Source: Deltaproteobacteria bacterium
GTDB lineage: Bacteria > Desulfobacterota > DSM-4660 > Desulfatiglandales > HGW-15
Length of the DNA stretch: 64,000 nt
Direction of reading: 5' to 3'
Assembly: GCA_016930835.1 (NCBI GenBank)
Contig: JAFGGA010000136.1
Coordinates: 8,960-72,959 of the forward strand
Shown: positions 1 to 64,000 of the stretch, one piece after another
Layout of the letters: each line of letters opens with the position of its first letter
Position numbering within the stretch: position 1 is the first letter of the stretch
Position numbers and translations under genes: made by a program
Notes under the pieces: model-generated
What the model was told of the DNA's origin: nothing
Seen by the model: only the letters and a program-made list of their open reading frames with translations
Database searches by the model: none

Positions 1-5
1 CCTTA

Positions 6-28
6 TCCCCTCCCATCAAGGGAGGGGA
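6..28. repeat. GC-rich hairpin CCCCTCCC-N5-GGGAGGGG
   Basis: Perfect 8-bp stem (7-14 / 20-27) with a 5-nt loop. The same CCCCTCCC...GGGAGG(GG) motif recurs at 5433-5503 and 31208-31225. Confidence 0.5.
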
Positions 29-210
29 AAGGAATTGGCTGAATTTATAAACTCTTTCAATATCGATGCATCATAGGATGCCTGATCAAAATGGTCGCCC
101 CCCTGTATCCAGCAAATGACTTATGGGGCATGATCAGCCCGTAAAAGGGGAAGGGATTTCGGGTATTTTTGGATGATCTCTAGGAAAACTTATAGCAATA
201 GGAGGCAACC

Positions 211-813
211 ATGAAATTGAGTCAAAAACAAAAGGAATTTTTGGGCTATATCTCCCGTTATGTGGATGAATGGGGGCATTCCCCCAGTTTTGACGAAATA
301 TGCGCCCATTTTGGTTTTAACTCCTATAACACGGTCACCACCTATCTCAAGATCCTGGAACGAAAAGGTTATGTTCGGCTTCCCGGTAAAAACCGAAAGC
401 GGGCCATCGAGGTCATCAGCCCTGTGGAAACACGGCGGTTTGAGTTCCCTCTCCTGGGAAAGGTGGCCGGCGGAAAACCCATTGAGGCCATCGAAGACGT
501 GAACGTGATCGAGGTCCCGCCCTCCATGATCGGAAAAGGGGACCACTTTGTCCTGCAGGTCAAGGGATCATCCATGGAGGATGACGGGATCCTGGACGGT
601 GATTTTGTGGTGATCCGCAGGCAGGCCACCGCGGAAAACGGCGAGACCGTCGTGGCCCTCCTCAACAACGAGGCCACGGTCAAGCGATATTACAAGACCA
701 ATGGCCGCGTGGAACTCCGCCCCGCACACAAGGGTATGGAATCCATATGGGTTGATGAAGGTGATCTCCACATTCAAGGTAAGGTGGTGGGGGTGATGAG
801 GCATTATAGATAA
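211..813 (+). CDS. lexA: LexA repressor (S24 peptidase)
   Basis: 200-aa ORF. N-terminal winged helix (YNTVTTYLKILERKGYV), cleavage region VAGG, catalytic Ser context GSSMEDDGI, Lys in ATVKRYY. GGAGG SD upstream of the ATG. Confidence 0.95.
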   Translation: MKLSQKQKEFLGYISRYVDEWGHSPSFDEICAHFGFNSYNTVTTYLKILERKGYVRLPGKNRKRAIEVISPVETRRFEFPLLGKVAGGKPIEAIEDVNVIEVPPSMIGKGDHFVLQVKGSSMEDDGILDGDFVVIRRQATAENGETVVALLNNEATVKRYYKTNGRVELRPAHKGMESIWVDEGDLHIQGKVVGVMRHYR

Positions 814-820
814 GGCGCAG

Positions 821-857
821 GGTATAAGGTGTACGGTTTACGGTATAAGGTTTAAGG
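821..857 (+). repeat. Tandem heptamer array, left arm (TATAAGG TGTACGG TTTACGG TATAAGG TTTAAGG)
   Basis: Five consecutive 7-mers of pattern TNTAMGG read directly at 823-857. Complementary to the array at 1242-1269. The last unit forms the AAGGAGG SD of the next ORF. Confidence 0.85.
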
Positions 858-867
858 AGGAAGAATA

Positions 868-1224
868 ATGGGGGATTTTCAAAAGCTTAAGGTTTGGAAG
901 CGTGCGAAGGACCTAGCTGTTTCAATTTATAAAGCGACCGGGAAAGGTTCATTCCTTAAAGATTATAACCTCAAAGATCAGATTCGGCGGGCTGCCATTT
1001 CGATCCCAAGCAATATAGCAGAGAGGGATGAATTGGGAACCAACAGACAATCCATAAAGTTTTTTCGTATTGCAAAAGGCTCTGCTGCCGAACTATTCAA
1101 TCAAACTATTATAGCCTTTGAAATTGGTTATTTTACACAACCTCAATTTGAGCAAGTTAAAGAGGAATGCCAGGCGATTTCAAGCATGTTGCCAAGGCTA
1201 ATTCATGTAAGAGCAAAATATTAA
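868..1224 (+). CDS. Four-helix-bundle protein (23S rRNA intervening-sequence protein family)
   Basis: 118-aa ORF with family-typical motifs: FQKLKVWKRAKDLAVSIY, IRRAAISIPSNIAE, AKGSAAEL. Strong SD. Confidence 0.85.
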   Translation: MGDFQKLKVWKRAKDLAVSIYKATGKGSFLKDYNLKDQIRRAAISIPSNIAERDELGTNRQSIKFFRIAKGSAAELFNQTIIAFEIGYFTQPQFEQVKEECQAISSMLPRLIHVRAKY

Positions 1225-1240
1225 GCATCGCTCAATACTC

Positions 1241-1271
1241 ACCGTATACCTTATACCGTACACCGTGAACC
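1241..1271 (+). repeat. Tandem heptamer array, right arm (CCGTATA CCTTATA CCGTACA CCGTGAA), inverse of 821-857
   Basis: Four consecutive 7-mers that are reverse complements of the TNTAMGG units, starting about 17 nt after the ORF stop. Confidence 0.85.
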
Positions 1272-1346
1272 TTTCCCCTCACGCCTTTTATCCCTCAGCA
1301 AAGAGGTTTATTTATAAATTTTATACGGAAAAAGGAAGATAAAAAC

Positions 1347-2507
1347 TTGCGTAATATCATTCATCTCCACATCCCTTCCTTCCAAATCACCTTGGAACGG
1401 GTGAATCGTCTTGAGCTTCGGGATCGGCCCGTGGTGGTGGCGCCGGCCCATTCAGAACGGGCCCTGATCCTTTCCGTATCCCGCGAGGCCCGAAGGGAAG
1501 GAATCTTCAAGGGCATGGCCCTGAACAAGGCCCTGCGGTTCTGTCCGGATCTGACGGTTTTACCCCCTAATCCCGGGCTTATGGAAAAGGGAACCCAGGC
1601 CCTTACCGAGGCCGTGGCTCATTATACCCCCCTGTGGGAACCGGCCCAGCCTGGTCACATGTACATGGATGTCACGGGAACAGAGCGTCTGTGGGGGCGG
1701 GCCAAAGACGCGGCCCGACGTATCGGCAAGGAGATGAAGGATCGCCTCTCTCTTCCAGGCGCCGTCGGCGTCGCCGGCAACAAGATGGTTTCCGGCATCG
1801 CATCGCGGCTCATGGCTACGGAAGGGGTGCTGGATGTGGATCATGGCCGGGAGTCCGCGTTTATGGCTCCGCTCAAGGTAGATTTTCTGCCTGGCATCGG
1901 CCATGTGAGAAAGAGGGTCCTCCTGGAGGAACTCCATATCACCCTGGTTAGGGAAATCGCTGTTTTGGATATGCAGCATTTGAAGATGGTTTTTGGCATG
2001 CAGGCCCTTATGATCCATCAACGGGCATGGGGAATCGACCCCACACCGGTCCACCCCCCTGAAAGAAAACCCATGGTGAGCGAGAGCATCACCCTTGCCC
2101 GTGATGAGAACGATGACTATAAACTCCTGGCAACCCTGTATGCCATGGTGGAAAAATGTGGGCAACGGCTTCGAAGCAGATCCTTGGTTCCCCGGCATGC
2201 CGGCCTGTTGATTCGATATTCCGATCAGATGGAGGTGGCGCGGCAAGTCAAATTGAACGGCGCGACCTTTTACGATATGGATCTCTATGCCCCTTTGGAG
2301 ATGATTTTTTACAAGGCTTACCAGCGCCGAGTCGGTATCCGTTTTATGCGGGTGTGGTTTCGGGATCTTATAGTCCCTTCGCCTCAACTCTCACTTTTTT
2401 CGAGGACTCCTGCATATGACGGCAAAAAAGCCCCGGTGACAAATGCCTTGGATCGCATCCGGGAGCGGTATGGAGAAAAAGCTATAAAATATGGAAGAGC
2501 GGTATAA
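1347..2507 (+). CDS. imuB: ImuB-like inactive Y-family DNA polymerase
   Basis: 386-aa ORF with overall DinB/Y-family layout. The catalytic DMDAFFASVE-type motif is replaced by HLHIPSFQITLE, as in ImuB. TTG start per ORF track with AAGGAAG upstream. Lies immediately upstream of dnaE2. Confidence 0.8.
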   Translation: MRNIIHLHIPSFQITLERVNRLELRDRPVVVAPAHSERALILSVSREARREGIFKGMALNKALRFCPDLTVLPPNPGLMEKGTQALTEAVAHYTPLWEPAQPGHMYMDVTGTERLWGRAKDAARRIGKEMKDRLSLPGAVGVAGNKMVSGIASRLMATEGVLDVDHGRESAFMAPLKVDFLPGIGHVRKRVLLEELHITLVREIAVLDMQHLKMVFGMQALMIHQRAWGIDPTPVHPPERKPMVSESITLARDENDDYKLLATLYAMVEKCGQRLRSRSLVPRHAGLLIRYSDQMEVARQVKLNGATFYDMDLYAPLEMIFYKAYQRRVGIRFMRVWFRDLIVPSPQLSLFSRTPAYDGKKAPVTNALDRIRERYGEKAIKYGRAV

Positions 2508-2605
2508 GGTTTACGGTCTACGGTTTACGGATGGAAACTATACATCTTGCCTTAACCCGTATACCGTACACCGTATATCATACACCTTATACCGTACAAC
2601 ATAAG
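2501..2605 (+). repeat. Inverted heptamer-array hairpin without cargo (4 units TNTACGG/TATAAGG, 19-nt spacer, 8 units CCKTAYA)
   Basis: TATAAGG TTTACGG TCTACGG TTTACGG at 2503-2530. CCTTAAC CCGTATA CCGTACA CCGTATA TCATACA CCTTATA CCGTACA ACATAAG at 2550-2605. The left arm overlaps the imuB stop codon (2505-2507). Confidence 0.85.
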
Positions 2606-2617
2606 CCGAGTCTAGCT

Positions 2618-5600
2618 ATGATCAATTTTATCCACCTCCATGTCCATTCTCATTTTTCCAAGGGCTGGGGCATAGGCTCCATTGAGGAACTCTGTCAATG
2701 CGCCCGGGCCTATCACATGGACCGGTTCGCCCTGACCGACACCAACGGCCTTTACGGACTGGTCTTCTTTGTTCAGAGCGCCATGGAGATGGGCATCAAG
2801 CCTATTGTGGGCAGTGAGATCGTATGCGACAATCACCGGGCCGTCCTGCTGGTGCGCGGCCATGAAGGGTATGCCAATCTCTGCCGGATTATATCCGACC
2901 GGCATTGCCATGAAGATTTCGACCTGATCCAATCGCTCAGACAGCGTCGCAATGGGCTCATCATCTTTTCCGACGACTTCCGTCTGCTCAAGGTCCTAAA
3001 GAAAGATGCCTTGGAAGATCTTTATGTGGAGATGTCGCCGGGTTACAGCATGCATTCCTGCTATGCATTCTCACGCGAGAGCGGCATCCCGCCCTTAGCC
3101 ACCAACCGGGTCTATCTGGTTCACAAAGATCAATGTCCGCTCCATCGAATACTCCGGGCCGTGGCCCTCAACAGCAAGCTGTCGCGTTTGACACCGAATG
3201 ACACGTGTAGGGAACATGGTTTTTTTAATTCTTCGCAGGCCATGATCGACCAGTTTCCCCATGCACCCCAAGCCATCCACAATACGGCTAAGGTGGCGGA
3301 CCAATGCATGATAAACTGGGATTTTAGCGGCGTCATCTTTCCGAGCTTTCAGGAGATGTCGGACAGGGAGGCCTTTGACCGTCTATATCAGGCCACGCTG
3401 GAAGGATGCAAGTGGCGGTACGGAGAGATCACCCCGGTTGTCCGGGAGCGCATAGATCATGAGATGCGGATCATCCGGGAAAAGAATTTTGCCCATTATT
3501 TTCTGGTGGTGGCCGATATCACGAAAAAGGCACAACGATCATGCGGAAGGGGGAGTGCCGCGGCGTCCATTGTTTCCTATGCCCTGGGCATCACCCACGT
3601 GGACCCCATCAAACATCATCTTTTTTTTGAACGGTTTTTAAATCCCGGACGGGTCGATCCTCCGGATATTGATGTGGACTTTGCATGGGATGAAAGAGAA
3701 CAGGTGATCGACTATGTTTTTGCACGGCATGGAAACCAACGGGCCGCCATGGTGGCCAACCATAACACCTATGGGGCCCGGTCGGCCGTTCGTGAGGTGG
3801 CCAAGGTTTTTGGCCTGACGGACGCGGAGATCGGTCGGGTGACCGACCGTATCGGATTCGGCTGGCGGCTAAAGAAGACCTGGAAAGAGCTGAAAACCCA
3901 TCCCAAGATGCGTGACGTGGAATTCAAAGAGCCATGGGATGATATCCTGGCCGCGGCCGTGCAACTGGAGGATCACCTGAATCATCTGTCCGTCCATTGC
4001 GGGGGCCTGGTGGTGGTGCCGGATGAGATACGCCGTTACTGCCCCGTGGAGATCTCCGCAAACGGGGCCCAGGTCCTTCAGTGGGAAAAGGATTCCGTGG
4101 AAGAGGCTGGCCTTGTCAAGATTGATATCCTGGGTAACCGCAGTTTGGCGGTCATTCGTGATGCATTGGCTTTGGTGGAAAAGAATTATGGTATTCGGAT
4201 CGATTACGCCACCTGGGACCCTATCCAGGACCCCGACACCGTGGAGATCTTTTATCAGGGTGATACATTCGGGGTGTTTTATTTTGAGAGCCCGGCCACC
4301 CGTCAGGTCCTGACCAAGGTAGCCAGCGGCCTGACCTTGGATACATACCGCACTCTGGATCATTTTCATCTCAACGTGGTGGTTACATCCATTATCCGTC
4401 CGGCGTCCAACCAGAGCATACGAACCTGGGTATCCAGACTCCACGGTCAGGCATGGGATGCCCCTCATCCCCTTTTACGCCCCGTGTTGGAAGAGACCCT
4501 GGGTGTCATGGTATTCCAGGAGCAATTGAGCCAGGCCGCCATCTGCATGGCTGGCTTTGACGCAGCCGAGGCCGATATGTTGCGCAAGGTGGTGAGCAAG
4601 AAGCACAGGGAGAAAAAGCTCAAGGATTTTCACACCCGGTTTATCAAGGGGGCCTCTGAGAGGGGGGTAACCACGGAGGTGATCGAAGATGTCTGGCAGA
4701 TGATGATGGGTTTTGACGGTTATAGTTTCTGCAAGCCCCATTCAGCCAGCTATACCCTGGTGGCCTACAAGTCAGCCTTTCTCCGGGCCCATTACCCGGC
4801 GGAATTTATGGCCTCGGTCATCTCAAACGGCGGCGGTTACTACTCCACCTTCGGTTATATATCCGAGGCAAAACGCATGGGTCTCCGTGTCCTTCCGCCG
4901 GACATCAATCTCAGTGAAGTCAAGTATATGGGTAAAGATCGCGACATCCGTGTGGGACTTATGCAGTTGAAAGAGCTTTCTCACGAGGCCAAGGAGGTCA
5001 TTGTGTTTGACCGTTCGCGAAACGGCCCATTCCTGTCCCTGGATGATTTTTTAAGGCGTATCGGACACCACATGCATTTTCAAGACGTCAGAATTTTAAT
5101 CAAGGCGGGCTGCTTTGATAGTATTAATCAGGGTATTGATCGGCCCGGCCTGGTGTGGAAGGCCCTGCGATTCTTTGACACCCATGCCCAAACCCTTCCC
5201 CCTCGCAGGTTATGTCGTAACGAAAAGCAGGTCATTCTCCAACAAAAGAATCAGGATCTTCGACCGAACGAGCAATGTCATGCATTGCAAGATCCGGAAT
5301 CCAGGCATGCAAAACCATTCCAAAAATATCTATTCAATTCTCATAAAGATTCGCCACCCATGGAGCCCCTTCCTTTTTTGTCGAACAACTTTCCATCCAT
5401 TTCTCCCTCATCCGGAGGGAAGAGCTCGTCACTTCTCCCCTCCCCCGGCGGGAGGAACGCGCCATTTCTCCCCTCCCCTAGCGGGAGGGGTTGGGAGAGG
5501 GGGTTGAATGAAAAACCCCCTTATCCCAAACACATCATGCTTAAGCACGAATCCGAGACCCTGGGTTTCATCCTTTCGATGCACCCTCTGGAGCTTTATC

Positions 5601-5956
5601 AAGATATCCTAAAAGAGCTGAACCTCATACACGCCAAAGATCTTGATAAGCATGTGGGTAAATATATCACCATCATCGGCTGGCTCGTGACCGGCAAGAC
5701 CGTGCTTACCAAGGCCGGTGACCCCATGAAGTTCATCTCTTTTGAAGACACCACCGGAATCTATGAGGCCGTGTTCTTCCCTAAGGTCTATAATCGATAT
5801 TGCCACATGCTTAATGCGTCACGACCTTATTTGATCAAGGGAAGGGTCGAGAAGGATTTTGGGTCTGTGAATGTGAATGTAAATTGGGTGGAGTTTTTGG
5901 ATCGACATAAAAAAAATAAAGATTATCGAAATCTGAAAATAACGGCGAAGCCTTGA
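2618..5956 (+). CDS. dnaE2: Error-prone DNA polymerase III alpha-like subunit DnaE2
   Basis: PHP motif INFIHLHVHSHFS at the N-terminus, GRGSAAASIVSYALGITHVDP, PPDIDVDF, C-terminal OB-fold region. The track ORF starts at 2531, but those 29 codons translate the heptamer array, so I prefer the ATG at 2618. Confidence 0.9.
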   Translation: MINFIHLHVHSHFSKGWGIGSIEELCQCARAYHMDRFALTDTNGLYGLVFFVQSAMEMGIKPIVGSEIVCDNHRAVLLVRGHEGYANLCRIISDRHCHEDFDLIQSLRQRRNGLIIFSDDFRLLKVLKKDALEDLYVEMSPGYSMHSCYAFSRESGIPPLATNRVYLVHKDQCPLHRILRAVALNSKLSRLTPNDTCREHGFFNSSQAMIDQFPHAPQAIHNTAKVADQCMINWDFSGVIFPSFQEMSDREAFDRLYQATLEGCKWRYGEITPVVRERIDHEMRIIREKNFAHYFLVVADITKKAQRSCGRGSAAASIVSYALGITHVDPIKHHLFFERFLNPGRVDPPDIDVDFAWDEREQVIDYVFARHGNQRAAMVANHNTYGARSAVREVAKVFGLTDAEIGRVTDRIGFGWRLKKTWKELKTHPKMRDVEFKEPWDDILAAAVQLEDHLNHLSVHCGGLVVVPDEIRRYCPVEISANGAQVLQWEKDSVEEAGLVKIDILGNRSLAVIRDALALVEKNYGIRIDYATWDPIQDPDTVEIFYQGDTFGVFYFESPATRQVLTKVASGLTLDTYRTLDHFHLNVVVTSIIRPASNQSIRTWVSRLHGQAWDAPHPLLRPVLEETLGVMVFQEQLSQAAICMAGFDAAEADMLRKVVSKKHREKKLKDFHTRFIKGASERGVTTEVIEDVWQMMMGFDGYSFCKPHSASYTLVAYKSAFLRAHYPAEFMASVISNGGGYYSTFGYISEAKRMGLRVLPPDINLSEVKYMGKDRDIRVGLMQLKELSHEAKEVIVFDRSRNGPFLSLDDFLRRIGHHMHFQDVRILIKAGCFDSINQGIDRPGLVWKALRFFDTHAQTLPPRRLCRNEKQVILQQKNQDLRPNEQCHALQDPESRHAKPFQKYLFNSHKDSPPMEPLPFLSNNFPSISPSSGGKSSSLLPSPGGRNAPFLPSPSGRGWERGLNEKPPYPKHIMLKHESETLGFILSMHPLELYQDILKELNLIHAKDLDKHVGKYITIIGWLVTGKTVLTKAGDPMKFISFEDTTGIYEAVFFPKVYNRYCHMLNASRPYLIKGRVEKDFGSVNVNVNWVEFLDRHKKNKDYRNLKITAKP
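5401..5503 (+). repeat. Three tandem ~33-bp GC-rich hairpin units embedded in frame in dnaE2
   Basis: TTCTCCCTCATCCGGAGGGAAG (5401-), TTCTCCCCTCCCCCGGCGGGAGG (5433-), TTCTCCCCTCCCCTAGCGGGAGGGG (5466-). Period about 33 nt = 11 codons. Translated as ISPSSGGKSSS / LLPSPGGRNAPF / LPSPSGRGWERG. Confidence 0.8.
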
Positions 5957-6023
5957 AATAGGTGGGCACATTTCTGGTTGATAAGTTGAGACTTTTGTAA
6001 GTCCCCATAAGTTATACTATCTT

Positions 6024-6140
6024 ATCATTCCGGTCCTGTATCTGGTAGGGGTAAAATACAGCAGGATTTTAGTGAATCCAGGGATTTTTTGGATTCCTCC
6101 AGATCGAATCCGGGACAGGTTTTGTCAATCCCGGAATGAT
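6024..6140. repeat. Nested inverted-repeat element (MITE-like or structured RNA)
   Basis: Terminal IR ATCATTCCGG (6024-6033) / CCGGAATGAT (6131-6140). Inner pairs CCTGT/ACAGG, ATCTGG/CCAGAT, GAATCCA/TGGATTC. Intergenic, about 70 nt after the dnaE2 stop. Confidence 0.5.
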
Positions 6141-6448
6141 GGACAGGGAAATTTCGCGAAGAACTCAAAATGATGGAATGCTTTTACGTGAAAAGTGCTG
6201 TTCAAATAAAACCTGTAAAGTCAATAACTTTGGCCCTTCTCTCCTAGTATTCCTTTTTTTGTATCGATCATGACATTATGTAATGATTGACTATCATTTT
6301 AAAATGTACTATACATCGAGTTGAAAAAAGATTGTTCCCTAATCATTTATACCTTATCCTCGTGCTCTGAGGATGAATCCGCAATAAAATATTTTTGGCG
6401 TATTACTGGTTGGTCCCACATTAAAATCCATCAAAAGGAGGTATTAAG

Positions 6449-7423
6449 ATGATGAATATCAAAAGAAAAATTCTAGGCGTCTTTTTAGTCATTCTGAGCG
6501 TGTTATTTTTAGGAAGTTGTGTAAGTGAGGAGGAGTATATTCAGAAATCTCAAGAAAATGATAAGCTTTATTTCCAATTAGCGGAATTGAAGTATGAACA
6601 CGGTAAATTATTGGGAGAAAAGTCCCAACTGGAAGCCGCTAAAAGGGATTTGGAATTAGCCAATGCAAACCAGGGAAAAAAGATCGATGAACTCAATCAA
6701 GATAATTCCGAATTGCAAAAAATATTAGCGGCCAGATCAGATTCATTAAGCAAGACAATCGTTTCATTAAGAAGTGATATTGATGATCTGAAAAACGAGA
6801 ACACCGGACAAAAAGCACAACTTGCTGAAAGAAATATGGAAATTGAAAAGCTTTTAAAGGAGATCAACTCTTTAAATGAGAGGAACAAAGCTCTTCAGGA
6901 CCAAGCCGCGGAATTGGAACGACAAAAGCAGCAGGAAATGGCCAATATGAAAGGCACCTATGAAGATCTTTTGCAAGACATGAAATCAGAGATCGATAAA
7001 GGCAAGATCACCATCACACAATTGGAAGGGAAATTAAAGGTGAATATGTTGGATGAGATCTTGTTTGACTCCGGCAAGGTTACCATTAAGCCTGAAGGAA
7101 TCGAGGTGCTGGAACGGGTCGGAAATATCCTGGTAAATGTCAAAGATCGATCCATAAACATAGAAGGGCATACAGATAATGTTCCCATCGGCGCCGAGCT
7201 TGCTAAAATATATCCCACAAACTGGGAGCTTTCCGCGGCGAGAGCAAGCAATGTGGCGCGATATCTGCAAGAAAAAGCGGGTATTTCCCCTGAATTACTT
7301 TCAGCTACCGGCTATGGTGAATATCAACCGGTTGCCTCCAATGACACAACCGAGGGCAAAGCCAAGAATAGACGGATCGAAATCGTGCTTGTTCCCCGCG
7401 AGATTACACCGATTGCCAGATAA
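6449..7423 (+). CDS. OmpA/MotB-domain lipoprotein with long coiled-coil
   Basis: Signal peptide with lipobox LGSC. Heptad-rich central region. C-terminal OmpA-like motif NIEGHTDNVPIG...NWELSAARASNVARYL...NRRIEIVL. AAGGAGG SD. Confidence 0.9.
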   Translation: MMNIKRKILGVFLVILSVLFLGSCVSEEEYIQKSQENDKLYFQLAELKYEHGKLLGEKSQLEAAKRDLELANANQGKKIDELNQDNSELQKILAARSDSLSKTIVSLRSDIDDLKNENTGQKAQLAERNMEIEKLLKEINSLNERNKALQDQAAELERQKQQEMANMKGTYEDLLQDMKSEIDKGKITITQLEGKLKVNMLDEILFDSGKVTIKPEGIEVLERVGNILVNVKDRSINIEGHTDNVPIGAELAKIYPTNWELSAARASNVARYLQEKAGISPELLSATGYGEYQPVASNDTTEGKAKNRRIEIVLVPREITPIAR

Positions 7424-7451
7424 CTATTAGATTAGACACAACTTGATTATT

Positions 7452-7501
7452 ATAGGGGGGTAGGTCTTATCCGGAATACAGATCTATTCCCCTATTTTTT
7501 T
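7452..7501 (+). terminator. Rho-independent terminator candidate after the OmpA-like gene
   Basis: ATAGGGG (7452-7458) pairs with CCCCTAT (7489-7495), with an inner TAGGTCT/AGATCTA stem, followed by a run of T. Confidence 0.6.
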
Positions 7502-7723
7502 GAAACCAAGTTTGTTTTATATCGGTTATGGGGAAGAACGCATATCGGTATCTATTTTTTAGGATCCATATTGAATTTCAATACCCTTATTTTAAAGATC
7601 CTAACCACTGAAGCTCGAAGGTTCCGATTTTCTATTCCGGAATCAACCGTTATCCCCTTCAGTGAGGTGAAGGATTTTAATGAGTGATCACTTGTTTTCA
7701 GATGGACAGTTCTCATAATTGTC

Positions 7724-8725
7724 ATGGTTTACGCGCAAAAAATAAAAAGGATTAAGGCCGTGGGTCTCTTATCCGGTGGATTGGATAGCACCCTTGCGGC
7801 CAAATTAATGATTGACCAGGGAATAAACGTTTACCTGATCCATTTCACGACACCTTTTGATAGCGAGAGCCCAAAAAAGACCGGTCGTTCATCCGTAAGC
7901 ACAGCCATAAGGCAGTTGGGCAATATTCCACTTATGCGGATAACCATGAAACATGATTTTTTGGAGATGTTGATCCATCCCAAATATGGATATGGGAAAG
8001 GGATGAATCCTTGCATTGACTGCAGAATTATATCTCTAAAAAAGGCGGGGCAATATATGGAACAGATCGGGGCCTCATTTATTTTTATTGGTGAAGTAGT
8101 TGGACAACGCCCCATGTCCCAACACAAAAAAGCGATGAATATTATTGATCAAGATTCGGGTTTACAAGGCTATATACTGCGGCCTCTTTCGGCCGCCCTT
8201 CTTGAACCGACGACCCCGGAGAAAAAAGGGTGGATAGATCGAAATGCCTTGCTTAGTCTTTCAGGCCGATCCAGGAAGGGGCAGATTGCCCTTGCAAGAC
8301 AAAAAGGTATCACAGATTATCCCAGCCCGGCAGGAGGCTGCCTCTTAACGGATAAGAATTTTTCCGAACGTTTTCGCGATTATCTTGCCTTTACCCGGAG
8401 ACCAAGTCTGGATGATATACCCCTACTAAAGGTGGGAAGACATTTCCGATTGGAAAACGGTGATAAGATCATTGTGGCTCGAGATGAACAAGAAGGAGAG
8501 TTTTTAATCAGTCAATATCATGAAAAGAATCATCTCTTTTTCCCTGAGGATTTCTCCGGCCCCGTAGTCATGCTCAAAGGGGATTCCCTTGATAAGGCTG
8601 TTGAGAAGATGATGCAATATACAAATAAGGCACTACCCGTTGGGGCTCGAATCAATTATTGGCATAATGGAATAAAGCGGATTCTCTTTTTAGGTGAGAT
8701 GCCAGGGGCGGGGATAAAGGGTTAG
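7724..8725 (+). CDS. PP-loop ATP pyrophosphatase, ThiI/MnmA-related (no THUMP domain)
   Basis: 333 aa. PP-loop SGGLDS near the N-terminus, PCIDCR cysteine motif, ThiI-like GEVVGQRPMSQ...ILRPL segment. Confidence 0.75.
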   Translation: MVYAQKIKRIKAVGLLSGGLDSTLAAKLMIDQGINVYLIHFTTPFDSESPKKTGRSSVSTAIRQLGNIPLMRITMKHDFLEMLIHPKYGYGKGMNPCIDCRIISLKKAGQYMEQIGASFIFIGEVVGQRPMSQHKKAMNIIDQDSGLQGYILRPLSAALLEPTTPEKKGWIDRNALLSLSGRSRKGQIALARQKGITDYPSPAGGCLLTDKNFSERFRDYLAFTRRPSLDDIPLLKVGRHFRLENGDKIIVARDEQEGEFLISQYHEKNHLFFPEDFSGPVVMLKGDSLDKAVEKMMQYTNKALPVGARINYWHNGIKRILFLGEMPGAGIKG

Positions 8726-8791
8726 GGGAGGATTTATTCTGCTTTGAGTTGGGTTCTAACATGCTATTATGTATAAAATAAAAGAACACAA

Positions 8792-9889
8792 ATGAATATT
8801 ACAAAAAAGCCAAGAGTCGCTGTAGGATTAAGCGGCGGGGTTGATTCTTCAGTAGCCGCCGCGCTCCTTAAGAGACAAGGATACGATGTTATTGGTATCA
8901 CCATGGCGGTGTATGCCGGTTCGGCGAGGCCTATCCATAAAGGGATGAAACATGCGTGCTATGGGCCTGATGAACAAGAAGATTTAGACAGGGCCGAGTC
9001 AATCTGCAAAAGGCTTGATATTCCATTTTACGTTATTGATCTTAAAGGGGAATTTCAAAACTATGTGATCGCCTACTTTAGAAAAGAGTATCTAAAAGGA
9101 AGAACCCCCAACCCTTGCGTGGTTTGTAACCGTGAACTCAAATTCGGCTTTCTTTGGGAAAAGGCCAAAAAGGCCGGGATTGACTTCGACTATTTTGCGA
9201 CCGGTCATTATGCGCGCGTTGTTCAATCCAATAATCGTTATTTATTAAAAAGACCTATAGATTTATTAAAAGATCAGACCTATTTTTTGTATTCGCTTAC
9301 CCAGAAGCAACTTTCTCGGACTTTCTTTCCCATAGGAGAATACCGGAAAAAACAGATACGGGAGATAGCCCTTTTACTGGACCTTGAGTCTGCCGATCAC
9401 CCAGAAAGCCAGGATTTTATTTCGGGGAATGACTACACGCCGCTTTTCCATAGTGGCGAAATAAAAGAAGGTGATATTACTGATGAACGCGGACAGATCA
9501 TAGGAAGACATAAGGGTATTGTTCACTACACCATGGGCCAACGCCGAGGGCTTGGCATTGCGTCTGATCAGCCCCTTTATGTATCAAAGATCGATGCGGA
9601 AAATAATCGGATTATCGTATCTCGCAAGGAAAAGCTCTTTTCAAAATCCCTCATTGCCTCAGACCTTAATCTCATCTCTGTGAATGCTATGGATCGGTCT
9701 TATAACGTACAGGTCAAGATCAGGCTGAATCACAAGGCCGCCCAAGCAATTGTCTCACCTTATAGCGCCAATAAAGCAAAAGTCATATTTGATGAACCAC
9801 AACTGGCCATAACGCCGGGACAGTCCGCTGTATTTTATTTGGATGATATCGTATTGGGTGGGGGAATTATTGAAGAAATTTTGGATTAA
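8792..9889 (+). CDS. mnmA: tRNA 2-thiouridine(34) synthase MnmA
   Basis: 365 aa. VAVGLSGGVDSSVAA PP-loop, NPCVVCNRELKFG, ATGHYAR, C-terminal beta-barrel region. Confidence 0.92.
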   Translation: MNITKKPRVAVGLSGGVDSSVAAALLKRQGYDVIGITMAVYAGSARPIHKGMKHACYGPDEQEDLDRAESICKRLDIPFYVIDLKGEFQNYVIAYFRKEYLKGRTPNPCVVCNRELKFGFLWEKAKKAGIDFDYFATGHYARVVQSNNRYLLKRPIDLLKDQTYFLYSLTQKQLSRTFFPIGEYRKKQIREIALLLDLESADHPESQDFISGNDYTPLFHSGEIKEGDITDERGQIIGRHKGIVHYTMGQRRGLGIASDQPLYVSKIDAENNRIIVSRKEKLFSKSLIASDLNLISVNAMDRSYNVQVKIRLNHKAAQAIVSPYSANKAKVIFDEPQLAITPGQSAVFYLDDIVLGGGIIEEILD

Positions 9890-9938
9890 TTGTTTGTAAC
9901 ATTTCATTAACATTCTCTGAAAAGGAAGGGTACTTGCG

Positions 9939-10253
9939 ATGTTTATCGTCCATGTCTATGTCCATGTGAAGGAAGAGCATATTGAAGCATTTAAACAAGC
10001 CACTATTGAAAACGCAAGGAATAGTATTTGTGAGCCCGGAATTGCCAGGTTTTATGTGGCGCAACAACGGGATGATCCAACTCATTTCATACTTATGGAA
10101 GTTTATCGTACATCAAATGATCCGGCTAAACACAAGGAAACAAGGCATTATCGGGTTTGGCGAGACAGGGTAGAGCCTATGATGGCGGCGCCTCGTTCCA
10201 GTATCAAGCTTTCAAATATCTTTCCGGATGAGAAAGGGTGGGACACTCCATGA
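9939..10253 (+). CDS. Antibiotic-biosynthesis-monooxygenase (ABM) domain protein
   Basis: 104 aa. Ferredoxin-like ABM pattern ([15 protein letters not shown]...[22 protein letters not shown]). Confidence 0.8.
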
Positions 10254-11404
10254 ATTTTGAATTCGCGACAGCCGGCCGGATCATCTTCGGTAATGGCACG
10301 ATCAAAAAAATTCCATCACTGATTCCCGAGATGGGACGACGTGCCCTGCTGGTCACAGGGCAACATAAGGATCGTGCTGAATCACTCATTCAAACGATTC
10401 AAGGTGCCGGTGTAGTGATGAAAATTTTGAGCATTCCCGGAGAACCCACCATCCATATGATCATGGATGGTGTCACCTATGCGCGACGCAATAAGATGGA
10501 CATCGTGATCGGGATAGGCGGCGGTAGCGTAATCGACAGTGCAAAAGCCATTGCCGCGCTTTTGACCAATACAGATGATATTATGGAATATCTAGAAGTG
10601 ATCGGGAAAGGTAAGCCTTTGGTCCAACAGCCTGCCCCCTGTATTGCCATACCCACTACAGCCGGGACCGGTGCGGAAGTGACAAAAAATGCAGTCCTGA
10701 GTTCTTCCGAGCATAAGGTGAAGGTCAGCCTGCGGAGTCCTTCCATGATCCCTGATTTGGCCCTTATAGACCCGGAGTTAACCTATTCCATGACACCTTC
10801 ACTCACTGCAGCCACCGGGCTGGATGCCATGACCCAACTCCTCGAATCTTTCGTGTCCACGAAATCAAATCCACTCACCGATGCGTTATGTCTGGAAGGC
10901 CTTAAGAGGGCTGCCCGGTCTCTAGGCAAGGCATACAAAGACGGCACCGATTCCTTCGCAAGAGAAGATATGGCCATTGCCAGCCTTTTTAGTGGGTTGG
11001 CGCTTGCCAACTCAGGTCTGGGTGCGGTTCATGGCATGGCCGCTCCGATGGGAGGAATGTTCCAGACCCCTCATGGTGTCATCTGTGCTCGATTACTCCC
11101 TTTTGTCATGGAAGCCAATATCAAGGCGCTAAAACGGGAAGGGGCTTGGGAATATCTGTCTCGATATGATCAAGTCGCAAAGGTTTTGCTTGGAAAGGCC
11201 AATGCAAAGGCAAAAGACGGTACTGCTTGGGTTGAATCATTATGTGCTTTATTTGACCTGCCAAAGCTTTCCGATTTTGATATTGCTGAAGATTCTTTCA
11301 AAGAGATTGTGTCAAGATCCAAGATGGCCGGCAGCATGAAAGGCAATCCAATTCGTTTACATGATGAAGATTTTATGCAAATCCTTCAAAAAGCCATTTT
11401 GTAA
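10238..11404 (+). CDS. Iron-containing alcohol dehydrogenase
   Basis: 388 aa. [15 protein letters not shown] and downstream His-rich metal site ([12 protein letters not shown]...PHG). The ATG at 10250 is an alternative start. Confidence 0.9.
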
Positions 11405-11471
11405 AAATGTTTTTTGATTTGGATCGAGGCAGGCTCGCTAACTGCTTATCACTCTACTCATTTCAATATGA

Positions 11472-11837
11472 TTAATGCGTGGTTATTTCATTTTTTCCAT
11501 TTGTCACGGATAAACCTACAATATAATGACCTTTGAATTTACCACCGTCCGCTTTCGTGATGCGAGAAATCTCCGTATCCATTTGCATTACGGGACATGA
11601 CATGTCATCAGAATAATATTTACTGATAAAACGATTCCCGGTCCGGATCTTGTTTATCAGGGCAGAATCCTCTTTGATAATGATATTCATAGCCTCTGAA
11701 TCAATGTTCCATAGTTTGAATTGATAGGCAAACTCAAGACCATCGATAGAGAATTCGATGCTATGAAATTGAGGAGTTTGAGCCCGGGCATCAGGCATAC
11801 TCTCAAATGATTTGGATGATATGGCTAAATTTTCCAT
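11472..11837 (-). CDS. Hypothetical protein
   Basis: 121-aa ORF with no overlapping better ORF and an AT-rich upstream region. No family recognised. Confidence 0.5.
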   Translation of the reverse strand: MENLAISSKSFESMPDARAQTPQFHSIEFSIDGLEFAYQFKLWNIDSEAMNIIIKEDSALINKIRTGNRFISKYYSDDMSCPVMQMDTEISRITKADGGKFKGHYIVGLSVTNGKNEITTH

Positions 11838-12167
11838 TTTTTTGTCCTCATTTTAGACTGCCGTTTGATTATTTTTCTTGTTTTCTACGTATAATCAACG
11901 TGTTATGAATAATTTTTTTGCAATAGCCGTGCCAATGGTTTCCGGGAGTAACAGTACTGGGTTCCATAATAAAATATTTGTAATATCAAAGGGTTGTAAC
12001 CATTTATTGGATCAATGAAAACCAATCAACCCATAAAAAAGGATCTTTCCTGTAATATTAAAGATAAACCATTTTATGTGCAGTACACATTTTTATACCT
12101 TGTATTTTTTGAATGGATTTCGATAGACAAACCATCCAAAACCCCTAAGATACCAATCGGTACATGA

Positions 12168-12362
12168 ATGAAAAATATAAAAGAAAAATTTACTATTCAA
12201 ATCACTGATAAAGGTGTTCAGATCATTGCAGAGGATCAAAAAGCGCTTCATCTAACATTCTTGGAGTCTCTCATGTTGCTTGACATACTTCGAAATGAGG
12301 AAAGGACATTAAGAAAAATGGCAGAAAGCGCCTCACCCATTCCTATTAAGATACATATATAA
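12168..12362 (+). CDS. Hypothetical small protein
   Basis: 64-aa ORF only; no motif recognised. Confidence 0.3.
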   Translation: MKNIKEKFTIQITDKGVQIIAEDQKALHLTFLESLMLLDILRNEERTLRKMAESASPIPIKIHI

Positions 12363-12408
12363 TGAAAGCGCCTCAAAAGTTTTCCGGGAAACAAAATCCC
12401 CTAATGAT

Positions 12409-12513
12409 ATGAATCGAGACGAATGGGAATCTTTATGCGATAGGTGCGGAATTTGTTGCTTGCAGAAGATAGAAGATGCGGGTACAGGCAAAATTCGATC
12501 AACAATCGTATAG
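12409..12513 (+). pseudogene. N-terminal remnant of a YcgN/UPF0260-type cysteine-cluster protein
   Basis: Translates MNRDEWESLCDRCGICCLQKIEDAGTGKIRSTIV then stop. This matches the WESLCDGCG.CCL.K.ED..TGEI start of the YcgN family, which is normally about 150 aa. Confidence 0.5.
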
Positions 12514-12570
12514 GATTAAAGTTTTGCTCATCATATACCGATGACATAGTTGAAAAATAAAATTTTATTA

Positions 12571-12652
12571 TGCAAAAGGGCAAACCATCCGAAAGGTTGG
12601 GACGCAAAGCCTCCGGTCTAAGTCCTAAATAGGATAGGGTAGCGGGGTTGCA
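12571..12652 (+). promoter_or_regulatory. c-di-GMP-I (GEMM-I) riboswitch aptamer
   Basis: GGGCAAACCAUCCGAAAGGUUGGGACGCAAAGCCUCCGG...GUAGCGGGGUUGCA is near-identical in the conserved positions to the V. cholerae Vc2 aptamer (GGGCAAACC..GAAAG..GGGACGCAAAGCCUCCGG..UAGCGGGGUU). P1 is UGCAA/UUGCA. Confidence 0.85.
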
Positions 12653-12677
12653 ATGCTTAAGCGTATGCTGCATTTAG

Positions 12678-12712
12678 ACCCGCTTTCCTTTTAGGAAGCG
12701 GGTTTTCCTTTT
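12678..12712 (+). terminator. Intrinsic terminator (riboswitch expression platform)
   Basis: ACCCGCTTTCC / GGAAGCGGGT stem with TTTTA loop, followed by TTTCCTTTT. Lies 26 nt after the aptamer and 19 nt before the next start codon. Confidence 0.75.
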
Positions 12713-12730
12713 GTGGAAAGGAAGGCAAAC

Positions 12731-13021
12731 ATGAATATTGATTTTCTAGGAGGAATGCCACTACCACAGGCGATCGACATCAAGACCGAAAAGAATTCCG
12801 AACGTGAAGTCACACGATCTATAGAAGAATCCGGCAAAGGAAATGATCTAGGATTGAATGTTGAAAAGAAGACTGTTGTGGGAAAATCGGGTGTAAAAAA
12901 TAGAGCAAAAAAAGATAAGATAAATCATGATATTTACGACGTAAGGGGTGATTTATCACCAAAAAAGATCTTAGACGATGATACAGACGATCATCAAAAA
13001 CCGGTTCATGTTATCGTATAG
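12731..13021 (+). CDS. Hypothetical charged small protein (riboswitch-controlled)
   Basis: The ORF track starts at 12713 (GTG); the ATG at 12731 (MNIDFLGG...) has AGGAAGG upstream. No family recognised. Confidence 0.55.
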   Translation: MNIDFLGGMPLPQAIDIKTEKNSEREVTRSIEESGKGNDLGLNVEKKTVVGKSGVKNRAKKDKINHDIYDVRGDLSPKKILDDDTDDHQKPVHVIV

Positions 13022-13065
13022 GTTTGTTTTAATATAACCAATGGATTTGAGGAGGAATCAATAGC

Positions 13066-13599
13066 ATGGAGATAGGAAATAGTCTACAACAGAGCATTGC
13101 TGAAAGGTTTCTTTCAGGGGGTAATATGGGAGGCGAACAGACCGCTCGGGATGATCTACCCTTTATGAACTTACCAAAGGATGAGGCTGCAGTTATTGTT
13201 GATCTCTCATCAGACAATAAAGACCGCAGGGTTGAGTTAAAGGAAAAAGCCACTGAAATGCTGGCGGGACAGCAAAAAATGGGTGAATTTAAGGACAAAA
13301 AAGGCTTGGAAGAGACAACCGATCTTCAGATCGGACCTGATATCCGGTATGCTTTAAAAACCGATAATGTAAATTTTTTAAAGAGGATAAGCTGGGGACC
13401 TCTCACCGTTGCAGAGTATCGAGAGGTCAAACACAGAATCAGTGAAATCCAACGAACCCGCGCGATTAATCATAATATTTTGGAAGGAAAGATTATTGAT
13501 TTGGATGATAAGAGGGCAGAAAGGACGAGGCATCCGGTCAGTGCCGACAACAAGGGCATCACCAGATCTCCTCAAACGAGTCTGAGTATAGACGTTTAG
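13066..13599 (+). CDS. Hypothetical protein (second gene of the riboswitch unit)
   Basis: 177-aa ORF with a strong GAGGAGG SD about 10 nt upstream. No family recognised. Confidence 0.65.
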   Translation: MEIGNSLQQSIAERFLSGGNMGGEQTARDDLPFMNLPKDEAAVIVDLSSDNKDRRVELKEKATEMLAGQQKMGEFKDKKGLEETTDLQIGPDIRYALKTDNVNFLKRISWGPLTVAEYREVKHRISEIQRTRAINHNILEGKIIDLDDKRAERTRHPVSADNKGITRSPQTSLSIDV

Positions 13600-13659
13600 T
13601 TTTGGATTCCCCCCTTTTCATCGGGGTTAACCGGTAGTTGTGATCGTCATCTTTTGATT

Positions 13660-14877
13660 CTATGATGTGGCTGAATTCGGCGTGGCCAGCCTGATTAGCG
13701 TAATCTCCGAGGGGACCCCCAATCGTATGGGCGGTCCCCAGTATCCCGCGCCATGACTCACGTATATCCAGGTCTTTCCATGTTTATGAAGATTTGAGGT
13801 ATAAGGGTGAGCCTTTTTTACAATGTAGATCCAGGGGAAAAATTGTCCCCCATGTGTGTGCCCTGAGATTTGAAGATCAAACCCTGCTTTGGCCGCATCC
13901 AATATACTTCGCGGTTGATGCGCCAGAAGAATCTTAACAGGGTGCTGTTTTGCCCCCAGAAGGGCTTTTTCCGCATCAGGTGAGGGATGCCCCGCAAAAC
14001 GGCTTGCATGTAAATCCGGGATCCCTGCCATCACAAGTGTTCCATTTCCCTTCATTATTACTTTATTCTCGTTCATGAGAACGGTAAATCCCATTCGTTT
14101 CATCTCCGCAACCCAGGCTTCCGCGTCAGAGTAGTACTCATGATTTCCGGTTACAAAAAAGATCCCATGAGGGGCCGATAGATCACCGAGCGGCGCTACA
14201 TCGTCTTTCAATCGTTTTACAGAGCCGTCCGCAATATCCCCTGTCAAGGCAATCACATCTGGTTTTAATCCATGGACTCGCTCTACGACTTTCTTTACAA
14301 ATCCCTGTTTTATGGTAGGTCCAACATGGATATCGGTGATCTGTGCAATCGTAAATCCATCCAGATCCTTATGCAGTCCCTGGATGGGAATGGAGATCTC
14401 TTTTACGGATGGACGTCGATTGGCCTCAAACAAACCATAAATGGTCAATAACACGGCCAGACCCATAATGCCCGAGTTGATTATATGCACCATGAATTGA
14501 CGCTTAACGGGATCTACGGTGCCGCCCAACATAGGATTCGAGAGATGAGAAAATGAGAAAAGTGATAATATTTTTTTGCCCAAAAAGATAACCAGCCATA
14601 TGGAATCACGTGCGATGAGAAGAGTAAAAAGTATGGAGAAAAAACCGAGACTCAGGTAGGCGATCCAAGAAAGCAGATCCGTCCAATTATTTTCAATCCC
14701 CCGGAATCGAAAGAAAAACGGGACAAACGGCATGAATATGAAAAAGGGGATGGTTGCCCATGCAATCCTTTTCCATACAGGATTCATCATAGCCGGAGAG
14801 ATTAGACGCCAACCAATATAAGAGTAGATAATGGATAAGACACCAACCGTGATGGTTAAAAAATGAATGTACCGCAT
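13660..14877 (-). CDS. Membrane-anchored metallophosphoesterase (YkuE-like)
   Basis: 405 aa. About 4 N-terminal TM helices, then calcineurin-like motifs ITDIHVG, GDIADG, VTGNHEYY, SGHTHGGQ. Confidence 0.9.
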   Translation of the reverse strand: MRYIHFLTITVGVLSIIYSYIGWRLISPAMMNPVWKRIAWATIPFFIFMPFVPFFFRFRGIENNWTDLLSWIAYLSLGFFSILFTLLIARDSIWLVIFLGKKILSLFSFSHLSNPMLGGTVDPVKRQFMVHIINSGIMGLAVLLTIYGLFEANRRPSVKEISIPIQGLHKDLDGFTIAQITDIHVGPTIKQGFVKKVVERVHGLKPDVIALTGDIADGSVKRLKDDVAPLGDLSAPHGIFFVTGNHEYYSDAEAWVAEMKRMGFTVLMNENKVIMKGNGTLVMAGIPDLHASRFAGHPSPDAEKALLGAKQHPVKILLAHQPRSILDAAKAGFDLQISGHTHGGQFFPWIYIVKKAHPYTSNLHKHGKTWIYVSHGAGYWGPPIRLGVPSEITLIRLATPNSATS

Positions 14878-15029
14878 TCATTATCCTCATGATGAGAGAT
14901 AAAACAGATTTAAAAAACCTTGCGAGGAAATCATAATATGGAGATATTGGACGATAACCTAATACGTTTTTTTGAAAATACAATGAATAAAACAACTCCG
15001 ATTTTTTGGATATAAACGTTTTCCGAGAA

Positions 15030-15130
15030 GTTAGCATGATCCATGGCGTCCAAAAAAGATTGAATTCGGTTTTTGGGCGGCGAACTTGAGAAGAGATCCC
15101 CGTACCCCAGGAAACCTTTTTTCGACAAAA
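15030..15130 (-). repeat. Dispersed repeat family, copy 1 (reverse orientation)
   Basis: The reverse complement reads TTGTCGAAAAAAGGTTTCCTGGGGTACGGGGATCTCTTCTCAAGTTCGCCGCCCAAAAACCGAAT..TTGGACGCC, alignable to the copies at 28951, 37617, 42053 and 44870. Confidence 0.85.
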
Positions 15131-15224
15131 ATGATTCTCATCCTCGAACGATTTGATCGACCCAAAATGCCCTATCTTATTAAAATCATGATTGCTTAAT
15201 ATCAAAATCTATGTTAGGCCGTAT

Positions 15225-15253
15225 TTGACACAAGGCATTTATTTTCAGATAAT
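15225..15253 (+). promoter_or_regulatory. Sigma-70-type promoter candidate for moeA
   Basis: TTGACA (15225-15230), 17-nt spacer, GATAAT (15248-15253), about 50 nt upstream of the moeA start. Confidence 0.45.
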
Positions 15254-15303
15254 CATTCAAAAACCATAAAGCTCTCTTGCTTACAATAAAAAGGTAGAAA
15301 GCA

Positions 15304-16539
15304 GTGTTCTTTAAAGTCAAAACTTCCGAGGAGGTCTTTCAAATCCTCAAAGATTTTCATCCGACCGAGGATGAAGTCCTTTCAATCGATAAGGCCCTAT
15401 ATCGAATCCTAAACAAGGACATAATAGCCCCGGAAGACCTTCCCGGGTTTCCCCGATCATCCATGGACGGATATGCTGTTCAGGCTAGAGATACTTTCGG
15501 AGCCACCGAGAGTCTACCGGTCTTACTTGAAGTTGTGGGTGAAGTTCTTATGGGGCAACCCTCGAATGTCTCAGTCAGACCGGGACAGGCCGTTCGCATC
15601 TCCACCGGCGGTATGTTGCCTCAAGGAGCTGATGGGGTTGTCATGCTGGAATATTGTCATTCCCTAGATGAAAGGAATATTGAGGTCGGCCGTGCTGTAT
15701 CGCCGTTGGAAAATGTGCTGAGATTCGATGATGATTACAAGGCCGGAACAGTGGTATTGCGAAGTCACCACTCCATAAGATCTCAGGATGTTGGGATTCT
15801 AGCGGGTCTTGGGATAACTGAAATTTCTGTATTTAAACAACCTCGAGTCGCCATCATATCAACAGGAGATGAGGTTGTCCCTATTGATCAAAGGCCATTG
15901 CCAGGTCAAATCAGGGATATCAATTCTTACACTTTGAATGCCTTTTGCCTGCAGCAAAGGGCCGAGCCCATTATGCTCGGACTGTGCAGGGATGATTTTA
16001 AAAAACTCAGGCAACTGGTCGAAAATGGTTTACACATAGCGGACACGGTTTGGATATCAGGCGGGAGTTCCGTGGGTACAAGAGACATGACCTTGAAGGT
16101 ATTTGAATCCTTTGATAAAATGGAACTGCTTGTCCATGGCATATCCATCAGTCCCGGCAAGCCTACCATAATCGCAAGGATCGGTCAAAAGGCCGTATTC
16201 GGTTTGCCAGGACATGTGGCATCCGCCATGGTGGTGGCCGAGGTCTTTTTATCCCCTTTCCTGGCCCGATTATCAGGTAAAAAAGATATGACCAAGGAGG
16301 CGTTATTTGAGGTCGACGCTGAACTGAGCCGGAATCTCGAATCGGCAAGCGGCCGGGATGATTATGTCCGTGTTCGATTGATTGAAAAGCAGGAGCGACT
16401 TATTGCAGAACCTATTTTCGGTAAATCCGGACTGATATCCACGCTCGTGGAGGCCCATGGATTGATAAAAATCGATCGCAACACAGAAGGTCTGTACCAG
16501 GGACAACATGTGAAAGTAATGGTATTTGACAGGGTATAA
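15304..16539 (+). CDS. moeA: Molybdopterin molybdenumtransferase MoeA
   Basis: 411 aa. MoeA N, MoCF-binding and C-terminal domain layout (PGFPRSSMDGYAV, ISTGGMLP, STGDEV, ISGGSSVG, PGKP). GTG start. Confidence 0.9.
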   Translation: MFFKVKTSEEVFQILKDFHPTEDEVLSIDKALYRILNKDIIAPEDLPGFPRSSMDGYAVQARDTFGATESLPVLLEVVGEVLMGQPSNVSVRPGQAVRISTGGMLPQGADGVVMLEYCHSLDERNIEVGRAVSPLENVLRFDDDYKAGTVVLRSHHSIRSQDVGILAGLGITEISVFKQPRVAIISTGDEVVPIDQRPLPGQIRDINSYTLNAFCLQQRAEPIMLGLCRDDFKKLRQLVENGLHIADTVWISGGSSVGTRDMTLKVFESFDKMELLVHGISISPGKPTIIARIGQKAVFGLPGHVASAMVVAEVFLSPFLARLSGKKDMTKEALFEVDAELSRNLESASGRDDYVRVRLIEKQERLIAEPIFGKSGLISTLVEAHGLIKIDRNTEGLYQGQHVKVMVFDRV

Positions 16540-18487
16540 GGAGAATTTTTTATTGAAAAGACATGTATATTTGGCCATGAAGAGCCTTGAAGAGGCTCAA
16601 GAAATATTTATTTCCCGATTTGGGCAAGATAAAAAGACCCTGCCCGAAGGGATCTCCGTTGAAGAAGCTTTGGGACGCGTTACGGCGGAACCTGTATTTG
16701 CAAGGATATCCGCACCTTCTTATCATTCAGCAGCCATGGATGGTATTGTTGTGCGGGCGGAAGAGACTTTTGGAATCAGCGAAAAAGAACCGATGTCTCT
16801 TCAAATCGACGCAAACGCTCTATGGATCAATACAGGGCAGGCTATTCCCGAAGGTTACAATGCCGTCATCATGATAGAAAAGGTTCATCAAATCGATGAC
16901 CATTTCATTGAGATTCGTTCTCCGGCTTATCCTTGGCAGCATATCCGAAAGGTGGGAGAAGATATCGTCGCCACCCAACTCCTTTTTCCTCAAAACCATA
17001 GAATCCGGCCGTATGACCTGGGGGCATTGATAGCGAGCGGGGTCTTTACACTTCAGGTTTGGGCTAAACCCAAGGTAGCCATCATCCCCACCGGGTCGGA
17101 ACTTATTTATTTCAAGAATATACGAGATCCGAACCAATTACCAAAAAATCAGATTATTGAGTTCAACTCCGTCATCCTGTCCGGACTCATCACCGAATGT
17201 CATGGTATCCCAATTGTATTCGATATTGTGCCCGATTCCGAGAATGAGATTCGCACTTCCATTATGGAGGCCGTGTCATCGGATGCGGATCTGATTATGA
17301 TCAATGCGGGGTCATCAGCGGGAAGCAAGGATTATACGGCCAACATCATCGAAGAGATGGGGACGGTGCTGGTTCATGGCGTGGCGATGATGCCCGGTAA
17401 ACCCATTATTTTGGGTGTGATAAAGGATAAACCTGTTGTGGGTATTCCCGGATACACGGTATCCGCCACATTATCCTTTGAGCAATTTGTTAAGCCCATT
17501 CTTTACAGCCTCCAAGGTCAGCCAGTACCGAAGCCCAAGACCATTCAGGTTCAACCGTCCAGGGACATTCCTTCCAAACTCGGGACTGAAGAATTCATCC
17601 GGGTAAACATTGGAGAGGTGGATGGGAGAGCTATTGCAACACCTCTTCCACGTGCCGCCGGATCTATTACGACCTTGACGCGAGCGGAAGGTATCATTCG
17701 CATCCCCGCCCTTTCAGAAGGTATTGCCCAAACAGAAGTCATTGATGCGGAACTCCTGGTGGATGAGGATGAAATTCGAAACACCATGGTGATCATCGGA
17801 AGCCATGATATGACCATTGATTTGCTTGGGGATGAAATCCGACGGAGGGGTCACAATATTCGTATTTCATCAGGCAATGTAGGTAGCCTGGGTGGGCTCA
17901 TAGCCCTTCGTAAAAAGACCTCTCACATGGCCGGAGCCCATCTCTTGGATACGAAGACCCAAGAATATAATATCTCCTATATCAAACAGTACCTCAAAGG
18001 CCTCCCAGTGCACGTCTTCCACCTGGTCCTTCGAGATCAGGGCCTGATGGTCGGCAAGGGCAATCCCAAGAGCATCAAAGACTTGAATGACCTTGAACGC
18101 GAGGACATTACTTTCGTGAATCGACAAGCCGGATCAGGCACCCGTATCCTCTTGGATTATCGTTTAAACCAGAAGGCCATAAAGCCTGAATCGATAAACG
18201 GATACAATAACGAAGAGTTTACCCACATGGCCGTGGCTGTTGATGTCTTGAGCGGGGCGGCGGATTGCGGGATGGGAATCTTTGCCGCAGCCCAGGCCTT
18301 GGGCCTTGATTTTATCCCCGTTGTACAGGAACAATATGATCTCATTATTCCATCTCCCCTCGTTAATACACCAAATATTCAAACAATCATGGATATTATT
18401 CAATCAAAATCATTTAAAACGCGGGTCACTCAATTAGGGGGCTATGACCCGTCTCACAGCGGTCAACTTTGGATGGAGGTCGGATAA
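16526..18487 (+). CDS. MoeA fused to a C-terminal periplasmic-binding-protein-like (PBP) domain
   Basis: 653 aa. The N-terminal ~410 aa are a MoeA paralog (SYHSAAMDGI, PTGSEL, NAGSSAGSKD, PGKP). The C-terminal ~230 aa are PBP-like (IGSHDMTIDLL...VNRQAGSGTRILLD). The true start is probably TTG 16553 or ATG 16577. Confidence 0.85.
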   Translation: MTGYKENFLLKRHVYLAMKSLEEAQEIFISRFGQDKKTLPEGISVEEALGRVTAEPVFARISAPSYHSAAMDGIVVRAEETFGISEKEPMSLQIDANALWINTGQAIPEGYNAVIMIEKVHQIDDHFIEIRSPAYPWQHIRKVGEDIVATQLLFPQNHRIRPYDLGALIASGVFTLQVWAKPKVAIIPTGSELIYFKNIRDPNQLPKNQIIEFNSVILSGLITECHGIPIVFDIVPDSENEIRTSIMEAVSSDADLIMINAGSSAGSKDYTANIIEEMGTVLVHGVAMMPGKPIILGVIKDKPVVGIPGYTVSATLSFEQFVKPILYSLQGQPVPKPKTIQVQPSRDIPSKLGTEEFIRVNIGEVDGRAIATPLPRAAGSITTLTRAEGIIRIPALSEGIAQTEVIDAELLVDEDEIRNTMVIIGSHDMTIDLLGDEIRRRGHNIRISSGNVGSLGGLIALRKKTSHMAGAHLLDTKTQEYNISYIKQYLKGLPVHVFHLVLRDQGLMVGKGNPKSIKDLNDLEREDITFVNRQAGSGTRILLDYRLNQKAIKPESINGYNNEEFTHMAVAVDVLSGAADCGMGIFAAAQALGLDFIPVVQEQYDLIIPSPLVNTPNIQTIMDIIQSKSFKTRVTQLGGYDPSHSGQLWMEVG

Positions 18488-18488
18488 G

Positions 18489-19355
18489 ATGGCAGCATTA
18501 CGATTGCAATCAAAGCAATGGCTTGTAGATGACGATGATCATATCATCATGGGTGAGGGCCGTCAGGAGATCCTGGAGACCATTGAAAGAACCGGATCGC
18601 TGAACCAGACCGCCAAGATAATGAAGATGTCCTATAAAGCGGTTTGGGGCAAAGTCAAGGCAACGGAAAAGGCCTTGAATATGACGATTGTTAAGACGGA
18701 TAGAAAGCTGGGTTCCCATCTCACAACGGAAGGTAAAAAACTCCTTGAGAAATATACGCGTTTAAAAAAGGAATGTCTTGAGGTGGATGATCGGATTTTT
18801 AATGCTCTTTTTACGCACTCCAAGAACGACTCCATAAACCCGGTAAAAAAGCCGGTAATGGTTTCTATTGTAGGGAAATCAGGCTCTGGTAAGACCACAT
18901 TGATCGAAAAATTGATCCCGGAATTGATAAAGGTAGGACTCCATGTGGGTACTATCAAACATCACCTTCATGATATTGAAATGGATTCACCGGGGAAAGA
19001 TAGTTGGCGGCACAAACACGCAGGCGCCGAAACCGCTATTATCGCCACGGCCCATCAAATTGGTATCGTCATGGACACGGATCATGATTTATCCCCGGAT
19101 GAGCTTCTCTCTTTTTTCCCGGATAAAGATATTGTCTTGATAGAAGGATATAAATACGGAAAGCAGCTCAAAGTAGAGATATTTCGACCCCAAGTTCATA
19201 AAGAGCCCATCTCCACCAAGGATAAAAGCTTGATCGCAATGGTTTCAGATGCAGACCTGGATCTTCAAGTGCCACGATTCAGGCTTGACGATGTAAGTAA
19301 CTTGGCAGGGTTCTTGTTGGAATACTTTGGATTGGAAAGGGATCAGAGGATCTGA
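18489..19355 (+). CDS. mobB: ModE-type N-terminal HTH fused to MobB (MGD biosynthesis adapter, P-loop)
   Basis: HTH region GEGRQEILETIERTGSLNQTAKIMKMSYKAVWGKV. MobB region VSIVGKSGSGKTTLIEKLI...GTIKHH.H......PGKDSWRH..AGA. ATG at 18489 directly after the upstream stop (track start 18444). Confidence 0.8.
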   Translation: MAALRLQSKQWLVDDDDHIIMGEGRQEILETIERTGSLNQTAKIMKMSYKAVWGKVKATEKALNMTIVKTDRKLGSHLTTEGKKLLEKYTRLKKECLEVDDRIFNALFTHSKNDSINPVKKPVMVSIVGKSGSGKTTLIEKLIPELIKVGLHVGTIKHHLHDIEMDSPGKDSWRHKHAGAETAIIATAHQIGIVMDTDHDLSPDELLSFFPDKDIVLIEGYKYGKQLKVEIFRPQVHKEPISTKDKSLIAMVSDADLDLQVPRFRLDDVSNLAGFLLEYFGLERDQRI

Positions 19356-19445
19356 GTGCTCAGGTTGTATAGCTTTTATCCAAAGATATCAAATTTTCAG
19401 GAATGATCCCGATGTATAAATTTGGGGCAGCGCGAAAGATTTTTT

Positions 19446-20174
19446 TTACTGAATGGTAACCAGCACAGCCGTTATATTATCAGCCCCTCCCGCGTTATTT
19501 GCCGTTTCGACCAATTTTTTTGCTTTTGTTTCGATATCCAAGTTGGAAAGAAGCAATTCCTCAATTTGATCATCCCCGACCATGTCCGTCAAACCATCTG
19601 AACAAAGTAAAAACAGATCTCTAGAAAATATCTTGCCGCGTAAGAGGTCTACGGCAAGCTCCCGTTTTTGACCCAGGGCGCGTAGAATGACATTGCGAAG
19701 CGGGTGGTTTTTTGCCCTGTCTGGTGAGATAATACTTTCTTCTACTTGTTGCTGAACAAGCGTATGATCTTGCGTGATCTGTCGCAAATGATTTCCTCTG
19801 AGGAGATATGTACGACTGTCTCCCACATGACCCAGGACAAAACCATCATCATAAAAGGCTAGTAATTCCGCGGTACAACCCATTCCTTCATGGTTCGGAT
19901 TTTTGTTGATATGTGCCAGGATTTTTTCATTCGCAAGGCTAAAAGCCTTTTTAACATGGAAGAGGACTTCATTTTCAGATCGTTTGAAAGGGTCTTTAAA
20001 CACCTCCAGAGCCGTCTCAACAAAAATGGAACTGGCTATTTCACCTGCCGCGGCACCCCCCATCCCATCGGCTGCAACACAAAATTCGAGCTTAGGGTGA
20101 ATAATGAATTGATCTTCATTGTTCGAGCGCTTCCGTCCGATATCGGTCTTTCCAGAAAAGATTTTCTGGTTCAT
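19446..20174 (-). CDS. PP2C-family Ser/Thr phosphatase
   Basis: 242 aa. GKTDIGRKRSNNEDQF, ADGMGG, GDSR, CSDGL, GGADNITAV motifs. Confidence 0.92.
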   Translation of the reverse strand: MNQKIFSGKTDIGRKRSNNEDQFIIHPKLEFCVAADGMGGAAAGEIASSIFVETALEVFKDPFKRSENEVLFHVKKAFSLANEKILAHINKNPNHEGMGCTAELLAFYDDGFVLGHVGDSRTYLLRGNHLRQITQDHTLVQQQVEESIISPDRAKNHPLRNVILRALGQKRELAVDLLRGKIFSRDLFLLCSDGLTDMVGDDQIEELLLSNLDIETKAKKLVETANNAGGADNITAVLVTIQ

Positions 20175-20196
20175 ATTGTGTTGTTTCCTTTAAAGA

Positions 20197-21822
20197 TTAG
20201 AGAGGGTTTGAGAAATGGCTATCTTCTTGAAAATGTTTTTTCATAAAATCCATAAGGTCGGAGCTATCCACGTTTATTTTAAGTCTTTTTTTCAACCTAA
20301 CCAGTTCTTTATAAATTTCCGAAGCGCTTTGAAACCTTAGATCTTTATCCTTCTCCAGACATTTCATGACAACATCGTTTAATTCTTGAGGAATGTCCGG
20401 TTGCTTCTGTATAACAGGTTGAATGACCATTTTCGGAATAGAGCGAATCGCCTCAATATCGCTTTCAAATTGATATACACGCCTACCGGTCAATATCTCA
20501 TAAAATACAAGGCCCAATGCGTATATATCCGCCCTGGCATCCACTGACTCTCCCAGGGCCTGCTCCGGAGATAGATAAGACATCTTTCCCTTTATAACGC
20601 CAACCTGGGTTAGACTCGGTTCTGATATTGCCTTAGAGATCCCAAAGTCACTTATTTTTACTTCACCGCGAAATGATATCAACATGTTTTGTGGGCTGAT
20701 ATCTCTATGTACGATATGGAGTGGTTCACCGGTCATGTCGTCACGCTTATTATGGGAATAATCCAGACCCTTACAGATCTCGGAGATGATGAATCCCGAC
20801 AATTCATGAGGTATGCCATGTTTTAGCGTTGAGAGAATTTCTCCCAGATTTTTTCCTTCAATATATTCCATGGCGATCAGATAGGCATTGTTGATTCGTC
20901 TATAATCAAGAATTTGAACAATATTGGGATGATGGAGTAGTGCGGCCAACCTGGCCTCACGCGTAAACATTTGAATAAAGTCCATATTTTCCGCGAGATG
21001 GGGCAAAATCCTTTTTACGGCTACTTTTTTACGAAAGCCGTCTTCGCCTACATAATCAGCTAAAAATAATTCAGCCATTCCCCCTTTGGCCACTTTTTTC
21101 AGTAAAACATACGGGCCGACCTGGTCCATGTTTTCATACTCTTTTAGAAGTTTTGCGGTTTTGGCCTTAGCCGTTCGATTTAACCAGATCAAAACGGCAA
21201 CCATCAAAACCATAGCGATTACGCACCAACCTATATAGATATATTTGAACCGGTTCAGCTCGCTATAAAGAGGAGCGGCGGAAAGTGCCACATAAACTTT
21301 CCCGATCTCGACGTTTGAAAAAACGATCTTGTTTATGAAACTAAAAATTTCCGATGCATCCGATAAAACGCCTGCCTCTATTCTGGTATCTTTAATGTTA
21401 TCCATGGGCGCTTGTCGGGATGAGATTTCAAATTTTTTATTGATCATCTCCGTATCCGTATGGGTTAGGATCATGTCATTATGATCCAATACGGCGGCTA
21501 ATTTTAGCGCCTTTATATTTTTGAGTTCTTTGATAAGCATGTGCAGTGAAAGAAATTCCTTATCTAATATTAAGGCTCCGCTTTTCAGTGCCAGATCTTG
21601 TGCTATTAAGGCGCCTTGCTGGAAAAATGTTTCATTTGTTGTCTTGAAGGTGTGGCGATATAATAAATAGGCACCGATATTTGCAGCCAGCCAGAGGGTA
21701 AGAAAGATGATAAGTCCTTTACGGTTGCGGCGAATGAACTCAATCTTTAACAATCTCTTTGAAAATGTCCCCAGTATACTCGTTGGGTTTTGTTTGTCGT
21801 TTCCTGTTGTCATGGTAGCCAT
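20197..21822 (-). CDS. Membrane Ser/Thr protein kinase with N-terminal two-TM sensor region
   Basis: 541 aa. TM helices around aa 36-55 and 195-215 flank a ~140-aa loop. Kinase motifs GGMAELF, AVKRILPHLAE, HRDISPQN, DFGISK, SPEQ. Confidence 0.9.
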   Translation of the reverse strand: MATMTTGNDKQNPTSILGTFSKRLLKIEFIRRNRKGLIIFLTLWLAANIGAYLLYRHTFKTTNETFFQQGALIAQDLALKSGALILDKEFLSLHMLIKELKNIKALKLAAVLDHNDMILTHTDTEMINKKFEISSRQAPMDNIKDTRIEAGVLSDASEIFSFINKIVFSNVEIGKVYVALSAAPLYSELNRFKYIYIGWCVIAMVLMVAVLIWLNRTAKAKTAKLLKEYENMDQVGPYVLLKKVAKGGMAELFLADYVGEDGFRKKVAVKRILPHLAENMDFIQMFTREARLAALLHHPNIVQILDYRRINNAYLIAMEYIEGKNLGEILSTLKHGIPHELSGFIISEICKGLDYSHNKRDDMTGEPLHIVHRDISPQNMLISFRGEVKISDFGISKAISEPSLTQVGVIKGKMSYLSPEQALGESVDARADIYALGLVFYEILTGRRVYQFESDIEAIRSIPKMVIQPVIQKQPDIPQELNDVVMKCLEKDKDLRFQSASEIYKELVRLKKRLKINVDSSDLMDFMKKHFQEDSHFSNPL

Positions 21823-22335
21823 TCCACCTCCAGATATGGAACACCCTGATTCATTGTGCTTTTTGGACTTAAAATGGTATTAGATAATAATATTGTATAG
21901 GTCTTATATTGATTTACGACCAATAGGTTATATGGACCACCCCGCAATCTATTCGATGTCTTGACTATGGAAGGGTCTGTCCATATCGATTAATCATATT
22001 GTGCATTTATTTTTTCAGCGAGGGTCCATCAGTCGGGTTTCAAGGTACTATGACAGGTATGGCTTGTCAAGGAAATAAGGGTATGAAATTGCAGGCAAAT
22101 TCTACTTTGGCGTGTTTGTTTATCTGCTTATTTTTTTGATCCAACTTCTATCATAACCGTCCTGGCACAAAACGGATTGCCACCCGATCGAATCACGAGT
22201 ACGTTCACATGATTGACATCATCCGGCGCTTATGTTTAAATCTGAACACTTTGTAAGGGTTGGAGGTCTTCAAGATTCCACTCAAGAAAACCATATATGG
22301 TCATTGTATCATTCAACACGGATAAGCAGGATTTT

Positions 22336-23346
22336 ATGCGTTTTATACATTTGATGGCTTCGATTTTTATATGGATATGTTGGCTGTGCTTGCTTTCTTC
22401 TTGCGCCCCGACTATCACTTCAGTGAAGCAACCTACGAAAACGGCTATTTATCAATCGGAAGACTACGTCTTATACAGGCTTGATGGATCGGAAACCCCG
22501 CAACACCTGGCTGAAAGATTTTTAGGAGACAAAAAAAGCTCCTGGAAGATCGAGGAAGCCAATCCTGATCAGCCTTTTTTAGAAGGTCAATTGATCACCA
22601 TTCCACTTAAGGACAAGAACAAGGGTGGACTAAGCGCAAACGGTTATCAGATTGTCCCTGTACTCACTTATCACCGTTTCTCCGGTGATTGCAGTTCTCA
22701 TCTATGTATTGCCGATCGTATCTTTGATCAACAGATGAGATATCTAAAAGAGAACGGTTATCATGTAATCACACCGGATGATCTTCTAGCCTTTTTAGAA
22801 TATCGTTATGCCATTCCTAAAAAGTCCGTGATGATCACCATGGACGATGGTTTTCGATCTGTTTATGAGATTGCCTATCCTATCCTGAAGACATATGGTT
22901 TCACGGCAACCCTGTTTATCTATACGGATTATATAGGTGTTTCCGATTCAGCCATCACATGGGAACAGCTTCGGGAGATGAAGGCAAGCGGCTTTACCAT
23001 AGGATCGCATACCATGACCCACGCGGACTTGACATTGAAAATGGAAGGAGAAACGGATCACGATTTTTTGGCCAGGATCAAAAGGGAACTGAGTGGATCA
23101 AAAGAGATCATTGATCAAAAATTGGGGCAGGACACCTTCCTTCTGGCATACCCCTTTGGCAAATATGATCAAAGGGCCATGGAATGTTCAAGGCAGGCAG
23201 GGTATACAGTGGCCATGACCGTCAAACGAGGGGGAAATGCCTTTTTTGTCGATCCTCTATCACTCAGAAGAGATCAGATCCTGACTGAAGACATGAATTT
23301 GTTTCTTTCAACCTTGATCACTTTTCATCAAATGTCATTGGAGTAA
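22336..23346 (+). CDS. LysM + polysaccharide deacetylase (NodB-type) lipoprotein
   Basis: Lipobox LLSSCAP. LysM-like segment YVLYRLDGSETPQHLAERFLGD...GQLITIPL. Deacetylase motifs LTYHRF, TMDDGF, HTMTHADL. Track ORF from 22297; I prefer the ATG at 22336. Confidence 0.85.
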   Translation: MRFIHLMASIFIWICWLCLLSSCAPTITSVKQPTKTAIYQSEDYVLYRLDGSETPQHLAERFLGDKKSSWKIEEANPDQPFLEGQLITIPLKDKNKGGLSANGYQIVPVLTYHRFSGDCSSHLCIADRIFDQQMRYLKENGYHVITPDDLLAFLEYRYAIPKKSVMITMDDGFRSVYEIAYPILKTYGFTATLFIYTDYIGVSDSAITWEQLREMKASGFTIGSHTMTHADLTLKMEGETDHDFLARIKRELSGSKEIIDQKLGQDTFLLAYPFGKYDQRAMECSRQAGYTVAMTVKRGGNAFFVDPLSLRRDQILTEDMNLFLSTLITFHQMSLE

Positions 23347-23353
23347 ATAGAAT

Positions 23354-24772
23354 ATGGGACGAATGGCGGGAATTATCGCGATCCTTTATTCGGCCGCATT
23401 GTTTGTCGGGTGTGCGCAGACCCCCCCACCTGCCCCTGCCCCAAAGGCTTTATCTACATCAGATCTTGCGGGGTGGTATGTCGCAAAGGCCCGTGAATTC
23501 GAAGACATGGGGGATCTGACGGCGGCGGTCGAGCAATACCGTTTGGCCTTGACGGTGGATATGCAGAATCCGACCGCGAATGAGAATATCATACGACTCC
23601 AGACAATACTTCAGAATCGATCGGAAGAGCATTATCAGCTCGGTTTGGAATTTTACCAAAAAGGTGAGTATAGCCGAGCACGGCGGGCATTTCTAACCGC
23701 CCTTCGGTATAATCCGGATCATCCAGACGCCCTGAGGATACTTAAAGAGCAGAGATTGTATGAGTTGGAGATAAAAGGCTATTTGGCCCGTACTATCCAA
23801 ACCGATGAAACCATTTCCGTGCTGGCAAAAGAATACTACGGTGATACCAAAAAATTCCAGGTTATCGCCGAGTATAATCAGATGGAGGACGCGACAAAGA
23901 TTCGACCCGGACAGGAGGTGAAGATTCCCATTATCGATGGTATCCCTTTTTTTAAGAGCACCGATGAACAGATTACTTTGTCCGGTGATGCTTCAGAGGG
24001 GGAGCTCACTAATGTGATCAATATTCAAAAAGCCATTGTTCACATCGTTCAACCTAACGAAAGCCTTTCAAAACTGGCATTGCGTTATTATGGAGATTAC
24101 AACAATTTTTCCCTTCTCGCACAATATAATCAATTGTCTGAAGACACCAGTTTGAAGGTTGGTCAGGAGATAAAAGTCCCTGAAATTATCGGTATGCCCT
24201 TTATGGAAAAGACAGCGGGGGCGGATGAAACCAAAACAAAAGAACTCCTGACAGGGGCGCCAACAGTCACACCGGAAGAAACTCAGGTTCAACATGCTGA
24301 TTTTGAGGAAGCGGCCAGATATCGAGATCTTGGCCTTGAACTTTTTGAAGAGAAGAAATTTGACAATGCCATTATTGCATTTAATAAGACGCTTGAAAAA
24401 TGTCCAGACGATTCTGTTTCACTGGAATATCTCTCAGCATCCCACTTCCAACAAGGATTAATCTATTTTGGAAAAGAAGATTACTTGGCTGCGCGGGATG
24501 AGTTCCAACGCTCACTTCAATATAATAAAGAATGTGATAAGTGTGAGGAGTTCATTGCAAAGAGCGAAGAAACCTATATGGATGTTCATTATAAAAAGGG
24601 CCTGGTTCATTTCACGGATGAAGAACTGACGAAGGCTTTTGAAGAATGGGACCTTGTATATCAAATGAATCCTGAATATAAAGATGTGGCGCAAAGTCTT
24701 AAAAAGGTCCGGATACTGATTGAACGTCTAGAAAGTATCAAGCGAAGTAAGATGGAGGAAGATAAACAATAA
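23354..24772 (+). CDS. TPR + 2x LysM lipoprotein
   Basis: 472 aa. Lipobox LFVGCAQ. Two LysM repeats (TIQTDETISVLAKEYYGD...GQEVKIPI; IVQPNESLSKLALRYYGD...GQEIKVPE) flanked by TPR-like helices. Confidence 0.85.
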   Translation: MGRMAGIIAILYSAALFVGCAQTPPPAPAPKALSTSDLAGWYVAKAREFEDMGDLTAAVEQYRLALTVDMQNPTANENIIRLQTILQNRSEEHYQLGLEFYQKGEYSRARRAFLTALRYNPDHPDALRILKEQRLYELEIKGYLARTIQTDETISVLAKEYYGDTKKFQVIAEYNQMEDATKIRPGQEVKIPIIDGIPFFKSTDEQITLSGDASEGELTNVINIQKAIVHIVQPNESLSKLALRYYGDYNNFSLLAQYNQLSEDTSLKVGQEIKVPEIIGMPFMEKTAGADETKTKELLTGAPTVTPEETQVQHADFEEAARYRDLGLELFEEKKFDNAIIAFNKTLEKCPDDSVSLEYLSASHFQQGLIYFGKEDYLAARDEFQRSLQYNKECDKCEEFIAKSEETYMDVHYKKGLVHFTDEELTKAFEEWDLVYQMNPEYKDVAQSLKKVRILIERLESIKRSKMEEDKQ

Positions 24773-24789
24773 TTTATCGCACTTGAGCT

Positions 24790-25527
24790 ATGACGACACA
24801 ATTACCAAATATTGTTGTCCAACTTGTTCATATAGAGGGGCCTTTAAAAGGCGAGATCCAAGAACTTTTTGATCCGGAGATATCTATTGGGCGCCTCCCG
24901 CATTGCCAGGTTCTGTTTCCGGTTGATTTTGCCATTGTTTCAAGAAATCACGCCCGGATCGTTAGAGAAGGCAACCGTTATAGGATTATTGATTCCAGCA
25001 CCAACGGTACATTTGTTAACGGCAAACGAGTGACGGATACCTTCCTAAAATCCGGGGATGTCATAACATTCGCTGAAGGTGGGCCGAAGGTAAGCTTTTT
25101 AACACGGATTGGGGCCGATCAATCCCAACCCCCAAAAATGTCACCCCCTGATACCGGGGCGAAGCCAAAGGTTGAATTGGGAGGCACTGTTGAGGTGCCC
25201 ATATCAAAGATCCAGATGCCCCTTGTAATTCAATACGGCCCGACCCTCCGCTCTTTTAGGGAACTCCCCATTACCATTGGGAGAGCCCCGGAGTGTGAGT
25301 TTAACCTTGATCACCCGGAGATCCGGGATCACCATGCCCAATTTTTTTTCAGCCAAGGCCGATATTGGGTGAAGGACATGACTGGCCGAAATATGATTTC
25401 CCTTGACGGCCTTCCGATTGAAACCCAGGCGCCACTTAATCCCGGTAATATTCTGACCCTATGCCCCGATGGCCCTATCTTCCGTTTTCTAGGTGGGGGG
25501 CGATTAGCTGAATATGAAGAACAATAG
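24790..25527 (+). CDS. Tandem FHA-domain protein
   Basis: 245 aa. Two FHA cores (IGRLPHCQV...VSRNHARI...IIDSSTNGTFVNGKRV and IGRAPECEF...IRDHHAQF...VKDMTGRNMISLDG). Confidence 0.9.
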   Translation: MTTQLPNIVVQLVHIEGPLKGEIQELFDPEISIGRLPHCQVLFPVDFAIVSRNHARIVREGNRYRIIDSSTNGTFVNGKRVTDTFLKSGDVITFAEGGPKVSFLTRIGADQSQPPKMSPPDTGAKPKVELGGTVEVPISKIQMPLVIQYGPTLRSFRELPITIGRAPECEFNLDHPEIRDHHAQFFFSQGRYWVKDMTGRNMISLDGLPIETQAPLNPGNILTLCPDGPIFRFLGGGRLAEYEEQ

Positions 25528-25715
25528 CGATGAAGCATTTGACATACACCAATGATAGACTTGCAACTTGAATTCATCCTCATTTGAAATGTCTTCATCA
25601 ATAGCCTCCCAATGGATTCCATGCCCTTCCCCGAAAAAGACGCCCATCGGTCTGATTTTAAGCTTTGTAAGCGTTCAACAAATTCCATCTTTTCAAGGGG
25701 GTAGTAATATGTCAA
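25520..25715 (-). pseudogene. DUF2442-like gene remnant (frameshifted)
   Basis: One minus-strand frame reads MGVFFGEGHGIHWEAIDEDISNEDEF, the G.GIHW..LDEDIS signature of DUF2442. The track ORF 25329..25715 is in a different frame and runs antisense into the FHA gene. Confidence 0.35.
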
Positions 25716-25833
25716 ACTGAAGTTATAGATTTGATTTTAGGAGTAAATTATTGAAAGGTAGAAGAGAGAAGAAAGGAATCAGGCGAAAAGGGCCGACAGC
25801 TCAGATTCCCCTGATTTTTTTAATGGTGATTAA

Positions 25834-26121
25834 ATGGAAAAAATATATGATGGTAAAAAGGAAGCAAAGTTAGGCACGAAAAAGAACCCGGTTGTTGTTC
25901 ATGTAAAAACAAAAAAGCGGATGAAAGAAGTCGCCGCTATATTTAAGGAACATGGCTGGGAGCATGAAATTGAATTGGATGAAGACAAAGAAGAAGACCT
26001 TACGGATTTGGAGATATTATTGAATACCCCCAAAACGGTGACAGTCGAGAAAAAGATCGGCCGTAACGAGCCGTGCCCATGCGGAAGCGGAAAGAAGTAT
26101 AAAAAATGTTGTGGGAAATGA
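25834..26121 (+). CDS. SEC-C metal-binding motif protein
   Basis: 95 aa ending [18 protein letters not shown]. Confidence 0.85.
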
Positions 26122-26289
26122 CTAACAAAGAACGGCCAAAGGTTCTGGGATTCATGGATTCGAGTGAAATGCTTAAGGCATTGATAAAATTGTTGGAAGA
26201 AAAACCCTTGAACCCTTGACTCCTCAGTCCCTTCTTCCCATTAGAAGAAGAACCAAATCAATTCATAACGCAACCATTTAGGCTAGAGG

Positions 26290-27111
26290 ATGAATGGAAG
26301 GAATATAAACATGACTGAAACCACATTACCTCCTATGGGGCCGCCACCTTCAAAACACAAACCGGATAAAGTCAAGGTGTATAAAAATATTGCAGGAAGA
26401 GGGCTGACAGCGCATGTTTTTTTTTCAAAGGGTATCAACATATCCGAAAGGATTCCGGGATATCTGTTTTTCCATCCAGGCGGGTGGGCCATGGGAGAGC
26501 CTGAATGGGGATACGATTTGTGTTATCACATCTCCAAGTTGGGTGTTGTGGCCATATCCTTTGAATACCGGCTTTCATCAATAGGCGGGGATTCTCCGGC
26601 GGATGCGGTTTCGGACGCCAAATCCGCTATCAGATGGACCAGAGAGCATTCGGGTGAACTGGGTATCGATCCCGGTATGATATTGGCAGGAGGGATATCC
26701 GCCGGTGGACACCTTGCCCTCTGCACAGCCATGATTCCGGGATTTGATGATCCCGGCGATAATATGGATTCCAGCGCAATGCCGCAGGCCCTCGCACTAC
26801 ATACCGCTCCAGTCAATCCCGCGATGGATAATCATTTTATCACACTACTGCAGGGAAAGACGAAGCCAGAAGACCTGTCCCCCTTTCATCACGTAAAGGG
26901 CGGCCTGCCACCCATGTGCATGATTCAGGGGACGGCCGATGAGATTGTGCCGTATGATTCCATAGAGGTGTTTTCACGAAGGATGCAGGAGGCGGGAAAT
27001 CAATGCGCTTTGTACTCCTTTGAGGGCGCGGGTCATTTTTCCATCCATGAAACAGACCAGGCAAGGGCCATCCGCTTGATCGATGAGTTTATCCTGTCGG
27101 TGATAAAGTGA
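26290..27111 (+). CDS. Alpha/beta hydrolase (esterase/lipase type)
   Basis: 273 aa. HPGGW oxyanion region, nucleophile elbow GGISAGGHLA, C-terminal GTADEIV / GAGHF. Confidence 0.85.
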   Translation: MNGRNINMTETTLPPMGPPPSKHKPDKVKVYKNIAGRGLTAHVFFSKGINISERIPGYLFFHPGGWAMGEPEWGYDLCYHISKLGVVAISFEYRLSSIGGDSPADAVSDAKSAIRWTREHSGELGIDPGMILAGGISAGGHLALCTAMIPGFDDPGDNMDSSAMPQALALHTAPVNPAMDNHFITLLQGKTKPEDLSPFHHVKGGLPPMCMIQGTADEIVPYDSIEVFSRRMQEAGNQCALYSFEGAGHFSIHETDQARAIRLIDEFILSVIK

Positions 27112-27257
27112 TATCAAAAGAATTCGATGGTTGTCGTTTCTATGTCATAGAACATCCCCAGAGCAGTTAAGCGACGATTAGGATTCCAGGATTCGAGTGA
27201 GAATTGAGAAGGGAGAAAAATCTAAAATAATTAAGGCCGGAATGAACTGGATAAAAC

Positions 27258-27797
27258 ATGAATTATTACGAATTACTGAACATCGACCCAAAGGCAGGGC
27301 CGGATGAAATCAAGCGGGCCTATCGGGAAAAACTTAAGGAGTGGCATCCTGATAAAAATCCCCACCGCAAAGAAAAGGCTGAAGAGATCACCAAGACGAT
27401 GAATATCGCATACGGCATCCTCTCCGATCCTGAGCAAAGGCAAAATTACGACAGGATACTTCGCTTTTCAAAGGGCAGAAGTTTTGATGAGTATGTGGAC
27501 GACGGGTCTTTTTCAAAAAAAATGAAAAAGGCATCTGGAGCATTAAAAGGACTTTGGCAGGATGTGCAGGATCTTTATTCTCTCTTTAAAGACGCCGTAA
27601 GAGGCCGGTATAAGCTTCACCCTGTCAACCTGGGAATCATCGGTGGCGGATTGATCTATTTTATCATACCAATGGACATTATCCCTGATATCTTCCCTCT
27701 GATAGGTTACCTAGATGATATGGCTGTATTCACAACGATCATCAATGCATTTGGGGAGGAGTTGGTAAAATACAGGAACTGGAAAGGTTCGGCTTAA
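27258..27797 (+). CDS. DnaJ (J-domain) protein with C-terminal DUF1232/YkvA membrane domain
   Basis: NYYELLNIDPKAGPDEIKRAYREKLKEWHPDKN J-domain. IPDIFPLIGYLDDMAVF is a DUF1232 signature. Confidence 0.85.
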   Translation: MNYYELLNIDPKAGPDEIKRAYREKLKEWHPDKNPHRKEKAEEITKTMNIAYGILSDPEQRQNYDRILRFSKGRSFDEYVDDGSFSKKMKKASGALKGLWQDVQDLYSLFKDAVRGRYKLHPVNLGIIGGGLIYFIIPMDIIPDIFPLIGYLDDMAVFTTIINAFGEELVKYRNWKGSA

Positions 27798-28074
27798 TTT
27801 CCAATAAATCCCTTTAAATAATAGAACCGAAAAATTGGATGATCCCGATATAAGATTCGCCGAGGCAGTTCTTGGGCAAGCTGTACGAAAGACGCATGAA
27901 CGGGCCAAACGCTTCGGCCATGGCATCATTATCTATTAAAACGGCAGATTGTGGAGAAAACGCAGAATAAGGATACCTGAAAAACAGGAGGGTTACGGGT
28001 CATTTGCAACCCTTTTGATCCACGGGCCATTTTTACCATCGACCATTCCAACCATGGTATGGAGAAATTCTTAA

Positions 28075-28227
28075 GGTTTCAAAAACCGTCCCGTATTTTT
28101 AGAAGATCGGATAAGGTTATTCAAACCTCATTTTATCGTGGCCATGGGCGGTAAGGCAAAGCAGGCCCTTGGATTCGACCGTATCATCAAGGCGTTGGAT
28201 GGATTGGAAATCCCCGAAAAGAACTAG
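28075..28227 (+). pseudogene. Uracil-DNA glycosylase superfamily fragment
   Basis: An open frame after a stop reads NRPVFLEDRIRLFKPHFIVAMGGKAKQALGF..., resembling the C.PYL..QI.LI.PK.IV.LG..A central block of family-4 UDGs. It has no start codon and no N- or C-terminal motifs. Confidence 0.3.
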
Positions 28228-28347
28228 ATACAAACATCCTTACCCCTTCGCACACCTAATGAAACCGAATATCATAGGGTTAAGAAACTGAGAGACATTG
28301 TTGTCATCTTTTCATGCGTTGATAACCGAAAAATAAAGGAGATAAAA

Positions 28348-28941
28348 ATGGAAAGCAAGATCGTTTATTTTGAAGATATTGGGTCTCAGAATACCGAGAT
28401 CACATTTCAAGCGGTCAAGGAAAGGTTGAATGACTCAGGTATTCAAAGGATCGTGATGGCGTCCACAACCGGCGCCACGGCAAGGCTGGCCATGGATTTT
28501 TTTAAGGACAGCGGAACCCGATTAATCGTGATACCACATCAGTATGACTTTCGCAAAGATGTCAATCCGTTCCCATGGGAGTTGGTCAAAGAGATGAGAG
28601 ACGCGGGTCATGAGGTCCACTTCGGGACCATGTTGTTCCACACGGATCAACTCTACGAGTCGAATATTCCGACATTAATGGCCAATCTTTTGCGCTGCTT
28701 TTGCCAAGGCGTAAAGGTCTGTTTTGAGATCGTGATGATGGCGACGGATGCGGGTCTCCTTTCAAAAGGAGAAAAAATCATCGCCATTGCCGGAACCGGC
28801 CGCGGGGCGGACACCGCGTTGGTCATGCAGGCGTCCTCTTCCCGGAACATGAAGAGGCTTCGTGTGAATGAGATCATCTGCAAGCCGCTCTATCCCCTGA
28901 ATATTGATGAGCTTTTATCAAAAGCACCGCCGGAAAAATAG
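28348..28941 (+). CDS. Pyruvate-kinase C-terminal (alpha/beta) domain-like protein
   Basis: 197 aa. Pattern IVMASTTGATA...VIPH...KVCFEIVMMATDAGL...IIAIAGTGRGADTALVM. AAGGAG SD. Confidence 0.65.
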   Translation: MESKIVYFEDIGSQNTEITFQAVKERLNDSGIQRIVMASTTGATARLAMDFFKDSGTRLIVIPHQYDFRKDVNPFPWELVKEMRDAGHEVHFGTMLFHTDQLYESNIPTLMANLLRCFCQGVKVCFEIVMMATDAGLLSKGEKIIAIAGTGRGADTALVMQASSSRNMKRLRVNEIICKPLYPLNIDELLSKAPPEK

Positions 28942-28950
28942 ATGGGCATC

Positions 28951-29070
28951 ATCCTTAAATGAGCTTATGGATGCGGGCTTGTCAAAAAACGGTTTTTGGG
29001 GGCACGAGGATCTCCTTTCAAGTTCACCACCCAAAAGCCAAATGCCATTTATTCTGGACGCGAATATGAT
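28951..29070 (+). repeat. Dispersed repeat family, copy 2
   Basis: ATCCTTAAA..GCTTGTCAAAAAACGGTTTTTGGGGGCACGAGGATCTCCTTTCAAGTTCACCACCCAAAAGCCAAAT..CTGGACGCG. Confidence 0.85.
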
Positions 29071-29127
29071 GAATGATCAAGATTCGGGGGATTGGAATTC
29101 TCCTTTTTCATGTTTGTGGGGGGGTTG

Positions 29128-29580
29128 ATGCAAAAAGTATTATACGTGGATATGGACAATGTCCTGGTGGATTTTTCAAGCGGTGTGGATCGTCTGGATC
29201 AGGAGACAAGGCAGGCATATGAAGGCCGCCTGGATGAGGCCCCCGGGATCTTTTATTTCATGGACCCTATTGAAGGGGCTGTCAAAGCCTATGAAAGTTT
29301 GTGCACTAGGTTTGATACCTATATCCTGTCCACGGCTCCCTGGGAAAACCCTTCCGCCTGGATGGACAAGCTCCTCTGGGTGAAAAAACACCTGGGTGAT
29401 CTTGCATACAAGCGGCTGATACTGACCCATCACAAGGACCTGAACCTGGGTGATTACCTGATAGACGACCGCGCGAAGAATGGAGCAGACCATTTTACAG
29501 GGGAGCTGATCCTTTTTGGTTCCGATCGATTTCCGGACTGGCCTGCGGTTCTTGATTATCTGATGGGCGAAAAGGAATAA
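29128..29580 (+). CDS. 5'(3')-deoxyribonucleotidase (HAD, NT5C family)
   Basis: VLYVDMDNVLVDF catalytic DxD motif, STAPWENP, YLIDDRAKNG. Track ORF from 29092; I prefer the ATG at 29128. Confidence 0.8.
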   Translation: MQKVLYVDMDNVLVDFSSGVDRLDQETRQAYEGRLDEAPGIFYFMDPIEGAVKAYESLCTRFDTYILSTAPWENPSAWMDKLLWVKKHLGDLAYKRLILTHHKDLNLGDYLIDDRAKNGADHFTGELILFGSDRFPDWPAVLDYLMGEKE

Positions 29581-29732
29581 AAATCATTTGAAAACTAACC
29601 CCCGCGGGCCATTGGAAGCCATATCTTATGAATCTACTGTAAAAGCTTGACTGGACACAACTGATACCTGGCTGAGACATAGAGAAAAATATCCTTGTGT
29701 ATGGGAAGGACTTTGGAGTAGGGTGTAAAATC

Positions 29733-30290
29733 ATGCCAATAATTTCCATACCTAATACATTATCCCTATCAAGGATCATACTCTTACCCTTTTTGTTTCT
29801 TATATTATTTCTCGAATTACGATTAACGATGTTCATTTCCTACGCCTTGATCGGGGCAACGGACTACTTTGACGGCAAGATCGCGAGGCGATTAAATCAA
29901 GCCACTGATCTGGGAAAGACCCTGGATTCGGTGGCGGATCTCCTTTTTTACCTCTCTACGGCCTACTTCCTGTATAAACTGTTTCCCGACGTGATCAGGA
30001 CGAATTTTACCCTCTTGATGGTATTCTTCGGAGAGCTTGCCCTTTCATTTGTGATCTCCGCCATCAGATGTAAAAAACCTCTTTTGATGCACACGGCCCT
30101 TCTCCGGGTCAGCGCGGTGATGGTCTATTTTTTGTTTGTTTCGTCATTCCTTTTTGATACCACTTTTTTGGCGATGATCATCATTATCTTATATATGATC
30201 GCCTTCCTTGAGGAGATCCTCATATTCATCATTTATGGAAAAATCGATCCGGATACCCGATCCATATTTGATGCCGAAAAACAGTTATGA
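29733..30290 (+). CDS. CDP-alcohol phosphatidyltransferase family protein
   Basis: IPNTLSLSRI, signature DYFDGKIARRLNQATDLGKTLDSVADL, multiple TM helices. Track ORF from 29697. Confidence 0.85.
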   Translation: MPIISIPNTLSLSRIILLPFLFLILFLELRLTMFISYALIGATDYFDGKIARRLNQATDLGKTLDSVADLLFYLSTAYFLYKLFPDVIRTNFTLLMVFFGELALSFVISAIRCKKPLLMHTALLRVSAVMVYFLFVSSFLFDTTFLAMIIIILYMIAFLEEILIFIIYGKIDPDTRSIFDAEKQL

Positions 30291-30348
30291 TAGCTTGAAC
30301 ATTCCTCTGCTTTGAGGAGGATATTAAGGCTCGACCAGGGGCTAGATA

Positions 30349-31188
30349 ATGAATAAACCGATAAAACTGGAAGACACATTAAGGCATTTCAGGGATATCA
30401 ATGGGCGCTTGACGGTTTTAACCGGGGCGGGTATTTCGGCTGAAAGCGGCATTCCCACCTTTCGGGGGCCGGAAGGTTATTGGACGGTGGGTTCAAGGGA
30501 ATATCGACCAGAAGAAATGGCCACATATGCCATGTTTTCAAGAGATCCATGGGAGGTTTGGGCCTGGTATCTTTATCGCCGAACAGTCTGTAAAAACGCG
30601 AAGCCGAATGCGGGTCATATGGCCATTGCCGAGATGGAAAGGATCTTTGAAGATCATTTTCGCTTGATCACCCAAAATGTGGATGGCCTTCACCTAAAGG
30701 CGGGTAATACCGAAGGACGAACCTTTCAGATACATGGCAATCTCCATGTGCTACGTTGTGGCAAAGACTGTTCCCGGCAACTGTTCCCTTTCCCCGACCG
30801 TATTGGAAACAAAGAAAAAAATGAGCCGGTCACTGAAGAGGAGAAAGAACTATTAAGATGTCCTGTATGTCAAAGTATTGCTCGTCCCCATGTGTTATGG
30901 TTTGATGAATATTATGATGAACAATATTTCCGTGCGGAAAGTGCGCTGCATTGGGCCGGAAGGACCGATCTGCTTATGGTGGTGGGTACGGCTGGGGCCA
31001 CCAACCTGCCCATGCAGATCGGAGGTCTGGTTTCACGGAATCCCGGGGCCATATTCATGGACATTAACATCCAGGATAATTCCTTTCGGCGTTTGGCGAA
31101 AAACCATCCAAGGGGTTTTGTCCTGGATGGCGGAAGTGGTGAGAACCTGATGAAAATCTTGTCAATATGGAAAAGTATTCCAATTTAA
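30349..31188 (+). CDS. SIR2-family NAD-dependent protein deacylase
   Basis: 279 aa. GAGISAESGIPTFRG, ITQNVDGLH, Zn ribbon C..C...C..C, VVGTAG. Confidence 0.9.
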   Translation: MNKPIKLEDTLRHFRDINGRLTVLTGAGISAESGIPTFRGPEGYWTVGSREYRPEEMATYAMFSRDPWEVWAWYLYRRTVCKNAKPNAGHMAIAEMERIFEDHFRLITQNVDGLHLKAGNTEGRTFQIHGNLHVLRCGKDCSRQLFPFPDRIGNKEKNEPVTEEEKELLRCPVCQSIARPHVLWFDEYYDEQYFRAESALHWAGRTDLLMVVGTAGATNLPMQIGGLVSRNPGAIFMDINIQDNSFRRLAKNHPRGFVLDGGSGENLMKILSIWKSIPI

Positions 31189-31207
31189 TGAGCGATTATC
31201 CAGGAAT

Positions 31208-31364
31208 ATCCCCTCCCCTCCAGGGTTTTGTCGTAATGTCATTTCGTGGCGAGAGCCGAAAAATCGTATTTGATAACCATTCGATGTTGAAAGATTTCTC
31301 CTTTCAGTCGAAATGACCAATCACACTAAAAACCCATTACTTTACAGTCTCTGGTGGGAGAGGG
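31208..31364. repeat. Nested inverted-repeat element (MITE-like)
   Basis: Outer imperfect IR CCCTCCCCTCCAG (31211-31223) / CTGGTGGGAGAGGG (31351-31364). Inner IR AATGTCATTTCG (31235-31246) / CGAAATGACC (31309-31318). Intergenic. Confidence 0.5.
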
Positions 31365-31449
31365 TTAGGAAAAACAAATGATGTTCTTTTCTGTGGGAAA
31401 TAAACGGGAATTTTTACCACCATTTTAATCTATTTGGAGGAGACGGATC

Positions 31450-32706
31450 GTGTTTTACGGTTGGTATATGGTAATGGCCTGTGTGATGATCTCCATGTAC
31501 TTCAGTGGAACCATCTACATGGGCTTTACCACTATCTTTACACCCATTGCCAATGAGATGGGCTGGAGTTATACGCAGGTATCATTCGCCGCGTCTTTGC
31601 GCGGTTTTGAGGCTGGATTGTTGGTCCCCATCTCAGGCATGATCATGGATCGATGGGGTCCTAGAAGAGTGCTGTTTGGAGGGGCCTTCATGACGGGATT
31701 GGGCCTTCTTTTGCTCAGCCGGATACAGTCGTTGTTCATGTTTTACGTGGCGTTTGGTCTGGTGTGTATGGGAATGAGCACCGCGCCGACGGGTCTATTG
31801 ATGTCGGCGGTGGCAAACTGGTTTAGGAGAAACGAGGGGCTGGCCATGGGGATCACGGCCAGCGGGGTCTCGTTGGGCGGCCTATTGATCCCGGTTGTGA
31901 CCTACCTCGTGGATACCTTCGGGTGGCGCCAGGCCATGGTCATTGTGGGGTTCGGCGTTTTTGCCATTCCCCTACCCCTGTCCCTTGTTCTTCGCCATAG
32001 GCCTGAAAAATACGGATATCTACCCGATGGTGCGAAGAAGGGAACGTCCTCCGAGCAGATCGCCCGACCCATGGGTAAAGAGAGAGCCGTTGATCCGGAT
32101 TTCAGCACTAAACAGGCACTATGCAGCTGGGTCTTTTGGACGGTAGCCATCGCCTTTTCATTTCATGTCATGGCCGTAAACGCCATTGCAACACACATCA
32201 TGCCATTTTTTAGCAGTATCGGGGTGAAACGGTCCATATCGGGATTTATCATCAGCGCGGTCCCGCTCATCGGGATCGTGGGTCGAATCGGTTTTGGTTG
32301 GATGGGGGATCGGATGGACAAGATGAGGATCGCCACCCTAGCCTTGGCCTTAACCGGATTGGGAACCCTAACTTTTATGTTTGTAACGGCGGATCATGCC
32401 TGGCTGATCATCACATTTATTGTCATCTATGGTATCGGATGGGGCGGTATCGTCCCCATGTTATCCGGCCTAGTGATCAAATACTTTGGCCGCAATCGTA
32501 TGGGGACCATTGTGGGATGCATCAATAGCATCATGATGTTGGGCACGATAACAGGCGCCCCATTGGCCGGTTGGATATTTGATATGAAAGGTTCCTACCA
32601 TTTAGCGTGGCTGATTATGGGTTCTTTGCTTATGATCGCGGCCGTCATCTTTTTCTTTTTATTACGTCAATACAAAGGGTATAACACGGCCGACAATGAA
32701 GCGTGA
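31450..32706 (+). CDS. MFS transporter
   Basis: 418 aa, about 12 TM helices, MDRWGPRR loop 2-3 motif, GTG start with GGAGGAG SD. Confidence 0.88.
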   Translation: MFYGWYMVMACVMISMYFSGTIYMGFTTIFTPIANEMGWSYTQVSFAASLRGFEAGLLVPISGMIMDRWGPRRVLFGGAFMTGLGLLLLSRIQSLFMFYVAFGLVCMGMSTAPTGLLMSAVANWFRRNEGLAMGITASGVSLGGLLIPVVTYLVDTFGWRQAMVIVGFGVFAIPLPLSLVLRHRPEKYGYLPDGAKKGTSSEQIARPMGKERAVDPDFSTKQALCSWVFWTVAIAFSFHVMAVNAIATHIMPFFSSIGVKRSISGFIISAVPLIGIVGRIGFGWMGDRMDKMRIATLALALTGLGTLTFMFVTADHAWLIITFIVIYGIGWGGIVPMLSGLVIKYFGRNRMGTIVGCINSIMMLGTITGAPLAGWIFDMKGSYHLAWLIMGSLLMIAAVIFFFLLRQYKGYNTADNEA

Positions 32707-32744
32707 TATTACCACAAAGCTTTTCGAGGGTATGAAAAGAATAT

Positions 32745-33635
32745 CTATCTGGGTTTGAAAAAGTCTTGCAGTTGAATGACATTATCGTATTTTGGGGCCG
32801 ATTCCAAAACGCCCTGGATCTTGGCCTTGCGAATATCATTCACCATGTTTTGTAGTTCGGGATTCTTGTCAATTTCGTCCTGGATCTGTTTGCTGATACT
32901 TTTCCAAGAAACGGCCAAATCATCCGTGTCCAAAGAAAATCCCGCCCAATCCGCTAAAAAATCCCCCGCATAGGATAATAATCCAAAATGCGTTGTGCCC
33001 TGAAGGTAATAGGGACAATGGCAATACATGGCCACGCACCGAAAGCCCTGTTTTTTGGCTTCGGCATGCAAGGTGGAGTGAATGGAACTTAGGCCTTTAT
33101 AGGTAATGGTATATGCCTTTTTTTCCTTCAATGATTCTAGGAGATTTTCATCCGAGGCCACCACGGAGATGATGGTGTCGGTATGAAGGATATGATCGTA
33201 CATCCCACCGATGCTGACAAGGGTTTGAACGCCCAATTTTTTACACAAAGAAAGGATGCAATCGGTATATTGAAACCATTGCATACTTGGCTCGATACCC
33301 TTTAGAAGGATCAGGTCCCGCCCCGCCTGTTCCTTTCCAATCACATACAAAAAAGTACTGGGATGCGCGATCCCTTTAACGATCCCATCTTTAATCTCCA
33401 CGGTGGGACGTTTTGATTCAAAACTGTAAAAAGGCTCTGCTTTGATCCTGCCGAATTCCTTGGCCTCGAGTTTCTGGATAAGATAGTTAATCATTCCCCG
33501 GGAGACCTCCAATGCGTTTCCCCATCCTTCGAATCCGGCGATAAGCAAGGGGGCTTCCAGTTCCGGAAGGTATTTTAATTCAATGTTTTCCATTTCCATG
33601 GTGTTTAGTGTGTCATTCTGATAGATGGTTGTCAA
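32745..33635 (-). CDS. PAC2 (proteasome assembly chaperone 2-like) family protein
   Basis: 296 aa. LEAPLLIAGFEGWGNA...EPFYSF...RPTV pattern typical of bacterial PAC2 proteins. Confidence 0.7.
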   Translation of the reverse strand: MTTIYQNDTLNTMEMENIELKYLPELEAPLLIAGFEGWGNALEVSRGMINYLIQKLEAKEFGRIKAEPFYSFESKRPTVEIKDGIVKGIAHPSTFLYVIGKEQAGRDLILLKGIEPSMQWFQYTDCILSLCKKLGVQTLVSIGGMYDHILHTDTIISVVASDENLLESLKEKKAYTITYKGLSSIHSTLHAEAKKQGFRCVAMYCHCPYYLQGTTHFGLLSYAGDFLADWAGFSLDTDDLAVSWKSISKQIQDEIDKNPELQNMVNDIRKAKIQGVLESAPKYDNVIQLQDFFKPR

Positions 33636-33663
33636 GGGGGTGGCTACATCGATTTTTCATGAT

Positions 33664-34488
33664 CTAATATTTCATGATGAGGCAGTTATTGATCAGGCGG
33701 CCGATGTGTTCAATCTCAACAATGATCTCATCACCATGCTTCATGTAAATGGAAGGATCACGAAAGGCACCGACTCCGCTGGGGGTACCGGTCAGAATAA
33801 CGTCACCGGGCATGAGTGTGAAATGGTTGGAGAGGAAGCTGATGAGTTGAGGCAATTTGAAAATCATCTGGTTGGTATTGCCGGCCTGCATGGTCATGCC
33901 GTTTAAACGGCAGGTAATGGCCAATTCGTGTGGATCGGGGATTTCATTACCGGGAACAATCCATGGACCCAATGGACAAAAGGTGTCCAAGGATTTTCCC
34001 CTGACCCATTGCTTGTCACCGAATTGCAGGTCCCTGGCGCTCACATCATTGGCGCATGTATAGCCGAAAATCATTTGCATGGCATCGGATTCATGGCAGT
34101 GAACGGTCTTTTGACCCATCACCACGGCCAGTTCCGCCTCAAAATCCACTTTTTTTGTAACCGCATCATCCCATATGATCGGCTCGCCATGTCCGATCAG
34201 ACTGTTTGGGAACTTGGCAAATATCAGGGGGGTGCCGGGGACACGGCCCTTGCTCTCAATCACATGATCCATGTAATTGAGACCAAGGGCTATGATCTTT
34301 GATGGCCTGCTGACGACCGGGGCAAAGTGGACATGTTCCAGAGGAATGGATTCGGCAGTTGTTGCGTATTCAGGGTGGTTGGTTATGAAATCGATCATGT
34401 CCCCATGAAAATCCAAAGGGACGAGGGATTCGCCCTCAATCAGTCCTAAACGGATTTGGTGATGATCATAGAATTGTGCGATTTTCAT
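33664..34488 (-). CDS. Fumarylacetoacetate hydrolase family protein
   Basis: 274 aa. GLNYMDH, DFEAELAVVMG, GYTCANDVSARD, KSLDTFCPLGPW, PGDVILTGTPSGVG. Confidence 0.92.
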   Translation of the reverse strand: MKIAQFYDHHQIRLGLIEGESLVPLDFHGDMIDFITNHPEYATTAESIPLEHVHFAPVVSRPSKIIALGLNYMDHVIESKGRVPGTPLIFAKFPNSLIGHGEPIIWDDAVTKKVDFEAELAVVMGQKTVHCHESDAMQMIFGYTCANDVSARDLQFGDKQWVRGKSLDTFCPLGPWIVPGNEIPDPHELAITCRLNGMTMQAGNTNQMIFKLPQLISFLSNHFTLMPGDVILTGTPSGVGAFRDPSIYMKHGDEIIVEIEHIGRLINNCLIMKY

Positions 34489-34582
34489 AAGACTAATGGT
34501 AAATTTTGGCGATTTTTGTCAATTTAGCCCTTTTGAAAATTTCTCTACGTCAATATCGAAGCTGTTATCTAACGTCTTGCAC

Positions 34583-35455
34583 TCAGCGTAATTTATGCCT
34601 CACTGCCCAATCAGCCGCATCAATGGGTGAGTTGAGGATCTCCACACCGGCCTTGCGAAGGATGTCGCGCTTGCCTTCCACTGTGCCCGCCGATCCTCGA
34701 ATAATGGCGCCGGCATGACCCATGCGTTTGTCCTTTGGGGAGTATTTCCCCGCGATATAAGCGGCCACGGGTTTTGTCATGTGTTTCTCAACAAACTCGG
34801 CAGCCCGCTCTTCCTGCTCACCGCCGACCTCTCCTACGATGATCACTGCATCGGTGTCATCATCTTCCTCAAACTTTTGAAGGATGCTCGACAGATTGGA
34901 AAGGACCACTGGATCGGCACCCATCCCAACAACAGTGCTTTGACCCACATTTTTTTCCGACAGAATGCCGGCAAATTCATAAGAAAGGGTCCCACTTCGT
35001 GAGATGATCCCCACCCTGCCCGGCGCAAAAAGTGATGCAGGCATAATGCCCATCTTGCCCTTGCCGGGAACCAAGATTCCCGGGGTGGTGGGTCCCAAGG
35101 CGAATACGTTGTTTTGAATGGCATAATCGCGCATCTTCATGGCATCATGCACCGGAATATGTTCCGGGACCACCACTATCAACTTGATCCCTGCATCTAT
35201 GGTCTCATAAAAGGCATCCAGAACAAATGCTGCCGGCACAAAAAACACAGAGGCATTGGCGCCTGTTTCCTGAACAGCATCCTCAACACTGTCGAATACT
35301 GGGAGTTCTTCCACTTTGGTACCGCCCTTGCCGGGAGTAACTCCTCCCACGACATTCGTATCATAATCGAGCATCCACTTTGTCTGGACGCTTCCTATCT
35401 TTCCGGTAATACCCTGAACAATAACGCGCGTTTTTTCATCAAGAAGAATACTCAT
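34583..35455 (-). CDS. Succinyl-CoA synthetase alpha-subunit-like CoA ligase subunit
   Basis: 290 aa. VIVQGITGKIGS, IISRSGTLSYE, phosphohistidine loop GHAGAII. Confidence 0.88.
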   Translation of the reverse strand: MSILLDEKTRVIVQGITGKIGSVQTKWMLDYDTNVVGGVTPGKGGTKVEELPVFDSVEDAVQETGANASVFFVPAAFVLDAFYETIDAGIKLIVVVPEHIPVHDAMKMRDYAIQNNVFALGPTTPGILVPGKGKMGIMPASLFAPGRVGIISRSGTLSYEFAGILSEKNVGQSTVVGMGADPVVLSNLSSILQKFEEDDDTDAVIIVGEVGGEQEERAAEFVEKHMTKPVAAYIAGKYSPKDKRMGHAGAIIRGSAGTVEGKRDILRKAGVEILNSPIDAADWAVRHKLR

Positions 35456-35466
35456 ATCAATGCCCC

Positions 35467-36603
35467 TTATTTGCTCAATAATTCAAACAGACGATCAATG
35501 GCCTTTTCCGTGGCCGCCTCCGTGACCACATGGACACCTCCGGATTTGAAGATCTCCCACGTCTCCTCCTGTCGATTACCAAGTGCCTTGGCCACTATCG
35601 GTATCTTTACATTATGCTCCTGAATATATCGCACAACCCCTTTGGCCCCCTCATGGATGGGATTAATTCCTCCATATATATTGATAAATATCCCCCGAAG
35701 GCCTTCCTTCATCATAAGGAGTTCCATGCATTTATACAGGAGTTTGTCGGTAATACCTCCGCCGGTCTCGAGAAAATTGGCAGGACGCATACGTTGTCCA
35801 ATAATATCCATGCTCGCCATTCCAAGGCCTGCACCTGAAGAGATAAGGCCTATATCTCCGTCGAGATCCACATATGTGACACCGATCTCTTTACCTTTAC
35901 GTTCGAGCGGATTTTCGATACGCCCTATTAGATCGGTTCCGGAATATTGAATCCGAGAGACAGCCGAATCATCGATCTCAAGGACCGCGTCCAGGGCCAT
36001 TACACCGCTGTTTGAAAGCACGGCAAGGGGATTGATCTCAGCTATCAGCGCTTCATGCGATTTAAATATCTTATAAAGACGCTCAATTACAACCGAACAT
36101 CCCAGACGCAGGCGCTTGGACATATCGAGTCCTTTAAGCATATTCCTGGCCTGGTAGGGATGCAAGTCCGCGCCCGGCTCAACATAAAAAGATACAATTT
36201 TTTCAGGGTTGGTCCTGGCTGTTTCCTCTATGCTGACGCCCCCCTTGGTGCTCACAATGATTACGGGCTTTCCGTTAAAACCATCAACCGTAATGCCTAC
36301 ATAAAGTTCTCTAATCACTTCCGCTTTACCGCACACCATTATCTTTTTTACGGGAAGTCCTTTTATTTCAGAGTCAAAAAGCTCTCCGCAAAAAACTTCC
36401 AATTCATCAATGGTCGTGGCTGTTTTGATACCGCCGGCGAGACCTCTTCCGCCTACAAGGACCTGTGCCTTAAGCATTACAGGAAACCCTATCCTATCAG
36501 CTATATCCAGGGCCCCTTCCGTAGTCTCCGCGACACCTCTTCTTGGGACCGCGATTCCTTCCTTATAAAAGATATCCGCTGCTTCATATTCATGGAGTCT
36601 CAT
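35467..36603 (-). CDS. Succinyl-CoA synthetase beta-subunit-like (ATP-grasp) ligase subunit
   Basis: 378 aa. MRLHEYEAADIF, MLKAQVLVGGRG, EINPL, NIYGGI. Confidence 0.88.
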   Translation of the reverse strand: MRLHEYEAADIFYKEGIAVPRRGVAETTEGALDIADRIGFPVMLKAQVLVGGRGLAGGIKTATTIDELEVFCGELFDSEIKGLPVKKIMVCGKAEVIRELYVGITVDGFNGKPVIIVSTKGGVSIEETARTNPEKIVSFYVEPGADLHPYQARNMLKGLDMSKRLRLGCSVVIERLYKIFKSHEALIAEINPLAVLSNSGVMALDAVLEIDDSAVSRIQYSGTDLIGRIENPLERKGKEIGVTYVDLDGDIGLISSGAGLGMASMDIIGQRMRPANFLETGGGITDKLLYKCMELLMMKEGLRGIFINIYGGINPIHEGAKGVVRYIQEHNVKIPIVAKALGNRQEETWEIFKSGGVHVVTEAATEKAIDRLFELLSK

Positions 36604-36877
36604 GGTAAACGCTTCCTTTTTAAATAATTTTAATGAGGTGCGAGTATAAAAAAAGAGGGACTATGTGTCAACCTTGAAATAAAAAAATGGCCGTATAACA
36701 AAATCAATCGATAAAAACATTAGAAACGGGAACAGCGATAAGCTTGCAATATCAAGATGTTATCAAATGGCAGCCATTATGTTTAGCGGCCAAATAAAAA
36801 AATGCCTTGACAAAATAGATTAAAAATTTAATTAAAAATGTAATTTAAAAAACAATTTTTAATTTTGATACGGGGAT

Positions 36878-37579
36878 ATGGCAAAAAACAAAACCGACAA
36901 TGGGGCAAACCAACATATCGATCATAGCCAGAAGGCCTACACAGGCCTTCGTCGTATGCTGTATTATAAGGATCTTGTCCCCGGACAAAAGATCGCCTAT
37001 CGGGAACTGGCTGAGCGCCTAAACATGAGCTTTACACCTATTATCCAGGCACTTAAGTGGCTGGAAATGGAGGGCTTTGTTAGTCATGAGCCCAATCGGG
37101 GTTATTACATGACCCCTTTTAGCCTTGACGAGATTGAGGAGATCTATCAGTTGCGTCAACTTCTGGAACCTTCACTCCTGCCCGAAACCATAGCAAATCT
37201 GGATAAAGCCAAGATCAAAATATTAAAAAAATCCTTGGATGCCCATTTGTCGGCGGGGCGAGAGTCATTTCTAAAAGAAAGACTCTTTAAAAACACGGAA
37301 TTTCATCTAACTCTGGCATCGCTGTCCGGAAGGAAGACTCAACTGCGTGTTCTTCAAACGATTTTTGATCTTCTGCTCTTGAAATACGGCGGCAACTACC
37401 TGCCCATCCAATCCATGGAAACATCGGATCAAGAACATCAGATGATCTTTGATTGCATGGTCTCAGGAGACGTCAAAGGGGCCAAGGCGGCGCTCTTAAA
37501 ACATATCAGCAATGTAAAAAAACAGGTACTGAAGAATTTAAAGCGTATACTGGAAGAGAGGGAAGTACCGATTTATTAA
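36878..37579 (+). CDS. GntR-family transcriptional regulator (FadR/FCD type)
   Basis: 233 aa. N-terminal wHTH (GQKIAYRELAERLNMSFTPIIQALKWLEMEGFV) and C-terminal all-helical FCD-like domain. Confidence 0.88.
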   Translation: MAKNKTDNGANQHIDHSQKAYTGLRRMLYYKDLVPGQKIAYRELAERLNMSFTPIIQALKWLEMEGFVSHEPNRGYYMTPFSLDEIEEIYQLRQLLEPSLLPETIANLDKAKIKILKKSLDAHLSAGRESFLKERLFKNTEFHLTLASLSGRKTQLRVLQTIFDLLLLKYGGNYLPIQSMETSDQEHQMIFDCMVSGDVKGAKAALLKHISNVKKQVLKNLKRILEEREVPIY

Positions 37580-37616
37580 TAAGGATTATCAATGGTGTCC
37601 GGTTAGGATTTTGTGC

Positions 37617-37680
37617 TAATGGTGGATTGCTTGGTCCATGGGGATCTCTTGTCAAAGGCGAATCCCAGCCTACTTTTTCC
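37617..37680 (+). repeat. Dispersed repeat family, degenerate copy 5
   Basis: TTGGTCCATGGGGATCTCTTGTCAAAGGCGAATCCCAGCC aligns to the core TGGGGGCACGGGGATCTCTTTTCCAGTTCACCACCCAAAAGCC. Confidence 0.55.
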
Positions 37681-37753
37681 TAACGGATTGGGAAATAATC
37701 AAAAAACAATTCTTAATTAACTGTTTAAAATCACAATATAAGGAGGAGACTAA

Positions 37754-39190
37754 ATGGCTATCAAAACGGCTGAACAATATTATGAATCTTTAAAGGAGCT
37801 TAAACCGACAGCATACATTCTTGGAGAAAAATTTGATAATCCGACGGAACATCCGCTTTTAAAGCATATGGCCGCTGCTGTTGCAAAAACATACGAACTG
37901 GAGAATGATCCGGAAGGGAAAAAGCTGCTTACCACCAAATCCAATCTAATTGATGAAGATGTTTGCAGGTTTCTGAGTTTCTATAACAGTCCTGAAGATT
38001 TAATGACTAAAGTGCATATGTTAAAATTTTTATCGCAGAATATCGGCGGGTGTTATATGAGATGCACAGGCATGGACGCTATCAACGCAGTCGGAATCGA
38101 AGCATATAACTGCGACCAGAAGCACGGTACCGAATACTGGCCGAGATTGCAGGAATTTGTTAAATTGATGCAGAGGAATGATTTTGTTGTCTTCAGCGGA
38201 GTGACAGATGTAAAGGGAGATAGGATTTTAAGGCCGTCTCAACAGAAAGATCCCGACATGTATCTTCATATAGTTGACAAAAACAAAGATGGCATTATTG
38301 TTCGTGGAGCTAAGATCCACCAGACAGGTTCTATGTGCGCACATTGGGCACTTGTAGTACCTACAAGGAATATGCAGGAGGACGATAAAGATTACGCTGT
38401 CTGCTTTGCAGTTCCAAATGATGCTGAAGGAGTGATCCATGTTTACGGAAGAGGCACTCTGGAAGCCCAGCCGCTGCAGGGCTGTGACCTTGGAAATGCG
38501 GAATTCAGCAAGGCTTCACCTATGGTTATTTTTAATGATGTATTTGTGCCATGGGACAAAGTTTTTCTTTGCGGTGAGTATGAATATGCAGGCCCTATGG
38601 TTATTAATTTCGGCAATTTCCACCGTCATTCTCATGGTGGATGCAAATGCGGAGTCGGCGATATTTACATCGGCGCTGCTGCCGCTGCGGCCGAATACAG
38701 CGGCTTGTCCAAAGTATCACACATAAAAACCAAATACGCGGAAATGCTGAAAGTCACTAAAGCCATCTATGGCTGTTCAATAGCCGCTTCTATAGAATCA
38801 ACCAAAACGCCGTCCGGAATTTATTCTGTTGATCCCGTGCTTTCCAATACCTCGAAACTTTATGAAGGAAAAGAACTGGCCGAGGTAATCAGGATGATGA
38901 TAGAGATAGCCGGCGGTATGACTACTGACCTTCCGTCAGACAAGGATTTTGAAAACCCGGAAATCGGTCCTATGCTTAAAAAATACCTGAAGGGAGTTGA
39001 AGGTGTTGACACAATGGACAGGATTAAGATTTTCAGGCTTATTGAAAAATTGGCTTTTGAAAGCCGCGATATAGTTTCAAATATTCACGGTGCGGGATCG
39101 CCGGAAACCCACCGCATGACAATTTTGAGAAATTATGACCTGAATTCGGCAAAACAAATGGCTAAAAAACTTGCCGGAATTGATAATTGA
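37754..39190 (+). CDS. abfD: 4-hydroxybutyryl-CoA dehydratase / vinylacetyl-CoA isomerase
   Basis: 478 aa, collinear with Clostridium aminobutyricum AbfD. [4Fe-4S] ligand contexts GGCYMRCTGMD and HRHSHGGCKCGVGD. AAGGAGGAG SD. Confidence 0.9.
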   Translation: MAIKTAEQYYESLKELKPTAYILGEKFDNPTEHPLLKHMAAAVAKTYELENDPEGKKLLTTKSNLIDEDVCRFLSFYNSPEDLMTKVHMLKFLSQNIGGCYMRCTGMDAINAVGIEAYNCDQKHGTEYWPRLQEFVKLMQRNDFVVFSGVTDVKGDRILRPSQQKDPDMYLHIVDKNKDGIIVRGAKIHQTGSMCAHWALVVPTRNMQEDDKDYAVCFAVPNDAEGVIHVYGRGTLEAQPLQGCDLGNAEFSKASPMVIFNDVFVPWDKVFLCGEYEYAGPMVINFGNFHRHSHGGCKCGVGDIYIGAAAAAAEYSGLSKVSHIKTKYAEMLKVTKAIYGCSIAASIESTKTPSGIYSVDPVLSNTSKLYEGKELAEVIRMMIEIAGGMTTDLPSDKDFENPEIGPMLKKYLKGVEGVDTMDRIKIFRLIEKLAFESRDIVSNIHGAGSPETHRMTILRNYDLNSAKQMAKKLAGIDN

Positions 39191-39405
39191 TAAAATAGGT
39201 TGGAGGGCATCCTTTTTTATATCCTTTTATTCTTCAGCCAAGACGATGAACGTAAAGCAATTGGTAAAATTTTTAAAATGGCATTTTATGCGTAAGATAA
39301 TCAGTAATAAAGGTTGATTTATGAGCAATTTTTTATTACATGGAAACGATATTGTTTAAATGTATTCATATTAGATAACCTTATACGCTTGATGTGGAGA
39401 ATAAA

Positions 39406-39766
39406 ATGGATATTAAAAACTACAATATCTATCTGCGTAACCTTGTTTTGTTTTTAGCGATATCTACTATTTTTACTATCTTCCTAAAAGTAATGGGTTG
39501 TTCAAAAAAAGATTGACGTTACGAATCCTAATAATTTTTCACTAATTGAAGGCGTTTTTGCTCATAAGATTAAAAAATTTATTATGATTGAAACTTCAGA
39601 CAGTCAAAAATACTGGTTCAAGTTCGGTACAAATACCACTTTTATACCAAAGGAATGGCCACCTATTGAGAATCGAGTAAAAGTCCGATATCTTAATGAG
39701 CCTATTGTTGATAACGATCTCGGGAAATATTTTATTGCTTACGAAGTTAGAAATTTGGACACATAG
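39406..39766 (+). pseudogene. Small lipoprotein gene split by a frameshift at an A7 tract
   Basis: 39406-39516 encodes MDIKNYNIYLRNLVLFLAISTIFTIFLKVMGCSKKD-stop (signal peptide plus Cys). The +1 frame is open from 39515 to 39766 (DVTNPNNF...YEVRNLDT) and contains track ORF 39584..39766. The junction is AAAAAAA at 39504-39510. Confidence 0.5.
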
Positions 39767-39978
39767 ACATATTTGAATTAAAAACCTTGCTAAGATGTTG
39801 TAGAGTCCGATACCGGAAATTAAAGACGGTGGGTTGGAAGTTAAGCACTCTGCTCTGGCTATCCTTATTTTTTACGAGGCTGTATAATACGAGAGCAGCA
39901 TGAGACGCAAAGCATAAAGATACAAAACTCACGAATAGAAAAGATTCTGATTAAAAAATCATAGGCCTTGCGCCTTGA

Positions 39979-41499
39979 TTATTCCGTTGGCAGCCCTTTT
40001 GCCTTATCGAGGTTTTTCACTCCTTGAAAATTTTTAATCAACTTGATATTGACTCCTGAAAAATCAGCGCCTTTCACGTCGGCTCCGCTCAAATCAGCGT
40101 CATTCAACAATGCGTTCACCAGGATGGTGTCTCTGAGGTCGGCGCGGCGCAGATCGGCGCCGCGTAGATCGGCATCAGCCATGTTTGCCTCGGAGAGGTC
40201 ACACATTTTAAGATCTGCGCCAGCTAATTCGGCATGGGTCAGGTTAGCCTTGCTGAGATTCGTTTCAGCCAACAAGGCCTTACCCATTTTCAGGCCGCTT
40301 AAATTGAAACCCCGTAGATCAGCCTTTTGAAGCCGGACACCGCTAAGTATAGCATTTTGTAGTTTGATATTTTTTAGAATGGTGCGATCGAAAATCGCAT
40401 TGGTCAAGTCCGCATTGGACAGGTCCGCGTTTTCCAGATTGGCCAGCGTCAAATCCACATTTTGCATTTTTGCCCCGTTCAGGGAGGCCGCCCTTAAATC
40501 CGCTTTATTCAGGATGGCCATGGCCATGGTCGTGCGACTGAGATCCGTGTAACGAAAGTCGACACCGCTCAGATTGGTTTTGCCCAAATCAACATCATCA
40601 AAGATTGAATGGACTGCGACCGCATATCTCAAATCCGCCCCGCTCATGTCCGAATGGGAAATACATGCATTATTGATGTTTGCGCTGATCAGGATTGCGT
40701 CGCTCATACCCACCCTATTTATATAAATGCCATTCAAATATGCCCCGTTAAGATCCGCTGAATCCATTCTTGAAGACTCTATAACCGCATAATTCAGATT
40801 GACTTTGGCAAGAATGGCGTGCTTGGTCCGCGTACCCCGCATCACAACACCCTCCATCCGCGCGCCACTCAGGTTGGCCCCACTCAAATCGGCACCTTCC
40901 ATCTGTACATCCAATAAGTAAGCCCCATGCATGTTGGCATTTTTAAGGTCAGTGGCGTTCAAATTACTTTGGATAAAAGAGAAACTTAGATTGGCGCCTT
41001 TCAGATTCGCCCGATTCAGATTCGTATGGCGGATGACTCCGTAACGAATTGTAGAATCCGCCAAATTCGCATCCATCATATTATTGGATATCATGATGAT
41101 ACACGTTAAACAGGCGCCGCGCAAATCCACCTTGGGCAAGTCGGTGTCGAATATCTTTGCACCGGTCAAGTTTGCATGATTCAGCCTTGCTTCGCCCATA
41201 TTTGAAGACGTAATAATTGAATCCGTCAAATTCGCATGATTGAGCCTTATCCGGGACAGGTCGATCACCTTTAAAAAAACCTTGGCCAGGTCGAACCCGG
41301 ACAAATCCAATCGACTCATATCCATATGTTGAAAACGTCGATCGCTCTCAAGAATGCCTTTGATTTCCTCTGGCGTTAACTTGGGTTGAACGGTTTCGGA
41401 GGCCGAAGATACAAGAGGATAAAGCGAAAACATGATAAAGATGAGATAGGACATGGGTCGATGAAACCTTGTGAAGATTTTCATGGTCATTTTCTCCAT
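39979..41499 (-). CDS. Secreted pentapeptide-repeat protein
   Basis: 506 aa. N-terminal signal peptide, then about 400 aa of uninterrupted A(D/N)LxG-type pentapeptide repeats. Confidence 0.92.
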   Translation of the reverse strand: MEKMTMKIFTRFHRPMSYLIFIMFSLYPLVSSASETVQPKLTPEEIKGILESDRRFQHMDMSRLDLSGFDLAKVFLKVIDLSRIRLNHANLTDSIITSSNMGEARLNHANLTGAKIFDTDLPKVDLRGACLTCIIMISNNMMDANLADSTIRYGVIRHTNLNRANLKGANLSFSFIQSNLNATDLKNANMHGAYLLDVQMEGADLSGANLSGARMEGVVMRGTRTKHAILAKVNLNYAVIESSRMDSADLNGAYLNGIYINRVGMSDAILISANINNACISHSDMSGADLRYAVAVHSIFDDVDLGKTNLSGVDFRYTDLSRTTMAMAILNKADLRAASLNGAKMQNVDLTLANLENADLSNADLTNAIFDRTILKNIKLQNAILSGVRLQKADLRGFNLSGLKMGKALLAETNLSKANLTHAELAGADLKMCDLSEANMADADLRGADLRRADLRDTILVNALLNDADLSGADVKGADFSGVNIKLIKNFQGVKNLDKAKGLPTE

Positions 41500-41546
41500 A
41501 GGGATATTTTTCGGGCTTTTGAGTGGTTCAGGATGAACGGGGTCAT

Positions 41547-42008
41547 TTACTTCGGGCCGAATAATTCAAAATCATCCTGCCCTTTTTTATCTTCCTTATT
41601 GGGCTTCGGAGCAGGGGCAGGTTTTTCCGTTGATTTCCGAAGTTTTATAGAAGGCCGTGGTGATGGTTTTGTTTTTTGATTGTAGGAGGACATAAAGGAT
41701 TCAGGAAGGGGTTTTGTATTTTTCAGCAGATGGCCGGGTATATAAATAATATTCCCCTTCAGGAGGTTATCTTGATTGATTTGGGGATTGGCATCCACCA
41801 GGCAAGACCAATTCTCAGCATCATGGGTATACCATTCGGCTATGATCTTTAAGGTCTCACCTGGCCATTTGACGATATGTTCGAAATGATTCTCCTGAGG
41901 AACAGCCGGTTTCCAGACATTGTGTTTTCCGCTTACGAATGGACATCCGGCATTGAACAGGATCATGGACCCCATAATGAAAACAGCAAAAATCATTTTT
42001 TTGATCAT
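41547..42008 (-). CDS. Secreted LysM-like domain protein
   Basis: 153 aa. Signal peptide, LysM-like HIVKWPGETLKIIAEWYT...NLLKGNIIYIPG, Pro/Lys-rich tail. Confidence 0.7.
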   Translation of the reverse strand: MIKKMIFAVFIMGSMILFNAGCPFVSGKHNVWKPAVPQENHFEHIVKWPGETLKIIAEWYTHDAENWSCLVDANPQINQDNLLKGNIIYIPGHLLKNTKPLPESFMSSYNQKTKPSPRPSIKLRKSTEKPAPAPKPNKEDKKGQDDFELFGPK

Positions 42009-42052
42009 AATGCCTATCCTTTGGGATCCCCTATTCCTTTTTGTTCCCGGAA

Positions 42053-42150
42053 CCAGGCCTGTTTAAAAACGGTTTTTGGGGGCACGGGGATCTCTTTTCC
42101 AGTTCACCACCCAAAAGCCGAATCTCATCTGTTTTGAACACCGATGTCCC
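42053..42150 (+). repeat. Dispersed repeat family, copy 3
   Basis: GGCCTGTTTAAAAACGGTTTTTGGGGGCACGGGGATCTCTTTTCCAGTTCACCACCCAAAAGCCGAATCTCATCTGTTTTGAACACCGATG. The 3' part overlaps the last codons of the kinase gene on the opposite strand. Confidence 0.85.
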
Positions 42151-44026
42151 TGAACAATCGTTTCGCATGTTCGTTGTCGGGATTAATGCTAATCGCTCGT
42201 TCCAGATGATTTATGCACGCTTGGTGTTTGCCTAGCTTCCTCTGTACCAGTGCCAGGTTATAAAGGGCTTCATCAAGGAATTGGGGGGACAGTTCAACCG
42301 CACGACCGAACATGGCCTCGGCATGGATGTATTCTTTTTTGCTGGCATAGATGTAACCGAGATTAAAATAAGCGCCGGGCATCTGGGGATCCAATTCGAG
42401 GGCTGTTTGGTAAGAAGCAATGGCGCTCGTGTAATCCTTTTGTCGTGTATAAATACGACCCAGGTGAAAATGGCCTTGAGGGTTTCCGGGGACGAGCTTG
42501 ACGGCCTTGAGCAATAAAGCCTTGGCCTTTTCAGGATCGGAACCGAACAGTGTTACCGCCTGCCCGACCAAGGCATTGGAATACAGGACATAGACCCTAT
42601 CCTCAACGGATGGTCCTGTCATTAGTATATCCTCGAATATTACGGCCGCCTCGATATATCTTTCTTCTTTTAACAACCGGATACCCTCCTTCATTGCAGG
42701 TGAATCATGAACGGGGGATGGATCTTGTATCGGTTTAAAAGTACTATAGGATTCATTCACACCGGATATTTCATCATGATTCTTTTGAACGGTTGGATCG
42801 GTATCTTGCTTATGAGAAAGTTTTTTCTGCCAAAACAGAAAAGCGGCGTTTTGCTGGAGCTTGTCAACCAGGATGGATGGGTCATTGGAGTAGATGAGGG
42901 TCGCACTCGTTCCTCCTATTAAAAGAACCAGCACAAGGGCTGCATACGGAAACAGGCGCTTTTTTTTCTTCAACGGTTCGATCGTTTCCGTCAAAAGCAA
43001 GGTCTTTTCCAATCGGGTCGATCTTGTTTCGTCCTGTCCTGTTACAGCCGATAAATCAAAATCTTCGGCTTCTTCCATGACGTGAACGTCGGATTCGGCT
43101 TCCTTTTTGAATAGCTCATTCATGTATTGTGAAAGCCCTCGAAATGATGAGCTGAATGAGAGTTGCTGTATGCATACTTCCAGATCCGCGAGCATCTCTT
43201 CTGCGGATTGATATCGCTGTTCACGGTCTTTTTTAAGGGCTTTTTCTAGAATCCGGTAAACCTGCATGGGAAGATCACTCTTTACAACCTCCGGCGGGGT
43301 ATAATCGGCTTCACGAACCTTAGCAAACACTTGAAAGGCATCTCCTTCGAACATCTTCTTTCGGGTTGCCATTTCATATAAAAGAATACCCATGGCAAAA
43401 AGATCCGAACGGTGATCAATGACCTTTCCCTGGGCCTGTTCGGGTGACATGTAGGCGACTTTCCCTTTGATGGAACCTTCCTGGGTGGTTGTATCCTGAA
43501 TGGCGGCCTTTGCTATGCCGAAATCGATGATCTTCACCTGTCCGTCATACGTCACAAAGACATTCTGGGGACCAATATCCCTGTGAATAATATTCAGCGG
43601 TCTGCCTTGAAAATCCTTGAGTTTATGGGCATACGCCAGCCCGGCACAGACCTGCGTGGCGATATAAAGGACCATCTCAAGACTCAGGGGAGCCTTTTTT
43701 TCTTTGGCTCTTTTGATAACCAGTTTGAGGTCTTTTCCATAGAGGTACTCCATGGCGATGTAATAGGCGCCATCCACACTCCCGAAATCATAAATCTGGA
43801 CAATGTTTTGATGTTGCAAATAGGCGGCAAGTTTGGCTTCCTCGATAAATGATTTGATCAGGTTTTCTTCTTCGGCAAGGTGAGGGAGGATCATCTTGAT
43901 GGCAATCAGCTTCTCAAAGCCTTCCGCCCCAATCAGCTTGGCACGATAAAGCTCGGCCATACCGCCATGGGCAAGACGTCCTAAAAGGAGATATTTTCCA
44001 AATCGTCTTGGTTCAAATTCGGACAT
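42125..44026 (-). CDS. Ser/Thr protein kinase with TM helix and C-terminal TPR domain
   Basis: 633 aa. GGMAELY, AIKMILPHLAE, HRDIGPQN, DFGIAK, SPEQ. TM around aa 355-375. About 5 TPR motifs. Confidence 0.92.
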   Translation of the reverse strand: MSEFEPRRFGKYLLLGRLAHGGMAELYRAKLIGAEGFEKLIAIKMILPHLAEEENLIKSFIEEAKLAAYLQHQNIVQIYDFGSVDGAYYIAMEYLYGKDLKLVIKRAKEKKAPLSLEMVLYIATQVCAGLAYAHKLKDFQGRPLNIIHRDIGPQNVFVTYDGQVKIIDFGIAKAAIQDTTTQEGSIKGKVAYMSPEQAQGKVIDHRSDLFAMGILLYEMATRKKMFEGDAFQVFAKVREADYTPPEVVKSDLPMQVYRILEKALKKDREQRYQSAEEMLADLEVCIQQLSFSSSFRGLSQYMNELFKKEAESDVHVMEEAEDFDLSAVTGQDETRSTRLEKTLLLTETIEPLKKKKRLFPYAALVLVLLIGGTSATLIYSNDPSILVDKLQQNAAFLFWQKKLSHKQDTDPTVQKNHDEISGVNESYSTFKPIQDPSPVHDSPAMKEGIRLLKEERYIEAAVIFEDILMTGPSVEDRVYVLYSNALVGQAVTLFGSDPEKAKALLLKAVKLVPGNPQGHFHLGRIYTRQKDYTSAIASYQTALELDPQMPGAYFNLGYIYASKKEYIHAEAMFGRAVELSPQFLDEALYNLALVQRKLGKHQACINHLERAISINPDNEHAKRLFRDIGVQNR

Positions 44027-44181
44027 TCAGACAGCCTTCTGTTCTTTAATGCCTTTTTGTCGACTATTTGCTGAATTGAACGATACTTCAGGGAGGTTCC
44101 GCAAGGGGACCCAAAAAAATGTCGGAAGGTCTCCTTGAACATACCTCACCGCGGTCGAAAAGAATCGCTCGATTTAGGTCT

Positions 44182-44607
44182 TTATAAATTCTTTAAATAG
44201 GTGCTTATGATCCTGTTGACGTTCTCATCCATATCGATAAAACGCACGCCAGCTCCTGAATAATTGGCAGCAGGGTCTTTGTAATTATCAATCACCTCTC
44301 CCTTGACGGGGATCTTTTCCGGACCCAGTTCCAACTCAAGATGAACCACCGTCCCAATCGGGAACGGCAGTCTTTTTTCAATAAAAAAGCCGTTCGTGCT
44401 GAGATTTTTCAATAAATGGAAGGAGGTTGAGTTTCCTGAGCGCTCCACAGCCCAGATTTGAATGTCGGACCGGGGGGATTTCCTTCTTTCCTCTTGAATG
44501 TGTTTATCATTGTCTTTCATGGCCATTACAATCCTTTTCTTTGCCTTCTCATTCCACGCGAAATCCGTCCGCCTCATACCGTAGTAGACATTTTCAGATA
44601 AACACAC
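44182..44607 (-). CDS. PilZ-domain protein (c-di-GMP receptor type)
   Basis: RRKSPR (RxxxR) followed by NLSTNGFF (D/NxSxxG). A start at M28 (44526) is possible. Confidence 0.8.
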   Translation of the reverse strand: MCLSENVYYGMRRTDFAWNEKAKKRIVMAMKDNDKHIQEERRKSPRSDIQIWAVERSGNSTSFHLLKNLSTNGFFIEKRLPFPIGTVVHLELELGPEKIPVKGEVIDNYKDPAANYSGAGVRFIDMDENVNRIISTYLKNL

Positions 44608-44652
44608 ATCATTGTTACGTATTGTTATTGAAAATAGAGAGATGTGTCAAGA

Positions 44653-44859
44653 TCAATTGAATGGCCTTAACGTCAGAACAACGCCCTTCCCTTCAATATT
44701 CCGGAAAGAAGCGTGCAAAATATATCGAAGGTGTGTTCGGCAAACGACACCTTTTCCATGTCTAACCATTCGCCATACATCCAGGAAAAGATCTTTAAAA
44801 TACTGGAAGAGTATGACCTTGCCGATGTCATGTAGAAGCCCCCCAATCAAAAAACTCAT
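44653..44859 (-). pseudogene. HDOD/HD-domain fragment
   Basis: The 68-aa ORF begins SFLIGGLLHDIGKVILFQYF (HD-type signature) then degenerates. There is no N- or C-terminal remainder. Abuts repeat copy 4. Confidence 0.45.
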
Positions 44860-44869
44860 CCGGTAAATG

Positions 44870-44950
44870 ATCCTTAAAAGTCACGCTTGTCTAAAAACGG
44901 TTTTCGGGGGTATGGGGATCTCTTTTCAAGTTCACACCCAAAAGCCTTTG
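44870..44950 (+). repeat. Dispersed repeat family, copy 4
   Basis: ATCCTTAAAAGTCACGCTTGTCTAAAAACGGTTTTCGGGGGTATGGGGATCTCTTTTCAAGTTCACACCCAAAAGCC, with a 1-nt deletion relative to copies 2 and 3. Confidence 0.85.
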
Positions 44951-45228
44951 CGGTTATTTGAAAAAGGGCAAAAAGACTCATGGCACGATGATACGTACAC
45001 AACAAATAGGCCAGGATTTTTTAGAACCTAGTGGTATCTTTTAGCGGCTATTTTTGTTCATTGATTTGATTTGTTTTTCATCATGTTCTGCCTGCATTGC
45101 GGGTTCGGATTGTTTAAGGGTTTCCCGGAAATGCCACAATGTTGACGACCAATACGTAACCACGTATGGAAAGGCAACCTGACCGGTATGAATAAACTAT
45201 CTGGGTATTTGGATATCCCTGTTTATCC

Positions 45229-45257
45229 TTGACATCATTTATCCCTCCTCATATATT
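45229..45257 (+). promoter_or_regulatory. Sigma-70-type promoter candidate upstream of the hdrC-like gene
   Basis: TTGACA (45229-45234), 17-nt spacer, TATATT (45252-45257). Confidence 0.4.
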
Positions 45258-45374
45258 TTTGAAGTTTCACGGGGTTGTGAAGTATTCAGGAGAGGGGCCG
45301 GTCGGATCGGATACGATTAAATCTTTCATTTTTCACACTTTTTTGCCTTTTTATAGAATTATCTGTCAGTTAAG

Positions 45375-45836
45375 ATGATCCATAACACATTGAAGACCAG
45401 CGATATCCATCCTTTTTTACTCAAAAAAATGACTATCAGGCTGTCAACGAACATCGCAAAACGAGAATTTTTTGATAAACTTGCCAAGATAAGCGGGCAG
45501 AATATCCAGCAATGTTTTCAATGTGGAACCTGCACCGGTGCGTGTCCCATGTTGGATAAAATGGATACCAACCCCCGGAAAATCATGCGTATGGCCCAGG
45601 CGGGGATGTATGAGAAACTGGAAAATGTAAATACTTGCTGGGTTTGCGCCTCTTGTCATTCCTGCAACGTCATGTGCCCCAGAGGGGTTGACTTGCCAAA
45701 GATTATGGAGGCGTTAAGGCAAATGAGACTCCGTAAAAATCAAAACATGATTGAACCTTCCCGCTTACCTGTCGAAACCATTAAAGAATGTCCACAGATC
45801 GCCATGGTGGCCGGATTTCGGAAATTAACGAGTTAA
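45375..45836 (+). CDS. HdrC-like 4Fe-4S dicluster protein
   Basis: 153 aa. CFQCGTCTGACP and CWVCASCHSCNVMCPRGV cluster motifs. Confidence 0.8.
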   Translation: MIHNTLKTSDIHPFLLKKMTIRLSTNIAKREFFDKLAKISGQNIQQCFQCGTCTGACPMLDKMDTNPRKIMRMAQAGMYEKLENVNTCWVCASCHSCNVMCPRGVDLPKIMEALRQMRLRKNQNMIEPSRLPVETIKECPQIAMVAGFRKLTS

Positions 45837-45843
45837 CCACAAC

Positions 45844-46150
45844 ATGAAGATGATCTACTACCCGGGGTGGACACTCAAGACAAAGTTTCGTAATCTTGGT
45901 GATACGGCTATTGCCGCCATGGCCAGGTTGGGTGTTGATTTGGAAGAGCTCTCCCGCTGGAATTGCTAAGGCATTGGGCGCGGATGCGGTTTCATTATCA
46001 ACCGCTGATCTTTGCTGCGGGTCCTATCAGACACTTGGGAATCTTGTCCACCCGGCTTATCAACAGGAGGAACGGCGTACCCTTAGGGTCGGGCCTAACA
46101 AAGGTGAGTTTTTTCAGAAAGTAGTGGCCGCGTTATTGGAATCACATTCC
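45844..46150 (+). pseudogene. HdrB-like (CCG-domain) gene, truncated and internally deleted
   Basis: MKMIYYPGWTLKTKFRNLGDTAIAAMARLGVDLEELSRWNC-stop matches an HdrB N-terminus ending at the WNCCG motif. Another frame continues KALGADAVSLSTADLCCGSYQ (second CCG motif). The roughly 200 aa in between are missing. Confidence 0.7.
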
Positions 46151-46918
46151 ATGAGACGGCCTGAAAAAGTGGATCTGTCAAACCCTGAATATGATACCGA
46201 TGTCCTCATTATCGGCGGCGGCGCAGGGGCTTCCGCGGCCTTAGCGGCATCGGATGGCGGCGCCAATGTGATCATAACCACAAAATTTCGACATGGCGAT
46301 GCCAATACCATTATGGCGCCACCATGGACGGTGTTAACCTGGCTTTCAGGACCGGGGTAGGGGAATAAATATCTATATTCCACTTAATATCATCCCACTG
46401 GCGCGGTTTATCCGGAGCAAAATGTCGGGCTCCTTATTACCGGGAAGGTTCAAGGTCTGGGTGCCCATGTATTGAATGTCGATGGTGAACAGTTTTGTTT
46501 TCCATTGGAGCTCAGGGATGTTGAATCCGAATTAGTCAAGAACCATTACTGGTCTATCCGACCCTTTATGATCAAAACGGCGGCATCAACATTGATGCCG
46601 AAACTCGAACAAACATTTCGGGACTATACGGTGCCGGGAAGTGGTGGGTGGTATCCACGCCGCGAGAATCGCATGATGGGTAACAGCCTTCAAGATATTA
46701 TTACCTTCGGGCACCACGCGGGCAAAAATGCGGCCGAGTATATGAATAAGGGTGTGGACCTGAAAAAGCCGACCTTCGGTCATGTAATCCGTTTTGAGAG
46801 TGAACTCAAGGAGTCCGGAGTTGAAAATCCTGTCACCGCCCCGATTCTTCTTCCCGATTATTCAACTGAAGAAGTGATTTCCAAGCGATGGATGGAGGGG
46901 CTCATGGAAAATGAATAA
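46151..46918 (+). pseudogene. FAD flavoprotein (SdhA/FrdA/TfrA-like), multiply frameshifted and deleted
   Basis: Fragments in three frames: DVLIIGGGAGASAALAASDGGANVIITTK (FAD fold), GAHVLNVDGEQFCFPLELRDVES, GGINIDAETRTNISGLYGAGEVVGGIHAA, MGNSLQDIITFGHHAGKNAAEY. Total length is far below the ~550-600 aa of intact homologs. Confidence 0.75.
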
Positions 46919-46930
46919 AGGAGGCAAAAT

Positions 46931-47656
46931 ATGCAAAAGGTATTGGATGGGATCTATTTTATTTCCGGCCAGGATGAGATGATCCCGGATGCCCATGTTT
47001 ATATTATCGGGAAGCCGGAATCAGAAGACCTGTCTATGATAGACGCGGGACTTATGGGAAAGGCCGGTTATAAAATCAATGCGATTCAGGAACTTGGTAT
47101 TCAGTTAGAAGATATCCAGCGTGTCATCATGACCCATACACACCTGGACCATATAGGTTGTCTTGCTGAAATGAGAGAAAAAATGCCTTGGGCCGAATTG
47201 TGGGTCCAAACGGTTGAGGCCGAACCTTTGGAGCACGGGGATGAGCGGACCGTTTATGGAATGGATATGTTTAAAAGTATGTGTCAAATGCAATATGGCC
47301 TAAAAGACGGGGCCTTCACCTTTCAGGTTGATCAAAAATTAATTGGAAATGAACAATTGGAGATCGGTGGAATGATATGGGAGGTGATGCATGTTCCCGG
47401 CCACTCTGCCGGGAGCATCGCTCTTTACGATCCGGAGAGAAAAGTTCTTATCCCCGGCGATGTGGTCTATGCGGATTATGCCATCGGCCGATTTGATCTT
47501 TATGGAGCGAATCCTCATCATCACAGGGAATCATTGCTGAGGCTCGCAGACCTGGATGTAGATATCCTGCTACCCGGACATAACCAAATATTGGAGCGGG
47601 TCCCGAGGGGATATCTAAGGGAGACGGTCGAACGATGGGAGGCTTATTTGGTTTGA
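46931..47656 (+). CDS. MBL-fold metallo-hydrolase
   Basis: 241 aa. THTHLDHIG motif, later HVPGHS and D/H ligands. AAGGAGG SD. Confidence 0.9.
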   Translation: MQKVLDGIYFISGQDEMIPDAHVYIIGKPESEDLSMIDAGLMGKAGYKINAIQELGIQLEDIQRVIMTHTHLDHIGCLAEMREKMPWAELWVQTVEAEPLEHGDERTVYGMDMFKSMCQMQYGLKDGAFTFQVDQKLIGNEQLEIGGMIWEVMHVPGHSAGSIALYDPERKVLIPGDVVYADYAIGRFDLYGANPHHHRESLLRLADLDVDILLPGHNQILERVPRGYLRETVERWEAYLV

Positions 47657-47684
47657 AATCGAATTCTTTACAAAGGAAAATACC

Positions 47685-48185
47685 ATGAAAAATGTGGATT
47701 ATATGCAAGTCGCTGAAAAAGCGATCACTCAAATAAGGAAAGGGGCCTTTTTAACGGTGAAATCCGGTGATTTCTTGAATACCATGACCATTGGTTGGGC
47801 AACCGTGGGGTTTATTTGGCGAAAACCCATCTTCATGGTCGCCGTCAGGAACTCGCGATATACATTCGGGATTATTGAAAAAGCTGCAGATTTTACCGTA
47901 TCCGTGCCATCAACGGATATTCATGAAGCAATCCATTTTTGCGGTACCCAGTCAGGCCGGGATGTGGATAAATTTAAGGAATGTGATCTTCATACCATTG
48001 ATAGCCGTAAGGCAAGTTCTCCCATTATCAATACGCCAGGGCTGCATTTTGAATGCAGAATCGTTTTTAAAGCGCCCATGGACCCAGAATATTTTATTGC
48101 GGAATATGATGAGGAACTATACCCGCAAAAGGATTATCATACATTATATTTTGGTGAAATATTGGCCTGCTACGAGATAGAATAA
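47685..48185 (+). CDS. Flavin reductase-like (FMN-binding split-barrel) protein
   Basis: 166 aa. NTMTIGWATVG...MVAVRNSRYTFGII pattern. Confidence 0.8.
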   Translation: MKNVDYMQVAEKAITQIRKGAFLTVKSGDFLNTMTIGWATVGFIWRKPIFMVAVRNSRYTFGIIEKAADFTVSVPSTDIHEAIHFCGTQSGRDVDKFKECDLHTIDSRKASSPIINTPGLHFECRIVFKAPMDPEYFIAEYDEELYPQKDYHTLYFGEILACYEIE

Positions 48186-48188
48186 TCA

Positions 48189-51100
48189 TCAAAAATTTAC
48201 TGTTGTTTTAAGACTAATGTAGATCTGGAGTTTACTTGTATCCTCTTCATCATCTTGTCCAGCTCGCGTTCTATCTTCATAGTCAAAGGCATAAGCCATA
48301 CCAATTCCCGGGGCCACAGGCAGAAAGCGAAACAAGGTGGTGGACAGGTTGACTTCCACACCGGCCGCATCGATCCACTCATTCTTCGCACTGGCCATCC
48401 CACCCTTTGCCTTGCCACCTTCATAGAAAACCTCCCCAAAAATTTGGTGGAGATAAAATGGACTGGTGGCGTTGATATTCTTATATCGTTGAAAGATGGT
48501 GAATCTATAGGCCACACCGCCCTTTTCAACCTCATCCCCAACCTGATAATTGGAAGGGTAGCCCCGGAGACCCACGTTTCGATTAAGTCCCTGATCCAGT
48601 GAAAGTGTGGGGAAATAACCGCCAAGCCCGAACAGGCCTTGCGCTGTTTCATCGCCACTGCCTTTACCATACACACCCTCCAATTTTAAGGTATGATTCT
48701 CGAACCATGGCATGCGAATATACTCATGCCAGTCTCCTCGAGTGCGTCTCCGGTTGATATCACTTCCCAGGCTTTCATCCGTCCATTCAAAGGTGGCCTT
48801 TATATAACGACCATCTTCATAGCTATGGCTTCGGCCAAAGGCTGTGGCATTGAAGAAATCAAATTGTGCCCAAAGAGAACCTTCTTGTCCTTCAAAAAGA
48901 TTGCGAGTGCGGATTGTTTTCGTTTCATATTCTTCTTGACTTTTTTTGATTACTGCCCGGTCTGACGCCTGATATCCAAAGGTCAGGGTGGATTGGCGGT
49001 CCACGCGCAACCAAGGCAAGGATACCGCCATACCGGCCGTGTCCACCTCCTCATCATAATGATAATAAATATGATCACTGTCTTGAATAAGATCGGTATA
49101 GTACTCAGGCAAGGTGGCACCATAAAGCGTCAATATGGGATAAAACCCTGAATATTGATAAACCAATGTACCGACGGGAGATCCGTAATGGCTTTCAGCT
49201 CCCCCCAAGACATATAGGTTTTGAAATTGTGTGGGATCCGAAAAAGCCGCGGAAAGCCCTCCCATGACCCCATCCCTGCTTGTGGTCATCCAGGGGGACC
49301 AGAAGTCCATACCTATATTGCGGAAGGAATGATAAGGTTTTGAAGGCGTCTTTTCCGGATCCGATTTTGATTTAAACCTCTCTATCACGGCCTGATTCGC
49401 TTCCAGGCTTTTCCAAGCCGTTTCAACGACGGGCAATGGCCCCATTGGTTGAAGTCTGCCATAGTCTAAGATCGTTAGATAATATCCATGAGAATCGTAT
49501 GCCACAGCGGTTATCAGTTTCCCATCCGGAGAAAAATCTGGACTGAATAAGCCACCTAAGGTGTGGGTTATGGCCATGGGTTCGGGATTTAATCCGAACG
49601 CCATTTGATAGAGATTATACACCCCGTTTTTATCCGATACAAAAATCAGATTACCATCTGATGGGTGAAAAACAGGGGATAAAATCATACAAGGCCACTG
49701 AAGCAGAATTTCATCGTTCCCTGATTTTTTACAAATTTTTCTAAGCTGAGATCCCTTTTCATCCGCCATTACGTAAACAATATATTCGCCGTCCGGTGAA
49801 TAGGCGGGATCCACTATTGTATGGTACCGCGGCGCCCCGACAAGCGTATCTTCAAACTGCTTTTTGCCTGCATTCTCAATGGCCACTTCTAGCAATGATT
49901 GGCTACCACCGATATTTTGAACGGCCGCCAGGTTTCTGCCGTCGGGGCTGATGGCTGGATAACGATATCGACCTTTTTTGGATATCAGGCGTGCTTGATC
50001 CTTATGTGTGTCGAGGCAATAAAGTTCGTTTCTGAGTTGGTCCCTTCCTTGTATATCCAATCGCGTATAGTAGATATCACGACGATCGGGTGACGAGGCA
50101 AGATCCGTAAAAAGGGGGATGGATGTCCGAATGGAGGACAATTTTGAAAGCCCTCTCGACTCCATATCATAACGAAATAAGGTATTGCGATCCGCCTCTT
50201 CCCAGCCGCTGAAGTAAATGGCTTTCCCGTCGAAGCCGAATTTGGGTTCAGTTACGATGAGCCGTTTGGGGGTAAATCGTTCGAGGTTGGTCGGGGTCCT
50301 TGTCAAAAGGGTTTCAACACGTCTATTTTGCCTGGATGTTTCCGCGTCCATGGCTTCACGCGCCAGTGTCTGGAAGGTCTTTCCGGTTGCTGCTACGGAA
50401 CGTTTATTGAATGCGAACATAAACGAGTGTGCGACCGAATTGGAAACATCCCCCGGGACGTTTTTTTCATATTCTTGGAAGCCGTATTGATCATGGATGT
50501 ACTGCATGACTTTCAACCCGTATAGATAAGCGGCATTTTCATAAGGCCATTCAGGCAATTCAAAAAACCAATCGTTTCCCCGCAGTAATCGGTTATCCGA
50601 AACGGCCATACGCAGGATCATGTCCACCCGGGTGCTACGTCCCCTCCCTGGACCGACGAATTCGGTTTCCGCCCATGTGGACAGGCCTTCCTTATACCAG
50701 GGAGGGGCTAGAAGACCTGGAGGTGCGGAAAGCAACATTAATACCAAAGACAGGGGGTCTCCACTTACGGGAAAGACACGACCGAAGATATCGGTCAGTG
50801 TTGCATCCGTACCATATTGGGCGTCCATACTCAAAATGTGGGTATATTCATGAAATATGGTTCGGCGCATGTAATCCCCCGGCTCATAGATGGTACTCTC
50901 GGGGGGGGCATCTGAGGCATAGAGCATAATCATAGGACGAGGATAAACCGTAGCCCAGCCGTTATGGATGTCTTGAACATCCGAATACATGATAACGGTC
51001 TTTTCTTTGGGGACCCAGTTAAATACCGGGGAAAGAATCGAGTGGGCGTCCTCACAACTTCGCATAATACTCGGTATCTGATCTTCCAGGGAGGTCTCAT

Positions 51101-51245
51101 AGATATAAATAAAATGAGCACTTTCCGTTTGCCTTAATGGGACATGTACCGGCATGACGTTCGAGGCTTGGGCATAGCCTCTTATGAAAGCACCTTGAAG
51201 AAAGGAAAAAAATATAAGGCCAAGAATCAATCTTTTCGTATACAT
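48189..51245 (-). CDS. Large secreted / outer-membrane protein: HExxH region + PD40 (TolB-like) beta-propeller repeats + C-terminal beta-barrel
   Basis: 1018 aa. Signal peptide. FHEYTHIL (HExxH). Repeated SPDG motifs (ISPDGRNLAAV, YSPDGEYIVYV, FSPDGKLITAV). C-terminal alternating-hydrophobic strands ending ...SLKTTVNF (terminal Phe). Confidence 0.8.
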   Translation of the reverse strand: MYTKRLILGLIFFSFLQGAFIRGYAQASNVMPVHVPLRQTESAHFIYIYETSLEDQIPSIMRSCEDAHSILSPVFNWVPKEKTVIMYSDVQDIHNGWATVYPRPMIMLYASDAPPESTIYEPGDYMRRTIFHEYTHILSMDAQYGTDATLTDIFGRVFPVSGDPLSLVLMLLSAPPGLLAPPWYKEGLSTWAETEFVGPGRGRSTRVDMILRMAVSDNRLLRGNDWFFELPEWPYENAAYLYGLKVMQYIHDQYGFQEYEKNVPGDVSNSVAHSFMFAFNKRSVAATGKTFQTLAREAMDAETSRQNRRVETLLTRTPTNLERFTPKRLIVTEPKFGFDGKAIYFSGWEEADRNTLFRYDMESRGLSKLSSIRTSIPLFTDLASSPDRRDIYYTRLDIQGRDQLRNELYCLDTHKDQARLISKKGRYRYPAISPDGRNLAAVQNIGGSQSLLEVAIENAGKKQFEDTLVGAPRYHTIVDPAYSPDGEYIVYVMADEKGSQLRKICKKSGNDEILLQWPCMILSPVFHPSDGNLIFVSDKNGVYNLYQMAFGLNPEPMAITHTLGGLFSPDFSPDGKLITAVAYDSHGYYLTILDYGRLQPMGPLPVVETAWKSLEANQAVIERFKSKSDPEKTPSKPYHSFRNIGMDFWSPWMTTSRDGVMGGLSAAFSDPTQFQNLYVLGGAESHYGSPVGTLVYQYSGFYPILTLYGATLPEYYTDLIQDSDHIYYHYDEEVDTAGMAVSLPWLRVDRQSTLTFGYQASDRAVIKKSQEEYETKTIRTRNLFEGQEGSLWAQFDFFNATAFGRSHSYEDGRYIKATFEWTDESLGSDINRRRTRGDWHEYIRMPWFENHTLKLEGVYGKGSGDETAQGLFGLGGYFPTLSLDQGLNRNVGLRGYPSNYQVGDEVEKGGVAYRFTIFQRYKNINATSPFYLHQIFGEVFYEGGKAKGGMASAKNEWIDAAGVEVNLSTTLFRFLPVAPGIGMAYAFDYEDRTRAGQDDEEDTSKLQIYISLKTTVNF

Positions 51246-51404
51246 AGAGTGTCCTTTTTGATCTGAAGCAAGGTTACTTTGTTACTTGTTTTACTCGTGT
51301 CCTATTTTTATGTCATCCCCAATAGGTTGGGATGTCATTCGACTATTCTTTCTTAAGACGGGACGCCCCCTGATAAGCGAGAATATAGGTAATTCCCGGG
51401 TAAT

Positions 51405-51444
51405 ATGTCAATGTCGAAACATCATACCCATTTCGAATTGACAT
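51405..51444. promoter_or_regulatory. 14-bp inverted repeat (operator candidate) in a divergent promoter region
   Basis: ATGTCAATGTCGAAA ... TTTCGAATTGACAT with an 11-nt spacer, between the divergent genes 48189..51245(-) and 51573..52340(+). Confidence 0.35.
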
Positions 51445-51572
51445 GATATGGCTGATAGGATACAACAAATACATTATGATATTGATAAATCAAAGATGGT
51501 CTCTATACCATCTGACATGACATTATTTTATTTTTTATATACATTGATTCTAAATGAGGAAGGAGAAAAATC

Positions 51573-52340
51573 ATGAAACCATTCATTTTAGCAACCATTT
51601 GTATAACCTATATATTTATTGCGAGCATGGTATCCGCCCAAGGAAAAACTTACGATGATGTCCGTTTGTTCCAGGCTTTTTTTAGAGATACACCCATTTC
51701 CTTAACACCCTATGGAGAGGCTATCGCAAGCTATGATGATTATGATCAAAGTTCAAGCTCTTTTATAGGGATTCAAGGGGGGTTCCCATTACTGGATAAA
51801 CTCGAAATAGGAACCAAGGTGGGAATGATATATTTGGACCCTGATAATCGGGGAAGTGAAACCGACTTGTCTGATTGCATGATCTCAGGCCGATATAATA
51901 TCTCAGAATACATGACTTTTTTACCCGATGGAACAAAGACATCGGCAGGCGCCTATGTCACCCTTCCGGTAGGCAGTGAGGATGTGGGGGAAGACAATAC
52001 CGATTATGGTGCCTTTGCCGCGATACGTCATCCCATTGCCAGGAATACAGCCTTAACGGGTGTGGTGGGATTCGACTGGCTTGAGACCGCTAATATAAGG
52101 GGAGAGAAAGATCGAGACTTTTCTCTCCTATTGGGTGTCGGCGCCATATATTCCTTTAGTGATCAAATCCATGTCGTCGGTGAAATCAATCACCGATCTG
52201 AAGATGATTATATGCTTCTTACCGGCGGTGTTGATTATGAATTAAAGATTGATCATCATCTGAGAACCGCTATCGGGGCCGGTCTGGATGACGGCGCGCC
52301 TGATTTTACCCTTACAGTGAGCTATTTAATTGGTTTTTAA
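51573..52340 (+). CDS. Outer-membrane beta-barrel protein (uncharacterised)
   Basis: 255 aa. Signal peptide, alternating beta-strand pattern, C-terminal YLIGF. GGAAGGAG SD. Confidence 0.7.
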   Translation: MKPFILATICITYIFIASMVSAQGKTYDDVRLFQAFFRDTPISLTPYGEAIASYDDYDQSSSSFIGIQGGFPLLDKLEIGTKVGMIYLDPDNRGSETDLSDCMISGRYNISEYMTFLPDGTKTSAGAYVTLPVGSEDVGEDNTDYGAFAAIRHPIARNTALTGVVGFDWLETANIRGEKDRDFSLLLGVGAIYSFSDQIHVVGEINHRSEDDYMLLTGGVDYELKIDHHLRTAIGAGLDDGAPDFTLTVSYLIGF

Positions 52341-52414
52341 ACCAGGGGGCGCATAGCCGACGGAAAAAGGGTTCCCTGATTTTCAGCGAACATCTGAACA
52401 GTGATGAGGGTTCT

Positions 52415-52882
52415 ATGTCGGATTTTGATCAAGACCTATCGGCCATGCTCCAAATTCTCGGGCAGATGCATGAAACTCTTGCATTTAACAAGGTACTCGG
52501 ATTAAGAATAGTCCACTTGAGACCGGACAGTACGGAATGCCGTTTCCCCATGAAGGATGAATTTATTGGAAATCCTATCCTGGGAATCCTGCATGGCGGG
52601 GTTATCTCAGCGGTGCTGGATGCCACGGGTGGTATAAATGCGAGTGTCTCAGCACTGGAAAGAATGAAAGACCTTTCAAAACAGGAGATCGGAGATCGAC
52701 TTTCCCGTATGGGGACCATCGACCTCCGTATCGATTATCTGAGACCAGGCAAGGGAAACCAATTTCGAGCCACCAGTGCGGTCATGCGAACAGGGAGAAA
52801 AGTCGCCGTGACGAGAATGGAGCTGAAGAACCAAGATGATGTGCTTATTGCGGTCGGCACGGGAGCCTATCTTATCGGGTAG
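52415..52882 (+). CDS. PaaI-family hotdog thioesterase
   Basis: 155 aa. GILHGGVISAVLDATGG motif. Confidence 0.85.
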   Translation: MSDFDQDLSAMLQILGQMHETLAFNKVLGLRIVHLRPDSTECRFPMKDEFIGNPILGILHGGVISAVLDATGGINASVSALERMKDLSKQEIGDRLSRMGTIDLRIDYLRPGKGNQFRATSAVMRTGRKVAVTRMELKNQDDVLIAVGTGAYLIG

Positions 52883-53435
52883 CAGGAAAACGATTTTCAG
52901 ATACAAATATTTTTCGTTTCTTTTTTTGACGCAGGTATGCCCGCAACACAATAATCAGGATGGGCAAAATGATAAAAACGATATCATCAAATCTTCCTAC
53001 TGAAAAATCCGGCATAAAATAGTAAGAGATTCCACCTAGCAGCAGGCTCACCCTGATAGCCCGTCCATATCCCATAAATGTAAATACCCTTATAAAGGTC
53101 ATGAACACAAATGACCAGAAGAAGAATAAAAAGAGATCGGCCAGATAACGGTATTTCGATGGGAAGAGTTGGGAAAAGGCAAGGAGCATTTTTTCAAAGG
53201 GCGTTGCTTTTTGACCCACTCGGATCTCCAGTACCTCCCTGATCGTCATTTGTTCATTGATATGCGTACACGAGGGGATTAAAAAATCAAGATTGATGAA
53301 GGCGTCATTTTTATGGAGGGCGTCGTTGGTCGCCCGAAAAGGAAGATTCAGGGCGTATTTCACCATCAGGCATCCGCTTAATAAAAAAATAATGAAAAGG
53401 GCCAGCAGAATGATCTGTTGGTACCATTTTTTCAT
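52872..53435 (-). CDS. Hypothetical membrane protein
   Basis: 187 aa, 4-5 predicted TM helices. 4-nt overlap with the upstream fabZ-like gene suggests co-translation. Confidence 0.6.
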   Translation of the reverse strand: MKKWYQQIILLALFIIFLLSGCLMVKYALNLPFRATNDALHKNDAFINLDFLIPSCTHINEQMTIREVLEIRVGQKATPFEKMLLAFSQLFPSKYRYLADLFLFFFWSFVFMTFIRVFTFMGYGRAIRVSLLLGGISYYFMPDFSVGRFDDIVFIILPILIIVLRAYLRQKKKRKIFVSENRFPATR

Positions 53436-53896
53436 CGTTTTTCCTCCTGGGCCAATGTTAGGGAACCTTTTGCTGTCTGGTGACCTTTGACAAAAGCGGT
53501 CACATCAAAAGAAAACAATCTTCCAAATGCCTTTCTGACGGCGGCTTGTAACCGGAGGGTGTCACCGGGTCCTGATGTGCTGATGAACTTGACATTCACA
53601 TTTGCCAGGAACATCTCTTTATCGGGTCGATAAAAGGGCTTTCTGCTTTGTCTCCAGGTGAGACCTAAAAGAAGACCACTTGCCTGGGCTAAGGCTTCAA
53701 CCACAAGGACCCCCGGCATAACGGGCCTGCCAGGGAAGTGGCCGGTGAAAAAAAAAGCGTCTGGAGTAAGATCTTTTTCCGCAATGATTCGTTTGCCGAA
53801 TTCGATTTCCAACACTCGATCGACAAACAAAAATGGTGAGCGATGAGGAAGTATGTCTTGAATGACTGAAAGATTATATTCCGGGCGCGGGGCCAT
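53432..53896 (-). CDS. FabZ/FabA-like 3-hydroxyacyl-ACP dehydratase
   Basis: 154 aa. LPHRSPFLFVDRV and GHFPGRPVMPGVLVVEALAQ. Confidence 0.88.
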   Translation of the reverse strand: MAPRPEYNLSVIQDILPHRSPFLFVDRVLEIEFGKRIIAEKDLTPDAFFFTGHFPGRPVMPGVLVVEALAQASGLLLGLTWRQSRKPFYRPDKEMFLANVNVKFISTSGPGDTLRLQAAVRKAFGRLFSFDVTAFVKGHQTAKGSLTLAQEEKR

Positions 53897-53910
53897 TGAA
53901 AAGATCCCTT

Positions 53911-54822
53911 TTATTTCTCAAGAACATTCATTAATCTATCTTTATTGGAAATATTATGGATCTGAATGTTTCGATCGATCCAGCGAACAGTTCTGGATAT
54001 TACGGCTCCAGGTCCTACTTCATATAGAAATCCATTCATGCCATTAGCAAGTTGCGTGATGAGGTCCGACCAAAATACCGGGTGGCTTAATTGAATGGCC
54101 AGGGCCTGTTTCAGGGCTTTTTCTTCTTTGATCGGATCAAGAGAGCTATATGAAATCAAACGAATTTGAGGGTCATTGAACGCCTTTTCTTGAAGCATAT
54201 CTAAGAAGCGATTTGTTGCTTCCGCCATATATCTTGAGTGATACGCCGTGGAAACCGGTAAAAAATAGGTGTCCAAGGCATCTTGTTCAAGGGACATATC
54301 CAATGCCTTTTTCACTGAAGTCCAGAGACCTGAAATGACCGTTTGACGCGGTGTATTCATGATGGCTAGATCCACATCGCCGATCTGGCGGCATATCTTT
54401 CCGACCTTTTCAGCAGAAATTCCAAAAATAACAGCCATGCTGCCGTCAATCTTTTTCCCTTCATCCAGAAGGATCTCCCCTGCCTGTTTGACGATATCAA
54501 GGCCGATCATGAAATCATAACACCCTGCCGCATAGGCCGCCGCGTAAAAACCGGAACTATACCCTGAAGCGCAATCGGGCAGGATCTTGTTTTTTTTCAA
54601 CAAGTCACATAGGATGCAGCTAACAGTATAAATGGCCAATTGAGCGTTAAGATCACTGTTAAGATCCTCTTCAGGGCCTTCAAAACATAGCCGACTCAGG
54701 GAAAATTCCAATGCTTGGTCTGCTTGCTCAAATAAGTCCCTGGCTTCCGGATAGGTTTCATATAAATCCAACCCCATACCTACATGCTGGGATCCTTGGC
54801 CGGGACATAAGAAAGTATTCAT
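53911..54822 (-). CDS. FabD-like acyltransferase (malonyl-CoA:ACP transacylase family, atypical nucleophile elbow)
   Basis: 303 aa. FLCPGQGSQHVGMG. The elbow is GYSSGFY instead of the usual GHSLGEY. A Q/H-containing C-terminal half is present. Confidence 0.75.
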   Translation of the reverse strand: MNTFLCPGQGSQHVGMGLDLYETYPEARDLFEQADQALEFSLSRLCFEGPEEDLNSDLNAQLAIYTVSCILCDLLKKNKILPDCASGYSSGFYAAAYAAGCYDFMIGLDIVKQAGEILLDEGKKIDGSMAVIFGISAEKVGKICRQIGDVDLAIMNTPRQTVISGLWTSVKKALDMSLEQDALDTYFLPVSTAYHSRYMAEATNRFLDMLQEKAFNDPQIRLISYSSLDPIKEEKALKQALAIQLSHPVFWSDLITQLANGMNGFLYEVGPGAVISRTVRWIDRNIQIHNISNKDRLMNVLEK

Positions 54823-54845
54823 ATGGTAGAAATGATCCTTATCAA

Positions 54846-56222
54846 TTACTGCGCGGTCCTTCCCCCCGCCAATTGAGCAGCTTCGCTGTATGGGGCCGTG
54901 CTGACGGCGGATTGCCAGTACTGATTGGCCTTTGTTTTATCGTTTAATAATTCGGAATGAACATCGCCGATCTTGAGGTACATCATGGCCTGGAAACCTT
55001 TGTCCTGATTCAGGTTAATGGCCTTTTCATACTGCTGCTGGGCCAACGTGGCCAATTTTATTCTGTTACGATGTCCCTGCGGATAGTCCTTTCCGTAAAT
55101 ATAGCACAATTCGCCTTGATAGACCGTGGCCTCCAAGTTCTGCGGTTCATATTTTAACGCTCCCGCGACGGATTTATACGCCCCCTTAAAGTTACCCGCT
55201 GCATCATACGCCTTTCCATAATAGATATAAACGTCCGCTGAAGTGGGATTTTGACGCAAGATCCCTTCTAAGGTCACCAGAAGTTCCTTAAATTTAATCT
55301 CCCATTGAGCGTTTCCGGAAGTCCTGAGCTGCCTGATCGCTTCTACATTGGGATCCAGCCCCTGCAATTGGGCTCGTAATGTACTGACCGGCTGTTGGGT
55401 TTCAAGATCGGCTACCGGGGCCTTGTATTGTTGGATACTTTTAGAGGCCATTAGGACGCTCCTGACCATCTGGCCGTATTGGATGCTATCCGGGGATGAT
55501 TCTTCGATAATTCGACCTTTGGCAATGCTTTTACTGGCGTTCTCGATCTCAATCATACCTGTATCAATCTTTTCAACCTCTAAAATCTCTCCCGTCTTGG
55601 GATGTTTAATGGGGTCTCCTTCTCTATAAACAATAAATCGCATCCCGCTCTTAACGCCCACTTGTCGCCCGAGATCAATGGAAACCTCATTTGCATCTCT
55701 TTTAATAATATAACCTTCCAGAGGGAAATCTTTGATGATGATATCGGCCATCTGGATGACCAGGTCCTCAAGCCTTGTGGCTGTGCTGCTTCTAACGCTC
55801 TCAGCGGCGATGATGGAGGCACTTTCAACATCAATGATTCTGGCATTGGCTTCCATGGTATTTTGAAATTTTACAACGGAGCCGGATATGATAATCTTTA
55901 CTCCCAGTAGCTTGCCGACCTTCGCGGCACTATTCTGGTCCACCATACCGCTCATATGAAGACGTTGTTCTCCCAGGATCTTTTCCAGCAATCGTCGTTC
56001 CACCACATCAAAACGCCCATTTTTCACAAGGGCTGTGATGAGCCATTCAGCCACGACCTTCCCCATGTCCGATTCATTAAAGCCCTCACCCTGAGTTTCA
56101 AAATCGAGAATGGCTATCTTGGTCCTTTTGAACTCCGCATCTGCCGTTGCACAAAAGGTCAAGACAAAGATAAAAAGCAAGACTGCCAATAAGATTATTT
56201 TTTTCATAACTAGATACCTCAT
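54846..56222 (-). CDS. CsgG/LpoB-like periplasmic domain + TPR protein
   Basis: 458 aa. Signal peptide. IAILDFETQG...VVERRLLEKILGEQ...GVKIIISGSVVKF (CsgG-like fold pattern). Central beta-rich segment. C-terminal TPRs. Confidence 0.7.
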   Translation of the reverse strand: MRYLVMKKIILLAVLLFIFVLTFCATADAEFKRTKIAILDFETQGEGFNESDMGKVVAEWLITALVKNGRFDVVERRLLEKILGEQRLHMSGMVDQNSAAKVGKLLGVKIIISGSVVKFQNTMEANARIIDVESASIIAAESVRSSTATRLEDLVIQMADIIIKDFPLEGYIIKRDANEVSIDLGRQVGVKSGMRFIVYREGDPIKHPKTGEILEVEKIDTGMIEIENASKSIAKGRIIEESSPDSIQYGQMVRSVLMASKSIQQYKAPVADLETQQPVSTLRAQLQGLDPNVEAIRQLRTSGNAQWEIKFKELLVTLEGILRQNPTSADVYIYYGKAYDAAGNFKGAYKSVAGALKYEPQNLEATVYQGELCYIYGKDYPQGHRNRIKLATLAQQQYEKAINLNQDKGFQAMMYLKIGDVHSELLNDKTKANQYWQSAVSTAPYSEAAQLAGGRTAQ

Positions 56223-56322
56223 TCATTTTGATGAACACCTTTGATAAAAGCGGAAAAAATATTTCATTTATGGATTTATTGATAAAATCAGCGATCTGAA
56301 TATATCCTGCCGTTGGCTAGTA

Positions 56323-56865
56323 TTAGATGGATATCTGCTCCAGTAAGTTGTAACAGCCTTCCGGCGTATAAAAAGAGATATTTACTTGCTTTCCAAATGA
56401 AATAATATCACCATCATATAATATTTTTTTTTCATTAGGTGTTAATTTAACATCATTTACATAGGTTCCGTTTGTAGAATCAGCGTCAGTGATGTAATAG
56501 AATCCACTTTTGATATCCTTAGACACAAATGCGTGAAACTTGGATATCTCGGTACTATTAATAACCAGATCGCAATTGGAGGCACGTCCGATATTAATAT
56601 TCCCCGAAAAGGAATCGGTTCCTTTTTTGACCAACTTGAGTATTTTAGATGAAACAGTCCTCAGGAGGGTCTTTTTTATAAAGTTTTCAAGTTGATCAGG
56701 ATCAATCCTTTTGGTATTAAAACCGTGCTTAATCGTTTGCCCGTTACCTTGTTCCTTATTAAAGATCAGAAAAGGATGATTAAATCGTTTGACAAAATCG
56801 CTCTTGCTCAACTGCACCTGAAATTTTTTATAGTCTTGTAATGTCTCTTCTTTTTGGCTGGTCAT
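56323..56865 (-). CDS. FHA-domain protein
   Basis: 180 aa. IGRASNCDLVI...ISKFHAFV...ITDADSTNGTYVNDVKL. Confidence 0.88.
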   Translation of the reverse strand: MTSQKEETLQDYKKFQVQLSKSDFVKRFNHPFLIFNKEQGNGQTIKHGFNTKRIDPDQLENFIKKTLLRTVSSKILKLVKKGTDSFSGNINIGRASNCDLVINSTEISKFHAFVSKDIKSGFYYITDADSTNGTYVNDVKLTPNEKKILYDGDIISFGKQVNISFYTPEGCYNLLEQISI

Positions 56866-57027
56866 TGCCCTTTTTCCTCCTTAGGTAAGGAGCAATATTT
56901 GCAGAAGGCTTGCTCCTCTTTCCCTGTGAATCATGTGCTCTTTTCAGGTGCGAGAGTATATGGAATTTTCACTAGAGTGTCAAGAAACCTGGAGGTTATA
57001 CGGATAAACGGTCGAGAGACCAATGTA

Positions 57028-59235
57028 CTAGGCCAAACCATGGATGTTTTTGATCCGATTAACCATCTCTGAGAGCTCATTGGAGAGGTTTTCTAAAAAC
57101 ACCTTGGTGTTTGGTGTTTTTTTGCCATCAAAATTCGTCACCGTCCCTGCCACTTGAACGGTCACAAGAATACCGTTTATATCAAAGGGGTCTTTGTTGA
57201 TGAGTCTGAGATGCCTGCGCAGGGCCAATTTTGCCTCATCTGGTGTGGTCATGGGCAAAACAGCGACCAATTTGTTTTTCCCCAGAAGAGCAGCCATATC
57301 CGCACTTCGCAACTCGGATGTAAATCTCTGCAGCACGGACTCCAATAAGACATCATGGGTGATCGTCCCCTCCGGTGGTTTGGTTTTCGGTTTGGCGGAC
57401 ACAATTGAGAAAGATAATGTGGCGAAGGGGAGATCATAGCGCAAGGATCGGGATATTTCTTTATCCAGAAAAAACGCCAACCCGTCGGCATCCAATGCTT
57501 CATCAATTGACCATTTTTTCGCCTTTCGTTTTTGCCTATTCTCTTTTTGCTGGGCGATTTCATCAAGAATATTTTTCAGATCATTTTCATCGAGGCCTTT
57601 GGTTTGAACCTCATGACGAACCATTCTTAGGATATTCGTGAGTTCATCATTTTCACTAACGCTCTTCTCAAGAATCTGGAGTACGCTTAATTCGCCCGCC
57701 TCCCTCTTTAGCTCCGGCTCAGTCGTTGGTATGCGGCTCCACTTCTCTTTAATGGTTTCAAACAATTCATCCATTCGGCCGTTCAATCTCTCTTCCAGCC
57801 TCATGACAACTTCGTCTTTAATGTCCATTTTTTTCAGGCGCCCCAGGATTTGAGACTCAACACGGTTCATCACCTGTTGCAGATGCGCTTCACCTTCCAC
57901 ATTTTCTTCTTTAGCAATATCGAGCGTCAGTTTGGATCCGATCTTTTCCACATAATCCACCAGCAGTTCGGTCAATACCTTTTCATCACCGGCACCTTTC
58001 CGGATCTCAGCCGCCAAGAAAATCAGTTCAGCCGCTTGTACCGGATTGTTCTTCACTTCCTGTATCAATTCCAGTCCATCAAGACCCACTGTCTCCGCGC
58101 TTTGCTGGAGGATCTTGGATAACTCCTCACTCTGAATCTCGTTGGAAAGTTCCTGCACCAGTTTGAGATAATCAGCGAGCGGCATCCCCTCTTCGAGAAG
58201 GGCATCTTTGATTTTCGGCAAAAGCCGCTTAAGCTCATTGGGTTCAGGGATCAACCGTTTTAATATCTGGGCGAGGCGTACTGTTGAGATCTTACCGGAT
58301 TGATATTCAGTCTTTACCAGTTGGAGAATCACCTTGTCCGTAATCTCATTGGCCTTATCAAGAATTTCGGCCTCATTGGTATAGTCGATCCCCAAGGATT
58401 TCTGGATTTGAATACCTTTGATCAATTGCCGTTTCATGTCGAAAACGGCCTCAGCCAACGCCGGTAAATCTTCACTTCCTTGCCCGGAGAGATTTTTTTC
58501 CACTTCCTGTTCCAAGATGTTGAGCTGGTGAACAAGAATCGGGCCGTGGCTTCTATCCGGTACGCCATTTTGGTTATAGACTTTTAAATCCGCATCAATC
58601 ATCTGATCTGAGACGTTGATCGGGTTTGCCAGGACGCGCTCGACGGTCAATGTCTTTTCAAATTCTTCGGCGAGCACGCTTTCGAGGATCGAGTCCATGA
58701 ACAATTTTTTTGTCTTAGAAGAACCATCCGCGTCCCCCTCGATGGACATCTTTTTAAATGCCTCGCGCGAAATGATCTCCTCGTCGCTTGATACCTTTTT
58801 AAAGTAGACGTGATTGAGCTTAATATGGCCGACCCCCTTGGCCTCCAACGCCCTTTTCATGGCAACCACATTCGGATACTTTTTTAGCCCCGTAAATATT
58901 TCCACAAACGCAGCAAGTTCCTTTCGCTCAATACCTTGATAGAATGAGATGGATTGAATCTCGGTCTTTTTAAAATGGGCGACCATTTTACCGGTATTAA
59001 TGCGTTGGTCAACCGGTTCTTCATCTACAAAAAGCTGTTCCTGATTCATAATAAAGACAAGGGGGGAATGGGTCTTAAGGATCGTTTGGAGTATCGGTAA
59101 AAGTTCGTCAATGGCCTGAATACAGTAGGGATGATTGGCGTCATACATGGTTGAACGATTAAAAAGCAAAAGAAATGCACGGCCAAATATAAAAAGTTTT
59201 TGCGGATCGATTTTGGCTTCCGTCATGGCTTTCAC
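57028..59235 (-). CDS. Large cytoplasmic protein with coiled-coil middle and degenerate GGDEF-like C-terminal domain
   Basis: 735 aa. The C-terminal ~160 aa follow the GGDEF-domain pattern (FLDKEISRSLRYDLPFATLSFSI...LRSADMAALLGKNKLVAVLPMTTPDEA), but the GGDEF position reads GKNKL. 4-nt overlap with the upstream kinase gene. Confidence 0.6.
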   Translation of the reverse strand: MKAMTEAKIDPQKLFIFGRAFLLLFNRSTMYDANHPYCIQAIDELLPILQTILKTHSPLVFIMNQEQLFVDEEPVDQRINTGKMVAHFKKTEIQSISFYQGIERKELAAFVEIFTGLKKYPNVVAMKRALEAKGVGHIKLNHVYFKKVSSDEEIISREAFKKMSIEGDADGSSKTKKLFMDSILESVLAEEFEKTLTVERVLANPINVSDQMIDADLKVYNQNGVPDRSHGPILVHQLNILEQEVEKNLSGQGSEDLPALAEAVFDMKRQLIKGIQIQKSLGIDYTNEAEILDKANEITDKVILQLVKTEYQSGKISTVRLAQILKRLIPEPNELKRLLPKIKDALLEEGMPLADYLKLVQELSNEIQSEELSKILQQSAETVGLDGLELIQEVKNNPVQAAELIFLAAEIRKGAGDEKVLTELLVDYVEKIGSKLTLDIAKEENVEGEAHLQQVMNRVESQILGRLKKMDIKDEVVMRLEERLNGRMDELFETIKEKWSRIPTTEPELKREAGELSVLQILEKSVSENDELTNILRMVRHEVQTKGLDENDLKNILDEIAQQKENRQKRKAKKWSIDEALDADGLAFFLDKEISRSLRYDLPFATLSFSIVSAKPKTKPPEGTITHDVLLESVLQRFTSELRSADMAALLGKNKLVAVLPMTTPDEAKLALRRHLRLINKDPFDINGILVTVQVAGTVTNFDGKKTPNTKVFLENLSNELSEMVNRIKNIHGLA

Positions 59236-60134
59236 CTATCTTTTTTGGGGATGTGGCGGGCTTTATAATCTTCCAGACGCTCTAAAAATTCTCGACAAGA
59301 GGCAAATCGATTATTCGGATCAAACGATATGGCCTTCGAGACGATTTCATCCATCTCGGGATCCACCATTGGATTCATTTCAGAAGGCCTTTTCTGAAAT
59401 AGATGATCCTTTTTCTGCAATTTCAGCAATAAAAGTTCCATGGAATGCATTTTGGGTAATGGAAGATTGGCCACCAGCATTTCAAAAAGCATCACCCCGC
59501 TTGCATAGATATCCGCTCGGCCATCAACTTTTTCGTTTCGGATCTGTTCCGGGGGCATATAAATGGGTGTTCCCTGGATCATGGAGGACTCCTGGTCGAG
59601 ACCGTGTGAGACCTTTGCGATTCCGAAATCCAAAATAATGGGCCGTTTGGAATGGCTTTCAATCAAAACATTACCGGGTTTGATATCACGATGGATAATA
59701 TCTTGACTGTGGGCGTAATCAAGGGCATCAAGAACTTTGGACATGATCGAGATGCTCGCTCCAACAGGGAAAATCCGTCGGGTGGGTAATACATGTTTTT
59801 GGGCCGCTTCAATATGATGTGAAAGGGATCGTCCTTGTATCAGTTGCATGGCGAAGAATAAAAAGTCATCGGTTTCACCGACTTCATATATGGGTATGAT
59901 ATTAGGGTGTGAGAGTATGGCCGCGGCTTCCGCCTCCATCTGGAAGCGCTCCGCGGTTTCGGGTGTGATGAGGGATTTGGGTAAAATTTTTAACGCTATC
60001 TGACGTTTTAATGTCCGCTGAAAAGCAATAAACACAATAGCGGAGCCACCCCGGGCCAGTTCTTTTAAAATGGTGGCGGTACCGACTTCTTGGCCGATGA
60101 GATGCTCCAGATTCAAGTCTTCAAGAGATTTCAT
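59232..60134 (-). CDS. Soluble Ser/Thr protein kinase
   Basis: 300 aa. GGSAIVF, ALKIL, HRDIKPGN, DFGIAK, PPEQ. Confidence 0.9.
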   Translation of the reverse strand: MKSLEDLNLEHLIGQEVGTATILKELARGGSAIVFIAFQRTLKRQIALKILPKSLITPETAERFQMEAEAAAILSHPNIIPIYEVGETDDFLFFAMQLIQGRSLSHHIEAAQKHVLPTRRIFPVGASISIMSKVLDALDYAHSQDIIHRDIKPGNVLIESHSKRPIILDFGIAKVSHGLDQESSMIQGTPIYMPPEQIRNEKVDGRADIYASGVMLFEMLVANLPLPKMHSMELLLLKLQKKDHLFQKRPSEMNPMVDPEMDEIVSKAISFDPNNRFASCREFLERLEDYKARHIPKKDR

Positions 60135-60252
60135 AATATCTGTTTATTCAGGATACGGAGTTATTATCCTATCTGGCGACGATATTAATAGAATTTAAGT
60201 TCCATGTCAATTTGAATAGCCTTACCGATACAACCGCCTTTTCCCGAATTGA

Positions 60253-60404
60253 GCGATTTCCAATTGTGAAATGATCTGCCCTGAGGTCTTTAAGCTTGAT
60301 CATGAGGCTGAAAAATCAAAGTCATTAAACCCGAAGGAGGGCCTGAAGATCTCATTGAAGAAGCCATCCTGGAATGCCCCATGTCTTCTATTTATTGGGA
60401 ATAG
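60253..60404 (+). pseudogene. Small [4Fe-4S] ferredoxin remnant (5'-truncated and frameshifted)
   Basis: One frame gives AISNCEMICPEVFKLDHEAEKSKSLNPKEG; the next gives PEDLIEEAILECPMSSIYWE-stop. Together these make the C..CPEVF....(E)A...CP..AI pattern of single-cluster ferredoxins, lacking the first Cys region. Confidence 0.55.
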
Positions 60405-60629
60405 GGGCTCATCATCGGAAATAAAGCTTTTAAAGCTTGATCTTTCGGTATTAGGCTGCTAAAACAAAAATCGTGATGGTTCCTAAGGTTCTTTGTAAAA
60501 AATATAGCACTACTCTTTGATGACATGCATAAGATGCATCCCGCCTTTTGATTAACTCTATCATTTAGGCGATCATCCTATTATCGCCAATGCCATTATT
60601 CCATTTAAGTTTTCATGGCCTTAAGGTCC

Positions 60630-61023
60630 TCATTGAGAATCACCCTCCAGAGATAGCCGCTTACAGCGCCACTATACCCCCTTTCACTCTCCTTTTGATT
60701 TTTTGGTTGGAGAAGGTCAAGTTATGCCGGCGGTTGAAAAAGGGTCGGCGGGATGGATGTTGATGAAACCAAAACAATTACCTTGGAGCCAGAGGAAGCC
60801 TTTAGGCCTCGACATGAAGAGCTAGTTGTAAAGGTCCATAAAGACATCTTTCCACCGGATATTACACCTGAAATCGGATTAAGATGATTGATTCAACAGC
60901 CGGAAGGAGATCCAATGGTTGGGGTGATTACGGGCATGGATGATAATAGCATAACCCTTGATGCAAACCATCCTTTGGCAGGAGATGGGTTTTTACTGGA
61001 TATAGAACTAATCGAGATCGTTT
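60630..61023 (+). pseudogene. SlyD/FKBP-type peptidyl-prolyl isomerase, multiply frameshifted
   Basis: Fragments in different frames: LVGEGQVMPAVEKGSAG, GMDVDETKTITLEPEEAFGPRHEELVVKVHKDIFPPDITPEIGL-stop, GDPMVGVITGMDDNSITLDANHPLAGDGFLLDIELIEIV-stop (the NHPLAG motif is diagnostic). Confidence 0.7.
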
Positions 61024-61151
61024 AGGACTCCTCCATCATTTCTTGCATATATAACATGACACCACGGCGAGTACTTCTTCAGCGATCATGATGATTACGG
61101 TGATAGAGGAAACGCTTCAATAGAAAAGGGATTGTCCATTTTGGAGTTACG

Positions 61152-61820
61152 ATGCTTTGGAAAGGAACTCGAAAATCTAAAAACGGGACTGCTAAAGTAG
61201 AAATTTTTGCTTACGGTATTTATGCTCTCTATGCGCGCCATAAAGTGATAAGAGATTTAAAAAGCCTTCATTCTCCGGTCTATCACGGGTTTAGGATATG
61301 GCCGTCGAGTTGGCTTTTGATGGATTTTCTGGAACATCGGGGATTACCACAAAGTTCTCAAGTCCTGGATGTTGGGTGTGGTTGGGGGTTAGGGGGAATC
61401 TATTGCGCGAAAAATTATCATGCATCGGTAACGGCTGTTGATATTGATTCAGAGGTATTTCCCTACTTGAAATTACATGCGAAAATTAATCATGTTAAAA
61501 TCAATGTGATGGAAAAAAGATTGGAACAAATCACCGTCAATCAACTAAAGCCTTTTAATATTTTGATTGGTGCGGATATCTGTTTTTGGGATACGCTGGT
61601 AGAACCCTTGATCGGGTTGATCAATAGATCCCTGGAAGCCGGCGTTCACTCGGTGTTTATTACCGATCCTGGCCGACCTACTTTCAAAATGCTTGCGGAG
61701 CATTTCATAAAAAACGAGTATGGAGAAGTATGGGATTGGGCCGTCAAAGTTCCGCAAAAATTTAATGGACAGATTTTGAAAATTGCTTTACCGCATACTC
61801 ATTTAGTTGGTCAATCGTAA
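61152..61820 (+). CDS. Class I SAM-dependent methyltransferase
   Basis: 222 aa. VLDVGCGWGLGG motif I, AVDID motif II, LIGADICF. Confidence 0.85.
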   Translation: MLWKGTRKSKNGTAKVEIFAYGIYALYARHKVIRDLKSLHSPVYHGFRIWPSSWLLMDFLEHRGLPQSSQVLDVGCGWGLGGIYCAKNYHASVTAVDIDSEVFPYLKLHAKINHVKINVMEKRLEQITVNQLKPFNILIGADICFWDTLVEPLIGLINRSLEAGVHSVFITDPGRPTFKMLAEHFIKNEYGEVWDWAVKVPQKFNGQILKIALPHTHLVGQS

Positions 61821-61884
61821 CGGGCGATGGATTTGAGAGATATGTTAAAAAACAGAATTAATCATTTTAGTAAAGGAGAATAGA

Positions 61885-62199
61885 ATGAATATCTATGTCG
61901 GTAATCTATCATATGATGTCACTGAAGAGGATTTGAAACAGGCATTTGAGGCTTTTGGTCAGGTCGAATCGGCCAAGATCATAGTGGATATGTACAGCAA
62001 CCGGTCAAAAGGATTCGGATTCGTAGAGATGTCTAACAATTCCGAGGCGGAGTCCGCTATCCACGGTCTAAATGGAAAGGAGTTCAAAGGACGAACGCTT
62101 AATGTTAATGAGGCTCGCCCTCGCTCCGAAGGACGTCGTGGTGGGACGGGTGGTAGACGGGGAGGCGGTCGTCAAGGAGGAAGACGTAACTCCTATTAA
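61885..62199 (+). CDS. RRM-type RNA-binding protein with RGG tail
   Basis: NIYVGNLSY (RNP2), KGFGFVEM (RNP1), C-terminal GRRGGTGGRRGGGRQGGRR. AAGGAG SD. Confidence 0.92.
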   Translation: MNIYVGNLSYDVTEEDLKQAFEAFGQVESAKIIVDMYSNRSKGFGFVEMSNNSEAESAIHGLNGKEFKGRTLNVNEARPRSEGRRGGTGGRRGGGRQGGRRNSY

Positions 62200-62266
62200 G
62201 TAATGATAACTTAGCGGTAAAGCAAGGCAGTCCCGAGAACGATCATGTTGACTCAATGATCTGAGG

Positions 62267-64000
62267 CTATTTTAATAATTTCAACATTTCTTCAATATTC
62301 GTTGTAGGTGCCTTGCATGTCTGGTTTAGGCACACGTACGCCGTTGCCTGGCCGTTCATGCTTTTATATTGCTTAATGCATTCCATCAACCCATTGATAT
62401 GAGGAGAGGCGGGATTCACCGGCCTGAAAAGGACCGCTTTATTGGGGAGAAACCGTTTTTGAATCGCACGCAACATCGCCCTTGTATCTTCCATATCCGT
62501 ATCCCCAGCTATGATGATTCGATAAGCCGGCCCTTCCATGAAGTCCATTGCCGACATAAAATGGATGTATGCGGAAGGATGTTGTCTTAGGATTTCGGAA
62601 AAGGCCTTTTCGATCTCCGTTGCCTTTCCTTCTAATTCGATATCTCCAGTCAATAGGGCCAGCCAAAGCAGGTTCAACATGGCCAAAGCGTTCCCGGACG
62701 GAATCGCACCATCGTTGATCTCTTTTTTCCGAATAATCAGCTCTTCTCCGTTATCCGGTGTAAAAAAAAGCCCACCGTTAAGTTTATCCCAGAAGTGCTC
62801 GATCATATAGTCATTCAATTCAATGGCATTTTGAAGATATTCAAAATTAAACGTGACTTCATATAGTTCGATCAGACCCCATACCAGCAAGGCATAGTCA
62901 TCCAGATTGGCGATAATGCCTGCATCCCCGTCCCTATATCGATGGAAAAGGCCGCCGTCCGACCGGCGTAATCGCGTTAAAACAAAACGTGCAGCATTTT
63001 CAGCAGCCACCCGGTAGGAGCGATCACCGAAGACCTGAGCCCCCTTGGCAAGGGCGGCAATCATGAGGCCGTTCCAGTCCGTTAGGATTTTATCGTCTTT
63101 ATGGGGATGGATCCTGTTTTCACGGGCTTTGAAAAGCTTTTGCCTAGCAGCCTCGAGCCGGTCTCGAAGCTCCGAAAACGACAAATCCAGCCGGGCGGCT
63201 AATTCGGACATATCTTTCTGGAGATGAAATATGTTGGTCCCGGATCTTTCTCCGGTTGATTCATCTCGATAATTTCCATTGCTCTGGATATCGTACACCG
63301 TCATGAATAGATCAGCTTCATCATGATCAAGGGTATTTCGCAGTTCTTCATCAGTCCAGACATAGAACTTTCCCTCTTTGCCTTCACTGTCCGCATCTTC
63401 AGCCGAAAAAAAACCCCCTTGTGAAGATTTCATATCCCTTAAAACATATGTGAAGATTTCCTTGGCCGTATCTCCGTAGAACTCATCCCCGGTTGCTTGA
63501 AAGGTCTCCATGTAGGCCAAGGCCAAAAGCGCTTGGTCGTATAGCATCTTTTCAAAATGGGGGACCCGCCACTCCTTATCGGTTGCGTAGCGATGGAAAC
63601 CGAAGCCGATGTGATCATAAATACCGCCCTGTCTTATCTTATGGAGTGTCTTTTCCACCATTTGGAGGGCTTTTCGATCATTGGTGCGTTTCCAGTATCG
63701 CAGCAGAAAAAAGAGATTATGGGGCGTGGGGAATTTGGGTGCGGAACCAAAGCCGCCATACATCGTATCAAAACGTTCGGCCAGCTTATGATAAGCTTGA
63801 TGGAAAACATCTTGATCCAGCTTCGTCCTGGGATGACTTGTTTCCAGGCTATAAAGCGCTTCCAGAATCTTCTCGGTCGAGGCCTTTATCTCATCACGAC
63901 GATTTTCCCACACGTCTCGGATCCGCGGAATCAGTTCCATCATACCGATTCTTCCGAATCGTGTTTGTTTGGGAATATAGGTTGCCGCGAAAAAGGGATG
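62267..64000 (-). CDS. Thioredoxin-domain / six-hairpin glycosidase-like protein (DUF255, YyaL family), 5' end outside the window
   Basis: The reading frame stays open upstream of the track Met to the window edge (PFFAATYIPKQTRFGRIGMMELIPRI). Family-typical GGFGSAPKFP, DHIGFGFHRY, GKFYVW and FEYL motifs. Confidence 0.85.
   Translation of the reverse strand, partial: HPFFAATYIPKQTRFGRIGMMELIPRIRDVWENRRDEIKASTEKILEALYSLETSHPRTKLDQDVFHQAYHKLAERFDTMYGGFGSAPKFPTPHNLFFLLRYWKRTNDRKALQMVEKTLHKIRQGGIYDHIGFGFHRYATDKEWRVPHFEKMLYDQALLALAYMETFQATGDEFYGDTAKEIFTYVLRDMKSSQGGFFSAEDADSEGKEGKFYVWTDEELRNTLDHDEADLFMTVYDIQSNGNYRDESTGERSGTNIFHLQKDMSELAARLDLSFSELRDRLEAARQKLFKARENRIHPHKDDKILTDWNGLMIAALAKGAQVFGDRSYRVAAENAARFVLTRLRRSDGGLFHRYRDGDAGIIANLDDYALLVWGLIELYEVTFNFEYLQNAIELNDYMIEHFWDKLNGGLFFTPDNGEELIIRKKEINDGAIPSGNALAMLNLLWLALLTGDIELEGKATEIEKAFSEILRQHPSAYIHFMSAMDFMEGPAYRIIIAGDTDMEDTRAMLRAIQKRFLPNKAVLFRPVNPASPHINGLMECIKQYKSMNGQATAYVCLNQTCKAPTTNIEEMLKLLK

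What the first reader, a model, noticed from the sequence alone, without database searches (positions are those of the whole stretch)
813..1280. IVS-like cassette: a four-helix-bundle gene in the loop of an inverted heptamer array, inserted between lexA and imuB
Seen: five tandem heptamers TATAAGG TGTACGG TTTACGG TATAAGG TTTAAGG (823-857) start 10 nt after the lexA stop. The inverse array CCGTATA CCTTATA CCGTACA CCGTGAA (1242-1269) starts about 17 nt after the stop of the 118-aa ORF. The last left-hand unit supplies that ORF's Shine-Dalgarno. Established: this protein family (PF05635/TIGR02436 type) was first found as the ORF inside 23S rRNA intervening sequences, which are bracketed by complementary arms forming an RNase III-cleaved stem. 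Inference: the same architecture (complementary arms with an ORF in the loop) sits here inside a protein-coding SOS operon, in the slot where imuA usually lies. It may be a mobile and/or RNase-III-processed module that uncouples lexA from imuB-dnaE2 mRNA. I am not aware of this arrangement having been described in an mRNA context.
Basis: partly seen in the sequence, partly recalled or inferred. Interest (0 to 1): 0.78.

Follow-up and report, generated by a model that had tools for sequence, protein, structure and literature searches.

The report
Self-recognising hairpin cassette in SOS operon
A small gene between lexA and the error-prone polymerase genes is bracketed by mirror-image runs of a 7-base repeat that its own protein (relatives form five-part rings) appears to read base by base. 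This suggests a first concrete, testable function for a very large family of "unknown" proteins first found inside ribosomal RNA genes.

Summary
A PF05635/TIGR02436 four-helix-bundle gene (868-1224) lies between lexA and an imuB-like gene. It is flanked by (GGNNNNN)n at 814-857 and the inverse array at 1242-1285. The arms pair at -52 kcal/mol (z -6).

This is not a recent insertion. About 30 related Desulfobacterota operons carry lexA-4HB-imuB-dnaE2, and the gene is under purifying selection (dN/dS about 0.1). The architecture is general: 63 of 84 non-redundant homologue loci from several phyla have both arrays, against 0.35% of control positions. Arms most often hold five GG at 7-nt spacing.

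The arms are not exact mirror copies and show no G-U bias. Instead the repeat follows the protein. Residue 59 is Asn where units are GGT and Asp where they are GGC. This held in 54 of 54 loci, with many independent switches, no link to GC content, and also in gene-less hairpins.

Homologues crystallise as pentamers, so I infer one pentamer per five-site arm. The cassette shares the architecture of ORF-bearing 23S rRNA intervening sequences. RNase III processing and mobility remain inferences.

The parts
211..813 (+). lexA (LexA DNA-binding domain plus S24 peptidase). Its stop codon TAA (811-813) directly abuts the first GG of the left arm.
814..857 (+). Left arm: GGCGCAG GGTATAA GGTGTAC GGTTTAC GGTATAA GGTTTAA GG, i.e. 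7 GG at 7-nt spacing. Units are of the GGT type.
852..858 (+). Shine-Dalgarno sequence AAGGAGG of the 4HB gene, formed by the last repeat unit. It lies just inside the predicted stem.
   Evidence: reading of the sequence and of the fold
868..1224 (+). Four-helix-bundle protein gene (118 aa, PF05635/TIGR02436, Avd-like, pI 9.8). GC is 39.5% against 52-55% in the flanking genes.
1042..1044 (+). Codon 59 (AAC, Asn). Across homologues this residue covaries with base 3 of the flanking heptamers (Asn with GGT, Asp with GGC).
1242..1285 (+). Right arm: CCGTATA CCTTATA CCGTACA CCGTGAA CCTTTCC CCTCACG CC, i.e. 7 CC at 7-nt spacing, the inverse of the left-arm unit family.
1347..2507 (+). imuB-like Y-family polymerase gene (IMS plus IMS_C domains). 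Its stop codon TAA (2505-2507) lies inside the first heptamer GGTATAA of the second hairpin.
2501..2530 (+). Left arm of the gene-less hairpin: GGTATAA GGTTTAC GGTCTAC GGTTTAC GG (5 GG). It uses the same GGT-type units as the cassette.
2531..2556 (+). 26-nt loop of the gene-less hairpin. It is probably what remains after loss of an ORF, but this is inferred only from deletion derivatives seen in relatives.
2557..2603 (+). Right arm of the gene-less hairpin: CCGTATA CCGTACA CCGTATA TCATACA CCTTATA CCGTACA.
2618..5956 (+). dnaE2-like polymerase III alpha gene. The likely start is ATG 2618 (MINFIHLH...), matching the start of homologues. The ORF listing extends it to ATG 2531, which would read through the repeat arm.

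Best explanation
Positions 814-1285 are a self-contained cassette of a widespread family. It consists of a gene for a basic, Avd-like four-helix-bundle protein flanked by two inverted arrays of the heptamer GGYNYAN. These arrays are the protein's own recognition sites.

**Shown here**
- The architecture is conserved across phyla.
- The protein is under purifying selection.
- The cassette has no promoter-like or terminator-like site of its own and is usually co-oriented with its neighbours.
- Arms most often hold five GG-phased sites.
- Protein residue 59 switches Asn/Asp exactly when repeat base 3 switches T/C.
- Gene-less hairpins arise by internal deletion of the ORF and still follow the residue-59 rule of the resident protein.

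**Inferred**
- The protein acts as a homopentamer, as its crystallised homologues do. One ring engages one five-site arm, one subunit per unit, using the conserved face that carries residue 59.
- In the lexA-4HB-imuB-dnaE2 transcript the two arms also zip into a duplex of about 35-44 bp. This is the kind of duplex RNase III cuts in ORF-bearing 23S rRNA IVSs.
- The cassette and its gene-less copy at 2501-2603 would therefore act as protein-addressable hairpin boundaries. They would split or stabilise the three parts of the operon mRNA and gate translation of the 4HB gene itself.
- On evolutionary time the cassettes are gained, replaced and eroded at operon junctions.

**Rough likelihoods**
- Specific protein-repeat recognition: about 0.8.
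- Pentamer matched to a five-site arm: about 0.5.
- RNA stem with RNase III processing: about 0.4.
For: **Architecture**
- 67 of 89 homologue loci (63 of 84 after removing duplicates) have at least 3 period-7 GG upstream and at least 3 period-7 CC downstream. Control positions score 0.35%, and no locus shows the opposite polarity alone.
- Arm size peaks sharply at 5 GG: 95 arrays with 4, 189 with 5 and 40 with 6. The peak holds both next to genes and elsewhere.

**Protein**
- The AlphaFold model has pLDDT 91. It matches 2gsc (TM 0.9), 2rld, and bAvd 4dwl / 8ub7 (TM about 0.8).
- 2gsc and 2rld each have five chains. The literature describes toroidal or barrel pentamers and RNA binding by Avd.
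- pI is 9.8. dN/dS is 0.06-0.17.

**Recognition**
- Asn59 goes with GGT (373 of 468 units) and Asp59 with GGC (330 of 407 units). All 54 classifiable loci agree, and mutual information is 1.0 bit against a null 95th percentile of 0.32.
- N/D needs at least 16 changes on the protein tree. Sequence distance within a class (0.360) is about the same as between classes (0.369).
- The split is unrelated to GC content; the best GC threshold predicts the class with accuracy 0.56.
- Three loci fetched independently: two (L110, L112) follow the rule, and the third (L109) is another subfamily with different units.
- Gene-less hairpins in the same genomes also fit: Asp genomes have 75 C vs 10 T, Asn genomes 34 T vs 1 C.
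- Repeat similarity tracks 4HB identity and not LexA identity. The partial correlations are -0.55 and +0.07.
- Divergent paralogues within one locus carry different repeats.

**Hairpin and operon context**
- Arm-arm duplex energy is -51.9 kcal/mol (z -6.0) at the cassette and -42.3 kcal/mol (z -5.0) at the gene-less hairpin.
- No promoter-like or terminator-like site lies within 813-1346 on the + strand.
- The gene is co-oriented with both neighbours in 35 loci and antisense to both in 7.
- The Coxiella IVS has heptamers, a 28-bp stem and an RNase III cut.

**Deletion derivatives**
- L111 keeps both arms and the first 19 codons of the ORF.
- L108 is an internal deletion of the L109-type cassette.
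Against: - No binding experiment exists. Covariation shows coupling, not the chemistry or the form of nucleic acid bound (ssRNA, ssDNA, dsDNA or the duplex).
- The pentamer is taken from homologues and was not tested for this protein. The match between five sites and five subunits could be coincidence, and this window's own cassette arms have 7 GG, not 5.
- The NJ tree of a 118-aa protein is noisy, so '16 or more switches' is an upper-leaning estimate.
- The sample is biased to proteins at least 55% identical to the query. The family has 11,838 clusters at 50% identity.
- For the RNA-stem part, wobble-compatible mismatches show no strand bias (129 vs 129) and unit order is not mirrored between arms. 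The stem may therefore be a by-product of two arrays of one unit family.
- A few Asp loci have mixed C/T arrays (L009, L022, L064), and L011 does not fit well.
Confidence: 0.6

Rival explanations
1. Pure RNA-processing module. The arms exist only to form an RNase III stem that excises the ORF from the operon transcript, as in a 23S rRNA IVS. The protein has nothing to do with the arms.
For: - The arms give a strong predicted duplex.
- The Coxiella IVS is an experimental precedent: a 28-bp stem cut by RNase III.
- The cassette is embedded in an operon with no signals of its own.
Against: - It does not explain why the arms are tandem heptamers.
- It does not explain why arm size peaks at five sites.
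- It does not explain why unit base 3 follows protein residue 59, including in gene-less hairpins.
- Mismatches show no G-U over A-C excess, and unit order is not mirrored between arms.
Confidence: 0.15
2. DNA-level mobile element. The two arrays are terminal inverted repeats made of multiple protein-binding sites. The 4HB protein binds both ends, one ring per end, and uses host enzymes to move or copy the cassette into operon junctions and rRNA helices. Gene-less hairpins are non-autonomous, MITE- or REPIN-like derivatives moved in trans.
For: - Both arms obey the residue-59 rule symmetrically.
- There is no strand-specific wobble bias.
- Gene-less copies match the resident protein.
- 162 further arrays were found in 557 kb of related loci, against 13 expected.
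- Orthologous junctions hold different occupants: 4HB, another 4HB subfamily, GxxExxY cassettes, or remnants.
- The gene has low GC relative to its flanks.
- The protein is at least 55% identical across phyla.
Against: - No catalytic domain is present and no transposase or integrase is linked to the cassette.
- No target-site duplication is visible, because cassettes fill the whole spacer.
- SOS-linked copies are mostly inherited vertically.
- The strong co-orientation with host genes would need extra selection to explain.
Confidence: 0.2
3. Domesticated operon component. The 4HB protein is an accessory of the ImuB/DnaE2 mutasome, taking the place of ImuA, by analogy with Avd as cofactor of the mutagenic DGR reverse transcriptase.
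For: - The position between lexA and imuB is conserved in about 30 operons, with purifying selection.
- SOS-linked copies cluster together.
- The fold resembles Avd.
Against: - Near-identical family members (55-66% identity) sit in many unrelated junctions with the same arrays.
- SOS-linked copies are barely more alike than unlinked ones (0.68 vs 0.61).
- Some operons have lost the gene (L108, L111) or carry a truncated copy (L112).
- The same junctions also host unrelated GxxExxY cassettes.
Confidence: 0.04
4. Chance simple-sequence filler unrelated to the gene.
For: Heptanucleotide repeats are the commonest long simple repeats in many bacteria (PMC4679880).
Against: - 12 pattern hits against 0.01 expected.
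- 75% of homologue loci have both arrays, against 0.35% of control positions.
- The arrays covary with the protein.
Confidence: 0.01

Closest known systems
ORF-bearing intervening sequences of 23S rRNA (Leptospira, Coxiella burnetii; Ralph and McClelland 1993; Warrier et al. 2016, PMC4990558)
   Same: - The ORF encodes the same protein family (PF05635).
- The ORF is enclosed by complementary termini that form a stem of about 28-30 bp.
- Tandem heptamers lie just upstream of the ORF, with copy number varying between Coxiella strains.
- The element is transcribed as part of a host transcript and has lower GC than the host.
   Different: - This cassette sits in a protein-coding SOS operon, not in helix 9, 25 or 45 of 23S rRNA.
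- The ORF is under strong purifying selection, whereas the Coxiella ORF is decaying and apparently untranslated.
- Both arms are explicit heptamer arrays.
- RNase III cleavage is not shown here.
- The link between the protein and its repeat unit has not been reported for IVSs, as far as seven literature searches show.
Avd, accessory protein of diversity-generating retroelements (PDB 4DWL, 8UB7)
   Same: Four-helix-bundle fold (TM about 0.8), basic charge, pentameric barrel, and direct RNA binding in the DGR ribonucleoprotein.
   Different: - Sequence identity is only about 11%.
- No reverse transcriptase or template/variable repeats lie in the operon. The rest of the window was not scanned for one.
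- Avd is not known to read tandem heptamers.
REP / RAYT (REPIN) systems (from my own knowledge: Nunvar 2010; Bertels and Rainey 2011)
   Same: - A single-copy gene is flanked by inverted copies of a short repeat.
- The same repeat occurs as many gene-less hairpins in intergenic regions of operons.
- Repeat and protein coevolve within a genome.
   Different: - The protein is a non-catalytic helical bundle, not an HUH/Y1 transposase.
- The repeats are tandem heptamer arrays, not single palindromes.
TRAP, the trp RNA-binding attenuation protein (from my own knowledge)
   Same: This is an analogy of mechanism only. A ring oligomer reads as many short tandem repeats as it has subunits, and binding competes with an RNA secondary structure and with the Shine-Dalgarno sequence.
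   Different: The fold is unrelated (an 11-mer beta-sheet ring), the repeats are triplets, and TRAP's function is established. For the 4HB protein, ring-on-repeats binding is an inference.
Other intergenic heptanucleotide repeats: cyanobacterial STRR (own knowledge) and TAACTGA repeats of Beggiatoaceae (PMC4679880)
   Same: Tandem 7-nt units in intergenic regions, often just upstream of start codons.
   Different: Those are described as direct repeats with no linked gene. No connection to PF05635 proteins is reported. Whether they belong to the same system was not tested.

Membership tests
PF05635 / TIGR02436 four-helix-bundle protein (23S rRNA IVS protein, Avd-like) | Profile match above the curated cut-off | tested here: met
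   PF05635 scores 108.3 bits against a cut-off of 33.8. TIGR02436 scores 105.7 bits against 24.
PF05635 / TIGR02436 four-helix-bundle protein (23S rRNA IVS protein, Avd-like) | Up-down four-helix-bundle fold like 2GSC, 2RLD and 4DWL | tested here: met
   The AlphaFold model has pLDDT 91 and four long helices. Foldseek gives 2gsc TM 0.90, 2rld TM 0.80-0.82 and 4dwl TM 0.80.
PF05635 / TIGR02436 four-helix-bundle protein (23S rRNA IVS protein, Avd-like) | Conserved motif GxxRxxxSxxxNxxE (PMC3936711) | tested here: met
   R41, S45, N49 and E52 are present in QIRRAAISIPSNIAE. The first G is Q38. S45, N49 and E52 are invariant in 34 homologues.
PF05635 / TIGR02436 four-helix-bundle protein (23S rRNA IVS protein, Avd-like) | Homopentameric ring | not testable with these tools
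   Known only for homologues. 2gsc and 2rld have five chains each. The literature describes a toroidal homopentamer and a pentameric barrel.
ORF-bearing 23S rRNA intervening sequence | Inserted in a 23S rRNA helix (9, 25 or 45) | tested here: not met
   The cassette lies between lexA and imuB. Rfam finds no rRNA in window 1-6500, nor in 18 related loci.
ORF-bearing 23S rRNA intervening sequence | Complementary termini forming a long stem that encloses the ORF | tested here: met
   The arms pair in the MFE and centroid folds. Duplex energy is -51.9 kcal/mol, z -6.0.
ORF-bearing 23S rRNA intervening sequence | Excision from the host transcript by RNase III | not testable with these tools
   This needs RNA end mapping in wild type and an rnc mutant. 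The precedent is for rRNA only.
REP/RAYT (REPIN)-type system | The gene flanked by inverted repeats encodes an HUH/Y1 transposase | tested here: not met
   The only Pfam and NCBIfam hits are to the four-helix-bundle family.
REP/RAYT (REPIN)-type system | Gene-less copies of the same repeat hairpin dispersed in intergenic regions | tested here: met
   One copy lies in this window (2501-2603). A further 162 arrays occur in 557 kb of related loci against 13 expected, mostly intergenic.
imuA-imuB-dnaE2 SOS mutagenesis cassette | LexA-linked Y-family polymerase (imuB) followed by dnaE2 | tested here: met
   Pfam domains of the three ORFs. The same gene order occurs in about 30 relatives.
imuA-imuB-dnaE2 SOS mutagenesis cassette | imuA gene upstream of imuB | tested here: not met
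   The only ORF between lexA and imuB is the PF05635 gene. Whether it substitutes for ImuA was not tested.
Diversity-generating retroelement | Avd-like gene next to a reverse transcriptase and template/variable repeats | tested here: not met
   The operon genes are lexA, imuB and dnaE2 by Pfam. The remaining 56 kb of the window was not scanned for a reverse transcriptase.

The most novel reading that the evidence does not exclude
PF05635 'four-helix-bundle / IVS' proteins are ring-shaped readers of tandem heptamers that follow a simple residue-to-base rule (Asn59 for T/U, Asp59 for C). Together with their arrays they form a large, previously unrecognised class of autonomous hairpin cassettes, with gene-less satellites. 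These cassettes colonise operon junctions in many phyla, and the classical ORF-bearing 23S rRNA IVSs are the rRNA-resident members of this class.
Probability: 0.4. Interest if true: 0.9.

Novelty: new variant of a known kind. Interest (0 to 1): 0.8.

Why it matters
The PF05635/TIGR02436 family is very large: 11,838 clusters at 50% identity match this one protein. It has had no known function since it was found in rRNA intervening sequences in 1993. Its only characterised relative is Avd of diversity-generating retroelements.

The results here turn 'unknown' into a precise, cheap experiment. Does a pentamer bind five GGYNYAN units, and does N59D switch the preference from GGT to GGC?

If this holds, several things follow:
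- It explains why these genes interrupt operons, including cas operons (PMC3936711), guaB-guaA-like junctions and this SOS operon, without harming them.
- It links the rRNA IVSs to a much wider element class.
- It accounts for many intergenic heptamer arrays.
- It may offer a small protein scaffold whose nucleic-acid specificity can be reprogrammed.

For this operon, it predicts that lexA, the 4HB gene, imuB and dnaE2 are separated by two protein-addressable hairpins. These could set the relative levels of the repressor and the mutagenic polymerases.

Tried and rejected
1. **Test for RNA-level selection on the sense strand.** In the best DNA-level arm alignments of 68 loci, mismatches that would be G-U on the sense strand equal those that would be G-U on the antisense strand (129 vs 129). 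There are also 206 transversions. This gives no support for a stem kept by wobble-tolerant selection.
2. **Test for true mirror repeats.** Shuffling the order of units in the right arm does not lower the complementarity (44 loci, mean z -0.13, Wilcoxon p 0.30). The arms are complementary only at the level of the unit family.
3. **Search for a bare lexA-imuB junction.** Of six further operons looked up, two lack the gene. Both carry a remnant hairpin instead (L111, L108). No empty site was found.
4. **Target-site duplications.** None are visible, because cassettes fill the whole spacer from the stop codon to the next start.
5. **Rfam.** No known RNA family lies in window 1-6500, and no rRNA context appears in 18 related loci.
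6. **Promoter and terminator scan.** Nothing lies within 813-1346 on the + strand.
7. **GC content as a cause of the Asn/Asp-T/C link.** Rejected (0.469 vs 0.474, p 0.59).
8. **Other residue-base pairs.** Unit position 5 shows weaker signals with residues 26, 28, 99 and 102 (mutual information 0.5-0.7 against a null of 0.47). These were not clean enough to claim.
9. **Literature.** Seven searches found no description of heptamer-flanked PF05635 cassettes outside the Coxiella IVS.
10. **Loop of the gene-less hairpin as an ORF remnant.** I compared the loop at 2531-2556 with 4HB gene ends by eye only and saw no convincing similarity.
Full report
**1. What is in the window**

Positions 211-813 encode LexA. 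Positions 868-1224 encode a 118-aa PF05635/TIGR02436 four-helix-bundle (4HB) protein. Positions 1347-2507 encode an ImuB-like Y-family polymerase, and 2618-5956 a DnaE2-like polymerase.

Directly after the lexA stop codon the sequence reads GGCGCAG GGTATAA GGTGTAC GGTTTAC GGTATAA GGTTTAA GG (814-857). It ends in the Shine-Dalgarno sequence AAGGAGG of the 4HB gene. Seventeen nt after the 4HB stop codon the inverse array begins: CCGTATA CCTTATA CCGTACA CCGTGAA CCTTTCC CCTCACG CC (1242-1285).

Tandem Repeats Finder reports the arrays. The arms pair in the MFE and centroid folds. The arm-arm duplex is -51.9 kcal/mol against -28.0 +/- 4.0 for shuffled arms.

A second inverted pair of the same units lies between imuB and dnaE2 (2501-2530 and 2557-2603). 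It has a 26-nt loop and no gene. Its hairpin folds with z -4.8 and its arm-arm duplex is -42.3 kcal/mol with z -5.0. The imuB stop codon lies inside its first unit.

No promoter-like or terminator-like site lies between lexA and imuB on the + strand. No Rfam family matches. The 4HB gene is a compositional island, at 39.5% GC against 52-55% in its neighbours.

**2. The architecture is general**

I fetched 80 loci from GTDB genomes and 26 from metagenomes that encode homologues, mostly 55-85% identical.

- Of 89 loci with full flanks, 67 have at least three GG at 7-nt spacing upstream and at least three CC at 7-nt spacing downstream. Control positions in the same loci score 0.35%, and no locus has the opposite polarity alone.
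- After removing duplicates, the figure is 24 of 25 for SOS-operon loci and 39 of 59 for loci in other contexts.
- Carriers include Desulfobacterota, Bacteroidota, Cyanobacteria, Nitrospirota and others.
- The unit consensus is GGYNYAN, with genome-specific variants such as GGTATAA, GGCGCAA, GGTGCAC and GGCGTTA.
- Outside the SOS operon, the gene is co-oriented with both neighbours in 35 loci and antisense to both in 7. Spacers are short. It therefore usually sits inside operons.
- Others have noted PF05635 genes interspersed in cas operons (PMC3936711).

**3. History at this operon**

About 30 fetched loci have lexA-4HB-imuB-dnaE2. LexA is 70-82% identical across them.

- Their 4HB proteins cluster together: the nearest neighbour is also SOS-linked in 32 of 33 cases.
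- 4HB identity correlates with LexA identity (Spearman 0.49).
- dN/dS is 0.06-0.17.

The gene is therefore an old, functional resident of the operon, not a recent insertion.

The junctions still turn over. The imuB-dnaE2 spacer of relatives holds one of several things:
- a gene-less GG/CC hairpin (most loci);
- a 4HB gene (L085);
- an unrelated GxxExxY/PD-(D/E)XK cassette with its own inverted repeats, intact in L007, L031, L082 and L086 and truncated in L008, L027 and L108.

I looked up six more operons through ImuB homologues, and two lack the 4HB gene. L111 keeps both arrays and the first 19 codons of the gene, fused to the right arm. L108 carries a hairpin of (NNTCAGC)4 / (GCTGANN)4. This is an internal deletion of the cassette present in its relative L109, which encodes a different 4HB subfamily.

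Gene-less hairpins thus arise by loss of the ORF. I found no truly bare junction. Gene-less arrays are common elsewhere in the fetched loci: 162 in 557 kb against 13 expected, mostly intergenic.

**4. What the arms are**

Two tests for a stem maintained base by base gave no support.

- In DNA-level alignments of the two arms (68 loci, 81% complementary), mismatches that would be G-U on the sense strand equal those that would be G-U on the antisense strand (129 vs 129).
- Shuffling the order of unit variants within the right arm does not reduce complementarity (44 loci, mean z -0.13, p 0.30).

The arms are therefore two arrays of one unit family in opposite orientation. They pair well because the units are alike. 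They are not exact inverted copies.

Array size is quantised: 95 arrays have 4 GG, 189 have 5 and 40 have 6. The same peak appears next to genes and in gene-less arrays. Slippage alone would not give a sharp mode.

Unit variants are shared between the two junctions of one genome (distance 0.60 within genomes against 1.43 between, permutation p < 1e-4). Divergent 4HB paralogues within one locus carry quite different repeats. Among SOS operons, repeat similarity follows 4HB identity (partial correlation -0.55, p < 0.0005) and not LexA identity (+0.07).

**5. The protein reads the repeat**

Mutual information between protein alignment columns and the majority base at each unit position singles out one pair.

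- Residue 59 is Asn in this window, in the conserved loop ...NIAERDELGT**N**RQ... at the start of helix 3. It pairs with unit base 3.
- Asn59 proteins are flanked by GGT units (373 of 468 units; 17 are C).
- Asp59 proteins are flanked by GGC units (330 of 407 units; 41 are T).
- All 54 loci with a 70% majority agree. Mutual information is 1.0 bit, or 0.90 at a looser threshold, against a null 95th percentile of 0.32.
- Both arms obey the rule, in SOS and in other contexts.

The split is not two old clades.
- With site 59 removed, distance within a class is 0.360 and between classes 0.369.
- The N/D character needs at least 16 changes on an NJ tree, against 28 for random labels. The tree is noisy, but several switches lie within tight groups.
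- GC content does not separate the classes (0.469 vs 0.474, p 0.59).

Three loci fetched independently were checked. L110 has Asp with GGC and L112 has Asn with GGT, so both follow the rule. L109 belongs to the other subfamily and carries other units.

Gene-less hairpins between imuB and dnaE2 follow the residue of the 4HB gene 1.3 kb upstream. Asp genomes have 75 C and 10 T; Asn genomes have 34 T and 1 C. This window fits the rule: Asn59, GGT-type units in both hairpins.

Repeated, coupled switches of one side chain and one base are what direct, base-specific contact predicts.

Further properties of the protein:
- It is basic (pI 9.8).
- The AlphaFold model (pLDDT 91) is a four-helix bundle matching 2gsc (TM 0.9), 2rld and Avd 4dwl / 8ub7.
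- These homologues are pentameric rings, and Avd binds RNA.
- Residue 59 lies on the end of the bundle that also carries the invariant N-terminus and the S45/N49/E52 motif.

**6. How it most likely works**

*Shown:* the cassette is a unit of gene plus cognate repeats. It is transcribed with its host operon. It decays into gene-less hairpins that stay matched to the resident protein.

*Inferred, with rough likelihoods:*
- The arrays are binding sites of the 4HB protein (0.8).
- One pentamer covers one five-site arm, one subunit per GG-phased unit (0.5).
- In the transcript the arms form a duplex of about 35-44 bp that RNase III cuts, as in the Coxiella and Leptospira IVSs. This would split lexA, 4HB and imuB-dnaE2 mRNAs, with protein binding modulating the process and the gene's own translation, since the last unit is the Shine-Dalgarno sequence (0.4).

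The main rival is a DNA-level model in which the arrays are protein-bound terminal repeats of a mobile element and the gene-less copies are its satellites (0.2). The symmetric obedience of both arms and the absence of strand bias favour it. The lack of any catalytic partner and the mostly vertical history argue against it.

A role as an ImuA substitute is unlikely (0.04). Equally similar proteins sit in many unrelated junctions, and some SOS operons have lost the gene.

**7. Relation to what is known**

The protein is a member of PF05635/TIGR02436. The cassette shares the architecture of ORF-bearing 23S rRNA IVSs. The Coxiella IVS even has tandem heptamers before its ORF and a 28-bp stem cut by RNase III. 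The cassette fails the defining location in rRNA, and processing was not tested.

It works like a REP/RAYT system in layout (a gene flanked by inverted repeats, plus many gene-less copies) but has no transposase. The proposed ring-on-repeats binding resembles TRAP by analogy only.

Seven literature searches found no report of this architecture outside rRNA, nor of the protein-repeat covariation. The library lacks most subscription papers, so prior description cannot be excluded.

**8. Caveats**

- All functional statements rest on comparative sequence evidence.
- The sample is biased to close homologues within a family of at least 11,838 clusters at 50% identity.
- The rest of the source genome could not be scanned.
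- The pentameric state is borrowed from homologues.
- The form of nucleic acid bound is unknown.

Noticed in passing
L007 1740-2357, L031 5638-6230, L082 5659-6109, L086 5129-5672; truncated in L008, L027/L091 and L108 3660-3880: In relatives, the imuB-dnaE2 spacer (an empty hairpin in this window) can hold a different small cassette. It is a GxxExxY protein gene (TIGR04256, PF13366, PD-(D/E)XK fold) flanked by its own inverted repeats, CACCACAGAGGCACGGAG ... CTCTGTGTCTCTGTGGTG. Internal-deletion remnants also occur. This looks like a second cassette family with the same lifestyle.
   Followed up: partly
window 5397-5490 and 7-27: A G+C-rich palindrome, CCCCTCCC(N4-6)GGGAGGGG, is embedded in a 33-nt unit repeated 2.8 times in frame inside dnaE2, where it encodes ...SPSSGGKSSSLLPSPGGRNAPFLPSPSGRGWERG.... 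It also occurs once upstream of lexA (4 matches against 0.28 expected). It looks like a REP-like element tolerated inside a coding region.
   Followed up: partly
L109 1995-2510 and L108 2385-2480; L004 5150-5800; L043 4300-4950; L049 750-1400: Other PF05635 subfamilies (27-39% identical to this protein) are flanked by different tandem repeats: NNTCAGC / GCTGANN, GGCACAGA-like, GAGGAACT-like and AGCTGAT-like. Some have periods of about 8-9 nt. In L109 the right arm overlaps the last codons of the gene.
   Followed up: partly
L032, L034, L036, L074 (match at 4001-4351 in each): The same cassette sits in another conserved junction. Reading the flanks by eye, this looks like guaB (ending ...EAPNYRLE) followed by guaA (starting MDIHSQKILILDFGS...). 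The gene identities were not checked with a tool.
   Followed up: no
L112 1997-2293: The SOS-operon 4HB gene of this relative has a premature stop (98 aa), with the rest of the reading frame still recognisable after it. The operon also lacks dnaE2 after imuB. This is an example of cassette decay.
   Followed up: no
window 2531-2617: The ORF listing starts dnaE2 at ATG 2531, inside the hairpin loop, which would translate the right repeat arm (…RIPYTVYHTPYTVQH…). Homologues start at the position of ATG 2618, so the extension is probably spurious.
   Followed up: partly
All fetched loci, L002-L097: The 4HB genes have lower GC than their surroundings on average (0.41 against 0.47). Many homologues lie on very short contigs. 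Both points fit a multi-copy, repeat-flanked element that breaks assemblies.
   Followed up: no

What the first reader, a model, noticed from the sequence alone, without database searches (positions are those of the whole stretch)
2501..2617. Cargo-less copy of the same inverted heptamer hairpin between imuB and dnaE2, overlapping the stop and start signals
Seen: 4 units (TATAAGG TTTACGG TCTACGG TTTACGG, 2503-2530), a 19-nt spacer, then 8 inverse units (2550-2605). The left arm contains the imuB stop codon (2505-2507). The right arm ends 12 nt before the homology-supported dnaE2 ATG (2618), which has no visible SD. An in-frame ATG at 2531 would translate the right arm as IPYTVYHTPYTVQ. Inference: this is either an empty site or excision footprint of the element carrying the four-helix-bundle gene, or a structured intercistronic RNA controlling dnaE2 translation or mRNA stability. 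Two such hairpins within 1.8 kb and none elsewhere in the 64 kb points to a specific link to this cassette.
Basis: partly seen in the sequence, partly recalled or inferred. Interest (0 to 1): 0.62.

Follow-up and report, generated by a model that had tools for sequence, protein, structure and literature searches.

The report
Gene-less remnant of a hairpin-bounded gene cassette
The hairpin between imuB and dnaE2 is the gene-less remnant of a small cassette whose two arms are inverted runs of 7-base repeats; the same kind of cassette forms the intervening sequences of 23S rRNA, and in this lineage such cassettes fill both gaps of the DNA-damage operon.

Summary
Four perfect TNTAMGG units (2503-2530), a 19-nt loop and seven recognisable inverse units plus one degenerate (2550-2605) fold far better than shuffles (z about -4). 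The imuB stop lies in the first unit, and the arm ends 12 nt before the dnaE2 ATG at 2618.

It is not coding. Eleven orthologues start DnaE2 at M-x-(x)-F-I-H-L, and ten of them have in-frame stops 6-75 nt upstream. It is not an intrinsic terminator and matches no Rfam family.

Comparison shows an ORF-less derivative of a cassette. At the same junction L129 carries an intact four-helix-bundle (PF05635) gene inside GGTNTAM arms. L150 carries that gene with a 245-nt internal deletion. The window and L132 keep only the arms. The window's right arm aligns unit for unit with L150's.

Other relatives carry a PD-(D/E)XK (PF13366) gene or its remnants in differently flavoured arms. No orthologue has an empty junction.

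The same architecture surrounds PF05635 genes on cyanobacterial plasmids, in cas operons and in a true 23S rRNA intervening sequence.

Arrays of this flavour occur in at least 120 genome loci across many phyla, almost none near SOS genes, so the link to this operon is historical.

How the hairpin works remains inferred. Arm mismatches show no G·U excess, which argues against sense-RNA-specific selection.

The parts
211..813 (+). lexA, first gene of the operon
   Evidence: TIGR00498 LexA, E = 5e-57, above the curated cut-off. Pfam LexA_DNA_bind plus Peptidase_S24.
812..857 (+). Left (G-type) arm of the cargo-bearing sister cassette: AAGGCGC AGGGTAT AAGGTGT ACGGTTT ACGGTAT AAGGTTT AAGG. Its last unit runs into the Shine-Dalgarno sequence AAGGAGG of the 4HB gene.
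   Evidence: TRF period 7 at 821-857. Inverted pair I1, 46 nt and 76% complementary, with 1242-1287.
868..1224 (+). Four-helix-bundle protein gene (118 aa; 23S rRNA intervening-sequence protein family, also called S23p or Avd-like). It is the cargo of the sister cassette.
   Evidence: PF05635, E = 2.9e-31. TIGR02436, E = 1.4e-30, above the cut-off.
1241..1287 (+). Right (C-type) arm of the sister cassette.
   Evidence: TRF period 7 at 1241-1266. Inverted pairs I1 and I2.
1347..2507 (+). imuB-like inactive Y-family polymerase gene with a TTG start. Its stop codon TAA (2505-2507) lies inside the first heptamer of the hairpin.
   Evidence: Pfam IMS plus IMS_C. DNA polymerase IV models match only below their cut-offs. 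The N-terminus reads IIHLHIPSF. From memory, this replaces the catalytic D-x-D segment of DinB.
2501..2530 (+). Left arm of the cargo-less hairpin: GG + TATAAGG TTTACGG TCTACGG TTTACGG.
   Evidence: (D1, I6).
2531..2549 (+). Loop ATGGAAACTATACATCTTG, read here as the remaining interior of the former cassette. Its 3' part, ACATCTTG, matches ACATCATG just inside the right arm of L150. Its 5' part, ATGGAAAC, resembles the sequence after the left arm in L129 (ACATGAAAC) and in L132 (GGGAAAC).
   Evidence: Alignment A3. blastn of window 2541-2694 against L150 278-428: 78% over 154 nt. Sequences.
2550..2605 (+). Right arm: 7 recognisable CCKTANA units plus 1 degenerate unit. It aligns unit for unit with the right arm of L150's decayed 4HB cassette, including the odd unit TCATACA / TCGTAGA.
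   Evidence: (D2).
2606..2617 (+). 12-nt spacer ACATAAGCCGAGTCTAGCT...ATG with no Shine-Dalgarno sequence. L132 shares the tail AGCTATG.
2618..5956 (+). dnaE2 (error-prone DnaE-type polymerase). The true start is the ATG at 2618.
   Evidence: The PHP domain begins 6 residues after this start. NF004225 'error-prone DNA polymerase' matches but below its cut-off. Eleven orthologues start M-x-(x)-F-I-H-L, ten of them with in-frame stops 6-75 nt upstream.

Best explanation
What it is (well supported). Positions 2501-2605 are the ORF-less derivative of a small gene cassette. The two ends of such a cassette are inverted arrays of a tandem heptamer, here GGTNTAM. The G-rich array lies 5' of the C-rich array on either strand.

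The intact form carries a four-helix-bundle (PF05635) gene with its own Shine-Dalgarno sequence in the loop. One intact copy sits 1.2 kb upstream, between lexA and imuB. At the imuB-dnaE2 junction the interior has been lost by internal deletion. Only the arms and about 19 nt of former interior remain.

The cassette is of the same kind as the ORF-bearing intervening sequences of 23S rRNA. The gene-less form is of the same kind as the published 'convergent' heptamer repeat pairs.

How it works (inferred).
- The hairpin is transcribed inside the lexA-4HB-imuB-dnaE2 mRNA.
- Its arms pair, so the insertion is looped out.
- The base of the stem brings the imuB stop codon (in the first unit) next to the dnaE2 start, which has no Shine-Dalgarno sequence and lies 12 nt past the last unit.
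- A ribosome terminating on imuB would open the stem base and could hand over to dnaE2.
- In this way an insertion of 110-550 nt can sit in a tightly coupled junction without breaking expression, much as the stem of an rRNA intervening sequence preserves helix 45.
- By analogy with those intervening sequences the stem may also be cut by RNase III.

I regard the element itself as selfish or neutral DNA that is maintained at the DNA level. It was not built to regulate dnaE2.
For: Decay series at the orthologous junction.
- L129/L139 have imuB, then GGTNTAM arms around an intact 118-aa 4HB gene, then dnaE2.
- L150 has the same cassette with L129 positions 1273-1517 missing. This leaves a 37-aa in-frame fusion.
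- L132 and the window have only arms. Their gaps are 112 and 110 nt, they align collinearly at 68.5% over 286 nt, and both have the stop TAA in the first unit.
- The window's right arm and the 9 nt inside it align unit for unit with L150.

The same decay is seen for the other cargo: full PF13366 genes (L122, L126, L130), a truncated gene (L131), a 46-aa remnant (L124), and arms around non-coding filler (L135, L164).

Generality of the cassette.
- Most of the 23 complete relatives of the 4HB gene found in metagenomes sit between inverted tandem arrays.
- Of 10 plasmid 4HB genes chosen without regard to repeats, 7 have such arrays on both sides. One of them, L160, lies inside a 23S rRNA gene.
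- The Coxiella intervening sequence has the same ORF family, a 28-bp terminal stem, tandem heptamers and RNase III excision (PMC4990558).

Not coding and not a terminator.

Geometry.
- In 9 of 11 orthologues the outermost predicted pair lies within about 11 nt of the imuB stop and about 6 nt of the dnaE2 start, although the gaps range from 110 to 553 nt.
- dnaE2 lacks a Shine-Dalgarno sequence in all 11. lexA, the 4HB gene and imuB each have one.

Position. Hairpins of this flavour lie between co-directional (17) or convergent (12) genes and almost never between divergent ones (1). They usually lie 0-25 nt from both neighbours. Rehm et al. report the same pattern for GGGAATC repeats (PMC4692102).
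Against: - Arm mismatches show no excess of G·U over A·C: 77 against 84 in 48 hairpins of known orientation, and 20 against 20 at this junction. The antisense strand of the window hairpin folds better than the sense strand, -48.3 against -42.4 kcal/mol. So nothing shows selection on the sense RNA structure.
- The window's nearest relative by ImuB (L122, 85% identity) has a different cassette at this junction, PF13366 in CWCAGAG-type arms. The history therefore includes replacement or recombination, and I cannot prove that this particular copy ever held the gene.
- Transcription, RNase III cleavage and translational coupling were not observed. They are inferred from anatomy and from the rRNA analogy.
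- The outermost pairs come from minimum-free-energy predictions that were not compared with shuffled controls.
Confidence: 0.62

Rival explanations
1. The hairpin is an adaptive intercistronic regulatory RNA. It would be selected to control dnaE2 translation or mRNA stability, for example as an RNase III site or a 3'-end stabiliser of imuB mRNA. Its origin from a cassette would be incidental.
For: Every one of the 13 or more orthologous operons examined has a hairpin at this junction, and none is empty. Arms persist long after the interior has decayed (L135, L164, L124). The stop and the SD-less start sit at the stem base. The fold has z about -4.
Against: There is no G·U over A·C bias and the antisense strand folds better. 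The arms at this junction come in at least three unrelated sequence flavours with different cargo, so no specific RNA sequence is conserved. The same hairpins occur in hundreds of unrelated contexts, including between convergent genes. No Rfam family matches.
Confidence: 0.22
2. The hairpin is a pre-existing gene-less repeat hairpin that serves as a landing pad. Cassettes with matching arms enter it by homologous recombination between arrays. The window would then show the empty state, not a decayed one.
For: Gene-less arrays and hairpins far outnumber gene-bearing ones: only 6 of 120 genome loci hold a 4HB gene. Cargo and flavour states are mosaic on the ImuB tree.
Against: L150 is a clear internal deletion of the gene. 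L124 and L131 show the same for PF13366. The window's loop keeps bases that are interior to the arm in L150. Arms and cargo type travel together: PF13366 is always in CAGAG-type arms here.
Confidence: 0.1
3. The arrays are DNA-level binding sites for a protein, for example the neighbouring 4HB protein or a host nucleoid or repair factor. The arrays would act as double- or single-stranded DNA. Hairpin potential would be a by-product of inverted site arrangement.
For: Six of the seven positions of the unit are conserved across phyla while position N varies and is often mismatched between arms. The properties are strand-symmetric: there is no G·U bias, and the G-rich array lies 5' on both strands in 37 cases against 2.
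Against: No binding data exist. N positions are still paired more often than chance: 54% of all units against 41% expected, and higher within stems. Many unrelated flavours exist, which would need many specificities.
Confidence: 0.15
4. The repeat is coding. DnaE2 would start at the ATG at 2531, and the right arm would encode an N-terminal extension IPYTVYHTPYTVQ.
For: The ATG at 2531 is in frame, and the longest ORF is 2531-5956.
Against: All 11 orthologues begin at the position homologous to 2618 (M-x-(x)-F-I-H-L). Ten have in-frame stops 6-75 nt upstream, and 8 have no upstream in-frame start at all. L132, with the orthologous hairpin, has a stop at -60. The PHP domain starts 6 residues after 2618.
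Confidence: 0.02
5. The hairpin is an intrinsic terminator or attenuator that separates imuB from dnaE2.
For: It is a strong stem-loop directly after a stop codon.
Against: No T-run follows the stem, and the terminator scan finds nothing at 2500-2620. The stem is AT-rich with a mismatch every 7 nt. dnaE2 follows with no convincing promoter: the only candidate is a 9-of-12 consensus match inside the arm, and such matches are no more frequent here than in shuffles.
Confidence: 0.03

Closest known systems
Intervening sequences (IVS) of 23S rRNA, both ORF-bearing (Leptospira, Coxiella, Brucella; S23p ORF) and ORF-less (Salmonella, Yersinia; the ORF-less examples are cited from memory)
   Same: The insertion is bounded by terminal inverted repeats that form a long stem. 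The loop carries a PF05635 four-helix-bundle ORF or nothing. Tandem heptamers lie next to the ORF: GACAGAT in Coxiella (PMC4990558), and GACAGAG/GACGGAG arrays in the Azospirillum 23S gene fetched here (L160). ORFs decay while the stem persists.
   Different: This element lies in an mRNA intercistronic gap, not in helix 25 or 45 of 23S rRNA. Excision by RNase III is unproven here. The arms are explicit multi-unit tandem arrays.
Intergenic heptamer simple-sequence repeats: GGGAATC in Xanthomonas (Rehm et al. 2015, PMC4692102), TAACTGA in Beggiatoaceae, Cyanobacteria and Bacteroidetes (MacGregor 2015, PMC4679880), and the STRR repeats of heterocystous cyanobacteria
   Same: The units are 7 nt in tandem, typically about 4 per array. 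They are mostly intergenic, lie between aligned or convergent ORFs, are rare between divergent ORFs, and sit close to stop codons. Xanthomonas has 70-75 pairs per genome in 'convergent' orientation that can form stem-loops. Unit number varies between relatives. The function is unknown.
   Different: The unit sequence differs: GGTNTAM has no GGG tract, so it is not the G-quadruplex type. In the parts of those papers that I read, I found no link between the repeats and 4HB or PD-(D/E)XK genes or rRNA intervening sequences.
REP/REPIN elements and their RAYT transposase genes (from memory: Nunvar et al. 2010; Bertels and Rainey 2011)
   Same: A gene is flanked by inverted copies of a short repeat. 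The same repeat occurs in many gene-less inverted doublets that form hairpins in intergenic regions at the 3' ends of genes. It works like a pair of autonomous and non-autonomous elements.
   Different: The cargo is not a Y1 (IS200/IS605-like) transposase. The arms are tandem heptamer arrays rather than a single imperfect palindrome. No mobilising enzyme has been identified.
[quoted passage not shown]
   Same: A short non-coding derivative keeps the inverted ends of a longer gene-bearing element, through internal deletion.
   Different: I saw no target-site duplication, the parent encodes no transposase, and the ends are repeat arrays.

Membership tests
23S rRNA intervening sequence (IVS) | Inserted in a 23S rRNA gene (helix 25 or 45) | tested here: not met
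   The hairpin lies between the imuB and dnaE2 coding regions. Rfam finds no rRNA in the window. By contrast, L160 lies inside a gene that matches LSU_rRNA_bacteria.
23S rRNA intervening sequence (IVS) | Bounded by terminal inverted repeats that form a stable stem | tested here: met
   The arms are 31 nt and 84% complementary. RNA fold -42.4 kcal/mol, z = -4.0.
23S rRNA intervening sequence (IVS) | Loop carries an S23p / PF05635 ORF (ORF-bearing subclass) | tested here: not met
   The loop is 19 nt. The ORF is present in the sister cassette at 868-1224 and at the orthologous junction in L129.
23S rRNA intervening sequence (IVS) | Excised from the transcript by RNase III without religation | not testable with these tools
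Convergent heptamer repeat pairs (Rehm et al. 2015 type) | Tandem 7-nt units, about 4 per array, in two arrays on opposite strands in convergent orientation | tested here: met
   There are 4 units and 7-8 units, period 7, in G>C orientation. That orientation holds in 37 of 39 paired sites elsewhere.
Convergent heptamer repeat pairs (Rehm et al. 2015 type) | Intergenic, between aligned or convergent ORFs, within 50 bp of a stop codon | tested here: met
   The imuB stop lies inside the first unit. For the family: 17 co-directional, 12 convergent, 1 divergent.
Convergent heptamer repeat pairs (Rehm et al. 2015 type) | G-tracts of at least 3 G that can form G-quadruplexes | tested here: not met
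   The units carry only GG.
REP/REPIN-RAYT system | The repeat flanks a Y1 (RAYT) transposase gene | tested here: not met
   The cargo genes are PF05635 or PF13366.
REP/REPIN-RAYT system | Many dispersed copies in the same genome | tested here: inconclusive
   There are only two sites in 64 kb, both in the operon. The rest of the source genome was not available. Other genomes hold several sites: one Bacteroidales genome (RUG538) accounts for at least 4 of the loci (L002, L039, L071, L079), and L039 alone has five arrays in 8 kb.
MITE | Terminal inverted repeats plus a target-site duplication | tested here: inconclusive
   Inverted ends are present. I saw no direct repeat flanking the arms when reading the junctions of the window, L132, L129 and L150. 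Repeat arrays make the boundaries ambiguous.
Intrinsic (Rho-independent) terminator | GC-rich stem followed by a U-run | tested here: not met
   There is no terminator-like site at 2500-2620 and no T-run after 2605.
N-terminal coding extension of DnaE2 | The upstream in-frame region is conserved as protein and open in orthologues | tested here: not met
   Ten of 11 orthologues have in-frame stops 6-75 nt upstream of the conserved start.
Any curated RNA family (Rfam 15) | Covariance-model match | tested here: not met
   There is no hit at gathering threshold and none at E <= 1 in 700-2750.

The most novel reading that the evidence does not exclude
Inverted tandem-repeat hairpins, until now catalogued only as 'heptamer SSR pairs', may be the ends and relics of one widespread and unrecognised class of mobile gene cassettes. 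These cassettes would carry either a four-helix-bundle (PF05635) gene or a GxxExxY PD-(D/E)XK (PF13366) gene. The 23S rRNA intervening sequences would be the best-known special case.

The cassettes would colonise transcribed gaps of operons (SOS, cas, exopolysaccharide, rRNA). They would be tolerated because their arms loop the insertion out. They would be propagated or maintained by a DNA-level, strand-symmetric process. The G-rich strand always runs 5' to 3' towards the centre. This is what repeat addition to both 3' ends of a break, or template switching within a palindrome, would produce.

In this lineage the SOS operon may have become dependent on the arms to keep imuB and dnaE2 translationally coupled.
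Probability: 0.25. Interest if true: 0.8.

Novelty: new variant of a known kind. Interest (0 to 1): 0.58.

Why it matters
Three literatures have stayed separate: rRNA intervening sequences, whose origin and mobility have been unexplained since about 1990; abundant intergenic heptamer repeats of unknown function; and the very common but uncharacterised 'four helix bundle' and 'GxxExxY' proteins. They appear to describe one object at different stages of decay.

The SOS operon of this Thermodesulfobacteriota lineage offers a natural series at one orthologous site: intact, internally deleted and empty. Questions about how such cassettes arise, decay and affect host gene expression can therefore be tested on defined sequences.

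There is also a practical point for annotation. The in-frame ATG at 2531 is not the dnaE2 start. In addition, 4HB genes reported as 'CRISPR-associated' may be passengers of such cassettes inside cas operons.

Tried and rejected
- Rfam at gathering threshold and at E <= 1 on 700-2750 gave no family for the hairpin.
- The terminator and promoter scan found no terminator at the hairpin. It found one 9-of-12 promoter-like match inside the right arm (2552-2581), but such matches are no more frequent here than in shuffles, so I do not rely on it.
- Literature searches for TIGR02436, PF05635, GxxExxY, PF13366, S23p and heptamer terms found no paper in the held library that links these genes to flanking tandem-repeat hairpins outside rRNA.
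- The Geobacter metallireducens heptanucleotide families (PMC2700814) have other sequences and are not obviously the same thing.
- Ralph and McClelland 1993 is not held.
- A viral-contig scan with a Pedobacter 4HB protein found nothing. A PF13366 query failed on a frame error.
- I tested for sense-strand RNA selection by counting G·U against A·C mismatches. The result was negative, 77 against 84, so I lowered the weight of the regulatory-RNA reading.
- I tested whether the variable position N is unconstrained for pairing. The result was intermediate: 54% paired against 41% expected by chance and 61-75% at the other positions.
- The integron attC reading was considered. I rejected it on architecture (arms on both sides of the ORF, tandem heptamers, no integrase nearby) but did not test it formally.
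- A genome-wide census in the source organism was not possible.
Full report
**1. The observation**

The region reads exactly as described.
- After ...GAAGAGCGG come four perfect units, TATAAGG TTTACGG TCTACGG TTTACGG (2503-2530).
- A 19-nt spacer, ATGGAAACTATACATCTTG, follows.
- The inverse units CCTTAAC CCGTATA CCGTACA CCGTATA TCATACA CCTTATA CCGTACA ACATAAG occupy 2550-2605. Seven are recognisable and the last is degenerate.
- The imuB ORF (1347-2507, TTG start) ends with TAA at 2505-2507, inside the first unit.
- The ATG at 2618 lies 12 nt after the last unit.

Tandem Repeats Finder and the repeat finder recover the arrays independently.

A degenerate two-unit pattern gives 16 hits in the window against 0.43 expected. 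Fifteen of these lie in the four arrays at 821-857, 1242-1271, 2501-2530 and 2550-2600.

The 136-nt region folds at -42.4 kcal/mol as RNA (z = -4.0). As DNA it also gives z = -4.0. Its antisense RNA folds at -48.3 kcal/mol (z = -4.8).

No other such hairpin and no second PF05635 or PF13366 gene occurs in the 64 kb.

**2. The surroundings**

The genes are lexA (211-813), a 118-aa four-helix-bundle (4HB) protein gene of family PF05635/TIGR02436 (868-1224), an ImuB-like Y-family polymerase gene (1347-2507) and a DnaE-type polymerase gene.

The 4HB gene lies between a G-type array (812-857) and a C-type array (1241-1287) of the same heptamer. It is therefore the loop of a 46-nt-arm hairpin.

The window comes from an uncultured Thermodesulfobacteriota ('Deltaproteobacteria') genome.

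**3. It is not coding, not a terminator and not a known RNA family**

Eleven orthologous dnaE2 genes all begin M-x-(x)-F-I-H-L at the position homologous to 2618. Ten have in-frame stop codons 6-75 nt upstream. Only the window has the ATG at -87.

The PHP domain starts six residues after 2618.

No T-run follows the stem, and the terminator scan finds nothing there.

Rfam gives nothing at gathering threshold or at E <= 1.

**4. The same junction in relatives**

I retrieved orthologous lexA-imuB-dnaE2 loci through ImuB homologues and through relatives of the 4HB protein. Not one has an empty imuB-dnaE2 junction.

With GGTNTAM arms:
- L129/L139 carry an intact 118-aa 4HB gene with its own AGGAGG.
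- L150 carries the same cassette with 245 nt of the gene missing (L129 1273-1517). This leaves an in-frame fusion of 24 N-terminal and 13 C-terminal codons.
- L132 and the window carry arms only. Their gaps are 112 and 110 nt, both have the TAA stop in the first unit, and both end ...AGCTATG. They align collinearly at 68.5% over 286 nt.

The window's right arm aligns unit for unit with that of L150. The match includes the odd unit TCATACA / TCGTAGA and the bases just inside the arm, ACATCTTG / ACATCATG.

I read this as a decay series: intact, then internally deleted, then arms only.

With unrelated CACAGAG-type arms, the cargo is a PD-(D/E)XK gene (PF13366, 'GxxExxY'). It is full length in L122, L126 and L130, truncated in L131, and a 46-aa remnant in L124. 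In L135 and L164 it has been replaced by non-coding nested hairpins.

L125 has a gene-less hairpin of a GGCGYAR flavour.

The lexA-imuB gap behaves the same way.
- It holds a 4HB gene in GGTNTAM, GGCGTKA or TCAGCNN arms.
- It holds gene-less hairpins of the TCAGCNN flavour in L124 and of a CCTAAAGT flavour in L164.
- L151 keeps an 18-codon 4HB remnant.

On a neighbour-joining tree of ImuB these states are mosaic. The window's closest relative (L122, 85% identity) has the PF13366 cassette at junction 2. Replacement or recombination has therefore occurred as well as decay.

**5. How general the architecture is**

The hits came from Bacteroidota, Desulfobacterota, Planctomycetota, Acidobacteriota, Cyanobacteria, Gemmatimonadota, Chloroflexota, Clostridia and other groups.

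In those loci I counted 37 sites where a G-type array is followed closely by a C-type array, against 2 in the opposite order. There were also 116 solitary arrays. The paired sites fold into long stems with a mismatch about every seventh position.

Six loci contain 4HB genes, most of them between such arrays.

Only 3 of the 120 loci contain anything resembling lexA, imuB or dnaE, so the arrays are not tied to SOS genes.

A 62%-identical 4HB cassette with GGTNTAM arms sits in a Wzz/GNVR-AAA-ParA exopolysaccharide operon. The same contig holds a PF13366 gene between TCTGCG-type arrays.

Paired sites lie between co-directional (17) or convergent (12) genes and once between divergent genes. They usually lie within 0-25 nt of both neighbours.

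As a sample chosen without regard to repeats, I took 10 plasmid-borne 4HB genes from PLSDB.
- Seven lie between inverted tandem 6-8-mer arrays (GGGAAAA, GGCAGAA, GGGAACA, GGTGACA, GGGTGTA, GACAGAG).
- One lies between direct arrays.
- Two have arrays on one side only.
- Two of the ten sit between cas6 and cas4.
- One, from Azospirillum, lies inside a 23S rRNA gene and is thus a true intervening sequence.

The Coxiella intervening sequence has the same ORF family, a 28-bp terminal stem, tandem GACAGAT heptamers next to the ORF, RNase III excision and a decaying ORF (PMC4990558).

**6. What is already published**

Heptamer tandem repeats are known as an over-represented class of bacterial intergenic repeats.
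- Rehm et al. describe about 185 GGGAATC arrays per Xanthomonas genome, including 70-75 'convergent' inverted pairs. These are enriched between aligned ORFs, depleted between divergent ORFs, lie close to stop codons, are mostly transcribed, and have unknown function (PMC4692102).
- MacGregor describes TAACTGA repeats in Beggiatoaceae, Cyanobacteria and Bacteroidetes (PMC4679880).
- Zhang and Ye noted PF05635 genes inside cas loci, often next to Cas4-like nucleases (PMC3936711).

In the held library I found no paper that connects these repeats with 4HB or PF13366 cargo or with rRNA intervening sequences. That is a statement about this library, not about all literature.

**7. How it may work**

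Shown:
- The arms are complementary.
- The stop codon of imuB lies in the 5' base of the stem.
- dnaE2 has no Shine-Dalgarno sequence in any of 11 orthologues, whereas lexA, the 4HB gene and imuB have one.
- In 9 of 11 orthologues the outermost predicted pair of the whole intercistronic region lies within about 11 nt of the stop and about 6 nt of the start, although the gaps range from 110 to 553 nt.

Inferred:
- The arms loop the insertion out of the mRNA and keep the imuB stop next to the dnaE2 start.
- Termination-dependent opening of the stem would then allow coupled initiation of dnaE2.
- By analogy with the rRNA elements, RNase III may cut the stem.

This would explain why only self-pairing insertions accumulate at this junction and why arms outlive their cargo.

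Against an RNA-level selected structure:
- Among 48 hairpins of known orientation, mismatches between arms are G·U-compatible 77 times and A·C 84 times. At this junction the counts are 20 and 20.
- The antisense strand of the window hairpin folds better than the sense strand.

The variable position N pairs less often (54%) than the other positions (61-75%) but more often than chance (41%).

The properties of the arms are therefore strand-symmetric. This points to maintenance at the DNA level, for example by slippage, by template switching within the palindrome, or by recognition of the unit by a protein. The rule that the G-rich array is always the 5' one on both strands (37 against 2) remains unexplained.

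**8. Verdict**

Comparative data sharpen it to 'internal-deletion derivative at a junction that carries the intact gene in relatives'.

The 2618 start is confirmed.

The supposed specific link to the SOS cassette is a matter of lineage history, not of mechanism.

The element is a new variant of known kinds: rRNA intervening sequences and convergent heptamer repeat pairs.

The wider point may be the more interesting result. These known kinds, together with two very common uncharacterised small-protein families, appear to be one cassette system. That claim needs a systematic census and experiments.

Noticed in passing
window 812-1287: The 4HB (PF05635) cassette sits between lexA and imuB. From memory, canonical mutagenesis cassettes carry imuA at that position. 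No imuA was seen in the operon (lexA-4HB-imuB-dnaE2); the rest of the window was not checked. Across orthologous loci the 4HB protein is about as conserved as the host genes (for L126: lexA 77%, 4HB 74%, imuB 68%, dnaE2 64% identity). Yet L124 and L164 lack it, so it is dispensable at least sometimes.
   Followed up: partly
window 1018-1032 (4HB residues 51-55): The window's 4HB protein reads NIAERDE. Its closest relative (L122) reads NIAEGDE, and the other six sequences in my alignment also keep Gly (or Ser in one case) after the invariant Glu. This may be a sign of relaxed constraint in this copy.
   Followed up: no
window 2598-2617 and orthologues: dnaE2 has no recognisable Shine-Dalgarno sequence in any of 11 orthologues, whatever cassette precedes it. 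In loci with CACAGAG-type arms the arm end GTGGTGA lies 5-9 nt before the ATG and could serve as a weak substitute.
   Followed up: partly
L002-L121 (genome loci): When two arrays are adjacent, the G-rich array is 5' of the C-rich one in 37 cases and 3' in 2. This holds on either strand. Rehm et al. report the same 'convergent' rule for GGGAATC. I have no tested explanation.
   Followed up: partly
L004 3749-3860; L019 4903-5080; L033 3590-3810; L028 1870-2040: Arrays of different flavours lie directly next to each other, for example GGTNTAM units followed by GCTGAHH units, or by TCTAAAA/CCCTCTAA units. Composite arrays suggest that flavours are added or exchanged in blocks.
   Followed up: no
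L153 860-1500 (Pseudanabaena plasmid, between cas6 and cas4): A 4HB gene is flanked by direct, not inverted, arrays: (AAAGCTA)n upstream and (AAAGCCA)n downstream. This is an exception to the hairpin rule.
   Followed up: no
L131 4170-4215, L135 2680-2900, L164 2700-2900: In decayed PF13366 cassettes the interior is filled with additional perfect nested hairpins, for example ttttcatttgccg...cggcaaatgaaaa. This looks like a second kind of small palindromic element inserted into the first.
   Followed up: no
L124, L125, L126, L128, L130, L151, upstream of lexA: TTACAG-N(8-9)-CTGTAA-like palindromes recur upstream of lexA and are probably the LexA box of this clade. I did not see one in the 130 nt upstream of lexA in the window. 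The window begins only 210 nt before the gene.
   Followed up: partly
window 2552-2581: A sigma-70-like match (TTAACC-18-TATCAT, 9 of 12) lies inside the right arm and would give dnaE2 a leader of about 30 nt. Such matches are no more frequent in this region than in shuffles.
   Followed up: no
window 5397-5488: A 33-nt tandem repeat, 2.8 copies with consensus CCATTTCTCCCCTCCCCCGGCGGGAGGAACGCG, lies inside the 3' part of dnaE2.
   Followed up: no
window 12569-12655: A c-di-GMP-I riboswitch aptamer on the + strand: 81.7 bits, E = 1.5e-14.
   Followed up: no

Follow-up and report, generated by a model that had tools for sequence, protein, structure and literature searches.

A sigma-28-type promoter and a class I c-di-GMP riboswitch of the OFF type, placed in series, probably form a two-input unit that controls two small genes, ORF1 and ORF2, in the 64 kb stretch of DNA analysed here (the window; Table 1). 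What is new in this arrangement is the sigma-28-type promoter upstream of the aptamer, which recurs before ORF2-family genes. The RNA itself is ordinary, as both the riboswitch class and OFF control through a terminator are familiar.

Table 1. Features of the predicted regulatory unit in the window
Feature	Position	Strand	Basis or remark
Sigma-28 (FliA)-type promoter motif	12517-12544	+	consensus match
c-di-GMP-I (GEMM-I) aptamer	12569-12655	+	RF01051
Aptamer 3' strand, predicted 5' half of antiterminator (AGGGUAGCGGG)	12636-12646	+	pairs with 12679-12689
Predicted intrinsic terminator	12676-12712	+	terminator scan
ORF1	12731-13021	+	96 aa, SD AAGGAAGG
ORF2	13066-13599	+	177 aa, SD GAGGAGG

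The c-di-GMP-I aptamer

When the window was searched with cmscan, RF01051 (c-di-GMP-I) was matched over 87/87 model positions with a score of 81.7 bits (E 1.5e-14), well over the gathering score of 35 bits. This is the sole Rfam match in the 64 kb to reach its gathering score, and it encloses the GEMM-I core that a first-pass annotation of this DNA had placed at 12571-12652. In a 10-locus alignment (A2), a fold consisting of two hairpins, one of them with a GNRA tetraloop, closed by the P1 helix had 96% of cells paired, compared with 34-55% in slid controls. Six pairs have changed on both sides, and these are found in P1, the tetraloop hairpin (GAAA; 12585-12600 in the window) and the distal hairpin. 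The P1 helix originally proposed (UGCAA/UUGCA) was mis-assigned, as it overlaps the 3' strand of P2 and the ligand-contacting C92. P1 is instead formed by GCA at 12572-12574 and UGC at 12654-12656, a pairing backed by covariation across the 10 loci. By score, structure and covariation the aptamer is a genuine c-di-GMP-I riboswitch, and it would be expected to respond to that ligand.

Terminator and antiterminator

The terminator scan recovered the hairpin reported earlier at 12678-12712 and moved its start to 12676. Its stem is made up of 12 pairs (12676-12687 with 12694-12705), six of which are G-C, around a 6 nt loop (12688-12693), and a U-tract, UUUUCCUUUU, follows the stem to 12712. The complementarity previously noticed between GCGGGG in the aptamer and CCCGC in the terminator is real, and longer than claimed: AGGGUAGCGGG and CCCGCUUUCCU (12679-12689) pair at 10/11 positions, and the latter segment, in the 5' arm of the terminator, would be the 3' half of an antiterminator. 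In the window the two duplexes are about equally stable (-18.0 kcal/mol for the antiterminator and -17.5 kcal/mol for the terminator). Of 300 shuffled arms, 12 gave a duplex at least as good as the antiterminator.

The same elements are found in all riboswitch-bearing loci. ACCCGC...GCGGGUUUU is invariant 20-40 nt past the aptamer, with a loop and distal stem that vary, and the invariant CCCGCU of the terminator 5' arm is complementary to AGCGGG in the aptamer 3' strand. Across these loci antiterminator duplexes range from -15.5 to -22.1 kcal/mol and terminators from -16.1 to -20.8 kcal/mol, and the antiterminator duplex beats the shuffled-arm mean in 11/11 (z -1.1 to -4.6). The unconstrained minimum free energy (MFE) fold of the leader is the antiterminated one in L005, L009, L011, L013, L020 and L028. 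In the window, L019, L021 and L014, the MFE fold without ligand contains the aptamer and the terminator, and a forced antiterminator fold lies 5.6 to 8.4 kcal/mol above it. As aptamer and terminator are already present in the MFE fold of those four loci, the switch in them would have to be kinetic.

Because the terminator is a separate, downstream hairpin with a 5' arm that can pair with the 3' strand of the aptamer, a ligand-bound aptamer would free the terminator, an arrangement typical of an OFF switch. The suggestion of the first-pass annotation that transcription is switched off at high c-di-GMP fits this conserved architecture, and the assignment as a transcriptional OFF switch, with a predicted response to the ligand, is supported by the presence of the terminator and antiterminator platform.

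Ligand and polarity of the riboswitch

Window positions 12579, 12606 and 12651 are taken to correspond to G20, A47 and C92 of Vc2, and none of the three varies in the 10-locus alignment. In Vc2 numbering these residues contact the ligand, and G20 specifies c-di-GMP, with A at that position found in cGAMP riboswitches (PMC6140456). Since all three are invariant, c-di-GMP rather than cGAMP is the predicted ligand. It is highly improbable that the ligand is 3',3'-cGAMP or some other dinucleotide, as for the GEMM-Ib riboswitches of Geobacter. The host is a deltaproteobacterial-type MAG, from the group where GEMM-Ib riboswitches were discovered, and some natural variants are bispecific (PMC6140456), but where GEMM-Ib riboswitches have A, the window and the 10 related loci all have G (11/11). 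Only slightly less remote is an ON switch, or a mainly translational one, in place of c-di-GMP-induced termination. In the centroid fold of the window, the U-tract UUUUCCUUUU is paired with the region of the ORF1 Shine-Dalgarno sequence (GGAAAGGAAGG), class I c-di-GMP riboswitches are known in both polarities, and the four loci with a terminator in their MFE fold have it even without ligand. However, the terminator hairpin does not overlap the aptamer, the complementarity of its 5' arm is that of an OFF switch, and the Shine-Dalgarno sequences lie 25-100 nt past the terminator and have no complementarity to the aptamer. Termination in response to c-di-GMP is the preferred reading.

A sigma-28-type promoter precedes the aptamer

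The sigma-28 consensus is TAAAGTTT-n11-GCCGATAA (PMC2859248; PMC8325347). In the window the -35 element, TAAAGTTT (12517-12524), matches it at 8/8 positions and the -10 element, ACCGATGA (12537-12544), at 6/8, with a spacer of 12 nt. The motif ends 25 nt before the aptamer match, and in every riboswitch-bearing locus this distance is 15-32 nt. A single strict-pattern match on both strands of the window (128 kb-strand), where 0.55 were expected, is not significant alone. A sigma-28 motif was found on the correct strand upstream of ORF2-family genes in 20/23 distinct loci, the background being approximately 0.06-0.13 hits per kb-strand, and also in three further clades (L030, L032/L033 and L034). 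Altogether it precedes ORF2-family genes in approximately 14 clades, with or without a riboswitch, and across them the two blocks have been kept, with a spacing of 11-12 nt and at a constant distance from the aptamer or start codon. From this conservation we infer that 12517-12544 is a sigma-28/FliA-type promoter, which would depend on sigma-28 in vivo.

Recurrence of the unit and neighbouring genes

The first-pass annotation had proposed examining whether homologues of the two proteins are riboswitch-associated in other genomes. RF01051 matches of 67-81 bits are present directly upstream of ORF2 homologues in 10 other loci (L005, L009, L011, L013, L014, L019, L020, L021, L028 and L034). With the window, the aptamer-terminator unit is found in 11 loci from approximately seven ORF2 clades, and the flanking genes differ among them. 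More than half of the ORF2-family loci have no riboswitch, hence the family is not defined by c-di-GMP control. Upstream of these riboswitch-less ORF2 genes, the only RNA family detected was a decayed GEMM-I in L015. The decayed aptamers of L002 and L015 score 28 bits, have lost the first hairpin and are not followed by a terminator.

A gene for FlgM (PF04316, E 6e-10) is directly downstream of ORF2 in L005, L009, L011 and L016, and one for FlaG (PF03646, E 8e-23) is downstream of ORF2 in L020, an adjacency that is limited to two or three related clades. Together, the sigma-28-type promoter and these neighbours point to a probable late-flagellar context for the regulated genes. Both had been missed when ORF1 and ORF2 were described as uncharacterised proteins of no recognisable family; the lack of a family stands (see below), but the genes are not functionally blank.

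ORF1 and ORF2

The coordinates and good Shine-Dalgarno sequences first assigned to the two ORFs were retained, and comparison with related sequences indicates that both are real, conserved genes, a point that the first-pass annotation had set out as a check. Orthologues of ORF1 in L019 and L021 are likewise 96 aa, without indels, with dN/dS of 0.20-0.28 and most variation at the third codon position. For ORF2, 60 homologues were found at E <= 0.01, all in Desulfobacterota-type MAGs or metagenomes. Both predicted proteins are charged (33-36% of residues) and hydrophilic, with GRAVY values of -0.84 and -0.74, and as their maximum 19-residue hydropathy is approximately 0.5, neither is predicted to have a signal peptide, as already claimed, or a transmembrane segment.

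ORF1 represents a very narrow family, with almost no recognisable relatives: two clusters from a word-index search, the orthologues in L019 and L021, and a protein from one genome (P0015 in L020) in which it is fused in frame to an ORF2 homologue. As they form a single polypeptide in that genome, ORF1 and ORF2 probably act together. An apparent match of the ORF2 alignment to that of ORF1 in hhalign is an artefact, because the fused protein is included in alignment A1, and it gives no grounds for regarding ORF1 as paralogous to the N-terminus of ORF2.

When 1.84 billion representatives were searched exhaustively with a HMMER profile, the ORF2 family came to 38 clusters at 50% identity, with no link to a larger or annotated protein and one weak 820 aa repeat match (E 1e-4). 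The N-terminal half of ORF2 is disordered, and a conserved core at approximately residues 70-140 (MGEFKDKKGLEETTDLQIGPDIRYAL...WGPLTVAEYREV) is predicted by AF2 to be helical (pLDDT approximately 90). The family also shares an N-terminal M-x-I-D-x-x-L peptide and a hydrophobic-x-hydrophobic-x-V/A C-terminus. Pfam and NCBIfam returned nothing consistent for ORF1, ORF2 or the 26 ORF2-family members scanned, and PilZ, GGDEF, EAL and HD-GYP domains were absent throughout. Foldseek found no match for ORF2 in the PDB, and the family profile matched PDB sequences only by chance, over 29 residues of ribosomal protein uS5 (E 0.09). ORF2 was also considered as a divergent FlgM and rejected, with an hhalign probability of 0.2% against a local FlgM alignment that is shallow (7 sequences, 71-97% identical to the first); Pfam gave no hit to any family at E <= 1 for ORF1 or ORF2, and no FlgM (PF04316) hit at E <= 10 for the 26 family members. 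The ORF2 family is a rare orphan, probably linked to motility.

Context in the window

The first-pass annotation had described c-di-GMP signalling as a local theme, on account of a PilZ protein and a degenerate GGDEF-like protein. The PilZ assignment held (PF07238, E 2.4e-12; 44182-44607, minus strand). The GGDEF-like match, in a 735 aa ORF at 57028-59235 (minus strand), scored 17.5 bits and is below the cutoff of 23.8. As the PilZ gene is 31 kb from the riboswitch and the GGDEF-like match, 44 kb from it, is sub-threshold, the case for a local theme is weak. A search for flagellar genes across the 64 kb window found none that were convincing, the only flagella-related match being a weak CsgG/FlgO/FlgT_C-like lipoprotein. 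Upstream of the unit, an ORF of 121 aa (11472-11837, minus strand) is in conserved synteny; a Pfam scan ruled it out as a PilZ protein or a member of another Pfam family.

Proposed logic and its alternatives

In the proposed scheme, the transcript would begin at the sigma-28-type promoter, approximately 20 nt ahead of the riboswitch. When c-di-GMP is low, the aptamer 3' strand would pair with the terminator 5' arm, and with this antiterminator in place RNA polymerase would read ORF1 and ORF2. When c-di-GMP is bound, the aptamer would keep its own 3' strand, the terminator would form and transcription would stop. Synthesis of the two small, soluble proteins would require both an active late flagellar sigma factor and low c-di-GMP, and this narrow Desulfobacterota family would resemble the late (class III-like) members of a flagellar regulon in its behaviour. 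Its most likely role would be that of a motility-associated regulator or accessory factor. A flagellar link may be expected in this particular organism too. The more specific proposal, that ORF2 together with ORF1 is an unrecognised late-flagellar accessory or regulatory protein of Desulfobacterota, gated by sigma-28 AND-NOT c-di-GMP, is tentative and we hold it to be possible rather than probable. The terminal motifs and disordered N-terminal half of ORF2 would be in keeping with a regulator that is unstable or exported and signals the state of flagellar assembly or of the second messenger. If the proposal is true, ORF2 would be a new protein among those that decide between motile and sessile life.

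Sigma-28-clade factors that share the consensus drive the genes of type IV pili in Rubrobacter, and sporulation in Streptomyces (PMC8325347), and there is a minor but real chance that the motif is something other than a flagellar sigma-28 promoter and that the ORF2 family is unrelated to flagella. The motif might serve another factor of the clade, for pili or development (cf. WhiG in Actinobacteria), or be a conserved leader element with another role. The window, with no convincing flagellar genes, is in keeping with this, as are the small number of related clades with flgM or flaG adjacency and the location of most ORF2 loci among unrelated metabolic genes. The conservation of the motif, its spacing and its position across some 14 clades argues for a promoter of the flagellar type, as does the identity of the informative neighbours, flgM, the product of which is the anti-sigma-28 factor, and flaG. 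It is also very unlikely that the unit is decaying in this genome and regulates nothing any more. A deletion of approximately 460 bp has removed most of an upstream CxxCxxCC gene and ends at the -35 element, the -10 element is further from consensus than that of L019, and related loci (L002 and L015) hold decayed aptamers. Nevertheless, the window aptamer equals the best score in the set, the terminator is intact, as are the Shine-Dalgarno sequence and reading frame of each gene, and purifying selection acts on ORF1 and ORF2. A functional two-input unit remains the reading that we prefer.

Comparison with known systems

A flagellar sigma-factor promoter that is apparently in series with a c-di-GMP veto would be a compact two-input gate. 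The promoter, the riboswitch and the occasional flgM and flaG neighbours suggest a part in the control of motility in bacteria of the sulfate-reducer type, in which c-di-GMP and flagellar regulation have been little studied, and make ORF1 and ORF2 specific candidates for a new motility factor under c-di-GMP control.

The nearest parallel is Cd1, a class I c-di-GMP riboswitch that is reported to lie in front of the flgB flagellar operon in Clostridioides difficile (Sudarsan 2008; McKee 2013), a setting also mentioned in bioRxiv 10.1101/256883. In both, a GEMM-I aptamer is followed by an intrinsic terminator, with transcription off at high c-di-GMP and an output related to motility, which for the window unit is the predicted one. 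However, Cd1 governs an early flagellar operon that includes sigD and so acts above the flagellar sigma factor, whereas the riboswitch in the window is below a sigma-28-type promoter and precedes two small orphan genes (with flgM in some relatives). The two also belong to different phyla, Cd1 being from Firmicutes and the window unit from Desulfobacterota-type MAGs.

A known family of riboswitch-repressed small proteins resembles ORF1 and ORF2 in that its members are uncharacterised, c-di-GMP causes premature termination and some paralogues are riboswitch-independent. Those proteins are membrane-associated and promote sporulation, whereas ORF1 and ORF2 are predicted to be soluble and hydrophilic and are linked to sigma-28, flgM and flaG. 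Vc2 of Vibrio cholerae, the structural reference for GEMM-I, precedes tfoY/VC1722. Its core, GGGCAAACC...GAAA...GGGACGCAAAGCCUCCGG...UAGCGGGGUU, is nearly identical to that in the window, including G20, A47 and C92, but the expression platform and the regulated gene are different.

In E. coli, the class III genes ycgR and pdeH depend on sigma-28 and link flagella with c-di-GMP. A mapping of the FliA regulon is given in PMC4183435. Like ycgR and pdeH, ORF1 and ORF2 are small, non-structural genes with a sigma-28 consensus promoter that would tie motility to c-di-GMP. Proteins of the YcgR/PdeH type bind or degrade c-di-GMP, whereas ORF1 and ORF2 have no recognisable c-di-GMP domain, and in the window unit c-di-GMP would act on the mRNA leader.

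Riboswitch architecture and predicted polarity

The RNA belongs to a known kind: it is an intact and typical c-di-GMP riboswitch of class I, whose terminator-type platform is predicted to work as an OFF switch. What is new is its arrangement in series with a putative sigma-28-type promoter, and what it controls, an orphan module of two proteins that is rare and is linked circumstantially to the late flagellar regulon.

When the whole window was scanned against Rfam 15, the only match reaching the gathering score (35 bits) was to RF01051 (c-di-GMP-I), with 81.7 bits, E 1.5e-14 and 87/87 model positions aligned without indels. The aptamer recognised in the first-pass annotation is thus borne out by the covariance model. 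In an alignment of 10 loci, P1, both hairpins and the terminator were 96% paired with compensatory changes, compared with 34–55% in slid controls. P1 is formed by GCA (12572-12574) and UGC (12654-12656), and includes a variable pair seen as U-G, A-U and U-A. The UGCAA/UUGCA helix originally assigned to P1 would use up the P2 3' strand and C92, and was mis-assigned.

The alignment, numbered from 12560, coincides with the numbering of the GEMM-I reference Vc2, a correspondence that rests on the Rfam alignment and the Vc2 sequence. All the riboswitch loci have the ligand-contacting nucleotides G20 (12579), A47 (12606) and C92 (12651). In Vc2, G20 and C92 recognise the two guanines of c-di-GMP, and cGAMP (GEMM-Ib) riboswitches have A at position 20 (PMC6140456). 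As all three nucleotides are invariant, whereas cGAMP riboswitches have A at 20, the aptamer is predicted to be selective for c-di-GMP.

A consensus scan placed a terminator-like hairpin of 12 pairs (6 G-C) with a 6-nt loop, followed by UUUUCCUUUU, where a terminator had been proposed downstream of the aptamer. All riboswitch loci share one layout: the aptamer, a 20–40 nt linker and a hairpin of the form ACCCGC(U)...loop...(A)GCGGGUUUU(UU), in which the stem base is invariant and the loop and distal stem are variable. The invariant 5' arm CCCGCU complements the invariant aptamer 3' strand AGCGGG, and the direction in which complementarity extends beyond this core differs between clades. The window clade adds pairs between AGGGU and the distal arm, for a total of 10/11 (12636-12646 with 12679-12689), so the alternative GCGGGG/CCCGC pairing noted earlier is real; in the clades of L005, L013, L020 and L034, the aptamer UUGC pairs with GCAA just 5' of CCCGC.

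The computed antiterminator duplexes (-15.5 to -22.1 kcal/mol) compete with terminators of -16.1 to -20.8 kcal/mol, and in 11/11 loci the duplex was stabler than composition-shuffled arms were on average. Folded without constraints, the leaders of six loci have the antiterminated form as their minimum-energy structure. For the window, L014, and L019 and L021, which are syntenic with the window, that structure is aptamer plus terminator, and therefore the choice in these four would have to be made kinetically, during transcription. Because the terminator lies clear of the aptamer and competes for the aptamer's own 3' strand, the ligand-stabilised aptamer would be expected to free the terminator and turn transcription OFF. 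This predicted OFF polarity, already suggested in the first-pass annotation, matches the geometry. In the centroid fold, base pairs can also form between the U-tract and GGAAAGGAAGG, the Shine-Dalgarno region of ORF1 (12703-12727; likewise in L019), and might give read-through transcripts a further, translational level of control.

Features of the window (window positions)
Feature	Position	Strand	Details
121-aa ORF	11472-11837	-	orphan beside the unit
CxxCxxCC pseudogene	12365-12513		PF03692
Remnant ORF	12409-12513		34 aa
Putative sigma-28-type promoter	12517-24 and 12537-44	+	-35 TAAAGTTT, 12-nt spacer, -10 ACCGATGA
c-di-GMP-I aptamer	12569-12655	+	RF01051
Terminator-like hairpin	12676-12705
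ORF1	12731-13021	+	96 aa, purine-rich Shine-Dalgarno upstream
ORF2	13066-13599	+	177 aa, purine-rich Shine-Dalgarno upstream
PilZ protein	44182-44607	-	141 aa, stand-alone domain, E 2.4e-12
CsgG/FlgO/FlgT_C-matching protein	54846-56222	-	458 aa
GGDEF-like protein	57028-59235	-	735 aa, sub-threshold GGDEF, residues 628-695

The ORF2 family

ORF1 and ORF2 and their Shine-Dalgarno sequences are as first described. Their products are hydrophilic, with about one-third charged residues and no hydrophobic segment, in keeping with the earlier description of them as charged, and Pfam and NCBIfam scans returned no family. At E <= 0.01, 60 homologues of ORF2 were recovered, every one from a MAG or metagenome of Desulfobacterales, Thermodesulfobacteriota or 'Deltaproteobacteria'. 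Among them is an NCBI entry identical to ORF2, 'MAG: hypothetical protein JW932_11730 [Deltaproteobacteria bacterium]'. The N-terminal half is variable and the core, G-E-F-K-D-K-x-G-L-E-x-x-x-D-x-x-I-G-P-D-I-R-Y-A-L ... W-G-P-L-T-x-x-E-Y-R-E-V, is strongly conserved. As only 38 clusters, none with a known domain joined to the family, turned up when 1.84 billion cluster representatives were searched exhaustively with the profile, we conclude that the ORF2 family is real but rare.

The ORF1 family is much narrower. Orthologues of 96 aa without indels are present in L019 and L021, with dN/dS of 0.20–0.28 and the third codon position the most variable, a pattern not seen in shifted frames; both genes are thus conserved and coding. 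In L020 (535-1251), an ORF1-like sequence and the ORF2 homologue form a single in-frame polypeptide (P0015, 238 aa), from which the last ~22 residues of ORF1 and the intergenic spacer are missing, and flaG comes next. This fusion argues that the ORF1 and ORF2 proteins work together. The L016 contig (1-2588) looks chimeric: its ORF2-family protein, P0059, joins the N-terminus of one subfamily to a C-terminus identical to that of another, and upstream is an unrelated antisense gene and no promoter motif.

AlphaFold2 predicts a disordered N-terminal half for ORF2 and a core (pLDDT about 90) of two short helices (~91-97 and ~102-109) and a long helix (~115-140). Neither Foldseek nor a sequence-profile search returned anything from the PDB, and the structural check proposed earlier identified no relative there. 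A relationship to the neighbouring FlgM proteins was rejected (profile-profile probability 0.2%). N-termini in the family read M-x-I-[D/G/S]-x-x-L (window 13066-13086), and the long forms end hydrophobic-x-hydrophobic-x-V/A (SIDV, IDLRV, FSVTV, VDLVA, VEVAA; window 13585-13596), some terminating in LVA, VVA, LLA or VAA. The ORF1 tail is VHVIV/IHLVV (window 13007-13018), and in L034 an unrelated 96-aa protein (2713-3003), encoded downstream of the ORF2 homologue, ends SIVDLLA. Speculatively, these tails might be degrons or might dock as strands on a partner.

Distribution of the riboswitch

ORF2 loci drawn from species-representative genomes, metagenomes and public assemblies were scanned with Rfam. 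RF01051 matches of 67–81 bits lie directly upstream of the ORF2 homologue in 10 further loci (L005, L009, L011, L013, L014, L019, L020, L021, L028 and L034), which answers the earlier question of whether homologues elsewhere are riboswitch-associated. With the window, these 11 loci represent roughly seven clades; protein identity falls as low as 47%, and the genes on either side are unrelated. The riboswitch is absent from the 131-aa subfamily (L003, L004, L006, L012, L017, L023) and from L007/L026, L008, L018, L022, L030 and L032. A decayed c-di-GMP-I aptamer precedes the ORF2 homologue in L002 (~2225-2290) and L015 (2927-2991). The L015 aptamer has lost its first (tetraloop) hairpin and, at 28.1 bits, falls short of the gathering score; the start codon follows directly and no terminator lies behind it. 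These represent either a riboswitch being lost or a truncated variant. Control by c-di-GMP thus appears to recur in the ORF2 family without being universal.

A putative sigma-28-type promoter and probable flagellar context

The first-pass account of the regulated unit stood for the riboswitch and ORFs and missed the promoter motif 25 nt upstream of the aptamer match. The sigma-28/FliA consensus is TAAAGTTT-n11-GCCGATAA (PMC2859248), also given as '-35 TAAA; -10 GCCGATAA' (PMC8325347). The strict pattern matched once on both strands of the window, which is not significant alone, as 0.55 matches are expected by chance. A looser pattern, used family-wide, was found on the correct strand 75–550 nt upstream of the ORF2 start in 20/23 distinct loci, against a background of ~0.13 matches per kb-strand, true sites included. 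Many matches are perfect or near-perfect, with GCCGATAA in L019, L005, L020, L028, L002 and L032, and the motif is also present in three further clades. Where there is a riboswitch, the -10 ends 15–32 nt before the aptamer match; elsewhere the motif lies ~60–230 nt before the start codon. As it is kept with or without the riboswitch, the motif belongs to the gene family rather than to the riboswitch, and we read it as the putative promoter of the ORF2 family.

Immediately after the ORF2 homologue is flgM in L005, L009, L011 and L016 (PF04316, E 6e-10; annotated by JGI as 'flagellar biosynthesis anti-sigma factor FlgM') and flaG in L020 (PF03646, E 8e-23). Together with the promoter motif, these neighbours make it probable that the ORF2 family is in a late-flagellar (class III-like) regulon. 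This placement carries substantial caveats: the flgM and flaG neighbours are restricted to a few related clades, most other ORF2 loci have unrelated metabolic neighbours and a search of the window found no convincing flagellar genes. In Actinobacteria, moreover, pili or sporulation are under sigma-28-clade factors that share this consensus (PMC8325347), and a non-flagellar factor of that clade is a less likely user of the motif. Under the late-flagellar placement, which we prefer, the riboswitch probably also gates sigma-28-driven flgM transcription in the L005/L009/L011 clade, because flgM is 15–45 nt behind the ORF2 homologue (L005 2320-3248, L009 298-1142, L011 525-1453) with no promoter motif between them.

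Neighbouring genes in the window

In L019 and L021 the riboswitch unit is preceded by a CxxCxxCC gene, which in the window has become a pseudogene. Relative to L019 (3879-4331), a ~460 bp deletion that stops exactly at the putative sigma-28 -35 element took the 3' two-thirds of the gene and the intergenic region. The 5' part has also lost the original start, and a remnant ORF is left. The 121-aa ORF, which has no Pfam or NCBIfam match, is placed and oriented alike in L019 (3153-3518) and L021 (391-756).

A local c-di-GMP theme had been proposed. The PilZ protein stands and the GGDEF match is sub-threshold (17.5 bits); these genes are 31 and 44 kb from the riboswitch, and the theme is weak. The sole flagellum-flavoured match in the window is the protein matching CsgG (E 5e-16), FlgO (E 2e-7) and FlgT_C (E 1e-5), which lies beside genes for an FHA protein, the GGDEF-like protein and a Ser/Thr kinase (neighbours at 56323-56865, 57028-59235 and 59232-60134, all on the reverse strand).

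Comparison with known systems

The closest precedents are both from C. difficile. Cd1, upstream of flgB, is a switch of this type with motility as its output; it acts upstream of the flagellar sigma factor, whereas here the riboswitch lies behind a putative sigma-28-type promoter. In the recently described small-protein family under class I riboswitches, riboswitch control is recurrent and not universal, as in the ORF2 family.
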